A stretch of 64,000 nucleotides of DNA from Podarcis pityusensis (lineage: Eukaryota): the NCBI GenBank assembly GCA_964106645.2, contig OZ067046.1. The stretch is one strand, 5' to 3'. Positions 1-64,000 of the stretch are shown here, in pieces (the stretch's first letter is position 1; each line of letters begins with the position of its first letter). The notes beneath the pieces are model-generated. The model made no database searches and had not been told where the DNA came from. It saw only the letters and a program-made list of their open reading frames with translations. The translations under genes and the position numbers were made by a program.

Positions 1-1150
1 GCCCAGCAGTCACAAAATGGTGGTGCAGGGGCAGAACAAGTTGCAAAATGGTGGCAAGGCAGAGTTTGGCACAAGGAGCTGGCAATCACTTGCATGATTT
101 TCTACTGGTATCAAATCAATCTTTGGAAATGGCTATTTTTTACCTCAGCATTTTCGTTGCAGCAAGGAATCCACTACGTCAGTTTTCCTAGTGCTAAATA
201 CAGGCACTTTTTCTGGTCCTGTTTCTTCTGATATCCCCCATTTTCCATTCCTGGTTTGTCTGTTGTTGATTACGTATGTCATATATTAGCTTTTTACCTC
301 ACTTTCTAACTTCCTTCAACATCTCCTCAGTTTCTTTTCCCTTAGTGGAGGAAGACATTTCCCTCCTCTCCCCTGCCAACTTCTCTGTCTCCCCAGCCCC
401 GTTATCTCAGCATGTAAGAAATTATGGGTGCTGGCATGGGTATGCTGAACACATTTAGTGAAGGGTTTTGTTTAAAAACAAGCTTCTGTATCGTGTATTT
501 GTACATTAACAGATATTTTAGGCTATATATTTTCTGGTGGGAGTGTTTTCCTGCAGGAGGGGAGCTGACAGGAAAAAAATAACAATCACCTTTAAGGACA
601 ATCAAAGATGAAGGAGAAGAATGTTTGGAGGGGCTTTTGACCTTGCAGCAGAGGGATGAGGGAAAATGGTTGTGGGAAAAGCATCCATGTTGAAAGAATA
701 GTAACTCTGGCTAGAGAATAAGAGATTACATTTACTGCTGGAATATCATCTTGGCTGTGAGTCCTGCAAGCCCTGCTCCCTGCTTTCTTCCAACTGTCCT
801 GGGACTGACTCTAGGTAGAAATGATGAGGCTGCTGAACAGACTCTGGGTGGGGGCATTGCTTAGGGATTTTTGCTGAGGGCGTGTTATTGTTGCTGTTAT
901 TGATATTAATTTGTGTAGCTTTATTATGATTTATGTGGAAATTGTTCAGTTTGGTTGTGTACTTTTTGATGTTTTAATTATCCCTTATCTAGTTGTTCAG
1001 TTTGGTTGTGTACTTTTTGATGTTTTAATTATCCCTCATGACTACTTTTGCTGTATTTTGAATTGTGCATTTCTTTTCATGGTGTAAGCCACCTGAAACA
1101 TGGCTGTAACTGGAAAGGTGGCATGCAGATAAAATGATGTATGTATGTTT
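1..1150. repeat. Local duplication, copy 1 (continues off the left edge of the window)
   Basis: Colinear with 1829-4007, e.g. gcccagcagtcacaaaatggtggtgcagggg at both 1 and 1829. Confidence 0.92.
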
Positions 1151-1503
1151 GCTGCTTGGAGACCTACGCTCTATTATACACACTGGGACTTACTTCTAAG
1201 TATATATGTACAGGATTGTGCTGTAATGTTACAAGAAATACAACCGACCGTATTACTACATTATAAATCCATCCTTCCTACAAGGATGATGAATGGGTGA
1301 CAATATTTACAGAAGCAATATATAAACTGTGCTGATCTCTCTAAACAAAAAACAAAAAATACACATGTAATAAATACACTACATAATTTATCTCAGTAAT
1401 CCTCAAATTCTGTAGCACAGAACATCTTTAGTACATATAACTGATAACTCTATGTCCACTTTGGCAAAACAAAAAACAAAAATACCACAACCAAAGCATA
1501 AGC

Positions 1504-1642
1504 CAAGGACAGGGAACCTGCAGTTCTTCCAGATGTTTCTGGACTACAACTCATATGACCCCTGCTCAATGGCCATGATGGCTGTAGCAGGTGAGCGTTG
1601 AAGTTCATCAGCATTTTGAGGGCCACAGGTTCCCCCATTCCT
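1504..1642. mobile_element. Degenerate palindromic hAT-derived MITE
   Basis: gggaacctgcag..tccagatgtt..ggactacaactc / gaagttc..cagcatt.gagggccacaggttccc inverted arms, typical of squamate MITEs. Confidence 0.7.
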
Positions 1643-2453
1643 ACTTTAAGTTGTTAAAGTAAGAACTTAGCTTTAGAAGGATTCCCGCCACCGCCACCCC
1701 CCATAGAAGCTTTTATACTTCACTATTTGGATTAAAAGTAGCAGGCAGTATTATTTAGGATTAACTAGATCATAAATTATTAAACTGTTTGCTCCCAGGG
1801 CCCACTAAGATGTCTGACAATGACTGCGGCCCAGCAGTCACAAAATGGTGGTGCAGGGGCAGAAGAAGTTACAAAATGGTGGCAAGGCAGAGTTTGGCAC
1901 AAGGAGCTGGCAATCTCTTGCATGATTTTCTACTAGTATCAAATCAATCTTTGGAAATGACTATTTTTTACCTCAGCATTTTCCTTGCAGCAAGAAATCC
2001 ACTACGTCAGTTTTCCTAGTGCTAAATACTGGCACTTTTTCTGGTGGCATTAGGAAAGCTTTAAGTGCGGAAAGCTTTTGCTTTTATATTTTCATATTTC
2101 CACCCAGTCTCTCAAAAATATTTGACCCATCTCTTGTGGTTTTTTTTCCCATTTTCTCTTCCATGGCCAGGTACATTCACTTTTTTGTCCTGTTTCTTCT
2201 GATACCCCCCTTTTACATTCCCAGTTTGTCTGTTGTTGATTATGTTATATATTAGCCTTTTACCTCACTTTCTAACTTCCTTCAACATCTCCTCAGTTCC
2301 TCTTCCCTTAGCAGAGGAAGACATTTTCCTCCTCTCCCCTGCCAACTTTGTTTTCCCTGCCCTGTTATCTCAGCATGCAAGGAGTTTTGGGTGCTGGCAT
2401 GGGTATATTGAACACATTTAGTGAAGGATTTCATTTAAAAACAAGCTTTTGTA

Positions 2454-3037
2454 CAGGGTGGTTAAAAATCAATGATTTAAATTTTAAAAGATCAGATTTT
2501 TTATTTAAATCGGATTTTTAAAAATTTAAATCAGATTTTTAAAATAAAATGCTTTTGGAGGAAAAATCTTTCTGTTTAAGTTACAGTATAGTCCAAAGGC
2601 TATACTGGAAATAAGGATTTGTTTTAAGTTTTTCATGTGTGCTAAAACTCAGTCTAAGTTTGTTTTTTAAGTTCAACCACATCAATTAACAAACATGGAT
2701 ACATATGCTGTAATATTACTGCTTTAGTTAAATAAATTGTTTAAATTGTTATTAAGGGCATGATTATTTTTCTCCTTCCAATAAAGTACAAATATAAAGG
2801 TAACTTAGTAAACCTCACAATAATTTCATAATTATCTGTCTATGTATTTCTAATAGTATAACTCAGTGATTTTTTATGTAAGTGTAAAAACTACTCTGAA
2901 AATTTATTATTCCGGAAATGAAACCTTCATCTGGTTGTAAATATTAAGATTAAACCAGCAAGAATGAGTCTTTCTGTAAAAAAAGTGTGATGTAAATCAA
3001 GTCTTATTGACTAGTAATTTAAATCAAATCCCCCCTG
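2454..3037. mobile_element. Non-autonomous hAT DNA transposon, 584 bp
   Basis: Perfect 8-bp TSD CTTTTGTA (2446-2453 and 3038-3045); CAGGG...CCCTG termini; subterminal GATTTAAAT repeats; empty site in copy 1 at about 483-490. Confidence 0.88.
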
Positions 3038-3316
3038 CTTTTGTATCGTGTATTTCTGGTGGAATGTTTTCCTGCAGGAGGGGACTTGACAGGAAAAAAA
3101 TAAAAAGCACCTTTAAGGACAATCTAAGATGAGGGAGAAGAATGTTTGGAGGGGATTTTGACCGTTGCAGCAGAGGGATGGGGGGGGGGGATGGTTGGGA
3201 AGAAAGCATCCATGTTGAAAGAGTAGTAATTCCAGCCAGAGAATAAGGGATTACATTTACTGCTGGAATATCATCTTGGCTGTGAGTCGTGGAGGGCCTG
3301 CTCCCTGCCTTCTTCC

Positions 3317-3612
3317 TCCCTCCCTTCCTTTCTTCTTCTTTTTCTTTAATAAACATTTTTACTCGATTTTCCAATACAAATTTATTTTTTAAAAATTCAT
3401 ATACATATTCATATACAGAGATTTCCCCCAAATCTCAGGACTAACCCCCACCCCAACGCCTCCCTGGATCTTAAACTGCATCTTCTTCTTAAACTGCATT
3501 CTATCAATCGGTATTTCCCCTGGTAATTTTTACACTACAAGTGAAATCAAAATCCTGCCAATGTTTCCATCTGCTTACAGTGGTTTTTATGTAAAAAAAA
3601 TTATTTGATCTT
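3317..3612 (-). mobile_element. 5'-truncated LINE (L1-like) 3' end
   Basis: 13-bp TSD CCTGCCTTCTTCC (3304-3316 and 3613-3625); minus strand encodes HCKQMETLAGF* followed by a UTR and an A/G-rich tail; absent from copy 1. Confidence 0.75.
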
Positions 3613-3692
3613 CCTGCCTTCTTCCAACTGTCGGGGGGGGGGCTTGACTGATGATGATGAGGCTGCTGAACAGACTCTGGGTGGGGGCATTG

Positions 3693-3760
3693 TTAGCTGC
3701 CCTGAGCCCAACTTCAGCTGGGGAGGGCGGGATATAAATAAAAGTTTATTTATTATTATT
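3693..3760 (+). mobile_element. Very short LINE 3'-tail insertion (L2/CR1-clade-like)
   Basis: agctgccctgagccc...gggagggcgggatataaataaa(tta)n; short TSD ATTG; absent from copy 1. Confidence 0.7.
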
Positions 3761-4728
3761 ATTGCTTAGGGGTTTTTGCTGAGGGAGTGTTATTGTTGCT
3801 GTTATTGATATTAATTTGTGTAGCTTTATTTTGTAACCAAAATCGTTCAGTTTGGTTGTGTACTTTTTGATGTTTTATTTATCCCTTATGACTACTTTTG
3901 CTGTATTTTGAATTGTGCATTTCTTTTCATGGTGTAAGCCACTTGGAGCATGGCTATTAACCGTGGAAATGTGGCATGCAAATAAAATGATGTACGTATG
4001 TATGTTTACACTGGCGACTCACAGAAATCCTCTCAAGGTCAAGTTTTAATTAAATGGTAATTCTGTATCTTGGCTTTATCAGCACGGGTGTGTGTTTCAT
4101 ATGGTATAATGCTTCTTCATTTTTATTTTTTTAATCGGTTCACATAGAAAATTGCCATGTCAGGAAGAAGACTAGGTTTTAACGACTGTATTTCCCTGGC
4201 AGCTACTTTTCTATTTACAGGGATTTCCATTATTACTGAGGAGCACTCAGACATCTGAACCCCCACCTGATATAGTACTGCTCAGATACAGTTTTATTGA
4301 GAATGGGGCTTAAGTGGCTTTGCAAATCTGTCAACATTGACTATGAATTGTTGGAAACATAGTGAGGAAAGAAAGGAGCACCAAGTTGAGAAAAGGCAAC
4401 AAAAGGATTGAAGGCTGCATTCTTCTAGAGTTGGTTTTAAAACAAACATGATGCCAAGGAGCTGAGTCTTAATTCATTAGCATCATTTAGTGAACATTAG
4501 CGTAGCTGTCGTTATATAAGGCCAGGGCTTTACAAGTCTTGGTGAAATGTCATTGTATAAGCTAAAGATCTGCTGGTGTCGCTATATTAGCTCAGGGCAG
4601 CCTCTAGTAGTGGCACAGAGACTAGCAAGCACAGCTGCACATGCAGTTCTCTCCCATAAATATGAATAGCAAAGCCTAAGAAAACATCCAAGACAGCACA
4701 AAACAATACGGAGATCATTAACATTATA

Positions 4729-4734
4729 TTTATT
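4729..4734 (-). terminator. Polyadenylation signal AATAAA with downstream GU/U-rich element
   Basis: Minus strand reads AATAAAtataatgttaatgatctccgtattgttttgtgctgtctt; a second AATAAA lies at about 5797-5802. Confidence 0.6.
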
Positions 4735-4790
4735 TATATTCCAGCTTCATACAAACTGGATAGAAGCATAAACATAGTACATTTCTACCA

Positions 4791-4938
4791 NNNNNNNNNN
4801 NNNNNNNNNNNNNNNNNNNNNNNNNNNNNNNNNNNNNNNNNNNNNNNNNNNNNNNNNNNNNNNNNNNNNNNNNNNNNNNNNNNNNNNNNNNNNNNNNNNN
4901 NNNNNNNNNNNNNNNNNNNNNNNNNNNNNNNNNNNNNN
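4791..4938. other. Assembly gap (148 N) inside the 3'UTR
   Basis: Run of N. Confidence 0.99.
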
Positions 4939-6262
4939 CACTTGACATCACAGAGTGAACTGAGATTAGCAGTCCTATGGTCTACAATTACTTAATGCCT
5001 ATATAACATTTGTGCAACTTGTGATACAGCTAGGTTTGTTCTGTCTTGCTATATGCACATGTGGTCCATACCCTATATAATGAAACTGGCAAATGCATAT
5101 TACATGTAAAATTACAAATGTATAATTGACAATGTGATATATGAGCAAATAAGACAAAAGCCATGAATACAGGAGAAAGAGAATAATTAAATAAAGCACT
5201 GACATAATTCAATACAGTGAAAAAACACTGCAATTTGATCTTTAGAAGTTGAAGTTATTTACGTTTATCTACTGATCAATATGATCAGCTGAGTTCAATG
5301 AAAAAAAATTCCAAGACCAGCAGTTCCTCACATCTGAGTACTGCTCAGATTGGCAGCCTTCACTTTTCCGGAGTCTGTGCAAAACCAACACAAAAACAGA
5401 AAGTAGGGGGTGTCATTTCATTTCAGTCACTCAAGGATTAATAGCAGCTGTGAGCATGTGATTGCTACCCGATTGACCTTCTCTATACATGCAGTGTTCC
5501 ATAAAAGTAATCCACAGTTGTGAATATTTTTGCACTGCTAAGGCTGGTAGATCTTCAGAGATTGCTCCTCTTTATAAAAAGGTTGTATCACTTCCTAATG
5601 CAAAGCCAATAAAAAGAGCCTATTACATCACTATTAAGGGTTGGCATTAGTTGCAGTGTCCTGCATTGCCTTAACTGTAGTATTATCCTCATAATTTTGT
5701 GTGTGACAACTGTTAGTGTATTATAAGGATGATAAAAAGGAAAAAATATTTGAAGTAAAAGATGGAATTGCCATTTGTCAAAGTGCGACAAATGTTTTTA
5801 TTCACCATTCTGTATTCCTCAAGGCACAGGAAAGGGATGCAAAATGGATTTGCATCTATTAAAATGCAAGACTAATTGCCCTGCATCATTATAGATGCAA
5901 ATTAGCAATACCAGCAATTCCAAAACTGATCAACTGTGCTCCGAATGTGGAACACTAAAAATGAAGGTTGAAGGTCAATGAAAGGCCGAATCCTCCCTAT
6001 AGACCACCCTTACTTAGATACACTATAGCTTTTTAAAAACCGCTTCTTAAAAAGTACAAAATAATACTGAAATTATGCAGGTGTAACTCCCCCCCCCCGA
6101 ATACAACATTTAGAGTAGCAACAAAGGCATTGTAAACAAGCAAACAAGCACTGTGTACTTGAAGGAATTCAACATGTTTCTCTTAGTAGGGTAAAGGCCA
6201 AATGTAGCTTGTCAACTAGTTGATTTCATTATCCCAACGAGGTGAAGTGCACGGATTGTGAT

Positions 6263-7421
6263 CAGCGGCAGGGCACGCCGTGGGGTGGGGCACGCCGTGG
6301 GGTGGGGTATGCCGTCGGAATGACTGCGTCCTTCTCAGCCGTCCTTCCTCGGATCTTAATCACAATCAGAGGCGTAGAGTGAGGGGTGCTGGGGGGCGTC
6401 GCCCCAGGTGCAATCTTGTGAGGGGGGTGCTGGGTGCCAGAGCTGCTGCATCCTTCTCAGCTGGAGGGCAATAACTTCACAGTATTTCACATGCAAGGGA
6501 GAGATGTGACGGCTTCATGCGCCGGCCCCACACTGCTTTTGTGGGGATTGTGGGACCTGTAGGGCGCTCAAGCCACTGCGTCCCCCTCAGCCACCCTTTG
6601 GCTGGAGGGCACTCAGAAGAGATGTGGCAGCTTGGGTACCCTGCAAAAGCAGCGAGAAGCCGCAAAAGCAGTGTGGAGCCGGCGCATGGAGCCGCCACAT
6701 CTCTCCCTTACATGTGAAATACTGTGAAGAAATTGTCCTGGCACTTTTCAAACTGTGTTGCTTGAAATGCACAGTGCAGCGTTTTCCCCAGCTACCGCTG
6801 TCGCCGTCTTCCACATCACAGTATCATTCATATTACAGCTGTATGAGAGGACTAAAAAATTCTAAATAGGCCAAGGCTTTACAACCGAAAGAGGGTATCT
6901 CTTCTCCATCATTGAACCAGCCAGAAATACATGTCAGCATTTTTCTTAGTTGGGAATCAAAAACATGTACTTCCAACATCTACACATCACAATGAATAAC
7001 TGACTGTACTTCCCCAATGCCTGGAAGCATTTAAAACCTTCCTCAGATCTTAATCACAATTACAGGCGTAGGTTGGGGCGTGCTGGGGGGGACATCGCCC
7101 CGAGTGCAGTCTTGGGAGGGGGGCACAGGGTACCAGAGCTGCTGAATCCTTCACAGTTGGAAAGACGCAGCAGCTCCATGTGCCGGCCCCACACTGCTTT
7201 TGAGGGCAGCGCAGGACCTGCAGGGTGCCCAAGCCACCACATCTCTTCTGGGCGCCCTTTAGCTGGAGGGTGGCTATGGGGAACACTGAGGGTCCCACGT
7301 TGCCTGCAAAAGCAGCACGGGGCCAGCGCATAAAGCCGCCACAGCCCTCTGGCTGAGAAGGAAGCAGCAGCTCCGGTGCCCTCTGTGCCCCCCCAGCAGC
7401 CCCCACCCCACTATACCTCTG
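6263..7421. mobile_element. Composite hAT-type non-autonomous element in the 3'UTR, carrying copied flanking DNA
   Basis: 8-bp TSD ATTGTGAT (6255-6262) / AATGTGAT (7422-7429); CAG...CTG ends; GC-rich nested inverted repeats. Confidence 0.75.
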
Positions 7422-7806
7422 AATGTGATTAAGATCTGAGGAAGGTTTTAAAAAATGCTTCCAGGCATTTGAGAAGTGCAGTCAGTTATTCATTGTGATG
7501 CGTAGATGTTGGAAGTTAGAATGATACTGTGATGTGGCAGACAGCAACAGTGGTAGCTGGGAAACCGCTGCACTGTGCATTTCAAGCAACACGGTTTGAA
7601 AAGAGCCAGGGCAATTTCTTCACAGTATTTCACATGCAAGGGAAGAAGAGTGCGGGAGGAAGGGGGAGAAGCCCCATGCTGCTTTAAGGCAGGGAAGGAG
7701 GCAAACAGGTCCACCATCCTTTAGAGTTCCAAGGCTCCTATACTAGGGGCGTCGTCTTGTGCTCTCCTTTAAGTTGGCTCACGCAGTATCCAGAAAGCCC
7801 CAGTTC

Positions 7807-7832
7807 TTAGACGGCAGAGACTTGCTCATCTT
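7807..7832 (-). CDS. RAPGEF2: RAPGEF2 last coding exon (EDEQVSAV*)
   Basis: ttgcag|AAGATGAGCAAGTCTCTGCCGTCTAA; class I PDZ-binding C-terminus. Confidence 0.95.
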
Positions 7833-10800
7833 CTGCAAACACAACAGGATAGGAGGTAAATAAATCTCAAGGTATTTAGAACTAAAATAGCCAATGTATT
7901 TATATGTTAGGCTTGTTCACTTGTAACACTAAACCCAGAGTGTAGCATGCACATTCACTCTCCATGCCCTTTCCTGTGCAGCCAGGATCAGGACTTTGGA
8001 AAATAAGGTAAATACTAGCCATGAATTCTCGCTAGTTGGTACATAGGAATCAGATATTAGAGTTTAACTAACCAAATTATGTTTTGAAACAAGCCAGCTT
8101 CATAACCTACGGTTTTAAAGTTGGTCTGTTTAGAACAGGGCTGGCAAACCTGTGGCACACTGACTAATCTTGACCCACAAGGCCATTTCGCACACTCACT
8201 TGTCCATCAGCCAAGGGCAAAGTACCTCCCTCTGTTATCTGTTTCAGCAGCATATTCACGTGGTGAGCAGAGAGTTATAGGATCTGGCTGGTAACAGGCA
8301 TACTCAGCCAAAGCCCTGCAGTACACTTTAAACCACTGGTTGGGTTGTTTGCAAAAGGGCTTTCAAATATCCCTTGATGGTGCTTTGAAGTCTCAAAAGT
8401 GCAGGCTGCAAAGCACAATGCTACCTGATGATTGACAAGTGGACAGCACTACTCACATGTCAAATTACAACCCCCAGAGGTGGGGAGATAAGGATTTGGT
8501 CTACCAGTCAGAAAAATGTCCCCAACCGACTTTAGAAACTAACCAGAGTCTGTTTTAAGCTCCAATCTCTAGTTGATCAGTAATAAGTCAGGTTTCTTTA
8601 ACACTGGAAGTAAATACTAGCAAAAGCCTTCTCAGGCTGTCCAGCAGAAGCTGAATGGGTGAAGCAAGAGCCTTTGTTTGAGTCTGTGTACATAGTGCTA
8701 AACTATAATTTTACTTTTGCATGTGAACCCGCTCACTGTGTTTACATCTCTCTCAAGTAAATACTGAACCTTCTGAACCTTATGTTTCTTTCAGCATGGC
8801 TCTTCCATTTACCCTTTAGGTTAAAATATCATTTGGCTGCTTTGCCATCTCCACTTTAATTTTACCAAATCAGACTGTTTTTAACATTCAACTCAGTAAA
8901 GTTCTAATGCTTGCTACAAACACCTTGCTACAAACATTACATGGCCCTGCACTTGACTCAATATTAAGTTACAATCCTGAGAGCATTGATGTGCTGCAGA
9001 GGAAGTGCAAACTTTACAGCTTTTTAGTCTACAAAGTATTTGAAGACCTCTTGGATTTTACACCAAAAGAAGAATTCTACCCATGGAAAATCCTCCCTCT
9101 TAGAACCACGATATACACCGCATAAAAACAATCAATAAATGATTGGATGACCTGCCAGCACTTCCGTCATAAGAACAAGAAACAAAGCCAGAAACACTTC
9201 TGAGCTCAGAGCTGGATAAAAGTACACACCCTCTCTTGCACCTGCATAAACTGTTCTGGATGCAAAAGCACTTATGGAAACGAACCCTTAACTTATTATT
9301 TTCAAAATGTTATAAGATGTTTACCATCCTCCTCTGTGGAAAACCCTTGAGACTGATAGTGAACCAGATGTGGGTCTGACTCATTTGGTTTGTGCCACTG
9401 AGGTTTTCCCACAGGCCTGCTAGATGGAGGACCCTGTGGTTGCTGCTGTGAAGCTGAAGTCCCAGGGGCTTCACTTGACCGTGCCACCATCCTAGACCTT
9501 TGAAGTGCCACGTTGTAATCCGGAGGTTTTCGGGCTGGGTGGGAAACTCCTTCAGCAAAGTCAGCAATAGGTATTCCTACATAACCAGGCGGGGTTGGTG
9601 GTGGTTCACGATAGCGGCCCTCTTTTCGAGCTGCAGTAAAATAGTGCATCATCAGCAATGATAATCATTTACATGTATTTGTTACAACTACTATCTATGC
9701 CTGTACTTAGTTCTATTATGTCATAATCCTGGTAGCTCTGATGTGCTTCCAAGGGAGTTGAACAACTTGGCATTAAAAACAACCACAGTATGGACATGAG
9801 GCAGCCCAAAAGTAAAGGCATTTACATTTCACTGAGTCCAAATGAGAGTTGAGCACATTCTTAAAGCTTTCCCATTCAAATCAATGGAATCTAAAAGTGC
9901 TTAATCCTGGCTGGATTATACAGGCACATCCATACCAAATACCTATACACCTACATATTAATTTTATATATATTATGCAATTAAAAACATGGACATAAGC
10001 AAAGCTACAAAGAAAAAGAACAAGTGAAATAGAAGATAACTAATACAAAACCTGAGCCAATTATAGAAAGCAGCTTGTGATAACACTTAAATTATGTATA
10101 TAGGGCATGGTGACATCTTGAAAAAGAATCTCAAACTTAGATTTGTAAAGAACACAGTTGATACAAAGACACTGTGAAGCATAGACAATATATGACTGTG
10201 CTTTCATCTTCTAGCAAAAAAAAGAGAGAAATAGCACTAAACCACTTTGCATATTGAAGTATATACAGTTCTCTCACTTGAGGTGATATTCTGACAAGAT
10301 TCATGTTTTGCCTAATTCTCTCAGCATAGTTAAATAAAAATAAAAAGTATTTATAGCTCAAATAATAAAGCACATATATTGTGCTCAGGTTCGGAGTTCT
10401 GTACTCCTTCCTTATGCATCATTAATATACTTTTAAATGCCTATATTGTCTTTCCAAAAAGAAGTTATCCAAGATGGTTCACAAAACAACATAAAGAATA
10501 AATACATGAATTAGCTGTAATAAGTGAGAAGGAATCTTAAAATCCAGGAAGTAAAATATTTAAGATAAGCCAAAGAAATGTGCTCCCTATTATGGGGGGG
10601 GGGGGGGCATGGCGAAAATACTCAACGACTTAAAAGTGAGGGCAGGAAGATCATTATGTGATCATGTAATTGTGTAGCCCAGGGATGTGAATTTCAGGAC
10701 AAGGGACTAAATGCAGTCCTTTGGACCACTCTAGTCAACCCTTGGCCACACACCTCACTGGTTCTGCTCCATACCCATCCTCTGAGTGCCTTTGCCTGGT

Positions 10801-13800
10801 TGGAATATGAACTGTGATAATGTTTGTCGCTTGCCAAAATGGAGAATGGAGAGAAATCTCTCTGTCTGCATCTGCATGCATACATGTTTGTGTAAAAATG
10901 AAGTAGCCACTGTCGTTGATTACTGAATCATTTTGGGTTGTGCATATAGCTGATGAGTGCTCAAAACGTCAGAGAGAAAGAATAGTGTGAAGTCAAGGGA
11001 TTACCCATGAAGAATATATCCCAGGGACCGCCAGTCTGTTTAGACAGTGTCAGGGGGACATTTCCCCTTTCCCATATATCTGTTGAAGGTTGTGGGGTTC
11101 CCCTTGTCACTCTACACACCAGAATCTGTGACATATACAAACTGGCAGAAAAAAGTGTGCTGTCAGGAAAGAAACATAGGAAACAGCCTGCATTTCCTAA
11201 GGCAGGTTATTTGCCCATCCAGTTCAGTTTTATTGCTAACTGGCAGCAGCTCTCCAGGGTTTCAGACAGGAGTCTTTTGTCAGCCCAGAAGATGCCGACA
11301 ACTGAACCTGGACCTTTTGCATGCAATGCAGTGCTCCACTCCAGATCTACAGCCCTTTCCCATTTATATCCTGAAATCCTATAGCAAGATTTATTCAAAT
11401 CCTTTCACCTCCTGCTCTCTAACACCAGCATCTTCACCTTTTTATATCCCTAGACATTTTAAATCTGCATTAGTGATTAAAGCATAGTAGAAAATTGTGC
11501 TAAACCACAAATTGCAGTTGTTCCTGATGGAGGTATAGGGCAGAGCACACTAGGGCTATATTATTGACATACACACAGAAAGAAAACTGAACCCCCATAT
11601 TATAAGACATTGGCCTAAGCATATTAACAAACTAGAAAGGAAAAGAAAACCAGAGTTTATGTTAATGACTGAAATGTGGGCAGTTCTGAGGCAAGATAAA
11701 AAAAAAATTAACTAAAAAATAACAATGGAATATCTGCAGGAGGAAGCATCACTTCAGCACAAAAGGCTTTACTGAAAAAGCAAAACAAAAGTTAAGACTA
11801 TGAGCTGGCTATATGTTTTGCTTAAAAAAAGATTAAGGAAAAATATTTGTAAAATAAATTCATATTTATAGCAAATATGTAGGATACTTTGTGGTAGACA
11901 AAGGTAAACTTACCAATAAGACCCTTTGTATTACTTGTTGACACAGCTATATGAGCTGGCATGGGAACTGGCTTTGAATCCTCTGCTGTCATAGATGTTA
12001 TGCTACTGGTTTCAGCTTCAATTGACACATCCTTCCCACCCCTCCGTTTTATGGTACCTGTATCACCTTCAGAGTCCTCTCCCCAGTAGCCTGTGGAGGA
12101 TGCCCAGCTTGCTCTGGACTGTGCTTGATCAAGGCCCTCCCTACCTTGACTCTGCCTGCCATACTTTGTGCCATGATCGGAGAACATCATCGGGTCCATG
12201 TGGCTGCCTGAGGCCCACAGTCCTGCCCCATCGCCTGAACTATCGAAATGAGCATGTCCAAAAGGAAGAATCTCCCAACTTCGCTGGTGCTGTATTGTCT
12301 GTATGTTGTCATGGGAACCACTTGAACAAGAAGTCCAGCTGCCACGGCCACTATCCGCTGCATCAAGTGATGCTCGATCTCCCTGATCCTGTGACAGCTC
12401 CTCAGTGCTAGGAGAAGCAAGCATGGTTGCCCCAGCATACAAGCCTCTGTTCTCTGACAGTGGTGGGTAGTAGCTAGAAGAACACAGGAACAAAATAATT
12501 AATAGGCATAAAGCAACAATGTTGCCACTAGCAATTAGAATATCAAACAGCAGTAACAATTTGCACACAGCTTTTTGTTCAATTTGTAGTACAGATCAGT
12601 TAACTCTAAAGACTGTGCTCAAATTCACATGCTTCAATAGCTGCCAAATATACATCTAATGAAATTATTGTGATACTTGTGCACCAACTGAACACTAGAT
12701 CAGAAGTGTCATTGGGTGTTTTTCAAAGATTTTTCAAATTGTGAATCTGGTAAGAGTATTAGGAGCATGCATTTTCCCCATTCGTCCCCTATTATCTCTT
12801 GGAGATGCAGATATATCATCTAATACTTATCAAAATAATTGGGGAAAAGATTTAGGACATTAGTCACTAAACACTGTCTGGAATTGGATATGACAAAATG
12901 TCCCTCAACAAAAAATCAATGCACATTTAAATGAAACTTTTGACAAGTTCATTTTTCATTGGTGCTTAGAGGTCTCTTGGTGTCTTAAATGGTGAATTTA
13001 GCCCTTTAATATTGGGTGAAAGAATTTGCATTGTATTCATTCTGTGGTAGTTTAAACACAACTTTTCCCAAATATTGATTCCTTAATTTTGAGAATTATA
13101 TAAATGTAGTCCCCAGCACTAACATTTTCTATTTAACATACTAATTTGCACTGTCACCTCCTCTCTCCTTTTTTTCCCTTATTGACAATAATTTACTTTT
13201 CTTTGTTCTTCTTGATGCAGTGCTTCTCTAGTCCCACTTGCTGATTCAAGTTATATTTATTATCTTCATTATTCTGTTTTTATATTTGATAAGTTTGAGT
13301 GTTTGTCCTTTCCAGTATCTGAACTAAATATTCCTTCCATGTTGTTTCTTTTGATTAGCTAATGTTTTAACCACAGTTTCTTATTCAACAAGATAAGTAG
13401 TTTAAATGAGGTCCCCCATTGATATATTGTTAATTTTTGCCTAAGCAGTAGTGTGAGAAACTTGAATTCCATGATTTTACTTGAAATATCTGGGTGCATA
13501 TTAGCTAGGATTTTAAACAGATTTCCAATTAAAATAAATGTCTCTCCTATCCTGTAAGTTGCAGCTTCTTTTAAACTAATAAATGTAACCGAGATTTCTC
13601 TCAAGCATTCACTAAACACCAACTCAAAAACTTGGGACCATTCTACTTTTAGATCCTATTCTAAAAGACGCCTCAGTCCAAGCTGATGCTGATCAAAGTT
13701 TGTCCAAATGTATATAATTACACAAGCGTTCTTTTAGGAAGTCTACTAGGTTTGCCCTCTCCATTCCTTCTGGAAGACCCCTACATTTTAAAATAAATAA

Positions 13801-16800
13801 CAGGATATTTTGGAAAGATCGGGCCAAGAAAGCATTATGCTTTATGGGACACAGGTTTGCAGTGTTTTGCTTTTCCTTTAAAGGCAGAGTCACTCAAGTG
13901 ATGCCTTGTAACAGAATACATGTTCCTAAAATCTGCTCATGAGAGAAAAAGCATCTACAGCTCTAGAGTAGGCTTTTGATAAATGTAATTACACTGACAT
14001 GTACTACCTACCCTATGCTGTACTGATCTGGTTCAATTATGGCTCTTCGGTCAATCCTGCCCACTCCAAGGTTAGTTTCCACAATGCTGACAGAGTGCCT
14101 CTGCCTCCTATCATCATGTAGTGATACCGGCATAGAGTCAAATGAAGAATTGCTGACAATGCTGGATCTGGAAGAAATTTCACTGTGACCAGAGTCTGAA
14201 AAGTTATCCACGGTACCACTGGGAGCCAGAGTATAACCTGTACACGGAAGAGTGATTATAATAATTTTCATTATAAAATTTTCAGCATTTGTATAATTTG
14301 TATTCAAATTATGCAGCCCCTGTACCAAAATTACTTTTTAAATTGTTGTTGTTGTTTTAAATCTGAAAACAAATAATTTATAAGGGGGTATTTATAGTTT
14401 CATCTTATTTTTAAGATAGAGAATCTGGGGGGAGAAAACATTAACTGATGATAATTTAAATATCAAAAAAAAAAATTACTTGCAGTTTCAATATCTAACT
14501 AACATGATTCAAATGGGTTCTACACTGTATGCCTTTGCCATCCATTGGGATAGAATCTGAATAGAGAAAACCAACCGTATCCCTGGACAAAGCCCACAGC
14601 AATCCAATTATAGGAATCTAATTTTGCTTAAACTGAAATAAATTTGGGGGATGGGGCGTGCTGCCACACATATGAACAATAGTAAACATGCTTGGTTCCA
14701 CAGCCAGGATTGATGCATATGGGAAACATAAATGTGGTCTCATTTGTAGAGGAAGCTTCATCATAATTCCAAAAAGAAAATATTTTGCATGAAGATTTTT
14801 ATTCCACACAAATTGTCTTCATCGTGATTTCTACCCATTTCTACCCATCCTTGATACTGTGGGAGGCTGCACACATGAATGGTTTCAGCAAACAGGGGTG
14901 AACAACTAATAATAACAACTAATAACATTATGGTTCTTGGCACTTGGATATGGGGATCATTAGGCTGCTTTATCTCCTTCCCCAACTGCATCTGAGAAGG
15001 CAGGAACATAGGAAGCTGGTTGTGCTGAGTTAGGCTGCGGGTTCATTTAGCTCAGTATGCCTGCACTCAGTATTGACTTGTACTCAGTATTGACTTGCAT
15101 CAGGATTTCTGACAGAAAATGTTCTGGCTTGCATACTTAGAATGTGACAACTTTGTGCTTTTAGGAAATGTCTGCCATGCTAAACCACAACTGACTACAT
15201 ATTTGGCATCTTAATAGGTTTAAACAGTTATCACTAACAATTACAAGAGAGGTGAACTTGTGAGAGGTGAGGAGTATTTAGACCCTGGCATACTTTTCCT
15301 TGGAGAGCTCTGTGGCGAGGTGGGAGGAGAAGATAACTGTGAAGACGCATTTGAAATTGTGTCCTCTGCTTGTTTCTTATGACGATCCAAGCTTCCCTCT
15401 TCAGAGAGTGAAAGAATTTTCTTTAAAGCTTGTGGAGAGTTTATGCCTTCAATAAAGAAGAAGTAACACATCTGATATAAATGCACACACTTTTTCTTGC
15501 ATATTCAAATGAGGCCATTCCATGGACCACTGATACTACCATTACTATGATATTTTAGCCCACCCTTCTTTTGCAGATCTGAGGGCAGTGTACATTACAC
15601 ACCCACATTTATTATCACAACCCCCCAGTAAGGTTATGCTGAGAGAATATGCTTAATGGGGATTTCAATCTAAGTCACTCCAGTCACTCTCCACACCAAC
15701 GTACAATTTATTCTAAGAAAATTATATGCAATTAATAAAAACAAATTTAAACATAACTATTCAGCCCAAGAAAAATGTAGATTAGACCAATGTTTCTGTT
15801 TTACATTCACTTGGAAAATGTGGTTGGTTCTTAGTTCTCAGCCATTCATGGAAAAAGATTGACTACAGCTAGTATCCCAGGTTATCCCCTCCCTCAGGCC
15901 TGCAACTGAGACAGAAACCTGCAGCTTAAACATGTCTGAAGCGCCATTAAATTTAGAAGGTAAATGGCTACTTCACTGATTCCATGGTATTATATATATA
16001 TATAAAACCTATGTCTTCAAAGTAAGTATAAATGAAAAATAGAGTTAAAGATAGACTCAAAAGACATTGATCACTAGATCAGGAACCATGGTTAAAATTG
16101 GATAGTTGTAAAAATGTGCAGTGGATGTCATCCACTTCAGAGTGCTGTCAAGACTGGGCTTGCATTAGCAGGCCCCAACATAGGAAGAAGAGGAAGATTG
16201 GTGGGGACTAGAGTCAGAGGTGGGGGATGAGGGGCTCTCTAGCAACTGTCAGCTCCCTTAGCGCACTACAGTTCCCAGGATTCTTTGGGGGAGGAATGAC
16301 TTTTTAAAGTGGGATGATACTGTGTTAAATGCAAACTACAGATGAGACTTTCGTGTGATCTCTTAACATTGATTCTGTTACACTTTTTAACTGAACCTTC
16401 CATTTCCAAAACACAACAGTAATAACAATGTATTAGAACCTGTGTTTTCCCCACCTTTGTTTGCAGTTGCTCAAGATGCATACCTGTCATTTGTGAAAAT
16501 ACAATCCTGAAACATGGAACTTCCGCCAGTAATTTGAAAACATTGTGGGTTTTTTAATGCTCTTGAGAATTTGTTTAACCATTTTTAACATAAAATTGTT
16601 TTTCTACTGAACAGAACAATCCGCAATACTTACCAAAGGGTGGAAGGTCTTTGACTGGTACTTTCTTACGAGAGGGATAAAGTGATACAGCAGGAACCTG
16701 CAGTGCTTGGTTTGCTTTGTGCTGCTGTTGCTGCTGCACTTTCTGCTGGATACCTGACCTATGTGCGACTGGGGATGTTTCAGGTTTTCCAGACCGTTTT

Positions 16801-18780
16801 TCCCCTGGAGTCTTGGGTACTTTAAATAAAAAGTAGAATTAAGATTACAGTTAAGACTACCTCAAGAGTACTTGATTTTATATTAAACGGTGTCTGGAAG
16901 AATGATAAATGATGGAAAAGAGATATCCTCTCTTGGTTGAAAAACCTTTGAATTTTTTAGTCCTCTCATTCAGCTATAATATACTACCACAAACTATAGT
17001 AAAATGATGCCCTAATCAGCAGTTGGAGAGCCAATTAGGTAATGTATGCCATTTAAGAAACAAGTACCACATATGCCAACTGTAATATTGTCTACAATTT
17101 GCAATGGCATGGAATAACTTGTTTTCTAGCGATCAGCTTGATTAGAAACACATACTTCTCTCAATGATGCTGTGGCCAAGCCTAAGCCTGAGGGACAGTT
17201 AAGCTGTAGGCTAAATAAAGATAAATTAACAGCTCATTTGCCATGACTGAGGTGCACACCCAACTAAGAAAAATGCTCACATGTATTGCTGGCTGGTTCA
17301 CATTGTAGAGAGAGTGCCTGAAGGCTCTCTTCATCCATTTCCAGATCCAAATTGGAGAGATACTGCTTGACTTTCCGAGCCATCTGAGCATCTTCATATA
17401 GCTTTTTGGCATTGAGGAAGGAGCTGCGGCGGACCCGCTTTTTATGTCCACCTGTTTGTGCAACATCAAGGACTGCTGCATTTGTACTGCCTTGACTGAG
17501 AGACCTGGGGTGAAAAGAGACAAGATGACATGTAACTTAGCTCATCGCTGCATCCTTCAATGACTTGAAACATGCAAAGGTCTGCATGAATGTCAGTCTA
17601 TGGTCAAAGCTTACATGCCTCATTCAAGTAAGTCATACAGCTACAATAGGAAAAGGATAAAAATAAAGAACAACAATCAGTTGCAATTGTGAATATGGAT
17701 TCATTAAAGTCAGCCCCTGAGAATTACTCTGCTCCAAGTATGAAATTCCATGTCATTGGGGAAATGGTTAAACTCTCTCCCAGTAGCCTTGAGTATTACA
17801 AGGACAGAAATATTAAGGCAGGCTCATGCAGCAAGGTGTCTCAGACCAGTAAACAGTGGTCAAGCCTCCTGAAACTCAAAATCCACTACTCTCAAAATCA
17901 GGCAGGAAATGTCCACTTTGTACTTTTCAGGTGCCTCTATTAAAACATTTAATTCCATCTGCAATGTGCCAAAAAGTCTACTGCATTTTCATTCCCCACT
18001 TCCCTCGCCTTAAATAGGACTTCATGTTAAATAAAAACGTTCAATTAGTTAATGAGGAAGCATGCAAATTTGGATGTGTTTATGTATGGGAGCTATTTTG
18101 CTTCTAATATGTTAACAGCAATAATGAAGGCTGGTTTGTAGAAAGAAAATTTAGTTAGTTGAGCTGTTAAAAATCACAACATTGGAATAAAATTTGTGGA
18201 TTTGGATGGTTCTATTAACTTGTGTGGCGTGTAAATTTACTGCTTATTTTTATCTGAACCACCATCATGTAACCCCATTTTGGTATACTCTTCCCATTGA
18301 GACTGGTTACGTATGTACATATGTTAGGGATAATGCAAGCTGAGAGGCTAATCTGCATAACAGCCAGCCATTGTGCACATTCATGACTCATGGAGAATGT
18401 GCACCTCAACTGTCCATAAAGATAAAATTGTGCATATTTCCTGGCCCATACGCATACTCTCAAAAACATGATAATTTTTCTCAGCATCTCAGCATCATTT
18501 TTTACATTCTTTGAGCAATATGCATGTTATCCTGTCACTAGATATACTCTACAATAGTATGTCCTCTTTTCCATGCCGCTCAGCTGTTCTGCACAACCAA
18601 CTGACTCTGGCATCTCTTCTCCACAACCCAGCTGTTTCCCCACTGTTCAGCGATGTTAATGGATACATGGGAGGTGAGTGTATGCAAATGGACTGGGAGC
18701 TGAGGGGTGTATGTGTTAATTCATTCACACAGAAGTTCCCAGTGTCTTTATGCGGGATGGAAAGACAGGTAGAAGTAGAG

Positions 18781-18846
<66 letters not shown>

Positions 18847-21800
18847 CACCCACACTTTATTCCTTACACCTTACACTCTTATGCATCCAAACACATATAT
18901 TGTTGTATGTATGTATGTATGTAGTGCTTGTGTTGGAACAGTGTCCCCTGTGAATTCTGTGTGAATATTCCCAAAGAATGTGGGGGAAAACCTGTCATGA
19001 TATGCACATTCCTTGAGGTCTGCTAGAGAATATGTATACTTGCTGGATAATGTACAAAATGTTGTTGAGATATGCTCAGTCCTTAAGACCACATAGAAAA
19101 TTCTTTTGCATGGACAAATTATGTCCACTCAACTCACATTATCCCTAACATATATGAGGCAATTTTATGAATTCTAGATCAAACCAATGAATCTCACTGC
19201 TTTGCACTTCTTTAACGTTTCACAGCTCTTGGGTTTATAACCTCAAGCAAAAGCAGCACTGGATTAAATCTGATGCAGGTACAGAAGGGTTAACAAAAGG
19301 AGGAAAATGCCAGAGCACCAGAAAATTAAGGGAAGCAGGTAGGAAACAATGCAGATTTTCAGAAAAAGAAGTTTGTCTGTATGTGTTCTCTCCAACCACT
19401 TACCCCAAACTCCTCCACTTCTTCTTCCTGCAAGTGAGAGCCATGAGTATTGAAGCATGGATTTAAGGAAGAGACAGAGAGATTATAAGCTCAGAAAGAA
19501 AGGATCAGACTTCAGGACAAGCAGTACCAGAAAGCCCAGAACAGCCTTCTCTCAGTCAGTCAGCATAATACATTAAATAGGTGTCTATAGAGTGCCCATA
19601 AGATTAAAGCTCATTTCACACTAAACTGAATTCATCTTGGATTACTTACACCTTTAGCGTAAAATAGTGTTCTAAAATCTGGAGTGAATTTTGTTTCTAT
19701 CCTCTTTCTGCTTTTCAGCTTTCACATAATATAATTTCCTTTTAAAACATTTATTCATTCAATATGCATTTCCTATACATTGAACCAAAGGGGTTATTTT
19801 AACTATCCCAAATGATTCAATGCAAACTCTGCTTATATCTATTTTATCTAAGTAAGAATAAGACTAGTGATTAAATATCTATTATTTCTCTTGTTCTCCA
19901 TGACCTTTAAACAATGAACGTAACATAATTACGCAATGACAGGAAGAGCCATTTCCATCCGTACTGCCTTTTCCTGATGGGGGCATTTGATTGGTTGCAA
20001 CACTTACCCACCCCTGTGAATCAGTTAATTTGCACAACATTATAATTACAGACCAGACAAGAGGGGGAAATGTATTACTTGAATATTTCTTAAAACTCAA
20101 AACTTGCAAAACAATGGCTTCAGGGCTTCAGTCTAGCAAGTGTATGCGTCATAATTATTATAATAGTTCAAGTTATACTATGAGCTGTCTGAAGCAGTCT
20201 TCAACACTGAACTCTTGAACTGCTTTTCTTGTTAATTGCTTTTTGGGGAAAGGGCTGTAGCTCAGTGGTAGATCATCTGCTTTGCATGCAGAAAGCCCCA
20301 GGTTCAATCCTTGGCCTTGACAGGCAGGGTTGGGAAAAGAGCCCTGCCTAAAATACTGGACAGCCACTGCTGGTCAGCATAGGAAGTTCTAAGCTTGATA
20401 GACCAATGGTCTGACTCAGTATAAGGCAGCCTCCTGTGTGTTCATATGAGTTTAAAAGGAAACATGGTGATCTTATTTAGAACTCACTATTGGCACAAAA
20501 GCCCAAATAACTTGTAATGCAAGAACAAAATACATATCTAAGATCAAAACAAATCTCATGTATGTTTGTGTTTGAATTCATTTGTGTTAGCAGTATATTT
20601 GTAATAGTAGAATATCCTTCATGAATGCACATATGTAGAAATCAAACAAAACCATTGTAAGAAAAAGTGTTGCATAGAATGGTGAGGAAGAATCAAATTC
20701 TGCGTAAAAAGCAAGCAGGGTCTACTTGCTATGATTGGGCAATGCTCATTTGTCATGAACTTTAGGAAGCTTGGCGTAGATATCAAGAGGACAACACAGA
20801 TGAAAGGTGTTACTCATCTTGATGAAAAGACAACTGCTTACTTTCAGGCTGATATATAAAGAGAATATCTGATTGCTGTCAAATAACTTGCAGCTAATTA
20901 GCTGGAGAAATAAAGACAATTCTATGTCTTACCCTTGTTCTCTGAATGCAAGCATTAAACACTAGCCAAGTTTAAAGTATGTATCTGTAACACAAGACAA
21001 TCTTAGCTCAATGGTTTTTATTTCACACTTCAAGTGCGTTAGTCTTTGGTCAAAAGAACTCACCTAGTCCTGAACATTAAAGCAGGATCCATGTTAACAG
21101 AAGCCATTCGACCCACATGGCGAATCTCTTTTGCGATCATTCGTAATTTCTCAAAATTGACCAAACCTTCCACTTTGGAATCATTTCCTACATTGCCAAA
21201 AGAATGATAGGAAATAACTATAGTACTCTGCAATTGGTCAGTGAAAGTAAAAACATAGGTGTTGCCATCACCAAAGAGTCAATACAGAAAAAACACTTGC
21301 AACATTTACCTTCATGGAGGAATGTAAGGTCCTTTTTGATTACAGGGAACAATGGAATAATAGGAGGCTGTAGATTTTGGCTATTCAGGACATTGCGATA
21401 TTTTGCCATGTTCCTAGATGGATCAAATAAATCCTGAAGATCTTGAAACAATTTTTCATATTTGCTTGGAAGTTTTTCCCAAGTAGTTCGTAGTCTTGCA
21501 ACTGGAGCTAAGTTTAGGCCACTAAAGAATGAATTTTAAAAGATGTTGGGGGTTTTAATCTCTATTCAAAATGACACCTGCATTTGCAGCATCACAAACA
21601 TATGTTCCTGTATACAATCTTCTGAAGTAAAACTAAATGCATATCATATCATATCATATTTAGCAACGGACAAATGTAGACACTGGTAAACAAAAACACT
21701 GCTTTCAGAGATTATGCACCATAAAATTGTAGGTCTTTTCTGAACTGCAATGTTCAAGCAATATTTGTGAGTTGAAGAATCATCAAAAGATTATGGTAGC

Positions 21801-24800
21801 AGTGGTATGGCTTTCCTGTCTTACCAAAAGTGTTCTCAGATCTATTACAACATTGCTTTCCAAACACTGTTGGAGCAACAGACACTTCTATAAACAAGGA
21901 CCATTTTTAGTACAAAGATGTGGCTATGATGATCAGTAAGTGTTTGTTACTGCCAGATGGAAGTATTGTAATGAGTAATACAGTAAAGTCTATTCAGAAA
22001 CTGCAGCTGTAAAATGCTGTGAGTCATTCCCTTAGTATACTAGCAAAAGAAGCATGTTATTACCAGAGGTTTAGAAGAGACATAACCAGCTCATTTGGAT
22101 GCACTGGTGATATTGATTATAAAAGCCCTCTGTTGTCCGAGACATAGATATCTGACATTCAGCCTTGCTTTCCATAGTCAGTTGAAATGGTCAACAAAAA
22201 TGTCTGAATTCAGTGATCCTAATGTTAAATGTTTTAGAGCTGCAAACAATTTTTTACAGAGGCCACCAACTGTCAAATCTACTTTTCTCTCTCAGATGCC
22301 CTAATCTTGCTGCCCTTCACAACAAGTATTAGTTTCCCTTTTCATTAATTATTTTTATCTGGAGCACTGGTGCCTGAGATTACTGACCACCTTTGATCCC
22401 CAAATCAAGTTTCATCAAGTATATTAGCAGAATAAGTTACAGTAATTTAACACAGAGGCATGAAATTTAACAAGGCATGAAAGTGACCAGTATCAAATCC
22501 AGGCAGACAATGTAACTTATTTTACTTCATTTGAGTTGATTAAAAGAATTCCTGGCTTGGAACTCTATCAATAATGCCCCCAAATCACAGTGTTCCATGC
22601 CCAGTCTTTTCTAAATTGATGCTAAATATAACTTTCCAAAATCACTGTCACCCATAGTGAAAAGCCAAAGGAGCATCAGCACTGTAAGAAAAGTGGGCAT
22701 CCTGACTGTACTGATTAAAAATCCCTATCTTGCCTATGTTCACGTATCAGACTACAGGAAGGTTTAGTAGAAATGGCATGAAGTTGTAGAGTGAGGAGTG
22801 CTTGAGAGAGGGATTCGGTCTGTGAGGGGGATTCTGTCAGGGGAGTTCGTTCTGACAGGTGGTAGAGCTGAGGAGAGCCGAGAACTCTCAATATATGCTG
22901 TAAGGTTCTGAATCGCAGAACACTGTTAAAATAGAAAAGGCACAGTCTCCCACGGTGTTTACAGGAAAAAGGGTCCTCAGAAGGAATACTCTGACATGAA
23001 AGGGCAGTAGTGATTCCCAGGCCAAAGAGGATTTGGGGGTCTGTAAGGAAACAGTCCAGTTAAAATCCTAAATTCCTGAAGTGTGTGTGGAAAAGTCTGA
23101 TCTATGAAAGATGTGTAAAAGAAAGTAACCTTAAGCCTGAACAGCATACAGCCTATAACTTGAAACAGTATACATTTTAATAAAAAGCAACAGCACTGTG
23201 CCCAATAACCTCACAGTTTGATACATTTCTGTGGAAGAAAAAGAACCAAAAACTCCTTGTTTACATCTGTTATAATAAAGTTTGTTTGCAACCTGTTTTC
23301 CCCAAAGAAAAACCCACTGTCGCTCGTGATTCATTCTCTTTTGGGGGAATTCACCTGAGGGAAGGGAAACTGAGGGCTGGCACAGCGGTGCCAGGGAGGG
23401 AGAGTGCTGTTGCGTAATCCCAGAAGTCCCTCTACATCGCCTGCTAGTTGCAAATGGTAATATGTCAAGACCAATGCTATCAATACTTGCTGAAAATACT
23501 AATAAATGCAACAAAGCAAAGGTTTCCTTATCAAGGAAGCCTTCAAATACAGTCTAGGGATTGCAATTGCATTCAAAAGCTGAATAGCAGGCTCACATGA
23601 GGCCTAAACAACAACAACCAAATGTGCTTCATACAAAGTGACAATCCGTTTTGAAACGACCCTTTCAAAAGGAAGGTAACTGGAAAATTCAGAAGTGTAC
23701 TTTTTGTGGGGGTAGGAAGGAGGAGAACCAAAGATTTAAGGCTGCCTTGTACCACCAACAGTCTAACAATTAGCTTCTACTGCATTAAGTTTAAAACCTG
23801 TGTAACCTATAACTGGGATTTTGCATGCCAACATGCAAACCTTTTAAATAATACTAAATGAATTGGATTCATACAGGACTGTGTGCAGTCTTTCACACAT
23901 AAAACATACTCCATGGTTGCATACTAAGTGGAAACAGAGATAGATAAATGACTTCTTTTGTAATTTTGCTTTTTCCAAGTCTGTTCCAAAGGATATTTTG
24001 ATTTCTAGAGATAACAAATGCTTATAAAAATGACAAACACAACAAAGACTAATACATTTATAATGACACACGTGATCATGGAGCAGAGTCTACTTTCATC
24101 AGATATATCATTATGATGTTAGCAATGACAAGCTTGCAATGCTAATTTAAACAGCTTTTCATGGAAGAATCCTCTAGCCTTTCAACCAGTCTTGCTCTTT
24201 TTGGATTAGGATTTTGTCTAAAGCTGCTGCTGAGGACTGTTAAGTTAATGAAATACGACTATTGTAGTATTGAATTACTAATTCATAAAACAGTAAAATG
24301 TACACATAGTATTTTTCTTAAAATTTAGTATCATCATTATGAAGCATCTATTTACACTTTACTTCTTATAAACTGTATGCAAAATCATTGGGGGGGGTGA
24401 TCTAGTCTTGTTTACCTTATTATTGCAAACATGGAGTTGAAGTTCTTGCATTCCCTGCAGTGCAATGCTATCTTAATGAAGTGCTTAATTATCTTCATCC
24501 TTTTCAGCTGGTTGGTTTCTCGCAGAATCTCAGATGCCACCCAAAAGGTTTCTTGGTTTATTACTTCTTCAAACTTTTTCAAGTTAGTACAGCTAGACTT
24601 AGATTTCAGTTTAAACAAGTCATCTATGTATTCTGTAGGTTCAATGTTACGGAACAGTTCAAAGTTACGCATAGAGAGTTGGGTTGCCACCTCAACAGTA
24701 CTGAGTTGCAATAAAGAAATTTGACTCTCTCTCAGCAATTCCTGAGCATCTTCATCTGAACACAAGGTTTCTGTCTCCATGTTGTTCTTCAGATAATACC

Positions 24801-27800
24801 TGGGAGAGGGGGGAAGAGGGAATAAAGTTTTCTATAAATGAAAACACTAATAGTAATGGAAAGCAAAGGTAGCTTGTTTAGAATTTAAAAATCAGTATAT
24901 TTAAGAAGTACATTCAATTATATTCTGAAATGGCAGATGATATACGAGTCTCACCTTCCACTAAGCTGTATTCTGTCAGCAAGCTTGGAAAGTTGATCTG
25001 GAAGCCTCCTCTGCTTGATTACTCCCTCTGGAGTGACTGAAACTTCACATAAAGAATATGCATCTGGGGTGGTGGTTAGAGCAAATTCTCGGATTGCTTG
25101 AATAACCACTTCCTTTGCAGTTGTGTCCTTACTGATCATAATGTAGCGGCTTTGTTGGTCTGCCTTAAAAACCCTCAGAACCTGGTCTGGTAAATCTGTA
25201 GGGAGGGGGGGGAAATCCTATTACAGCATATAAACCATATAATAGAGTAAAATTATTTATTTTTCAGTCAGTATCTGAATAGGAACAGATACACACTTAA
25301 TTTTCTTTAGTTGCCATCTTGCTCCTGTGAAACTGTTCTAGTCACTATCCTTCTTTTGGATCATCATTCTTTTTTCTGCCAATGATCAGAAGTCATTTCC
25401 AAGCAAAGCAAAATGGATCAACATGCTGGCTTTGTGCCGTAAACGTTTATAAATTGCTAACCACAAAGTATATAATCAGTGCATTCAGCTTTGATACTAC
25501 TGACTGCATACTGACATGCTACTAAATTGCAGTTTATTCTTAAATGAATGAATCTCAAGCTTGCCCCTCCCTCCATTCCAATGGGGACATGAAAATAGAA
25601 AATAGAAAATTACAAACTGTATTTTTTTATTAACCATAGTATACTGAACCAAGCCAACTTCAAATAGGAGAGGGCATGAGTGATTAAGTAACCTTCATTT
25701 TAAGTCATTATGAGCTCATAACCAAAGTATGCCTGCCTCAATAGTTGCCCTACAAGACACTCTAAATACTCATTAGTGTCTGTATGGCCCCAATTTTTTA
25801 GCTTGCTATATAATTTCCTGATGACTGGGTGGTGATGGACCTTTATTTCTTAGCGCTTATCAAATGTTATTGTTTCAAACTGAAAGAAAGGTGTCCAGGT
25901 CAACCAATAACTTTTAATGTTTCTTCAAAACTCTGTTTTTTGAAGTAATTATGTAAACAATCAAGAAAAGGTTGTGTCATCAGGTTTTTATCAGTTATTC
26001 ATCTATCAACACAAAAAAATTCAGTTTCCTTCCTTTCCTTCCTCTTAAAATACTGTATACGTTGAGTGATTGACAATGGCAATCAAGAAAAATGAAACAA
26101 TTCAAACAAGAAACAACAAAAGGGGAGAGGTTTATATTGGAGGTATAATGGATGCCATAAACAAGTTTATTTTTACTTATTGCGGTTAATCTCAAATAAA
26201 AAACGTAGCACTCGAAATCATAAAAACGTAGTATGATGGGTACAGATTTAACCCTCGCCCCAAATAAAGTCCCTTATTCCCCTGCTCTTTTCACCTACGG
26301 GGGGGGGGGGGGAATCCATGTTTTGCAAAGCCAGACACACACACAAAACCCACAGCTGACTTTTGTTGAAATGAAGCTGGCAGTTTCTGTTGTTTTTGCC
26401 TCCTACCTATTGTGTGAACGAGAACAGTAGGCTGTATGAAGAGAGCAATGTTCAGCCCTCTCACCCGCTCTTTTCTTGCTGGTTTCTGCACTCATAAACA
26501 AACCTCATCACACAATCAACTCTATTCCCCAGCAACAAGGGATAAAAGTACATTGTACCCATTCACATCCTTGCCTGCTCTCGATTATCCTCCCCTACTT
26601 CATCTTCAGTACCTCCCCCTTAGTTCTGTAGACATGTTACCAAACCAGTGGTTACCATTTCTACCAGTTCTCTCCCCTTTTCTTCCTAACTCCAGATGCA
26701 TCACAGCTACATCTCCACCCACTGTGAAATTTAGGGTAAGATTAGGGTATATTTGAGGTCTGCTGGGGATTGCTTTCCTCCAAGTGGCTTCCCTGTAAGA
26801 CTGAGATGGAATAGTTGACATGTTTGATTGCACTTGTAGGTGTGTGAACCTCTTTGTATCTTAATATATTAAACCTTTGCTCAACTAATTTGTAAAGACC
26901 CTTCTACCTGAACTGCACATTTCCTCTTAACAAATTCAACTAAGGAAAAACTAGTAAACATCTTACATAAGGTTGCAACCTGAAACTTACAGCAAGGCTG
27001 AAATAAAAAAAGGCAAGGCAGTAAAAGTGTCCAGAGAAGCGGACACGGAGCAATGGATCCAAACTACAAGAAAGAAGATTCCACCTAAACATTAGGAAGA
27101 ACTTCCTGACAGTAAGAGCTGTTCGACAGTGGAATTTGCTGCCAAGGAGTGTGGTGGAGTCTCCTTCTTTGGAGGTCTTTAAGCAGAGGCTTGACAACCA
27201 TATGTCAGGAGTGCTCTGATGGTGTTTCCTGCTTGGCAGGGGGTTGGACTCGATGGCCCTTGTGGTCTCTTCCAACTCTATGATTCTATGATTCTAATCT
27301 ATTCTCTGGTTTAAAATGCCAGTCTGGCAAGACACTGAAAAGGATATCAAAGCTTGGGTTTGACTTTTTCAACTTACAGAACAATTGCATAGGAAAATGT
27401 TATTGCAAGTTCATGATCTCTTTTGCCATGAACATCCCCATACTAAAATGTTGATTTACAAATCCACTTAACACAGCAAGCATTTTTTTGTTCCTCCCTA
27501 AGCACTACTCGGCTCCTCCAAGCTCTACGGAACAGCAATTCTGACAGGTTGAATTCTTTCTGCTCTAGTACATTCGATTTCCTGAATGCCTCCCTCATCT
27601 CCAACACAGTCCAAAGTAAGAAGAAAACTATTGAGACTGTACATTTTCTGAAGCTTCAAGTATGCATTGTGGCTTAAGATTATAGCCCAACTTTCTTTAA
27701 AGCCCTCAAGGGAGCATTATACGGTAATGTTAAATAAATAGAGTACAAGAAGCCAATTCAAAAACAAACACCACTAAAGAAAAAATGCCTAGCAGTGTAT

Positions 27801-30800
27801 ACTAGAAGTGATTTTAATGAGCTTGTACCATTTTATTTGGTTGTAAACTGTCCCGGTATGTATATTTTTATGACAGGTGGTATAAAAAGGGTTTTCAATA
27901 GATAAAATAATAATACTAGTATGTAACCATCAACAAAGTAATATCACACAATATAGTTACTTCATTTCTCCTGTTTATAAATAAGCAATACTTTGTATAC
28001 TGTTCACTAATACTGAATCTCTCTGCTTCTGAGAATCTATATGCCCACGTATCTTCCAGGCCTTTCATTAAATGTGAAGCTTATTGACCGCATGTGTCTC
28101 CTTATCAGTCTCCTAACTCCATGTTGGAGAAAATCATTTTCCTGTTTTATTATCTACACCCCAAGACATAGTCATTCAGAATTTCTACCTTGAATTGTTC
28201 TACTTAGTTTTGGCTGCTTCTCAACTATTTTCAGGTTCCAGGGACAACTACATCCATTTCCATTACCCAAGTCCTTTTAACACTGATTTGCATGCCCCCA
28301 CTATCTGCACAGTGACAATGATAAATAACTGCTAACTAATAATAATGGTACAAATTTATTGCAAAGTATTTCAGTAGATCAGACTATTTATGTGTCCTAA
28401 AAAAGAAGAAGTATTTTTATGTAAAGCAGACATGGAAATCCCAACTCAAGGAACATAGTTTTTGTACCCACTTACACCTATCAGAAGTAGCCCAAAGGAC
28501 ACCCATGAAAATTTGAGGCTCACCTGGGGTTGTGTTGAAATCTAAGATGCGGTGATGTGACTGCATTAAGTCAGGATTGCTTGAAGACAGTGTTCCACTG
28601 ACCGGCAGAGCAGGAGGAATGTGCTTGGTCTGCCTCAATCCCACAATGCTGTCATCCTGAGATTGGCCAATTCCAATATCGCTACGACGATGGGGAAAAC
28701 AAAAGTATTTAGTGCTTTTATATTATCGTGACCTATATTGCTTTATTTCCCCCTGTATTTCTGATTTCCACATAAGCCATTCATCTTACAGATTTTTAAA
28801 GTATAAGCGTTGCTTTGGCAAACTTACTCAACAGGAAGTTTTAACCAAATCCATATTCACTAGTAAGGTACCAGCAAGATTGGAACTGTTACACCTAAAT
28901 GTTGATTATAAATAAAGCTCAGGATTTTGTTTTTAATGTATGCAGAATACATGAAAGTATGTGATAAAATTTCCAGCAGCCCTGCCCCCTTTTTTTTTGG
29001 AAAAGAAATGTTGATGTATTTAATTTATTCTTCATGAACCATTTCTACACTGAGATTCAACTGGCTATTGGGTAATGGTATTATTTATTAAATTTATATC
29101 CTGCTCTTCCTCCCAATGGAGCCTAGGGCAACAAACAAGAGATAAAACAATAAAACATCTTAGAAACAATTCTAATACTGATGCAGATTTCAAGGCAATA
29201 ACCAATACAATAAAACTACAGACTGAGTTGACATAATGGAAAACACTCTGCGGTGCTGTGCATCACACTCACTTGTATGGTTTCTGAGGCAAGATACTGA
29301 TGCGGGTTTTGTCTAGTATCTTCTTGAGCTTGTTTCGCCCACCAACAGTGTTGGCTTTGCTCTTCTTGGTTACTTTTTCCAATCCTATCACCTGCTCGAC
29401 GTCAACTCCAAGATCTGGTATGGAATAACGGCTTGCTTTTTTAATATCACCAATTTTAGGAAGATGAGGAGCGCCGTTTCTTTTCTCCTCTGACAATCTT
29501 GTTAGAAGTTCCTTAAAAACTGCACAAAAGACGGGAAACACATAGAAAAATAAACTCAAAAGAAATACATCATACCCTTCTTGCACAGGCTATGAAAAGC
29601 AAAGTGGCATTTCACATTTGAATAGAATCCATGCTTGGACTTAATGATACTTCTAAAAATCTATTCCTGGGCATAGAATTAAGCCTCAAAATAAGTTGTT
29701 CACCTTATACCTAATAAAGAGAGTTTAAAAATCCATACATAGCTAAGAGCAAGGGCACATTTATGTCAGAAACAAGAAAAAAGCTATGGCATATTTCCTT
29801 CCAGAAGGTCAACTGAAATCCTACAGCGGCAAGTCTAGGAAAGGCATAACATAATAGTTATGCAAGTTGTCTCAACATATTCAGAGGAATGCTGCGAGGT
29901 ACAAAGGCCTCTAAGAATGATTTTCCGCAAACAGTTTTAGTAACTTTACACTGCTTCCAAAATCATTTCACACTAAGGGTCTTGGCTGTAGTTACTTTAG
30001 AAACATTATCCAGACATTCATATTTATGTTATGTATGAAGTTAAATTTCATTACTGCAATAGTCTTTTCTGACCTTAATCTTTCCTAAACTTCAAAAGGG
30101 AACATTTGTAATTTAAGGTTACAATTCCCACTTAAGAGGAAGTAAACCCCACTGAACTAAGTTGGACAGCAAATAGATTCCATTTCTTATTATGATTTTT
30201 TTATCAGTTTTTTGCATTGTTGTAAAATATTATAACATTTGCACATTTTGTTCTTATAAAGCAGTAACTATGAAGACTGAAACATTTATTGCAAGTGTGG
30301 ATGTCTTGCTTTCTACCCTCAGTGAATCTTTTTCCACATCGACCTTGCCTGTGGAAATTCTGTTCTGCACAATTTAAAGATGTGTTCTGGAATGCACCGT
30401 AAAACATGGTCAATACTCATCTATGGTTGTGCATTGCAGGAAAAGATGGCAAGTAGTGAACAAGCTGTCTTTGTGCTTTTAAGGACATCCTGGTGAGGGT
30501 ACTCCTGGTCTCATCGCAACACAATTCTAAAACTATTGCATTATAATAAAAGTTACACTTAAACCTATGGCTTTAAACTTACCAAATAAGTTAGTTTTCA
30601 CAGTGATAGACAAATGTGTGTTATTTCGAAGAATTTCCATGGCTTTAGACAGCTGAATGTTTTCAAAATTTTGGCCATTTACCTCCAATATCTAGAAAGA
30701 GAAACAAAAGGATTGAATTCTGGCAATTCATAACGATGAGGAGTTTCCACTACAACTATTGGCATTCCATGAACAACCTGATGAAATTTAATTTACATAC

Positions 30801-33800
30801 CTGATCACCACGTTTCAAGCCTGCTTCAGTGGCTTTGCTACCTGAATCAACACTGTCAACAAAGATTCCAAATCCCTTTTCAGATCCTCCCAATAATAAG
30901 AAAGGCAAAGGGGCTTCCCGAGATGGCTTTGTTAATGTTATCATTCTTCGTTTAGCTTTAGCAGCACATGCAATATTTAACAGCCTCAGATGTCCACCCA
31001 TTTTCTGTAGGGAGAGAATCCAGAGCCATTTGTTAGATGTAAAGTCACCTCAGTGTAGGACAGCAAGTCTCTTATTTTGCCAATAATCCATACCTCTCTT
31101 TCTAAATTGTTCTCAAATTCTTCCAGAAAACGAGTCATTGCAGAATCTCCCTCAAAATCATTGAAGTGATTGTTCACCCACAACAATACTACCCGTGTAA
31201 CCTGAAAGAAACAATATAAATTCTTTATATAAATGCAGTTTAAAAACCCAATGAAAACTATTTTTCAGCTGCTTTCTTATTTTACACATTTCCCCAACAC
31301 CATGTACTTCAGTATCTGATCTAGTGACATTTTTAAAAAATTTCTAGAAGTCCACCAGGTTAAAAAAAAGAAAAATCAAGAAACTGGGTTTTAAACATAA
31401 AGCTTCACATTTGTACAAAATCCTTCACATACTTCTTTTCAGAGAAGAGAAACCTGTTATCCTATGTTTTTACCACAGGACTTCTATGCAAATAAGAAAC
31501 ACCACCATATCTCTTCATGAAACTATAGTGTTGTAATGGTAGCAATTTAAAAAGAATTGCTTCTGAAGCAATAGGCTCCAAAAAGTTAACTGGCTTACAA
31601 AAATAACGGATTAAAAAATAAATTTGGGTTACTTTTTCTTCTTTTAAAAAAAGGCCTAAAGGCCATTTCCAATTTTGCATGTTTCTGTAATATGCTTTTT
31701 AGCTATGCTACCTTAGTTCAAAAGGAAAACTTTGCTCCTGCTGTGTCAGCAAACTGAGTCACTATCAGAAGCCACTATTCATTATATAGATTTTAATAAC
31801 ATGGAATCAATACAACTACCACTTCTATGCACTAACAAAACACCAAATTCAATGCAGTTACAATGAGTTTAAAGAATCCATAAATAGACCTTGACAGGAA
31901 CTGAAATTCCGACAATGTGCTGTTGAGAACCCGTTACCCTCCAAGTTTCTAAAATCCCTGTTCTGCTACAATGCCACAAATTTGAAAGTAACTGCTTGAA
32001 TTCGTAGACCTAACATGAATTGAGGCATCCAAACATAGAATTCTAGAATTGTAGAGTTGGAAGGGACCACGAGGGTCATCTAGTCCAAGTACCAGCAATG
32101 CAGGAATATTTTGCCTAACATGGAAAGAAAGAAGCAAGGGACTTTGCAGATCACAGAGGTCTGCTCCCTTCTCCCCTGGATAACCCTGTTGGATCTGTCA
32201 ATAGATCTTTATCTTCATAGCCATTAAAGGCTAGAAACAATCTTTCAGGATGCTGAATTCTATGCACCATAAATTTAGTGCACAGCTGAGGAACTGGACC
32301 TGGCTAGTGTTGTATCCTTCCTTGCTCCAACCCACTGGCCAAGTGGGTGGGGCTGTCCACCTGTAAATCACCTGGTGTCATTATGATGTTGGGTGACAAC
32401 CTGAAAGGAGCTCACAAAGCCCCTTTGAAAGCCAGTTTTCAGCACCAATCAGTTTACAAGCTACCCCCTTGAAAGTCCATTTGCTAGTGGTCTGAATATA
32501 AGCCGCTTACAAACATATTCCAAAGGGTGGCTGTCAGCACCCAAGAGCTGATGAGAGCTGAGAGCCCTACCAGCTGCACTAGGGAGTTCCTGATGAAGAA
32601 CCCCCTAGTGCAGCCAGCCAATCTCAGTGAAGCTCCCTTTTGGAGCACTGAAGGACAATCCTGTGTGTTTCTGAATGTGGTTGTCAACTCACCACTCTGC
32701 TGCTTCCAGCTGGGGCCTAGGACTGCTCTGCCCATTTCTATCTCCAGGTAAAGCTTTTTAACCTCTTTCACATATCTGGCTAAAATCTAGTCAGGCATGA
32801 ATGTCAAATGTGAAAACTTTAATCTGATTAACAGAAACAAAAGTTTTTAAAACTGATTTTCAGGTCCAGATGAAGATGGGTACATTTAACGCTGTGGTCA
32901 GCGGTTTGAATCCCTGTGACAGGGTGAGCTCCCGTTGCTTGGTCCCAGCTCCTGCCAGGCTAGCAGTTCAAAAGCACATCAAAGTGCAAATAGATAAATA
33001 GGTACCACTCCAGCGGGAAGGTAATCGGCGTTTCCGTGCGCTGCTCTGGTTTCGCCATTAGCAGCTTAGTCATGCTGGCCACATGACCCGGAAAAACTGT
33101 CTATGGACAAACATCAGCTCCCTTGGCCAGTAAAGCAAGATGAGTGCTGTAACCCCAGAGTCATTTGTGACTGGACTTAACTGTCAGGGGTCCTTTACCT
33201 TTTTTTCATTACATGCATTGCTACAAGTAGTGAAACAGACATAGGTGGCCAATCAGATTATATACATTCTTTTTCTCCTCCATAGAAATGTTACCTCCAG
33301 TGGTGGGGGGGATATTGCCTGCTTTGTTGTCCAATTAAACTAACCGACACCACTTTACAATTTGTTTAATTAGTGTATATTAAAATACGGTCATATTTTA
33401 GAATGTCATTATTAATGCAACCTTATCCCTGAGGCTAGGATCATTGAACCACTCCAATAACTTCTTCCCCACTTCCATCGGGCTGGAAAGAAATGTCCTG
33501 TAGGTCAACAGGAAATCCTCGATAAATGTTGGATCAACCACTGAATGTTCTTCCACCAAATGCATTGTCAACCTTTCCGGCGTTCCCTATAAAATGTAAA
33601 TGTTCAAATATCAATACACGTGAATGCATCTCAGCTTGAGCCCTTTTTTTTCCTTTTTCTTTTTCTTTTTCTTTTTCTTTTTTTTTTTTGGTCTCACTGA
33701 AGTTAACATACATTTACTGGACCAGATTTACACAAAGTACCATACACAGCAATTAAGCATCTGTATAACATTAGGATATAAATAAAAAAGACTGTGGTTT

Positions 33801-36800
33801 GAAAGAAATAGATAAACTGCTATTAGGTATATTATAGTATAAAAAATATACCTTGATAACAATGTGACCCTTTCTTGTTCCAGTGCGATCCAATTCCCTA
33901 TGTTCTTTAACCATAACAATCTCTCCTTCCTCTTCTACCTTCTGCATGTTTTTCTCCACTTGGTTGAGGATGCGGCAATAATCTTGCTGGGCTATGCACA
34001 CAAACTAGGGAAAATAGATTGCAAGAGACAAGTTCAAAGGTAATGGGTTCTAAAATGTTAAGAGTACTTTGTCCAACCTGCCCTGCTGTCTAGAATACCT
34101 TAGTCCCAAGTGTAAGGGATGCTATAGATTTGCCATCCTCAAATGTAGCAGAAACTATGAAGTCAAACCTTTAAATTCATGAGATCGATTAATAACCCCC
34201 ATTAAAGCTCATTATTATTACCTTCTTTTTACTTTTATGGCACATACATATTTTTCTAAATTAGTTTTCCAGTGAAATGCAGGATAAATGCAGAAGTTGA
34301 ACTGTTCACTATTACAAGGGCTACCATAAGCAATTTTTCTGTTATCACTGCAGATATAGTGCTTTATACAATGAATATCCAAATGTGCCTTATGATCATT
34401 TCTGCTACACTAAGTGGTTGAATAAGCCAGGATGATATATTCTGTTATAATTCTTGCCTTAGGAAAGTGCATGATTAATTGATAAAATATGAATTAATGC
34501 CTATCAAAGAAATCTCATATCTCTATCCTTCTCCTATTACCCTAAATAAAAGCTAAATCTGACTTGACATTTATTTTAAGGAAATTCCTAATTTCCATCT
34601 TGAGGGCATATAAAAAGTAAATGATGAAAGGAAAATGCCTTTTTAACAGTTGCTTCTACAATTAAAATAAGCAGCTATTTCCCCCTTTTAATCAGAATAT
34701 TATTGCCAAGCATAATAAAGTAAAATAAAATATGTGATTCCTTCCACCTGACAGTCATGTCCTCGCCCTTTCACAACATGCAAGTTTTTAACTGAACACA
34801 CCACACTTGTGCAATGTCCAGTTTTTAATCACCCAGGGTTGTTGATGAACTATTTTGGTTCTAGAAATGAATGTATTCCCTTTTATACTGGAATGTTTAA
34901 AATCACAGCTTTTTATATTCTTGGATACAACTGCAGCTGAGATTCTCTCTCTGTCTAACTACCAACTGCAACTGCTGAGGCCGTCATAGGGAGAAGCAGC
35001 AGCAGTAAGGCACTCCTCTCTCTATCTGTTATGAATATGAATCTAAATTATCCTGCATTTAATACAAACTAATTACATTCTGTAAGCCACATTGGGCGGG
35101 CTCTACCTTGAAATACAGCATTTAAGAACAAAGAAAGAAATGAATAAATATTCATATATTTCAAATTAATATTCTTTCATTTAAAATTCATAAGAATGTG
35201 ATCTTTACTAACAAGTGTTGCAAATAGGTTCATTAACCACAAACACTGGATATTCATTTTGGTTTTTTGACAGATCAATGAGGCTGCGCTTGAGACACTG
35301 AAGTTATATTACAGCCACAAGTTTACATCACTTAATGTTCTCATATTTATAGCACATAATGGCTTTGTTCAGCTGCAATACAGTTTGGTGCTATGTGAGT
35401 GAGCCTCAGGCTGGCCAGCTCACCTCTCCATATTCCTCCTTTGGCACAGCGATGGGTAGGAGTACAGAAGCAGTCACTTCCATTTTTAACTAACTTAAGG
35501 TTTTAGCTAACTGATCAACCCCAGTTGGTAGTTGTCCAAACCTGGATAAGCCTTGGCTGTTCTTTTTATGGTTTAGTAAACAACTTCATTCTGTGGTTTA
35601 TTATTGTTGTTGCTACCCTTGTTATATTAATTGCCTTCTAAATTTACAGTTTCAAGGCGATTTAAATGTAAAATAATTCTTTAAAAAATTAAAACACAAA
35701 CAGATTTAAAACAGGATGAAGACCCTAACAAGTAGTCAGTTGTTGGGACCCATTTATCCAGATGGGAAAGCCTGTTGACATTTCCCAAACCAATAGATCA
35801 GGCATAGATCTCAAGATCTATGGCGTGCGAGTGGCAGGGACTCCTTTCTGAGGCTCGCTCTGCCTTTGCTGGCATGGGTGAGCTACCTCTTTCTAGGGGG
35901 AGAAAGACATAGCCTGCTCACACCCCCCCACAAAGATGGAGGGAGCCCTGGGATGGAACCTGACAGGCTCCTTTCCGAGGCTCCCTCCACCTTGGCTGGT
36001 GTGGGGGATGCGGGCAAGCTACCGTATTTTTCGCCCTATAGGGCGCACCGGCCCATAGGGCGCACCTAGTTTTCAGGGGGGGAAATCAAGGAAAAACATA
36101 TGATTCCCCCCCCCCCCCGCAGCTCTACTCCAAGACCTTCTCCCTGCTTTTGCGGGAGGTGGCGGAATTCCCCCACCTCCCGCAAAAGCCCACAGGAGCC
36201 GCGCGCGACTCCTGCGGGCTTTTCGACCAGGAGGGAGAAGGGACTGTCAGTCAGTCCCTTGTCCCTCCTCGGGGAAAAGCCCCCAAGAGTGGTGTGCTCT
36301 TTAAAGGGTGCGCGGCATCCTGCAAGCTTTTCTACGAGGTGGGGGAATTCGCCCACCTCGTAGAAAAGCCAGCAGAAGCCGCGCAGCCTTTAAAGAGCGC
36401 ACAGCTTCTGCGTGCTTTTGCGGGAGGTGGGGAAATTCCCCCATCTCCCGCAAAAGCCCACAAGAGGGAGAAGGGACTGACTCGGCCAGTCAGTCCCTTC
36501 TCCCTCCTTGGGGAAAAGCCCCCAAGAGCGCTCTTTAAAGGCTGCGCGGCTCCTGCGGGCTTTTCGACCCAGCTTGTGGGGCTGGCGGTGGGGGGAAGCG
36601 CCCCCACCGCCAGCCTCCAAACCAGGTCGGAGAGTAGCGGGAAGGCCTTTCTGCTGCCCCCCAATCCTCTGGGGCTGGCGCTGGGGGGAAGAACTGCTTT
36701 CCCCCACCGCCAGCTTCAAAGAGCAGGCTTCGGAGGCTTCGCGTTGCTATCGCTGAAGCCAAGGAGCCTGCATTCGCCCCATAGGACGCACTCACATTTC

Positions 36801-39800
36801 CCCTTCATTTTTGGAGGGGAAAAAGTGCACCCTATAGGGCGAAAAATACGGTACCTCTTTCTTCTAGGAGAAAGAGATAGCCCATTCGCCCTCCACTCCC
36901 AGAAGATGGACAAGGTGGTAGTAGCCAAGAGCACCGAACCTGTCAGGCTCCATGCATTTGACTGCCTTCACCCGAGCAGGCAGGCTGCCTCTTTCCTCAT
37001 GGGGTGATTGTATTCCCTCAGAAGAAAGACGCAGCCCACCCTCCCAGGTGAAGGCAGTAGCCAAGTGTATGCTTTGCCCCAGCACCACCATCAGGCTGCC
37101 TCTGCACCACTTCACAAGGTGTACGGTGCAAGCCACCCTATCCAGCTTGCAGAACAGGGCTGCCTGATGCTGCTGGCAAGCGCTGGGCCTGGTATCAGCA
37201 TCAGGGAGCCTCTGTACCACGAAGCTGCCTTCACCTGGGTGGCTGGGCTCCATCTTTCCTCCTGGGGTCTATCACTCACAAAGCTGTTTTTCCTCAGCCA
37301 CACCCAACTGTCCCACAGCTGACACCATATGACAGCAGGTGTGAAGAACGTCAAGCTGCGGCTGCAAAGACACACTAGAGTAGTGTACTCTTGATGTGGG
37401 ACTTACATTTGTTGTCTTTGTCATTTTGTGTCAAATGCAAGCTCTGCTTTGTTCCACTTAGGTGCTATTCATGTAAATTTAGTGCTGATTTAGTGCTGAT
37501 TGTGCCTTGTTGGCGACTGGCTCCACTTAGAACTCCCAACTGGAACTTCTGAATGAAGTCATCTCTTCCAAGCGTGGCACTTGCATTTTGCACTGAATTT
37601 AAATCCACCGCCAAATGCAAGAATCACCCTTGGCAGGAATCTTTTCAGGTTGAATTCAAGCTGAGACTCTGCAAAGAAAAAAAACACATTCCTTTGCAAG
37701 CATAGCTTGAATTCATCCTGAGACCACAAAGGAGGAAGTGGATGCTCTTAAGAGTGGCTCCTGATTCCTTTGCCATGGGTTCAAAGTTAGGTCACCTGAT
37801 GTTATGTTATGTTGTTATGTTATGTTATGTTATGTTATGTGATGTCATGTGAGTGGCAGGTGGGTGATCCTGACCACCTGTCAAAAGTGGCCTGTGGAGG
37901 GTAGGGGAATTCTGGATCCAACCCACTGGCCAGTTTTGTCATAAGAGTAACCACATATTATGATCTCTTCCACACAGCTGTGCTGGAGAAGAGAGGAAAA
38001 CACACCAATAATAATTCAGCATTACATCTGAGCCTGTCATATATTTGCATATTATTCTAACAGGTAATTCAGATTTTATTTTCTACCTGGCAATCATCCA
38101 CTTTGGTTCTCATTACTCCTTTCATGTATTCTTTGTCCATGGTAGGGGAAACACCAAAACTGTTCCCCATGCATAATATTTCTGATCTTCCTTCAGGATG
38201 GGTTACTTCCACAGAACCATTCAAAATAACAGACCAGGAGTCCAGCTAAAGATGAAACATAGAGTTTGAGACATACAAACATAGGAAAACCATTTCACCT
38301 TTTTAGGTATCATTGTGTGAATTTGTTTTTCAATAAATGCTTGCAAAAGGGAAATGAAAAAAAGCGGGAAAGTACACGTATACATAATAAAAAACCACTT
38401 CACGATCCTGCAGTTTTACCAACATAAAATTTACACATGTACAGAGATTAAAGGAGATGCTGACATATCTACTGATATGCTGCCTTATTTATCAGCTACT
38501 TTTAAGGCAAAGAAGATTAAACATTGTATTTGTTTCTGCTATAAGCAGTATGGAACAGGACAGCTAACCTTTTCAGACCCATGGGTCACGTTTGAGCTTG
38601 CTAAACCATCCGAGGGCTGCGTGACACATGGCTCCTGATCTCTCAAGCTCTTTCTTGCACCTGCTTGCTCTGCTCTCTCTTCAGGATCTGCATGCAGACA
38701 GGTACACTTCGAGCACACTTTCCCCATGCCTACAACACTCACTGATATCGCACACCAAACGCTGCTATCACACACCGAACGCTGCTATCACGCACCCAAC
38801 ACTGATATCACACACCCAACGCTGATATCGCACACCCAACACTAATATCACACGACCAAACCAGACAGCACTCTATCGTTTTCACTCCTGACTCTCCTCA
38901 ACTCCTCTGATCAAAAGATGCTCTAAGCCAAGCTGGCAGTTTTAGAACACGGAGAGTGGGGCAGTTGGCAGTTATAGATCACTGCAGTTGCTGCAACTAA
39001 TTTGCATCTGATGTTATCTGTCAAACGCTGATATCACACACCCAACACTGATATCGCACACCCAACGCTGATTTCGCACACCCAACGCTGATATCGCACA
39101 TCCAATGCTGATATCACACACCCAACACTGATATCGCACACCCAACGCTGATTTCGCACACCCAACGCTGATATTGCACACCCAACGCTGATATCGCACA
39201 CCCAACGCCGATATCACACGACCAAACCAGACAGCACTCTATCGCTTTCACTCCTGACTCTCCTCAACTCCTCTGATCAAAAGATGCTCTAAGCCAAACT
39301 GGCAGTTTTAGAACACGGAGGGTGGGGCAGTTGGCAGTTATAGATCACTGCAGTTGCTGCAACTAATTTGCATCTGATGTTATCTGTCAAACTGAAGCCT
39401 TGTGGTTGTAAGGAAGGGCTTGCAAATACAGGAACATAGGAAGCTGCATACATTTAATACAATTTTTCACTGGCATAACATTCAGGCTACATTACACCCA
39501 TCTGTGATCTACTACAAACGTGAAAGTGAACTGAAGTCTAAGTCCAAGTTACATTAAGAATATTCTGTTCAGCAAATGGTTATCTGTAAGGACCGGTGCA
39601 AAAATATTTTATGGGGGGGGGGGGTTTAAGAACATAAAAAAGAAGTTTTAGATCTCTCAGGAAGGACCACTGAATTATGCAACTACTTACCTCTTCTCCA
39701 TCATTTAGAACTATGGTCCCCGCCCTTTCTACGACTGCAAACACCATCACAGCACAGAGTTCTCTCCTCACTGACATTGTCATATTAGCAAAAGCGGGTA

Positions 39801-42800
39801 ACTGATGCATGAATTCCAGGAGTTGTTCTAAAGAATAATGAACTCACTGAGTTAAACATGTATAAGCAATGACAACTACTTGATAATGAGATTTTAGGAA
39901 TATGCCATGGGATTCTAAGCTTGTATTATTCCACAATGTGTTGTGTACTGTATTTTCATTATATTCTACAGGTTTAACAAGTCATAAATCATACTACGTT
40001 TCAAGCATTTTACAACTTCCTTTTGTTTATTATATTAAAAATCTTTTTTTGTTAAAGTGTCATTTAGTAAAATTTTGGAAAATAAAATACATGTTAAAGA
40101 AACTGCAAATGCCACTAACATCTTCCTCTGCTGGGTTTCCACGGTAGCTTACCAATATCATCATCTGTCCTATCTATTGGGTCTTTCTCCAGGCAATCTC
40201 TAACAATATCCCTGCTCATTAGAGGATCAGAAGCCCTCTCAATATCCTCTTCATCATCATCATCCTCAGAATCCACTGCTGTCTCTGGTAACCCACTCAG
40301 ATCCATATCGCCAGCTTCACTCTCTGTGGCCTGAAATGATCATTAAGTATCAAGAAAAAAACATTCAGAGGCCTCTAAACACAACTCAAAACATGTACAT
40401 GAAGTGAATTTAATATTTACTCCACGGACAAGCCAAGGTTCATCTTTTCTCAGCACTTTTCCATTACCTGTGGGAAGTATATAACAGGAATTCACTGTAT
40501 TTTGGGTAAAGTAGGCACACATGGAACATACTTAAATCAAAAGCAAGATTAATATATTTGTGGGTGCTGCTTAGTCCCATTTTCAAACCCATCTAAAGTA
40601 TTACATGTTTGCGATGAAACCTAGAACACTGACATCAATTAATCACTCACTTCAGTCATGAACTCAGCAGGTGAGCACCACCAAAGGCAAAGCAGGGCTA
40701 CCAAGAAGCAAATGGGATGTTTCAACATGCTTTGGGGAGCTCTATGTTTTGTAGAAGTACAGATAATTTTCAAGAACAGAAACCTAAGAGCCTCTACCCC
40801 TACTCCATGCAAAGGAACAGCTCAATGAGGACTTGGCATGCTCACTGGCCACAGATTAATGTCTGATTGGGGCAGAAAAATTGGGGTGCTGCTGGAATGG
40901 AATAGGGTATCCTACAAGAGGACATGGATGGAACCGTGAATAGAAAAACTCCACGCTGCAGCATCTGGATGCAGGTCACATTTGTATCATAAAATTGCAA
41001 ACAGCCAGTCTATCAGATATGGGAGTTAACTTCCAGGCACTGTACGTGTACCAGAGAGGAAGAACACTATCTCCCAATTCTAATCTGCTCTGTCGATCAT
41101 ATGGAAATCAGAAAATCCAGCCAACACATGGCTTAAGGTCATTAATAGGTACCCAGAGGTGAATACATTTTATTGTTTCAGTTCTAAGATGAAACACTTA
41201 ATAAATCCCAAACATATTTGCCTGCCGTCTGAAATAAAGCTGCTTTTTCTGCAGAAGTAGATTTAATGCCACAGCATCTGCTAAGCTTCAACTGTTATGA
41301 TTTGAAGGAGATGAAGACTATTGAGAATGCTCTGTAAACCATTGCTTTCCAAACTGATGTTTACTAGACTTGGGGCTAAAATATTAAAGGTCAGATAGCA
41401 GTAGAAAAGGTCAAGTATGTTTTTTTAAAAAAATGTTAATTTGAGATATGAGATTATACGAGATGCACATGCTAGACTTTCCACAGATATTCTATCCTTA
41501 TAGAATTTTAAAAAGTTGTTTTCAATGGACAGCTGGATAAATGCTCTAGCATAAAAATTGTGGATTTGACACTCTAGCCAAGCTATTCCAAGTACTGTAC
41601 TGAAAAGACTTTTCCTACTGGAACAAATTTATCTGCCCCCCCTAAACTTTTTGTTTTAGTCTTAAGTGATAGTCCCTTTTCACTTATAGACTGCATTTAG
41701 AGGTATTAATCCATTAACCACCCAAATACACTGTGCTTTATTTCAGCCCAATGATGTGGCCATGCCAGATTTGTTCAGCTAATCTAGTATCATTTACTCT
41801 AACAGGCAACAGGTTTCCAGGACCTCAAGTATTATCTCTGGTTAAAAGCCATTTTAGCAGAAAATCTAAGGTCTATAAACCTGACCTAGTATACGGTCAC
41901 TTTCTATGTTTTTTGAGCAAACAACTTATTAGCCATGTTGAACACAAGCTATACTATTTGCATAGACTTTATCTTTAAGGATCAGAGACAGCATGCTTCT
42001 GTAAACCAGGAGGCGGCAGAAGAGGGCTTTTGCACTCACGCCCTGCTTGTGAACTTTCTATGGGCCTTGGAGCTGGCCACTGTGGGAACAGGATGCTGTG
42101 CTACAAGGGTGAGAAAAGTTTCTAGCCAGAGAGTCAAATTCTTATCCTCCCACCCCTGCTGGGCCAAATATGACAGGTGTGTGGGACTTCACAGTGCAGA
42201 ATCCTGATCGCAGGATATTTGCAGTGATCTTTGAAAGCTTTTTTGGCAAATAGCCTTGCACTGCTGTTTAAACCTCTGAAGACTGGAGTTCAAAAACACC
42301 TGTCTAGGATGCAACAGAAACACTCGTCTAGATGCACCCTAATTGAAAGCAAATATTCAAAAATTGAAATAAAGCAACAAGGCTACATCAGTTGTATAAT
42401 ACTTCCAGTGACAGATGCCTTTGCTTCCTAAGCCTAGGCTTTAATTATCAGCCACTGCTCTGTTTCAAGGAGTTCGTCAAGATTAGCTTTTGCTGTATTT
42501 GTGGACTAGAATCATACACACAACTTCAAACTGAATAAACTGTACAGGTTTATTTACTGGGGTGGAAGAATTCAAGTTCAAGCAATCTGTTTAGCATCTA
42601 GGTATGTAGTGAAATTATGTCAAATTGGAATATCACTTGTGTTAAGTTTGGCTGAATATGATGAAGTTTTTCTTTTTTTTCTTTTTTTGGGTGTATGAGT
42701 ATACTTAATCAATTGATTAAAAGCTACCTCCACAGGGTGGCCAGGTTATATGGACAGTTGATGATAATGCCATTAGGTCAGACCATGCATCAAAGTCCAA

Positions 42801-45800
42801 GAAAAAGTTATGACCACCATATGGATGCATAATTATTCAAAAATGGTTCATGGCAGCCTCTACATAAAGACCACGTTTTTTAAACTGGCACCATAACATC
42901 CATTTATTATTTTTTCAATGGGTAACAAACAAAGACGGTAAGTGCCCCTTAAATTAGTGTGGCCAGGCACCGTGGTGTACTGGTGTACTGACGGCTCTTA
43001 ACATCCAAATTGAAATCTAAATCAGGAGGTATGGTGACTGCAGCCTTTGGGCAATGTGGGGAAGGTATTGGATGTTTGGTTACCTAGTATTATCCATCCG
43101 ATTGCCACTGTCAGTATTTTTGAAGATACAATCTAGCCTTAAAGGCCAGGAATTTGTTACGGACGTAAAATTTGGGATAGCACAACATTCCAGGAAAAGC
43201 TTGAATGCTACACAATACTACTGTTTTGCAGGGCAGAGAGCAAACTGCTTACCCTGCCCCTGCAAAAGTATTAGAATTTTTCAGTATATTCAAAGGAACC
43301 TCAATGACCTCTTACAAATAATGATTGTAGGAGATTTCATATTGGCAAGTAATTCTTGTTTTAAATGGATTTGTCTTTTATGTATAACACATGACATACA
43401 ATTTTAGAAACAAACATAAATATTTAAACAGGAATATTCTCAGATTATTGCCGAAAGCATCTCAAGATTCAGCTTCATGATTTATTCAACTCAAAAGGAC
43501 GTCTATGAATATATTTTCATTGCATAGTTGCTCTTAAACCTGCAGTATTAAATACTTCATATGAAGCAAATACCGGAAAGAGTTAACTGAGCACACAACA
43601 CCACAAGTAATATTTGCAGCTACTATTTTTTACTCCATAATCAAACATAAGGTGAACCATTACTTCATTACTTTTACTCCATAATCAAACATAAGGTGAA
43701 CCATTACAACCTTCTGAGAACTACAAAAGTCTCTTATCTTCCACAATTCATTTTCTAGTTCATTTATTTGTGTCTACTAGACTATGTTAAATAACAAATG
43801 ATGGATAGTAGTTTTTATTAAGTGCTTGTTCAATTCAATAAAGTAACATACTCATCTATTTCCCAACCTATAAACAATGTCACCTGCAACAATGTGAAAA
43901 CAGAAAGTAGTCTCTAGTACAGCACCACAGAACAAAACATTACAAAGCAAAATATGCATTTTAATTTCTATTGATCACATGTCATAAACGACTACTAATT
44001 CTACATAAGCATAATACCAGCTCTCACAAATACTTTACTGCCCCCTCCTGACACTGTTGTTGCCCTTTGCTTTCAAATTACTTTCTTCCACACACTTCTC
44101 ACTGGAGGTTACTGTGGTGGTGGCCTTTGCACTTCCAGATTCTCCCTGCTTCTGCTGACCTCTCATTCAACTGCCTCCCAAATTCATTCCGCAAAAATCT
44201 GTTCCCCTTTGCATCTCATCTCTATATTTCTATCCTTTATCACCTCCTGGCCACTCTCAACTTTCCATTCAGACTCCGACAACTTCTGTACCTTCCTCCT
44301 GTGATTTCAAACTTAACATTCATTGTCTCTGTGACACAGCTGCTTCCCATCTCCTGTCCCTCATTCCTTCTATGTTTGCTTTGGGATGCATTCCCCAACA
44401 TACGACTTTGGGCATTTTCTTGTTCTCATCTTCACTTGGAAATGCTCAGCTTATGCCACAGAGTTCACCCAATCTGAGCAACACATTCTCTCCTTCGACA
44501 TGCACACTCTCTGCCTTCTGTATATTCTACTTCTTGCTCCATTTGTCACCTGCAGTCAAGTGGTGCAAGGCTTTCTTGGGAACATTGCCTACTTCTCTGC
44601 CATGTCTCCCTTATGCTCTTCAGGGGTTAAGTATAGTTCATCAACCAACTCTAGATTTGTTTGCCCCAGCTTTCTCAACTAACTACTGACCCCTCTAAAT
44701 ACCCCAGCCTTTAGCCAACATCCTCAAGTCAATCTCTTTGAGTCAAACAACACATAATGATGAATACATAGCCTTATGATGTGTGGTCATTTTTAAAACA
44801 GCTGTTGCCAGGAGGAAAGGACAATACAAGTAGGATCTTATAGTTTAGGAGGATGGTTAACCCTTTCCCCTTGCATTATATTTCTGACATACATTGCATA
44901 CCAGTTTACTGTTTCTCACCAAACTAAAGGGAAAGTTTTGCTTGGACCAAAATGCAGGTGTAAAGGGTAGATCCACCTCACACACATGGTCCTGATTTAC
45001 TCATGTAAATGAGAATTTCTGTTCATCACACAATCATGAACACAGTATCCAAAATGCACATCTTTCCTCTCATTTCCAGCTATTTTGCCTCTTAAACCTA
45101 CTTCAACCAATTTTTGCTTTCTCTTTGGTTGACTATTATGTTGTCCTTTATTACCTGCCCCATGATCCTGACTCCTGGGTGTCATTTCTTTTTATCACAA
45201 ATATCCTTCCACATATTAAATTTCTCCCCATCCTCTGGCTCTTTCCTTCCTGCATTTAAATATGCCTCTCTTTTTCACATTCTTAAAAAAATAATCTGAG
45301 CTTTACCCTTTGCTTTTGAATCTCTGGACTGTGCCACATACTTCCCTGTCTTAAATTTCTCTCAATTCCTCTCTTAGTTCCCTGTAATCTGGCTTCTACC
45401 TCTTGAACTCCACTGAAGCTACCCTCATCAAATCACTCCTCAATGCCAAATCCAAAAGGTCTTCTTCTTCTTCTCATTGGCGCCTTTGTTGCCTCTAATA
45501 CAGTTCATTACTTTTTCTGCTTCGCTCCTTTTACGTACTCTGTTTCTATGGCTCTGTTCTTAGCTGGTTTATTTCCTATCAGTCTAATTACTCGATCACT
45601 GTTTCCATAGGAAAAGTTCTTCTCTGCTGAACCTCCACAGGGAGTTATTCTCAGCCTTCTGCTATTTTCTCTAACTATACTGTCCCTTAGTGACTTCATT
45701 AAACTTTGTGGCTTTCAGTACACACTGATGACACACAACTCTACCTCTCTGTCCAATAACTTTCCTTCTACATCCAATCCTTCATTTCCAACTGCTTTTT

Positions 45801-48800
45801 GGTTTCCCTGTTTTATGTTTCATTGTTGTCTCAATACATACAGGGCTGAACTTTCCTACTGAACCTTACTGTCTTTGCACATGCTCCTTATCCATTGATA
45901 AGATTACTACCCACTTGTTGATCAGACACTTGCTGATCAGCTTTGTGTTTATCTTTAATTCCTCCATTCCATTTTATACAATCTGTTGAGTCAAGTTGCT
46001 TCTCCCGGTACAACATTATGAAAATAGCCCCTCTGACTTTTGTGCAGCAGTTTGGTTCATGCTCTAATCATCCCCCAACTTGAATTGCTACACTATTCTC
46101 CTCTCTAGCTTGCTGTTGTCACATTTAGCCCTCTCTCATCTCCATCCTCTATTTTGCTGCCAAAATCATTCATTGCTCAGACGATAAAACCACCCTTCCT
46201 AAACACCTGCACTGGCTTGCTCTTACCTTAATCATCCTTACCCTCTCTGCTACTGCTTCCATGTTGAACATTAGATTTGTTAGTGCCTCCTGGTAGAGAG
46301 TACTTTGTTATCTTGTAAAGCACCATACACATTATGGCACAATAGCATAAAGGAAATTGACTAGATACTTGCAGAATAAGGGGCACATGCACCAATCTAC
46401 TGAGTATGAAGAAAAGACTTTGAGATGACACAAGACCAATATCCATAAGTAAAACCCTAATGGGATGAAGATACTGTATTCAGGATCACTTATTCTGCAA
46501 GAAGCCTCCAAATGTAAAAGTATTGAACAATGTAGCTTTCTTTATATCTCAAGATTGTGTATTCCCTTCTTGGTTCAGCTTTTTGATTTGGTTTGTAATT
46601 TGGATGGTTCACTGCATCAGAAGAGCAAGACTAAGCAAATGCCTGGCTGCTCAATTCTGTTGTAATTCAATGCTTAATAAGGTCATCCAGATGGAGGGAG
46701 TCCCTAAAGGAAACAGGTTAAGCCACAGACCTATTGGAAACAAGGAAAACACTAGGTACCCCCTTGATTTTGGGGACAATAGGATATAAATAAGTCATGA
46801 GATTGCACTAGTTTCCTGAGTTATCATCTAGACTGAATATCTTGGCTAATGAGTGCTATATTGTAATAGTCACATGATACAGCCAAAGACTGAAGCCCTT
46901 ATATTAATATTGTTGAATCAATATACGTTTCTTAGTCTATCACTTACAATGATTTTATCTTCTGGATTTAGTTCGGCCAAAGGCTATCTTTTGCTTTGTT
47001 TTTGGTTATTCCACCTTCAAAACCCCAGTGAAAATTAAGCTGCTCTTTGAATTGCTTATTATTATTTTTAAGAAAAAAAGTATCAAAGAAGTGAGAAAGT
47101 GTGGAGAACTTCTCATGGATAGGTGCACAATTTTGTTGTTACTTTCAAGTTGGCCAAGGCACGTTTCTTAATGTTCTTTCAATCATTCTACAAATCATCT
47201 CGCTGGTACTCTATCTACCATTCTTCAACCTTCCTGTGTGTTTTCCTTTTCTGGAAACTCCTTAAATTCTCAGCTGGACTCAGCTGTGTACCTGACAACT
47301 GCTCATTGTTATGGTTTTAAGTGAAGGCCTTTTACTTTTAAATAAATCAGTGTTGAGAGACATTAAAAGGTAAAAGGAAGAACTTCCATTAAAAAGCAAA
47401 ATCAGCAAGTGAACCATGCTCAGGAATTCAGTATCCAGCCTCCCTCCCCCCCCCCACTTCATTTAAAGTTCAGTACAAAATGTTATGAGGTAATTCCTCC
47501 TATGGATCAAAAATCCCAGGCAGACAGAGAGACTGCGGAGTGCTAATAACTATTTAAAGTATAGAGAAATGTACACCAACCCATGGACACCTTGGAGCAA
47601 TAAAGTAAATTCTAAACCCTGTGCTCACCAAAAATTTCAAAAGAAATGCAAAAGTGTCCTGAGAATGGGGGGGGGGGGTGCCTCTTTTCACAGGTTTTCT
47701 GTGTGTGTGAAACTGAAAGGCAGCATTTGGCTAATGTGCCTTTGTCTGTATTTTCCAGTAAGCAACTAGGACAGGTGATCCCAAAGGATGTGATATGCAC
47801 TAATTATTTGATTCATTTTAAGGTTCACCAGTAAAAAAACACATTGGCCCTAAAAATACAGTGTTTTGCTTCCAGGAATCCCATTTGCTTCACACTCTAT
47901 TTGGGCTAGTTTCCTGTTACTGGGAGTTAGCTAGTATAGGGAAGGTTTGATCTGATAGTATATTTATTTATTTATTTTTCTGATTTGAGTTATCATCCTC
48001 ATTTAATTGTGTAACAGAGGAGCTGAAACTTCTTTATTAGTTATAACTTGCTGAAAGCTGCCAAATCACACCCTCCCCTTATGCCTCATTCATGCCAAAC
48101 ACCTAACTGATGCCAATGGTTATTTGCCTAGAATAGAGTTTTTTCCCCTAGGCAATACGAAGGCTATAGAAAGATATGGCAGAAGTGGAATCCTAGGAAC
48201 AGAAATGGTGCAGGCTAAAGGATGGAGCAAGATTGTCAATGTGAGACAGATATTTAGATAGTATAGTATATTTAGAACATATTGTTCACTGGACACCAAA
48301 CTTACCACTTGACAATTATCAGTTCAACAGAGTTGACCGGCAAACTGGCCCAATGATTTTCAAAACTTTAAACTAACCTGCAGGCTGCTTGAAACGCCCC
48401 ACAGGCACAATATGTCTAGCTGCAGATCTGCAAAGGCAGAGGAGGGAAACCCTGCTTTTTCAGGTTTTGCAGGAGCTTCACTTGAGCTTCAGGAAGTACC
48501 AGCATCACTCTCTCTGCCTACCATGGGGAGGGGAAAGCCACTTTGCAAGACCCGAACACAGGTTTTCCTCATCTGGTGTGGGGAAGCAGGGGGGGAGGAA
48601 GAAGCCTATTTTACAAGCACCATTAAACTCAAGAGATGCCTGTTTCACAGCAGATCAGAAAGCAGAAGGGAAAACCCTGTTTTTTAATTCCACTGTGAAA
48701 AGGGGTTCTCTTGAAGACACATTGCTTGTAAAATACCAGCATCTGTCTCTCCAGCCCCTGAAATGGCTTAAAGCGGCAAAGTGCTGTTAGAACCAGCCAC

Positions 48801-50615
48801 TTGCCTCTGTCTAAAGGGAACATGAGGGCTGGCTTAAAGTGGCAAAGTGTCATTTGACCCAGTCTCTCCCATTCTTTAAAGAGCTGTCTCAAACACATTT
48901 TGCTCTGCTTCTTTCAGCAGGAGGAAGACAACAGTGGTACCCTCTCCCCCTCATCCTTAAATAAGAAGGGAAGGGGTTCTAAACCCTGTCCTCTTGCCCA
49001 ACAGTTGGTACCACCAGCAACAACAGCTGATGGGTGGGTGTGGCTTGGGAAAAATGGAACCCCTTAAGTGACCCAGGGGCTGGCAGTTCCATACCCCTGC
49101 TCTACATTATAGTTCTTCTACAAGACTAGAGCAAACAATCTTCACACAATCATCATAACCATTCTAGATCACATCTTTGTATTCCAGTCAATACAAAAGC
49201 AGAGGGGTCAAACTGAGCTGCAGACTACGTATCTATAATCTGACCCTTACCTTCTCACAATATTTGTTTTATTGTGGGACAATCAATCCCAACCTTTAGT
49301 AATTACATCCTACATTTATTCTGAATTCAAACTTTTTTTCCCTTAGGCATTTCTTAATATACAATTTAAGACATAATCATAGAATGAACTTGCAGAAATG
49401 CCCCACCACCATCACCAACGGCTGTTTACTTTGTTCTTCATGACAATGTTTTGGACTCTGAAAGTGTTATGAACCATATCCCTAAATCTACTAATTATTT
49501 CCCATTACGTTACATACTAGAAACATAGGAAGCTGCTCAGACCATTAGTCCATCTAGCTCACTACTGTCTCTGCTGATTGGCAGTGGCTCTCCAGAGTTT
49601 CATACAGGAGTCTTTCCCAGCCTTATAAGGAATGCCCAGGATTGAACCTAGGATCACTAGCACAACCCTTCTCAAACTGTATGTAATGTGCTTACACTGA
49701 AATATGTTTAGTCCCAGGCTATGCTCTTCCTGTTCTACTTCACTTTCTAATCTGAGTTTTAATTATTTTAACCTACTGTTTCTAATCATTTATTTGTTTA
49801 TTTTTTTGTTTCATGTCTGCTCTTGCCCTGATTTTGTGTTATAAACTGCACTGGGAACTATTTGGTTGAAGGGCACTTGATAAGTTAAATAAACCAGCCA
49901 ACAAAAAAAAGTGGAACAAATAGTAAGATGTCACTTGTAGAAGGTTAGCTATTTCATGTGCATGCATGACCAAACTGATTGCGCTGTTCAAAAGTAAAGA
50001 CTCTTTTGTAAGAAACAAGTTTTATTTATGACATCTGGATAAGTTTGCCTTCCACTTAAATGGATGGCAACCCATTGTGAAATTGCTACGGCTGCACTGA
50101 AATAACAAAGCATGATGTTCCCATCATTATCTTCATATTATCCAGATTTCTACCAAATTACTAATTACCCAGAGTAAACAAGGTCTTCCTCCATTAAGCA
50201 TGTAGGAAAGTGTGTATCTCAATCAGTAGGGCTATAAAGTGGCATTTGCCTCCAAAGGTTCTAACTGGCATTTGCAAATAAATCTGTTTTCTAATAAAAA
50301 AATAAAAAATACATGAACACAGAATAGGGAAAGGAGATGGGTGGGCATGAGTATAAGATTCTGTAGACTATGAAACTAACCGCTACAATTTAACCGAATT
50401 CTCCCAATCTCCATGTAGTCATTTTGCTGGTTGCCATTTTCAAAATACTGACTTAGCTCAATTACAACTGTTCACTATCATACCTGGTAGATATCAGACA
50501 GGCTGCTGCTTCCAGAGTCGCTAGTGATACTACATCCTGAATGACTAGATGAAACGTGGGTCACCTGTGGGTGGAGACTGTCAGTAAGGTGCAGTTTTGT
50601 GAAATCTGCAGGAAG
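7807..50615 (-). CDS. RAPGEF2: RAPGEF2 spliced CDS span (23 exons, 5'-partial, 1471 aa): cNMP-binding, REM, PDZ, RA, CDC25/RasGEF, PY motifs, C-terminal PDZ-binding SAV
   Basis: Exon translations match the RAPGEF2 protein as I recall it ([17 protein letters not shown]...[20 protein letters not shown]...EDEQVSAV*). All junctions are GT-AG with consistent phase; summed exon length is 4416 nt, a multiple of 3. Confidence 0.97.
9325..9630 (-). CDS. RAPGEF2: RAPGEF2 exon ([16 protein letters not shown]...PPDY...STEED), 306 nt
   Basis: tgcag|CTCGAA ... GATG|gtaaac; two PPxY motifs. Confidence 0.96.
11172..11360 (-). mobile_element. tRNA-derived SINE (degenerate)
   Basis: Reverse complement resembles the copy at 20244-20440. 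Confidence 0.7.
11914..12473 (-). CDS. RAPGEF2: RAPGEF2 exon ([10 protein letters not shown]...DSGRGS...TKGLI), 560 nt
   Basis: tctag|CTACTA ... ATTG|gtaagt; contains a DSGRGS beta-TrCP-type degron. Confidence 0.95.
14012..14237 (-). CDS. RAPGEF2: RAPGEF2 exon ([18 protein letters not shown]...DQYSI), 226 nt
   Basis: tacag|GTTATA ... ATAGG|gtaggt. Confidence 0.95.
15294..15446 (-). CDS. RAPGEF2: RAPGEF2 exon (INSPQALKK...QSSPRK), 153 nt
   Basis: tgaag|GCATAA ... AAAA|gtatgc. Confidence 0.92.
16634..16819 (-). CDS. RAPGEF2: RAPGEF2 exon ([10 protein letters not shown]...QQQQQH...KDLPPF), 186 nt
   Basis: taaag|TACCCA ... TTTG|gtaagt. Confidence 0.93.
17281..17504 (-). CDS. RAPGEF2: RAPGEF2 exon ([11 protein letters not shown]...CEPASNT), 224 nt
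   Basis: cccag|GTCTCT ... ACAT|gtgagc. Confidence 0.95.
18783..18843. repeat. Compound (GT)n(GA)n microsatellite
   Basis: Read directly. Confidence 0.95.
19404..19427 (-). CDS. RAPGEF2: RAPGEF2 24-nt microexon (KKKWRSLG)
   Basis: ttgcag|GAAGAAGAAGTGGAGGAGTTTGGG|gtaagt; the peptide is part of the reference RAPGEF2 sequence as I recall it. Confidence 0.93.
20008..20013 (-). CDS. RAPGEF2: Candidate 6-nt microexon GGGTGG (adds GG)
   Basis: tgtgcaaattaactgattcacag|GGGTGG|gtaagt; phase 2/2, frame-preserving; consensus donor. Not counted in the 23 exons. Confidence 0.55.
20244..20440 (+). mobile_element. tRNA(Ala-TGC)-derived SINE
   Basis: gggctgtagctcagtggtaga (A box) ... ttgcatgc ... ggttcaatcc (B box), body, and LINE-like tail ctcagtataaggcagc. 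Confidence 0.85.
20933..20941 (-). CDS. RAPGEF2: Candidate 9-nt microexon AGAACAAGG (adds EQG)
   Basis: aatgcttgcattcag|AGAACAAGG|gtaaga; phase 2/2, frame-preserving; two UGC motifs next to the acceptor. Not counted in the 23 exons. Confidence 0.55.
21064..21187 (-). CDS. RAPGEF2: RAPGEF2 exon ([14 protein letters not shown]...ALMFRT), end of RasGEF domain, 124 nt
   Basis: tgtag|GAAATG ... ACTAG|gtgagt. Confidence 0.96.
21310..21521 (-). CDS. RAPGEF2: RAPGEF2 exon ([10 protein letters not shown]...LTFLHE), RasGEF domain, 212 nt
   Basis: tttag|TGGCCT ... GAAG|gtaaat. Confidence 0.96.
22785..23436 (+). mobile_element. Possible degenerate solo LTR
   Basis: TGTAGAG...CTCTACA terminal inverted 7-mer; internal AATAAA at 23274-23279; no TSD found. 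Confidence 0.3.
24416..24799 (-). CDS. RAPGEF2: RAPGEF2 exon ([10 protein letters not shown]...NSMFAII), end of RA and start of RasGEF domain, 384 nt
   Basis: cccag|GTATTA ... ATAAG|gtaaac. Confidence 0.96.
24955..25195 (-). CDS. RAPGEF2: RAPGEF2 exon ([14 protein letters not shown]...IQLSG), RA domain, 241 nt
   Basis: tacag|ATTTAC ... GGAAG|gtgaga. Confidence 0.96.
27030..27296 (+). mobile_element. CR1 LINE 3' end (5'-truncated)
   Basis: ORF2 C-terminus ([40 protein letters not shown]) and ATTCTATG octamer tail. Confidence 0.92.
28524..28681 (-). CDS. RAPGEF2: RAPGEF2 exon ([10 protein letters not shown]...DFNTTP), 158 nt
   Basis: cgtag|CGATAT ... CCAG|gtgagc. Confidence 0.96.
29273..29519 (-). 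CDS. RAPGEF2: RAPGEF2 exon ([11 protein letters not shown]...PQKPY), 247 nt
   Basis: tgcag|TTTTTA ... TACAA|gtgagt. Confidence 0.96.
30583..30691 (-). CDS. RAPGEF2: RAPGEF2 exon (ILEVNGQNF...VKTNLF), PDZ domain, 109 nt
   Basis: tctag|ATATTG ... TTTG|gtaagt. Confidence 0.96.
30801..31004 (-). CDS. RAPGEF2: RAPGEF2 exon (KMGGHLRLL...LKRGDQ), PDZ domain, 204 nt
   Basis: tacag|AAAATG ... CAG|gtatgt; 89-nt upstream intron. Confidence 0.96.
31094..31201 (-). CDS. RAPGEF2: RAPGEF2 exon ([13 protein letters not shown]...NNLERE), REM domain, 108 nt
   Basis: ttcag|GTTACA ... GAG|gtatgg. Confidence 0.96.
32034..32110 (-). mobile_element. CR1 3'-tail fragment
   Basis: catagaattctagaattgtagagttggaagggacc..ggtcatctagtcc is the reverse complement of a CR1 tail. 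Confidence 0.75.
32895..33203 (+). mobile_element. Sauria SINE (5'-truncated)
   Basis: ggtttgaatccc B box, agataaataggtacc core, gtcatgctggccacatgacc, ACCTTT tail. Confidence 0.88.
33422..33586 (-). CDS. RAPGEF2: RAPGEF2 exon ([10 protein letters not shown]...PSLRDK), REM domain, 165 nt
   Basis: tatag|GGAACG ... AAG|gttgca. Confidence 0.95.
33852..34004 (-). CDS. RAPGEF2: RAPGEF2 exon (FVCIAQQDY...KGHIVIK), 153 nt
   Basis: cctag|TTTGTG ... AAG|gtatat. Confidence 0.96.
36022..36851. mobile_element. TcMar (Tc2-like) non-autonomous element, 830 bp
   Basis: TA TSD on both sides; TIR CCGTATTTTTCGCCCTATAGGG; GC-rich interior with inverted repeats. Confidence 0.88.
38087..38245 (-). CDS. RAPGEF2: RAPGEF2 exon ([14 protein letters not shown]...KVDDCQ), cNMP-binding domain, 159 nt
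   Basis: tttag|CTGGAC ... CAG|gtagaa. Confidence 0.95.
38735..39391. repeat. 20-bp minisatellite (ACGCTGATATCGCACACCCA) plus a ~175-bp unit, tandemly duplicated
   Basis: Arrays at about 38735-38852 and 39024-39218, each followed by near-identical cacgaccaaaccagacagc...ttatctgtcaaac. Confidence 0.92.
39691..39827 (-). CDS. RAPGEF2: RAPGEF2 exon ([13 protein letters not shown]...LNDGEE), cNMP-binding domain, 137 nt
   Basis: tttag|AACAAC ... GAG|gtaagt. Confidence 0.96.
40153..40330 (-). CDS. RAPGEF2: RAPGEF2 exon ([16 protein letters not shown]...DRTDDDI), 178 nt
   Basis: ttcag|GCCACA ... ATTG|gtaagc; overlaps ORF 40115..40306. Confidence 0.96.
44040..46230 (+). mobile_element. Old, degraded L2-type LINE (RT region)
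   Basis: Remnant RT motifs: STEATLIKS at about 45408, [12 protein letters not shown] at about 45635, (Y)TDDTQLYLS at about 45721; pyrimidine-rich sense strand; many frameshifts. Confidence 0.75.
49522..49660 (-). mobile_element. tRNA-derived SINE fragment
   Basis: aacataggaagctgc..cagaccatt.gtccatctagctc is the reverse complement of the 20244-20440 family tail. Confidence 0.7.
50484..50615 (-). CDS. RAPGEF2: RAPGEF2 exon ([44 protein letters not shown]), 132 nt
   Basis: tctacag|CTTCCT ... TACCAG|gtatga; phase 0/0; missed by the ORF track. Confidence 0.95.
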
Positions 50616-52249
50616 CTGTAGACAGAAACAGAAAAGGCATAATTAAATTGTGTACCTAGGCATTCACTTCATAAACATTTGAATGATTAACAGTACTTGT
50701 CAGTACTAAAACCATACAAAATTCATTAAGCAAATCCTTAAGGACAGAAGGGTTGAGAGGGTGTTTCAAATGTATGCTTTGTAAATATGTGACAAACATA
50801 AACATTACTATGGCTGTTGCTGTAAATGTTAAGAATGGAATATGACTTGCTAAGAACAAACCCTTTAGCGAGCATTTACTCATGATTCCCACTGGAATCA
50901 TGTGAACGGTCTCAAAGGAATCAGTGGGAGTTACCATGACTATATTTAGGATGGTAGTCACTGGTTTTTGCGAGATGAACACCTGTTAATGCACAAATAC
51001 TTGTGCAAGGAGGGTTGAGGGAGCAATGCTTAAATATTGGAATATGTTTCAAACTTGTTTGATTCAGTTATAAGAAACTAATGAGAAGTAGGAAAATATT
51101 ACTTAATTTGTGAGGCAGAAATGCTAAACTATAGCTATGTATCATGCAACATGTAAGCGACTGAAATTGTGTTAAACAAAGAAAGCTCTGAAATTTCTAT
51201 AGTCTGGTTTTTTAAAAAACAAAACATGATGCTCATGGCTAGCATAACCTCTCAACTGCTATGTTGTTGTTGTTGTTTAAACACAGGTTGGTTGACAACA
51301 TAAAATACTTTTTTTGGGGGGTTGCACTATTTTTTTCTAAGCAGTAATCTGAAGTAACAAATAAATAGTAAAATTATTTATCTCTCTAACCCTTAATTGT
51401 TCATTCAGAACCTATGTTGGTCAACTACAGTCACCATTCATTTTATGCTTCTCCCATAGTTCACAAATTTCCAGAGGAACCAAAAGATACAGACCCCTGT
51501 GATGCATGCATACTTAATAAGAAATTGGAGGTAGTTTCCCAAGCTTTAGACATCCTTACCACACTCCAGACCCTCTCATTCAATTAGAATGAAAGTGGAT
51601 AGGGGAGTGCATGGGACAGGAATAATAAACCTGCCTTTGCTATCTGCTCTAGCTACTTTCTTTGTTTCCAGTTCCCCTATAGGAAATGAACCAGCAGAAG
51701 ATGGAGCTCAGCTAGATTAGTCTCTATCTGGTTGCCCTCTACCCAAACTACAACTTTTAAAGAAGTTACAAGATACTACTGAAAAGCGTGGCTCCAAAGA
51801 GCCACACAGTCCTCTTTAAATATTTCCACAGCTGAGCCTGAAGCGATTCAGCTGATACTGACAGTGGGAGGTTATGGAAGAAGCTACTACTTGTCAGCTA
51901 AGCACAGTAATAAGATCCAAAGCACTTCCCCACTACTAGATTCTACTTTCGAAATGCAGAGCCTACATAAGATCACCGTTTCCATTGTAGAGAGCAACAT
52001 CTCCCTACATCACCTAATAAGAACACTTATACAAACTTGCACAACTCTAAACTTAATCTACCCTGCCTAGTTTTTCACTTAAGAATCTTATTATATTGTT
52101 TAACTAAATCATTGCACACACAAAATAACATCCATTAGTACAATGGAACTTCCCTTCTCCTACTCACCCTGCCCCCTCAAACATGCCCCCAGAGCAGATT
52201 TTGGGGTAGCACAGAAAACAGGTGATAAGTGAAAAGGAATGGAAAATTG

Positions 52250-52740
52250 CCGTATTTTTCGCTCCATAGGGTGCACCGGACCATAGGGCGTACCTAGTTG
52301 TTGTTTTTTTTTTGGGGGGGGGGGAATCAAGAAAAAAAATCTTCTCCCCCCCCCCAGCCCCAAAGAGCAGCGTACAGGCTGCGTAACCTCTCCCTTCCGG
52401 AGGGGTTGCGCGGGGCTATGGCACAAGCTAAGGCAGCGAGCGGGATGGATCCCGCTCACTGTTTTGGCTTCCTCTTTAGCCCCACACAACCTCTTCCTGC
52501 CAGGAGAGGCTGCGCAGGGCTAAAGAAGCCATAGCCCCGTGCAGCCTCTCCCTGCCGGAGGGGCTGTGTGCGGCTATCCCTGAAGCCTGGAGAGCGAGAG
52601 GGGTCGGTGCGCACCAACGCCTCTCGCTCTCCAGGCTTCAGCGAAAGCAATGCGAAAGCAATGCGAAGCCTCCGGAGCGCTGGTATTCCCCCTCAATTTT
52701 TGGAGGGGGAAAAGTGCGTCCTATAGAGCGAAAAATATGG
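52250..52740. mobile_element. TcMar (Tc2-like) non-autonomous element, 491 bp, same family as 36022-36851
   Basis: TIR CCGTATTTTTCGCTC / GAGCGAAAAATATGG; flanked by TG and TA; shares subterminal sequence with the other copy. Confidence 0.85.
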
Positions 52741-53144
52741 TATGTTGCCTTTGCAGAAGTCATTCCACACACACACAATAATTCAGTTGGATACAACTCT
52801 AAATATCTGCATGTTAAACTAAGCGCATAAAACCCCCACTCCTTGAATTGCTCATATGTAAACCTAAGACAAACCATGGCTAAGTGCAAACGTGGGTTCC
52901 TCAAGAGGAGATTATGGCCACTTTGGTCTTGCATTGGCCCTGCTGCACTGCTTGGCTTCATGCTGCAAACAAGGTTTGTTCTTGGTTTATAACTCGTTGC
53001 TTGTCTGGAGAAAACAAACCACAAGCCTTGGTTTAAATGAACACACTTGATAAATTCACAGCAGTGCAGCAGGACCAGATGAGGAGCAAATTAGCTACAA
53101 TCTCCTCTCTAGGAGGCTGAACACACAAAGCCATGGTTTGGTGT

Positions 53145-53202
<58 letters not shown>

Positions 53203-53304
53203 TAAGGCTTCACAGGTCAAAACATTTACAGAATACCATCACCATGTATAGAGAACACTTCAATGTAGAGTTATGATCCGTGTGTGTGTGTGTGTGTGTG
53301 TGTG
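53145..53304. repeat. (CA)n(GA)n and (TG)n microsatellites
   Basis: Read directly at about 53145-53198 and 53281-53304. Confidence 0.9.
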
Positions 53305-56300
53305 CAGGGTGGCCACACCTCCAGTTGGTTTGTAGACCCCAGAAAGTTGGCCAAGGTGGAATTAGCCCTACCCTCAAAACAGGCTAGCCACCCTTGCTCT
53401 ACAAATGTTCTTCTTTTTTCTGGTATTCAGGACTGCTCTTTTGTTCTTTTGTCTCTATCAAAGCCAGACTCCAAAAACTAAAGCAGAATTACAAGGTGCT
53501 GTTAAACACTGATCTAAGAAGCACCATTTTGTACTAATTAAAACTAGCATACTGATGAAGAGTATTACCCAAGAGTCATTTATGGGGTGGGGCAAATGGG
53601 GAAAAATTACAGAATACAGAAGTGTTTGTTAAAAGTAGCCTAGAGAATATGGATGCAGAAATGTGAATTCGTGATTGTCACTATAGTTCACAGTTACTGT
53701 ACTTTAGTTTTATTCCACCAAAAAATAGAATAGTCAGTTACAATTCTAAAGTGATTGTGATTAAATATTTAGGAAAACAAATTATGACCCATTCTAAAGC
53801 AGCAATTTCTCAATGTTAAAGCTCATCAGTATTTCAATAGGAAATTGTAAGGAATAACTGGGTCTCTTACTTAAGGAAAGTATGAAAGGGCCATTGAAAT
53901 GCTCTGTTAGTCATCATTTCTGAGTGACCTTATAAAGAATCATAACTATGGCTGACACAGATTAACAAAGTCCAAAGACAAAGGCATTTCAAGGTCCTGT
54001 GGTAAATTATTAAAATACATTTTCTATATTGTTTCAATTCTACAAAGCTAACATAAATACATTTTTTAAGTGTACAGTTCTGGAATCTTGACTATACCAC
54101 AGGGTTGTCATACACTATTCCCTCTCAGGCCCTTTCCAGCAATATGATTGCAACACTGAGCTACTTTGCAGAGTGGAGGTAACTCACACATTCTCAGCCA
54201 CATCACCCCCTATAATATGATACAATACTGGACTTTGTTGTGCAGGCCATTTTTTTCAATCTGCCTTTGCTGCTAACCATTTTGTTTTGGAGTGCCCAGT
54301 TACATCACTAAAATCCTTTGTATTGTGAGGATAACATGTGAGGGAGAAAATAATGTATACCTCATTGAGATCACTGGAGTAAAGCTGGGATATAAACTGA
54401 ATAAACAAAATTAACAAATGTACTTCACCCATCCACCCCCAGTCCATTTCCCAACAAACTCTCTTTGCCTGTTACTCTCACTCAGCAATCTATTAAACTC
54501 CCAGGCTTCTCTCAAAACAGTTTAGTAATGAGTATGTGAAGGGACACCCTTCTGAATTCCTGTTGCCCATTAGCCATAAAAATGCATTTTAAACAAAGAT
54601 TACAAATATTTTCTGCAACTCATGGGTAATAATGACACTTACTGGACATTCCTCTTGACCTAACACAACAAACTATTTCCCCAAAATCACAGTACAGAGA
54701 TATATTTTCCCCTAAACAACCCCAGCAAAGTCTGCAGAAGAAAAACACACATATCTTGCCAACCTTTGAGCATCAAAAGTCAAGTGGTTAACAAAATCAG
54801 AACAGTTTCTTATCCTTTCTATCCCCAAATCGGCATGAACCATCCTCAAGCTTACATTTCCTATGATGCCAAGTTTCAAATCAATCCGCTGAACTATTTT
54901 CTAACTGTACTGTCTTCCCTCCCCCCCAAAAAAAATCATCATAATGGCAGGATTCAATATAGCTGGCTCACACTTAACAGTGTCAATACTGTGGCCCTAT
55001 AAATCCTGACAAGTGATGGTTAACACTTCATGCATCTGTTTTTTAAAAAATCTTCTATAATTTATTTTGAACAAATTACATCCTCACAAGAATACAACTA
55101 GAAATGCAAAAATGAGGGAGGGGCAGATTTTAAAAGAGCGGGAAAGAAGAAATGAAATAAAATTACAGACCAAGTAATAATACAAAGGCTTTGCACAATG
55201 TACTACAGTAAGCAACATTAGGCACAAGGTTGTCATAACAATACTGTAATTCAAACAGTAATAATAATATAATTATATTTTCTTGTTCTTCCAGGTGTGA
55301 GTGAGTGTTATCCAATACCTCTTTACTCAGGAAACAATATTACCACATTCAAAGATATACAAAGGCTGGGAGTTATCTCTTATTAGCGAAATCAACAAAG
55401 TCATGTATCAATTGAAGTGGACTGCAGCCCACAAAAGTACACTGTCATAAAAGCATACAGGTCTGTATTGGTTTTGCAGCCTCTTTTTTTCTTTCTGCTC
55501 CTACAGACCAACACAGTGACCTGTCTCAAAGTTGTTCACACAGAAATGCCAACACACATTCAGCACTCTTGCTACTAAAATGTTTTCCCCTCAAATAGCT
55601 ACACTGGCATTCTGTCTATCCTTACCTTCAAGTTCCCTTCATAGCCTTGCCTCCCATATCTCACATTTCTAATATTCCAATACATCCCTCCCCATGATAT
55701 TCTCTCAAGCTCCACCAACATCCAAATGTCTCCTGCTCCTTCAGTGGCAACCTCCTCTCCTTGCTGCACTGTATGTTTGGAATTTCCTTCAGTGATACCA
55801 GCATGATGTCAGCTCTCTGACTTCATAAAAACAACATATGAGGATACCTCATTAGTTACTCCTGTCCTAACTATAGATCAGCCTGTAAGGAAGCCTAAGC
55901 ACATGTGACCAAAATAATCACATAATGCTTCCCTATTAATTTCTGGAATAATTGAACACTGCCAGTTGAACAATAAGATCTAGGTTAAAAACAAGGTTTG
56001 CAGTTATTCGTTTTATACACATCTTATTTCAAGGCAATTCATTTTCTTTCCTAACCAAGTGAAACATTGGAGGAAATATTAGTTGTATGGTTCAGTGATT
56101 TACAGGGCGGCAGTCAATATACCTAATTATAGAATAATGAACTGATTTCTATTGATTTCATTTATAGACATGCTGCACAAGGACATGCCCAACATAGTGT
56201 TAAATCTAACAGACAGTTTACACTGGAATGTAACTAATTAATGCTTTATGTTTGTATAGTTTTAGACAGCATGGAGTAGTTACCATAATTTCACATATAT

Positions 56301-57677
56301 ACCCTTCCATATCTGCTCTATGAACAAACTGTGGGGAAATATGCTACCCATAAAGATCAGTGGACACACCAACTAAACTGCTCATTTACATAATAAGCAT
56401 TATTTCATAGTTTTTGTTCATATATTACAGAAATAAGGGTAATTTCCAACAACAACTTCATGGGTCAAGGAAGAACTCAGTTACAAGTCAGAGCGCACAC
56501 ACATTCAAGATTCATAATATATCTGGAAATAGGCAACTTAAGACAACAAATCTAGATGATTATTTATTCTCAAAAAAGAGGTATGTGTTAGAATAAAAAA
56601 TTATTTCAAATACAAAGTATTACAACAACTGCATTAGTATCAATTGTTGGTGCCCTGTGTGAAATAAGTTAGGGACTAAAACTTTTCCTGTACTTACTTC
56701 AACTTTACATAACAATCTTCTAAAGTGCCCAATGAAACCAAGGAGTACCTGTTGCTATAGCTGCTTTGACGCTAAACAGGAATGGTTTGATTGATGCTAG
56801 GCTGGAAAACCACAGGAAGCCACATTTAAGTTGTTCCAAGCTTCCAAAATAAGACTGGAACCCATGTAAAGTAAATAGCATGATTGTCAGGCTATGGCTG
56901 TCAAATAAAATGGCTAATTTTGGGTCTTGACCTCACTGGCTAAAAAGACCTTCATTCTTGTCATTGTACCCTTTACTGGCACCACCACTTGCTTCATACA
57001 ACCGATTGCCTATGCTAAATGGAACCTATTAACCTTTTAACATATAAGATGCTAAGCAAACATAGAAACCATAGGAACCATAGAATTCTCCTATCATCTA
57101 CTTCTAGGGTATTAGAGGAGTTCTTATATTCAAGTGCACATGTTCAGCTACAATCAAATGGAGTTAAGCAGCTCCCAACCTCTGTGCTGGATTATTGCAT
57201 CTGAGTTTGTGTATAGTAATCTGTGATTTATTATTCACTGGTTTCCAATTAATCATCTCCCTGGAATCCTGAGATCAAACAATTGTCTCTATGTATTAGT
57301 GAAAAAAAATCCTTATTGGCCAGGTATTATAAAGTCATATTTTACAGTGGGAAACATAAAGATAAATGTTATGAACCACATCTCAAAAAGTCATTAACAG
57401 AGCTTTTTTGAGATCCTCCAATGCCTTTACAAAGAGAAAGTGATGATGTGGGCAGGTATCATAGCATTCTAAAAAGCGACAAGTGATGTTTGAAAAATGA
57501 GGTGGAATTAGTATAATCAGATCTGCTGGGAAAGGGAGTTCCTGGCCGAAGCTGCTGGACAGTGGAAAGGCATTAAAAAGCTCCAACTGGTATCCCATCG
57601 AGTTATTCTATGCAATCTACAGAGGTATTAACAATTAAAATATTAAATAAATAATGAGCAACTACAAGGGAAAGCTA

Positions 57678-57793
57678 AGGGTGGTATTCAACGAAGTTTT
57701 ACTCAAACCCATTGAAGTTAATGGACCTAACTTAGTTACGTTCATTAATTTCAATGGGTTTCATCTGAGTAAAACTTAGTTCAATACCACCCT
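57678..57793. mobile_element. Palindromic MITE
   Basis: agggtggtattcaac.aagttttactca / tgagtaaaactt.gttcaataccaccct inverted arms. Confidence 0.75.
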
Positions 57794-60607
57794 AAAATTG
57801 CAGCAAATAACTTATTTTGTAAAACTCACTTTGAAATAAATTTGTTTATCAATAAATAGCTCTGCATTTTAAATTCAAAACATACCTGTATTTCTTGTCA
57901 TTAAAAAGTTTCTAAATTTAGATTGCAACAATCTAACTGTGGATGGAAACAGGAAAGGGCCTCTCTAGCCTCTTCTAATTCTTGCACTGTAGGCAGGGCA
58001 TCCAAGCATGCTATTGCAGCCCAGCCTCAACAGCCTGTGTGAACAGGTACATACATTACAGGCTCCACAGGTCACCTGGATCCTACCAAGTTGAAAGCTA
58101 CAGTACCCCTGATGGCCATCTGTTGTTAATCTGGAGATCCCATAAACACTAGTGTTTATCAGCCAATTCTTGGCCAACACACCAAAGTTAATTGGGTCCT
58201 TTAACCAGGGGTCAAAATTTGCTCATTAGCAACTCAGTTCAATGGGGATTAAACATAACCAGTAATAAAGACCACAGACTCAAGACTAAAATGAACTAAA
58301 ATGAATCAGTCAGCTTATTGGTGTCCAATGCTTCTTTCAAAGCATATTATTACGTTTATATGGAAGATAATGATACTCTGAACTTTGAATCACAGCATAG
58401 GAACATAAAAACAATGTAGTACTGCAAAAATAAAATATATTAAGAATTGTATAAGAACAACATTAAAATAGCTTTAACAAAGCAATCCATCAGAGTTTAT
58501 TTCCTTTCTTAATTGACGATTTGGCCTCCTTTTGACTTATTCCAGCCCATCTAGTTGTGAAACAGAATTTCTCACATATTAGCAATTTGGAATAAAGTTG
58601 GAATAAAGTTCAGTTACCCATCCATGGCTGTGAGCCAGGATCCTGTGGGTTTCAGCTGAGTGAAAACACATGAAGCAAAGTTGAACAGACAGCAAGTGGA
58701 GGGAGTTGGGGAGAATGTTTCTTTGTAAAAGTATGGTGCTGTTTTTAAATTTACCATCATCTAAGATGCTAACATCTCACATGCAGTGTTAGAAACTGAG
58801 ATATGAAAGCTAAAAGCTAAATGGCACCTTAAGCCTAGGTTATGGGTGCAACAATGGAATGTCTAGGCACACTTTGTTATAACAAAAATACAAAGCTGAA
58901 AATGAATGAACTGCAGCTAAAATATTAATTTTTCACATGGTCTAGGCCTTCACCTGCCCACCCCCCTAATATTCTTAAGAGGGTATCTTCTCCAGTCTTC
59001 AGAGAGTAGCTAGAAGTGGGGAGGCAGAAAAAGGTCCTCCTTTCCCTCTACTCTGCAATTTTAATCTGAAATCTTAAGCGCAGTACTGTGCTCAGAGCTC
59101 AGAAACTGCTCATGCTAATGAAATTCCCTGTTGCAAGATGCGCCTAGAACAATGGGAGTTTCGAGCACTGCTCACATGACTACTGAGAATCAGCAAAAGT
59201 TCCCAATCTGCAAAAGCATGTGGAAATGTTGCAAAGCTTATTTTCTTTCATCCATTTTGATCCATGGTGGCTGCTCTACTGTTTGCTGAAAATTGCTGTA
59301 GTTGATGGTTATGTACTTAGTTGGGTTCTGAATAACATCTTCAGGGTAATTGTACAGAGATATGAGCATCATTTTCCTCGGTCTGCAAACTACCCAAGTG
59401 GTGCAGGGAAGGTACCTGAGCATTGCTGTCAATGTTCCTAATTTGAGATCGATGGTGCCTTAGCATTACCATTGGCTATTTGAAAAGGAGCTGTGAATAT
59501 AGGTATGTTTTTAAGATTATAAATTCTGGCAGAAGTTAAGTAAAAACTAGGCAAATTTGTTTTAGTTTAAAAATACTATCTCACCAAATATTTTTCCTAC
59601 ATCTACAATGAGTTTCCTACTTTCCTGTAGTAGTAAAAGTAGGAGGAACACAAATCTGTTCATTAATGCATTGCATTGCCTGTTTTTTTTAGTTTATGTC
59701 TAGCAGAACAACATTGTCTGGCAAACATCCTCTGCCAAGGAAAATGGCAAGAACATTGATTTCTATATATCTATTTATTTAAAAACCACCCTTCAAGAGA
59801 TTCAGGATAGTATAGAAAAGAGCAAATAAAAGCTAATTCAGAAATATATTGATGCAATTTTAAACCAACAAATAAATATAAAGGACAATAATGAATCAAC
59901 AACAATTAAAACCTAAACAGGCAAAGATGATCTAAAATTAAGACATGAGTTTACTGGTATGGGAAGAAACATTCCTTCAAGTATTTAGCCTAAACCAGTT
60001 AAGACTTTTTAAGATAAATATAGCATCTTAAGTTGGGTTCAGAAGTAAATAGAGTACCAATGACATAACACATGGTTGCGATTCAACATTTTTGTGCACT
60101 ATAGGGATGTGTTATATTTCTTCAGCATGACAAGTTTTAACTGCCAAATTGCTAGCCCAACTCTTATATGGTGTTCAGATTTTGATTTTGAATTCAAGTG
60201 TTGAAAAAGTTTGTTCAAGGCTCTTAAGGGCTATGTTTGGTGTCCCAAACTATGTATCAGCAGCAGCAGACCTGAGCTTAAAGATGAGGTTTGAATTCTA
60301 GAGTGAAGAGAGGAGGCAGAGATTAGCTCTGACTAGAAAGTCAGATAATTATTTCCCCCACCCTTCAGGAACCAAGTTGCAAAGGTGAATGGGGACTTCC
60401 CATAAGTCAGTCCTGAGCTATCACAATGATTTTGGGTAACTCTTTTTGCCCGCATGGACACCAATGATCAACTGATTGCTGGGTCTTGTGAAGCCCCTTG
60501 CAAAACACTCAGCAAGATCCAACACAGATGATTGTCAAGTCATGCAAACCACTGTGCACAGCACTCTGCACAAAGCTGTGTTGCTGATTGGTGTTGCATG
60601 CAAACAC

Positions 60608-60608
<1 letters not shown>

Positions 60609-60648
<40 letters not shown>

Positions 60649-60777
60649 TTACCTACTTACATGCTGCCCATCTGACTGGGTTGCCAGTCACTCTGGGCGG
60701 CTCCCAACAAAAAACAGTAAAAAAAACAACAACTTCAAACACTAAAAACTTCCCTGAACAGGGCTGCCTTCAGATGA
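60609..60777 (-). mobile_element. LINE 3'-tail fragment with (TTA)n microsatellite tail
   Basis: (ata)13 adjoining gcccatctgactgggttgccagtcactctgggcggc...cagggctgccttcagatg. Confidence 0.65.
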
Positions 60778-62588
60778 ACCAGGTATTTACATGCACCACA
60801 ATCTGATGCCATATTTAATATCAGATGCAGGGCAGGTAGTTGTGTCTTGGCTGAAGTGTCTTCATAGGCTAAATGGGAAGACCTAGCAGACCCATGTAGG
60901 CCCACAAGCCAGAGGTTTCTTGCCCCTGTTACAGAGTCAAAAATTCAGTGCTAATATCCCCCTATTATCTCACACAGCTACCCATCTTCGGTTCATGTAG
61001 ACCAGTGTGCAAGTACATAGATGAAGTTGCTAAGTAACAAAATTTGTGTTACGGTTTCTCTGTCACAGCTTCAAGCTAGATCTTTTATTAAATAAATAGG
61101 CTTCCAAAACCTATTTTCGATAGTCAAGACGACTTGTTCAGCTTTGGGATTTGGCATTTCCAGTACATCTGTTCATTCTCAGACAAAATATCCACTGAAC
61201 TTAAGCATAACAAAATACAGGAGGGCCTTCCTATCCTGCATGTTTCAGTGTGATACCTTCAGCTCTTATGGAGAGGAGATTTAGGGTAACACCCTACTCT
61301 TATAAGTGATGTCTTTCTTCCTCAGAAGAAATAGAAACCTTCATCCACGTTTTGTAACTTTTATAGAGGTCTCTGGAAAGAGTTGATTGATTCAGTAACC
61401 ATTTTGTATCTTTGATCTTTGAAATTACATTTCTCTTCTCTCTGATACAAATAAGAGTATTACAGGATCTGTAGCTAAATTCCTGTCGAGAGAAATGAAG
61501 ACATGAGGTAATATCTTACCTAAATCAATGTGACCTTACTTTCCATAACATACAATACACCTATTTGACCTTATTTGCATGTTAATAGATGCATAGGTTT
61601 TATTGTGAGGTCTCTTGACTAGCTCAGTCAACTGAGTCATTGACAACTCAATGTAGTTGTAGATGGAGTATTAAATTCTTTGTCTGTACCCATCAGAATT
61701 AAACCAGCTGAGCTCTGAACTTATCAAAGCTTCTGGGTCATCTTTAATGAGCTAGCCATAAATGTATGCAGACGACTGCAATAAAATTATATGTTGAAAG
61801 TAGTTTGGATCATAGGTGCCCCTGAACTTGCTAATGTGGCTGTGAACTAAATGAGTAAGCTAAGAGAAGGCTCCCATGAAACTCCAGTCAACAGCAGCTG
61901 AATCTGAAAGAAGCAGCCATCCTGTGAAAACCTAACCTGAAGAGCAGAGAGCCGATAGCCACCCAGAATGACCCCACAGTTGCATCAGTGCTGCATAAAT
62001 CTATTTATTTAGCAGTTTTAGCCACAATTGAGGACACTGTGACTAGCTGGGTCAATGAAGCTTTCGACTTCCTAAACAGATGCCTTACCCTACCTACAAC
62101 AAACTATTTTGGAAGCATACCAGAGTTCAAACACAATGTATAAGGAGGTCTGAAGACCCATTTATAAGGAATGATGTTAAGAGTAGAAATCCCAATGAAC
62201 TTCTCCATGTTTGGGCTCAGAAAGAGATGATAGTTCTTCAAGCCCACATATTTTCCAGTTCAATTAAAATCTGTGCTAAAAAAACCAAGTAAGTTTGTGC
62301 ACCACCTAGCCACCTGCCCCCCTTACTACCAAGACATCCTTCCTGTCTGCCCTCACCCCCAAGATCCAGTGGTAGCAGCAGTACATAGAAAGGAGAATTA
62401 GGTCTGTCCCTCTCTCCATGCTTTCTGTGCACCTAATACTCTGCAACCTCCAAGACAAAAAGCAAAGTGGCCATGGGGAAGAGATAGCATGCCTTTCTCA
62501 CTGCCAAATCAATAAATTAGAAGTATGTGAGATTATATTTTGGTAGTGGGGGGGGGGGGACAGAAGAGATGAGTAAATGGGTTGGCTA

Positions 62589-62717
62589 ACAGCCTTCCTG
62601 CAATTCCCTAAGTGAGTCTGTTGCCTTCAGGTGAACTGTCCTACTAACATCAACACTGGCAACAGGACAGTGCACCTGAAGGCAACAGACTCACTTAGGG
62701 AATAGCAGGAAGGCTGT
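62589..62717. repeat. Near-perfect inverted repeat (54-bp arms, 21-nt loop)
   Basis: 62589-62642 vs 62664-62717, 2 mismatches. Confidence 0.95.
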
Positions 62718-64000
62718 GAGGCACACATTGCTCTGTCCTTCAACATGCATTGCTTCTCTCTGCCTCCCATCACCTGCCACCTGAGGCAGTTACCTCACGC
62801 TGGTCTGAACTTCCAATATTTGTTCTTCGGGGGGGGGGGGAGTCCCATCCCCTCTGCCACGTAAATGCACATGTTCACAATTTTGCATGCCTAAAAACCC
62901 CACCAACATTTTATATCATTGCAGATTTGTTCAGCTCACTAACATACAATAGCTTAGTTTTGTACTCCCAAGACAATATAATGCAAATTTACTGAAGCAA
63001 ACTTGCATGAGCATTAGTATATAAACGATAGAAGCGTTACGTAAGGCTAAAAAGGGTGAAACCTCAAAAGGTTGCGGAAGGCAAAATAATTTTATTTTAC
63101 AGCATACTATGACCAATGCGTTTCAGCTCATCACCCCTGGAACAACATGCATAAAACAATGCATTCTAAGTGAACTGCAATGTGGAATAAAATCTGCTGG
63201 CTCCTGAAGAGGCTGACAAGCTGAAATGATAGGGAATACTATATTATTTTGCTTCCAGCATTGTTCCAGGTCTTCAGAGATTCCTCTTTGGTGGGACAGG
63301 AAGCTTCTTGTCCCTTAGGTACCACCCATCTCTTTTTTCTGTTGGCGTTATGAATAAACCAAGTGGCACCATCATTGCAAAGTTGCTTTGAGACAGTTTA
63401 ACTTGGCCAGTTTGTTTTAAATCAGGGTGAGGAACCTATGGCCCAAGAGCCAAACTCTCTCCACAGTCCTGCTTCATGTTCTCCTTGGGTATTTTTGCCT
63501 GAAAGGAATGTTTCCTCGAACTCTGATAATGCCTCTTACTTCTCTGGATGGAAGATTGTGTGTGTGCACGTGTGCGAGCGCATGTGCCTACTGTACAAGG
63601 ATAAAATTTGCTCTCCACCTCTGTTCAAAACAGAGCTAAACAATTTGCTAAACAAACAAAAAACTCCAAAGAGCTGTGTCACCAAGCTTCTCTCTCTCTC
63701 TTTGCATCCAAACACCTGCAGGAAAGGCCCATGAGCGTGCTGCTCTTACATGGCAAAAGTAGTGCCACTAATATTTGGGTGCCTGAGAGCAGCTTAATAT
63801 CCATATTACCTTCCAAACTACTATAGGACAAAAATTCTTATTTGAATGAGTGTCATGTATGTCACAAATAATGGAAGGGGGAATGTGTTAATTCAGTGCT
63901 AGTAGACCATTTAAGGGTATGTTACTAGTTTCCCTTAAAGAAGTTCTTACCCCTCCCCTCAGAAAAACAGTTTAGCAACTAACTAACTTAAAGATTGTTA

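What the first reader, a model, noticed from the sequence alone, without database searches (positions are those of the whole stretch)
19404..20941. Candidate combinatorial microexon cassette (9 + 6 + 24 nt) just after the RAPGEF2 RasGEF domain
Seen: between the exon ending ...FRT(AG) at 21064 and the exon starting (G)SLSQG at 17504 lie three tiny segments, each bounded by CAG and GTAAG. All are multiples of 3, all are phase 2, and all end in GG. All 8 inclusion combinations are therefore in frame and stop-free, from FRTR-SLSQG to [22 protein letters not shown]. Each has UGC within about 30 nt of its acceptor. Established: UGC close to the 3' splice site is the signature of SRRM4/SRRM3-regulated neural microexons, and 3-9 nt exons are routinely missed by aligners. 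Inference: a modular, tissue-regulated switch that tunes the linker and basic patch next to the catalytic domain. Only the 24-nt exon is in the reference protein as I remember it.
Basis: partly seen in the sequence, partly recalled or inferred. Interest (0 to 1): 0.82.

Follow-up and report, generated by a model that had tools for sequence, protein, structure and literature searches.

The report
One known RAPGEF2 microexon, two look-alikes
Of the three tiny "exons" proposed after the catalytic domain of a lizard RAPGEF2 gene, only the 24-base one is real (a conserved, already known alternative microexon); the 9-base and 6-base ones have no RNA or conservation support and are most likely chance splice-site pairs.

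Summary
On the minus strand, three segments bounded by CAG and GTAAG lie between the exon ending ...MFRT(AG) at 21064 and the exon starting at 17504. They are 20941-20933 (9 nt), 20013-20008 (6 nt) and 19427-19404 (24 nt).

The evidence separates them.

- **24-nt exon (KKKWRSLG).** RNA contigs and reads show it both included and skipped. It sits in a 323-nt intronic block about 80% identical to birds. Annotated and assembled proteins from mammals to fish show it with and without. A 24-nt rapgef2 microexon, probably this one, has been deleted in zebrafish.
- **9-nt and 6-nt segments.** No junction to them was listed in four RNA runs. Nothing aligns to them in four bird loci, and nothing aligns to the 6-nt one in a second squamate-like contig. 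None of 77 near-randomly sampled mammalian isoforms has an insert there. Their acceptors are weak. Two extra in-frame pairs of this kind arise by chance in about 6% of simulated introns.

Verdict: a binary, already known alternative microexon, not an eight-way cassette. The runs' tissues are unknown and coverage was shallow, so a lizard-specific neural 9-nt exon is unlikely rather than excluded. The scan had not noted this before.

The parts
21064..21187 (-). Constitutive RAPGEF2 exon, 124 nt. It ends ...[10 protein letters not shown] plus AG (phase 2) and has donor AG|GTGAGT. It lies about 25 residues after the Pfam RasGEF domain ends.
   Evidence: Sequence and translation. Splice joints 21186->21309 and 21064->17504/19427. 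tblastn of turtle RAPGEF2. Pfam RasGEF at 881-1059 against the junction at about 1085 in P0248.
20933..20941 (-). 9-nt candidate segment cag|AGAACAAGG|gtaaga, which would add E-Q-G. Most likely a chance pseudo-exon.
   Evidence: The sequence is present. No joint to it is listed in 4 RNA runs. No alignment or motif within 4 mismatches in 4 bird loci. Acceptor pyrimidine fraction is 0.59 with a longest run of 3, at or below the bottom of the real exons. Unique in the window, not a repeat.
20008..20013 (-). 6-nt candidate segment cag|GGGTGG|gtaagt, which would add G-G. Most likely a chance pseudo-exon.
   Evidence: The sequence is present. No joint to it is listed. No counterpart in 4 bird loci or in squamate-like L002, which holds 623 nt upstream of the conserved block. 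Acceptor pyrimidine fraction is 0.50 with a longest run of 3, about the intron background of 0.47.
19404..19427 (-). Real alternative 24-nt microexon encoding KKKWRSLG, with acceptor cttgcag| and donor |gtaagt.
   Evidence: X1 RNA contig joins 21064->19427 and 19404->17504 at depth 69; the skip form is also seen. The 33-nt pattern of exon plus splice sites is almost invariant in L001, L002, L003, L007 and L008. Proteins with and without RKKKWRSLG exist.
19219..19541 (-). Conserved intronic block embedding the 24-nt microexon: about 115 nt upstream and 185 nt downstream. Presumed splicing-regulatory sequence.
   Evidence: blastn identities: 80% over 329 nt to bird L001; 84% over 349 nt to L002 and 78% to L003; 84% to L007; 80% to L008.
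17281..17504 (-). Constitutive downstream exon, 224 nt, [14 protein letters not shown]...[10 protein letters not shown].
   Evidence: Joints at 17504. 140 protein hits.
17505..18298 (-). Conserved 3' part of the intron ahead of the downstream exon, about 67-69% identical to the bird locus L001 and to L002 over roughly 0.9-1.1 kb (the alignments run on into the downstream exon).
   Evidence: blastn of window 18169-17272 against L001 and of 18298-17266 against L002.

Best explanation
This stretch of a lizard RAPGEF2 gene (minus strand) holds one real alternative microexon. It is the 24-nt exon at 19427-19404, which inserts KKKWRSLG about 25 residues after the RasGEF catalytic domain.

The exon is ancient. 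It is found from fish-type sequences to mammals, and the same insert (KKRWRSLG) occurs in a more divergent relative that I take to be the paralogue RAPGEF6. It sits in a strongly conserved intronic block and is included or skipped depending on the sample. The protein therefore switches between ...FRTR-SLSQG... and ...[17 protein letters not shown]....

The 9-nt and 6-nt segments are chance pairs of a CAG and a GTAAG in a non-conserved part of the intron. They are not used as exons at any level detected here.

Shown: the anatomy, inclusion and skipping of the 24-nt exon, its conservation, and the lack of conservation and of RNA support for the two small segments.

Inferred: that the conserved flanks carry the splicing enhancers, and that the basic/aromatic insert tunes interactions of the linker next to the catalytic domain. 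The published zebrafish deletion of a 24-nt rapgef2 microexon raised daytime locomotor activity, but that it is this same exon is itself an inference.
For: 1. RNA. Only two junction patterns leave the exon end at 21064: to 19427 and then 19404->17504 (X1 contig, depth 69), and directly to 17504 (X1 contig depth 37; X23 5 reads; X24 1 read). The X1 contig that carries the upstream exon (depth 88) ends exactly at 21063/21064. The two branch depths (69 and 37) roughly account for it.

2. Conservation. The window aligns to four bird loci and one squamate-like contig only at three places: the flanking exons, a 323-nt block round the 24-nt exon (78-84% identity), and the distal intron. CAG|24 nt|GTAAGT is almost invariant in all five. 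Sensitive blastn and a fuzzy motif search allowing 4 mismatches find nothing for the 9-nt or 6-nt segments. The homologous bird intron is only about 600-780 nt, against 1636 nt here.

3. Proteins. The 50%-identity representatives show only FRT|RKKKWRSLG|SLSQG or FRT|R|SLSQG and their fish, shark and paralogue equivalents. In members of five mammalian clusters, listed in no meaningful order, 69 of 77 have the insert, 8 skip it and none has any other insert.

4. Splice-site quality. Real exons in the window have acceptor pyrimidine fractions of 0.55-0.95 (mean 0.71) and pyrimidine runs of at least 4. The 9-nt segment has 0.59 and run 3. The 6-nt segment has 0.50 and run 3. Background CAGs in this intron average 0.47.

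5. Chance. P(>=2 in-frame stop-free CAG..GTAAG pairs) is 0.06 per simulated intron.

6. Literature. A 24-nt rapgef2 microexon (DreEX0060838) is developmentally regulated in zebrafish, with inclusion rising from 0.11 to 0.85, and has been deleted with a behavioural phenotype (PMC12626420; PMC13281805).
Against: - The tissues of the RNA runs are unknown. The raw-read runs gave only 6 junction reads.
- Logan contigs drop rare variants, and the aligner may not place a 6- or 9-nt piece. Six weaker joints were not printed. A low-abundance or strictly neuronal isoform would therefore have been missed.
- Only one other squamate-like contig (L002) was available. It does not reach the position of the 9-nt segment.
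- No turtle, crocodilian or mammalian genomic DNA was compared.
- Both small segments have very good donors (AGG|GTAAGA, TGG|GTAAGT). The 9-nt segment has two TGC within 15 nt of its AG, which resembles SRRM4-type microexons.
- The chance probability of 0.06 is low, though not decisive.
Confidence: 0.86

Rival explanations
1. The 9-nt segment, and less likely the 6-nt one, is a young lizard- or squamate-specific neural microexon. It would be included only in neurons and would add EQG (and GG) ahead of the KKKWRSLG patch.
For: - Perfect frame compatibility, strong donors, and TGC motifs close to the 9-nt acceptor.
- Slight excess of such pairs over simulation, P = 0.06.
- The splice sites are unchanged in the closely related organism A, but that is uninformative at about 2% divergence (records 4 and 6).
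- The RNA runs were not known to be neural and were shallow.
Against: - No joint to either segment is listed in four RNA runs. The two observed branches account for the depth of the upstream exon.
- There is no flanking-intron conservation, whereas the neighbouring real microexon has 323 nt of it.
- The 6-nt region is absent from squamate-like L002.
- The acceptors are weak.
- From general knowledge: neural microexons as a class are ancient and their flanks are highly conserved. PMC12626420 says the same of the encoded peptides.
Confidence: 0.08
2. The two segments are not coding exons but functional decoy or recursive-type splice sites. They would be used transiently during removal of the 1.6-kb intron, or would compete with the 24-nt exon and so modulate its inclusion.
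For: - Consensus-like GTAAG donors lie directly after short AG-bounded segments.
- Intronic reads show that the pre-mRNA is detectable in X1 at depth 4-7.
Against: - No sawtooth pattern or intermediate joints appear.
- There is no conservation. The bird introns lack any AG-N(3k)-GTRAG pair here, apart from unrelated ones in L003.
- An intron of 1.6 kb is far shorter than those known to need recursive splicing (general knowledge).
Confidence: 0.03

Closest known systems
RAPGEF2 (PDZ-GEF1) alternative 24-nt exon encoding KKKWRSLG, annotated with and without it in many vertebrates
   Same: The position is the same, between ...MFRT(R) and SLSQG. The peptide is identical. The exon and its splice sites are nearly identical in five comparator loci. 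Both inclusion and skipping are seen here and in annotated mammalian, fish and shark proteins.
   Different: Nothing of substance. This is the lizard orthologue. Its tissue pattern here is unknown because the runs are coded.
Zebrafish rapgef2 24-nt microexon DreEX0060838 (PMC12626420; PMC13281805)
   Same: Same gene and same length. Teleost-type sequences with FRQR-KKRWKSLG-SLSQG and FRQR-SLSQG both exist. In zebrafish, inclusion rises during brain development, and deletion increases daytime activity.
   Different: I could not see the zebrafish exon's sequence or coordinates, because the supplementary table is not held. Identity with this exon is therefore inferred. In srrm3 mutants its PSI changed by only about -4, so it is not clearly SRRM3-dependent.
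SRRM4/SRRM3-dependent neural microexons (3-27 nt, with UGC plus a pyrimidine tract upstream of the 3' splice site)
   Same: The sizes and the presence of TGC near the acceptors fit. The 24-nt exon has cttgcag and a UC-rich stretch (ctctctgtctcttcc) about 35-50 nt upstream.
   Different: The 9-nt and 6-nt segments have no demonstrated inclusion, no conservation and no good pyrimidine tract. Dependence on SRRM4/3 was not testable for any of the three.

Membership tests
Conserved RAPGEF2 24-nt alternative microexon (KKKWRSLG): tested on 19427-19404 | Lies between the exon ending MFRT(AG) and the exon starting (G)SLSQG, and encodes KKKWRSLG in phase 2 | tested here: met
   The same peptide appears in 120 top hits and 69 sampled isoforms.
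Conserved RAPGEF2 24-nt alternative microexon (KKKWRSLG): tested on 19427-19404 | Both inclusion and skipping observed in RNA | tested here: met
   Inclusion joints have depth 69 in X1. Skip joints have depth 37 in X1, 5 reads in X23 and 1 read in X24.
Conserved RAPGEF2 24-nt alternative microexon (KKKWRSLG): tested on 19427-19404 | Exon and flanking intron conserved across distant vertebrates | tested here: met
   78-84% identity over 230-350 nt to four bird loci and L002. The splice sites are invariant.
Vertebrate neural microexon (SRRM4/SRRM3 type): tested on the 9-nt segment 20941-20933 | Junction reads showing inclusion in mRNA | tested here: not met
   No joint to 20941 or 20933 is listed in X1, X7, X23 or X24. 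Caveats: tissues unknown, shallow coverage, 6 weaker joints not printed.
Vertebrate neural microexon (SRRM4/SRRM3 type): tested on the 9-nt segment 20941-20933 | Conservation of the exon, its AG/GT and the flanking intron in other vertebrate classes | tested here: not met
   No alignment and no motif within 4 mismatches in L001, L003, L007 or L008. No other squamate sequence covered this spot.
Vertebrate neural microexon (SRRM4/SRRM3 type): tested on the 9-nt segment 20941-20933 | UGC plus a pyrimidine-rich tract just upstream of the 3' splice site | tested here: inconclusive
   Two TGC lie within 15 nt. The pyrimidine fraction is 0.59 and the longest run is 3, at or below the weakest real exons.
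Vertebrate neural microexon (SRRM4/SRRM3 type): tested on the 6-nt segment 20013-20008 | Junction reads showing inclusion in mRNA | tested here: not met
   No joint to 20013 or 20008 is listed. The same caveats apply.
Vertebrate neural microexon (SRRM4/SRRM3 type): tested on the 6-nt segment 20013-20008 | Conservation in other vertebrates | tested here: not met
   Absent from four bird loci and from the 623 nt upstream of the conserved block in squamate-like L002.
Vertebrate neural microexon (SRRM4/SRRM3 type): tested on the 6-nt segment 20013-20008 | UGC plus a pyrimidine-rich tract just upstream of the 3' splice site | tested here: not met
   One TGC at about -21. The tract aaattaactgattcacag has pyrimidine fraction 0.50, equal to the intron background.
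Vertebrate neural microexon (SRRM4/SRRM3 type): all three segments | Inclusion depends on SRRM4/SRRM3 and is enriched in neurons | not testable with these tools
   Run tissues are coded and no knock-down data exist for this species. The zebrafish 24-nt exon changed by only about -4 PSI in the srrm3 mutant.

The most novel reading that the evidence does not exclude
The 9-nt segment at 20941-20933 is a young, lizard-lineage-specific neuronal microexon. It would add Glu-Gln-Gly directly before the conserved KKKWRSLG insert, giving RAPGEF2 a second, independently regulated switch next to the catalytic domain. It would be a rare example of de novo birth of a microexon beside an ancient one.
Probability: 0.07. 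Interest if true: 0.45.

Novelty: already known. Interest (0 to 1): 0.1.

Why it matters
As it stands, the finding matters little. It re-finds the known alternative 24-nt RAPGEF2 microexon in a lizard and shows how well the exon and its intronic flanks are conserved.

The result is useful as a calibration for this scan. Frame-compatible CAG...GTAAG pairs of 6-9 nt turn up in ordinary introns at an appreciable rate: about 0.3 per 3.5 kb in simulation, with other examples in this same intron. A nearby TGC is expected by chance one time in three. Such pairs should therefore not be called microexons without junction reads or flank conservation.

If the 9-nt exon were nevertheless real, it would be a case of lineage-specific microexon birth next to a catalytic domain.

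Tried and rejected
- **Biased protein search.** A word-index search with a full-length RAPGEF2 (P0007, region 700-830) gave 2023 hits. Only the best 120 were listed and all were canonical, so it could not reveal insert-bearing isoforms. I replaced it with cluster-member samples.
- **Query too short.** The 41-aa query found mainly mammal-type ORFs (KVDGLV). I did not fetch their contigs because some could be human. I fetched only the non-mammal type, P0355. P0261, whose sequence is also filed under Homo sapiens, was left out of the scans.
- **Alligator.** The Alligator isoform P0226 is not on record for DNA look-up.
- **More squamates.** Only P0001 (a 1.1-kb contig, not fetched) and P0066/L002 were found. 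The P0066 cluster has a single member and the window's own short ORF is not in the collection.
- **Papers.** The eLife supplementary table with microexon sequences is not among the files held. The neighbouring VastDB ids are absent. The MicroExonator supplements do not mention Rapgef2. The CHyMErA-seq paper has no supplements held.
- **Repeat origin of the two small segments.** Rejected: both are unique in the window.
- **Back-splice or circular RNA behind the 'goes back' joints at 17298/17300->16950.** Rejected: the reads come from a rearranged copy in the 3' UTR.
- **Joined models.** I did not build or search a joined spliced protein model.

Full report
**Observation.** The gene runs on the minus strand.
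- The upstream exon is 21187-21064. It translates to [40 protein letters not shown] and ends with AG before gtgagt.
- The three small segments are cag|AGAACAAGG|gtaaga (20941-20933), cag|GGGTGG|gtaagt (20013-20008) and cag|GAAGAAGAAGTGGAGGAGTTTGGG|gtaagt (19427-19404).
- The downstream exon is 17504-17281.

All three segments are multiples of three, in phase 2 and end in GG. Every junction codon is therefore Arg (AGR) or Gly (GGR), and no inner codon is a stop. I checked the frames by reading. I did not build or search a joined spliced model; exons were searched one at a time by reference.

tblastn of a turtle RAPGEF2 maps 21 exons of the gene between 50630 and 9326. Pfam places RasGEF at 881-1059 of that protein, and the junction is at about residue 1085. 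'Just after the RasGEF domain' is therefore correct.

**Chance.**
- The 3559-nt intron holds six CAG-N(3..30)-GTAAG pairs.
- Simulated introns with the same dinucleotide transitions carry 0.34 in-frame, stop-free pairs on average. P(>=2) is 0.06.
- One of the three observed pairs is a genuine exon, so the excess is two pairs at P of about 0.06. That is suggestive but weak, especially for a pattern picked out by eye from 64 kb.
- A TGC within 30 nt of an AG is expected about one time in three.

**RNA.** The run search returned small RNA-type runs of closely related organisms and two bulk RNA-seq runs kept as raw reads. I laid X23, X24, X1 and X7 on 16400-21400.
- Only two paths leave the donor at 21064. 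The first goes to 19427 and then 19404->17504, which includes the 24-nt exon (X1 contig, depth 69). The second goes straight to 17504, skipping everything (X1 depth 37; 5 reads in X23; 1 read in X24).
- The long X1 contig carrying the upstream exons (depth 88) stops exactly at 21063/21064, where the assembly graph branches. The two branch depths roughly account for it.
- No joint to the 9-nt or 6-nt segment is listed, and no unplaced letters between joint sides were reported.
- Limits: tissues are unknown, the raw-read runs gave only six junction reads, contigs drop rare variants, and six weaker joints were not printed.
- The 24-nt exon is therefore truly alternative: about 65% included in X1 and 0 of 6 in X23/X24. 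The two small segments are at best rare.

**Conservation.** I obtained five comparator loci.
- L001 is an annotated bird locus (Mystacornis).
- L003-L006, L007 and L008 are Logan contigs. They are bird-like by exon sequence and by intron similarity.
- L002 is one squamate-like contig. Its exon shares the derived [13 protein letters not shown] with the window.

The window aligns to them only at three places:
- the flanking exons;
- a 323-nt block round the 24-nt exon (window 19541-19219), 78-80% identical to L001, L003 and L008 and 84% to L007 and L002;
- the last 0.7-0.8 kb of the intron before the SLSQG exon.

The 33-nt string of CAG, the 24-nt exon and GTAAGT is almost invariant in all five.

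Sensitive blastn and a fuzzy motif search allowing four mismatches find nothing corresponding to the 9-nt or 6-nt segments. The bird intron between the FRT exon and the 24-nt exon is only about 600-780 nt, against 1636 nt here. L002 extends 623 nt upstream of the conserved block without any counterpart of the 6-nt segment. It does not reach the 9-nt position.

**Proteins.**
- The exhaustive representative search with the downstream exon gave 140 hits. Every one that spans the junction reads either FRT|RKKKWRSLG|SLSQG or FRT|R|SLSQG, or the fish, shark or paralogue equivalent: FRQ|RKKRWKSLG, FRQ|R, FRN|RKKRWRSLG.
- Members of five mammalian clusters, listed in no meaningful order, gave 69 isoforms with the insert, 8 without it and none with any other insert.
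- The alternative 24-nt exon is therefore ancient and already annotated. No additional microexon is annotated at this junction in the sample.
- Squamate annotations could not be reached.

**Splice-site quality.** Real exons in the window have acceptor pyrimidine fractions of 0.55-0.95 (mean 0.71) and pyrimidine runs of at least 4. The 9-nt segment has 0.59 and run 3. The 6-nt segment has 0.50 and run 3. That is indistinguishable from background CAGs in this intron (0.47 +/- 0.12). The donors of both segments are strong.

**Literature.**
- A rapgef2 microexon is among 95 that are conserved between mouse and zebrafish and regulated during brain development. Its deletion increased movement frequency in zebrafish larvae (PMC12626420). 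Its inclusion rises from 0.11 to 0.85 across development (supplement).
- A second paper states that rapgef2 'contains several microexons' and that mis-splicing of the 24-nt one (DreEX0060838) raises daytime activity. Its PSI fell only from 91 to 87 in the srrm3 mutant (PMC13281805).
- I infer, but could not verify, that this is the KK(K/R)W(R/K)SLG exon.

**Conclusion.** The finding contains one real and already known feature: the conserved alternative 24-nt RAPGEF2 microexon. It also contains two look-alike segments that fail the available tests for RNA use, conservation and acceptor quality. The most likely mechanism is a binary switch that inserts a basic/aromatic octapeptide into the linker after the catalytic domain, controlled by the conserved flanking intron. 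A lizard-specific neuronal 9-nt exon remains possible at roughly 7%. Brain RNA-seq with a microexon-aware mapper, or a squamate genome alignment, would settle it.

Noticed in passing
window 20250-20440 (+ strand), inside the intron between the 9-nt and 6-nt segments: A tRNA-derived SINE. ARAGORN calls a tRNA-Ala(TGC)-like head at 20250-20321. RNA and contig depth there is 100 to 1000 times that of the surroundings, with many loose ends, so the element is highly repeated and expressed. Two diverged copies lie at 49652-49537 and 11361-11234.
   Followed up: partly
window 6830-6865 and 6913-6954 versus 16947-16982 and 17259-17300: The RAPGEF2 3' UTR carries two short pieces (92% and 95% identical), in inverted orientation and swapped order, of the intron and of the exon-end/donor region of the SLSQG exon. 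The UTR RNA is therefore complementary to that 5' splice-site region over about 42 nt. Reads from this copy were mislaid on the intron. That explains the 'goes back 349/351' joints, the opposite-strand reads and the apparent C>G at 17278. The copy lies inside the stretch where another first-stage note predicts a dsRNA fold-back.
   Followed up: partly
window 18169/18298-17505: About 0.7-0.8 kb of intron directly upstream of the SLSQG exon is alignable to the bird locus L001 and the squamate-like L002 at about 67-69% identity, measured over alignments that run on into the exon. That is unusually deep intronic conservation, and its function was not examined.
   Followed up: no
window 18773-18856: A long (TC)n/(AC)n dinucleotide microsatellite in the intron. 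The reads tool skipped it as a repeat.
   Followed up: no
window 9326-9631: The last tblastn-mapped coding exon reads on into ...[12 protein letters not shown] if not spliced. The usual C-terminal end of RAPGEF2 must therefore lie on one further small exon downstream, which tblastn did not map.
   Followed up: no
proteins P0009, P0014 and P0330-P0341 (Logan contigs, not this genome): A cluster of ORFs carries a degraded copy of the SLSQG exon (KDTQMARK, EKSLQML) in a GC-rich context. It looks like a diverged or pseudogene copy of RAPGEF2 in some mammal. It was not fetched.
   Followed up: no
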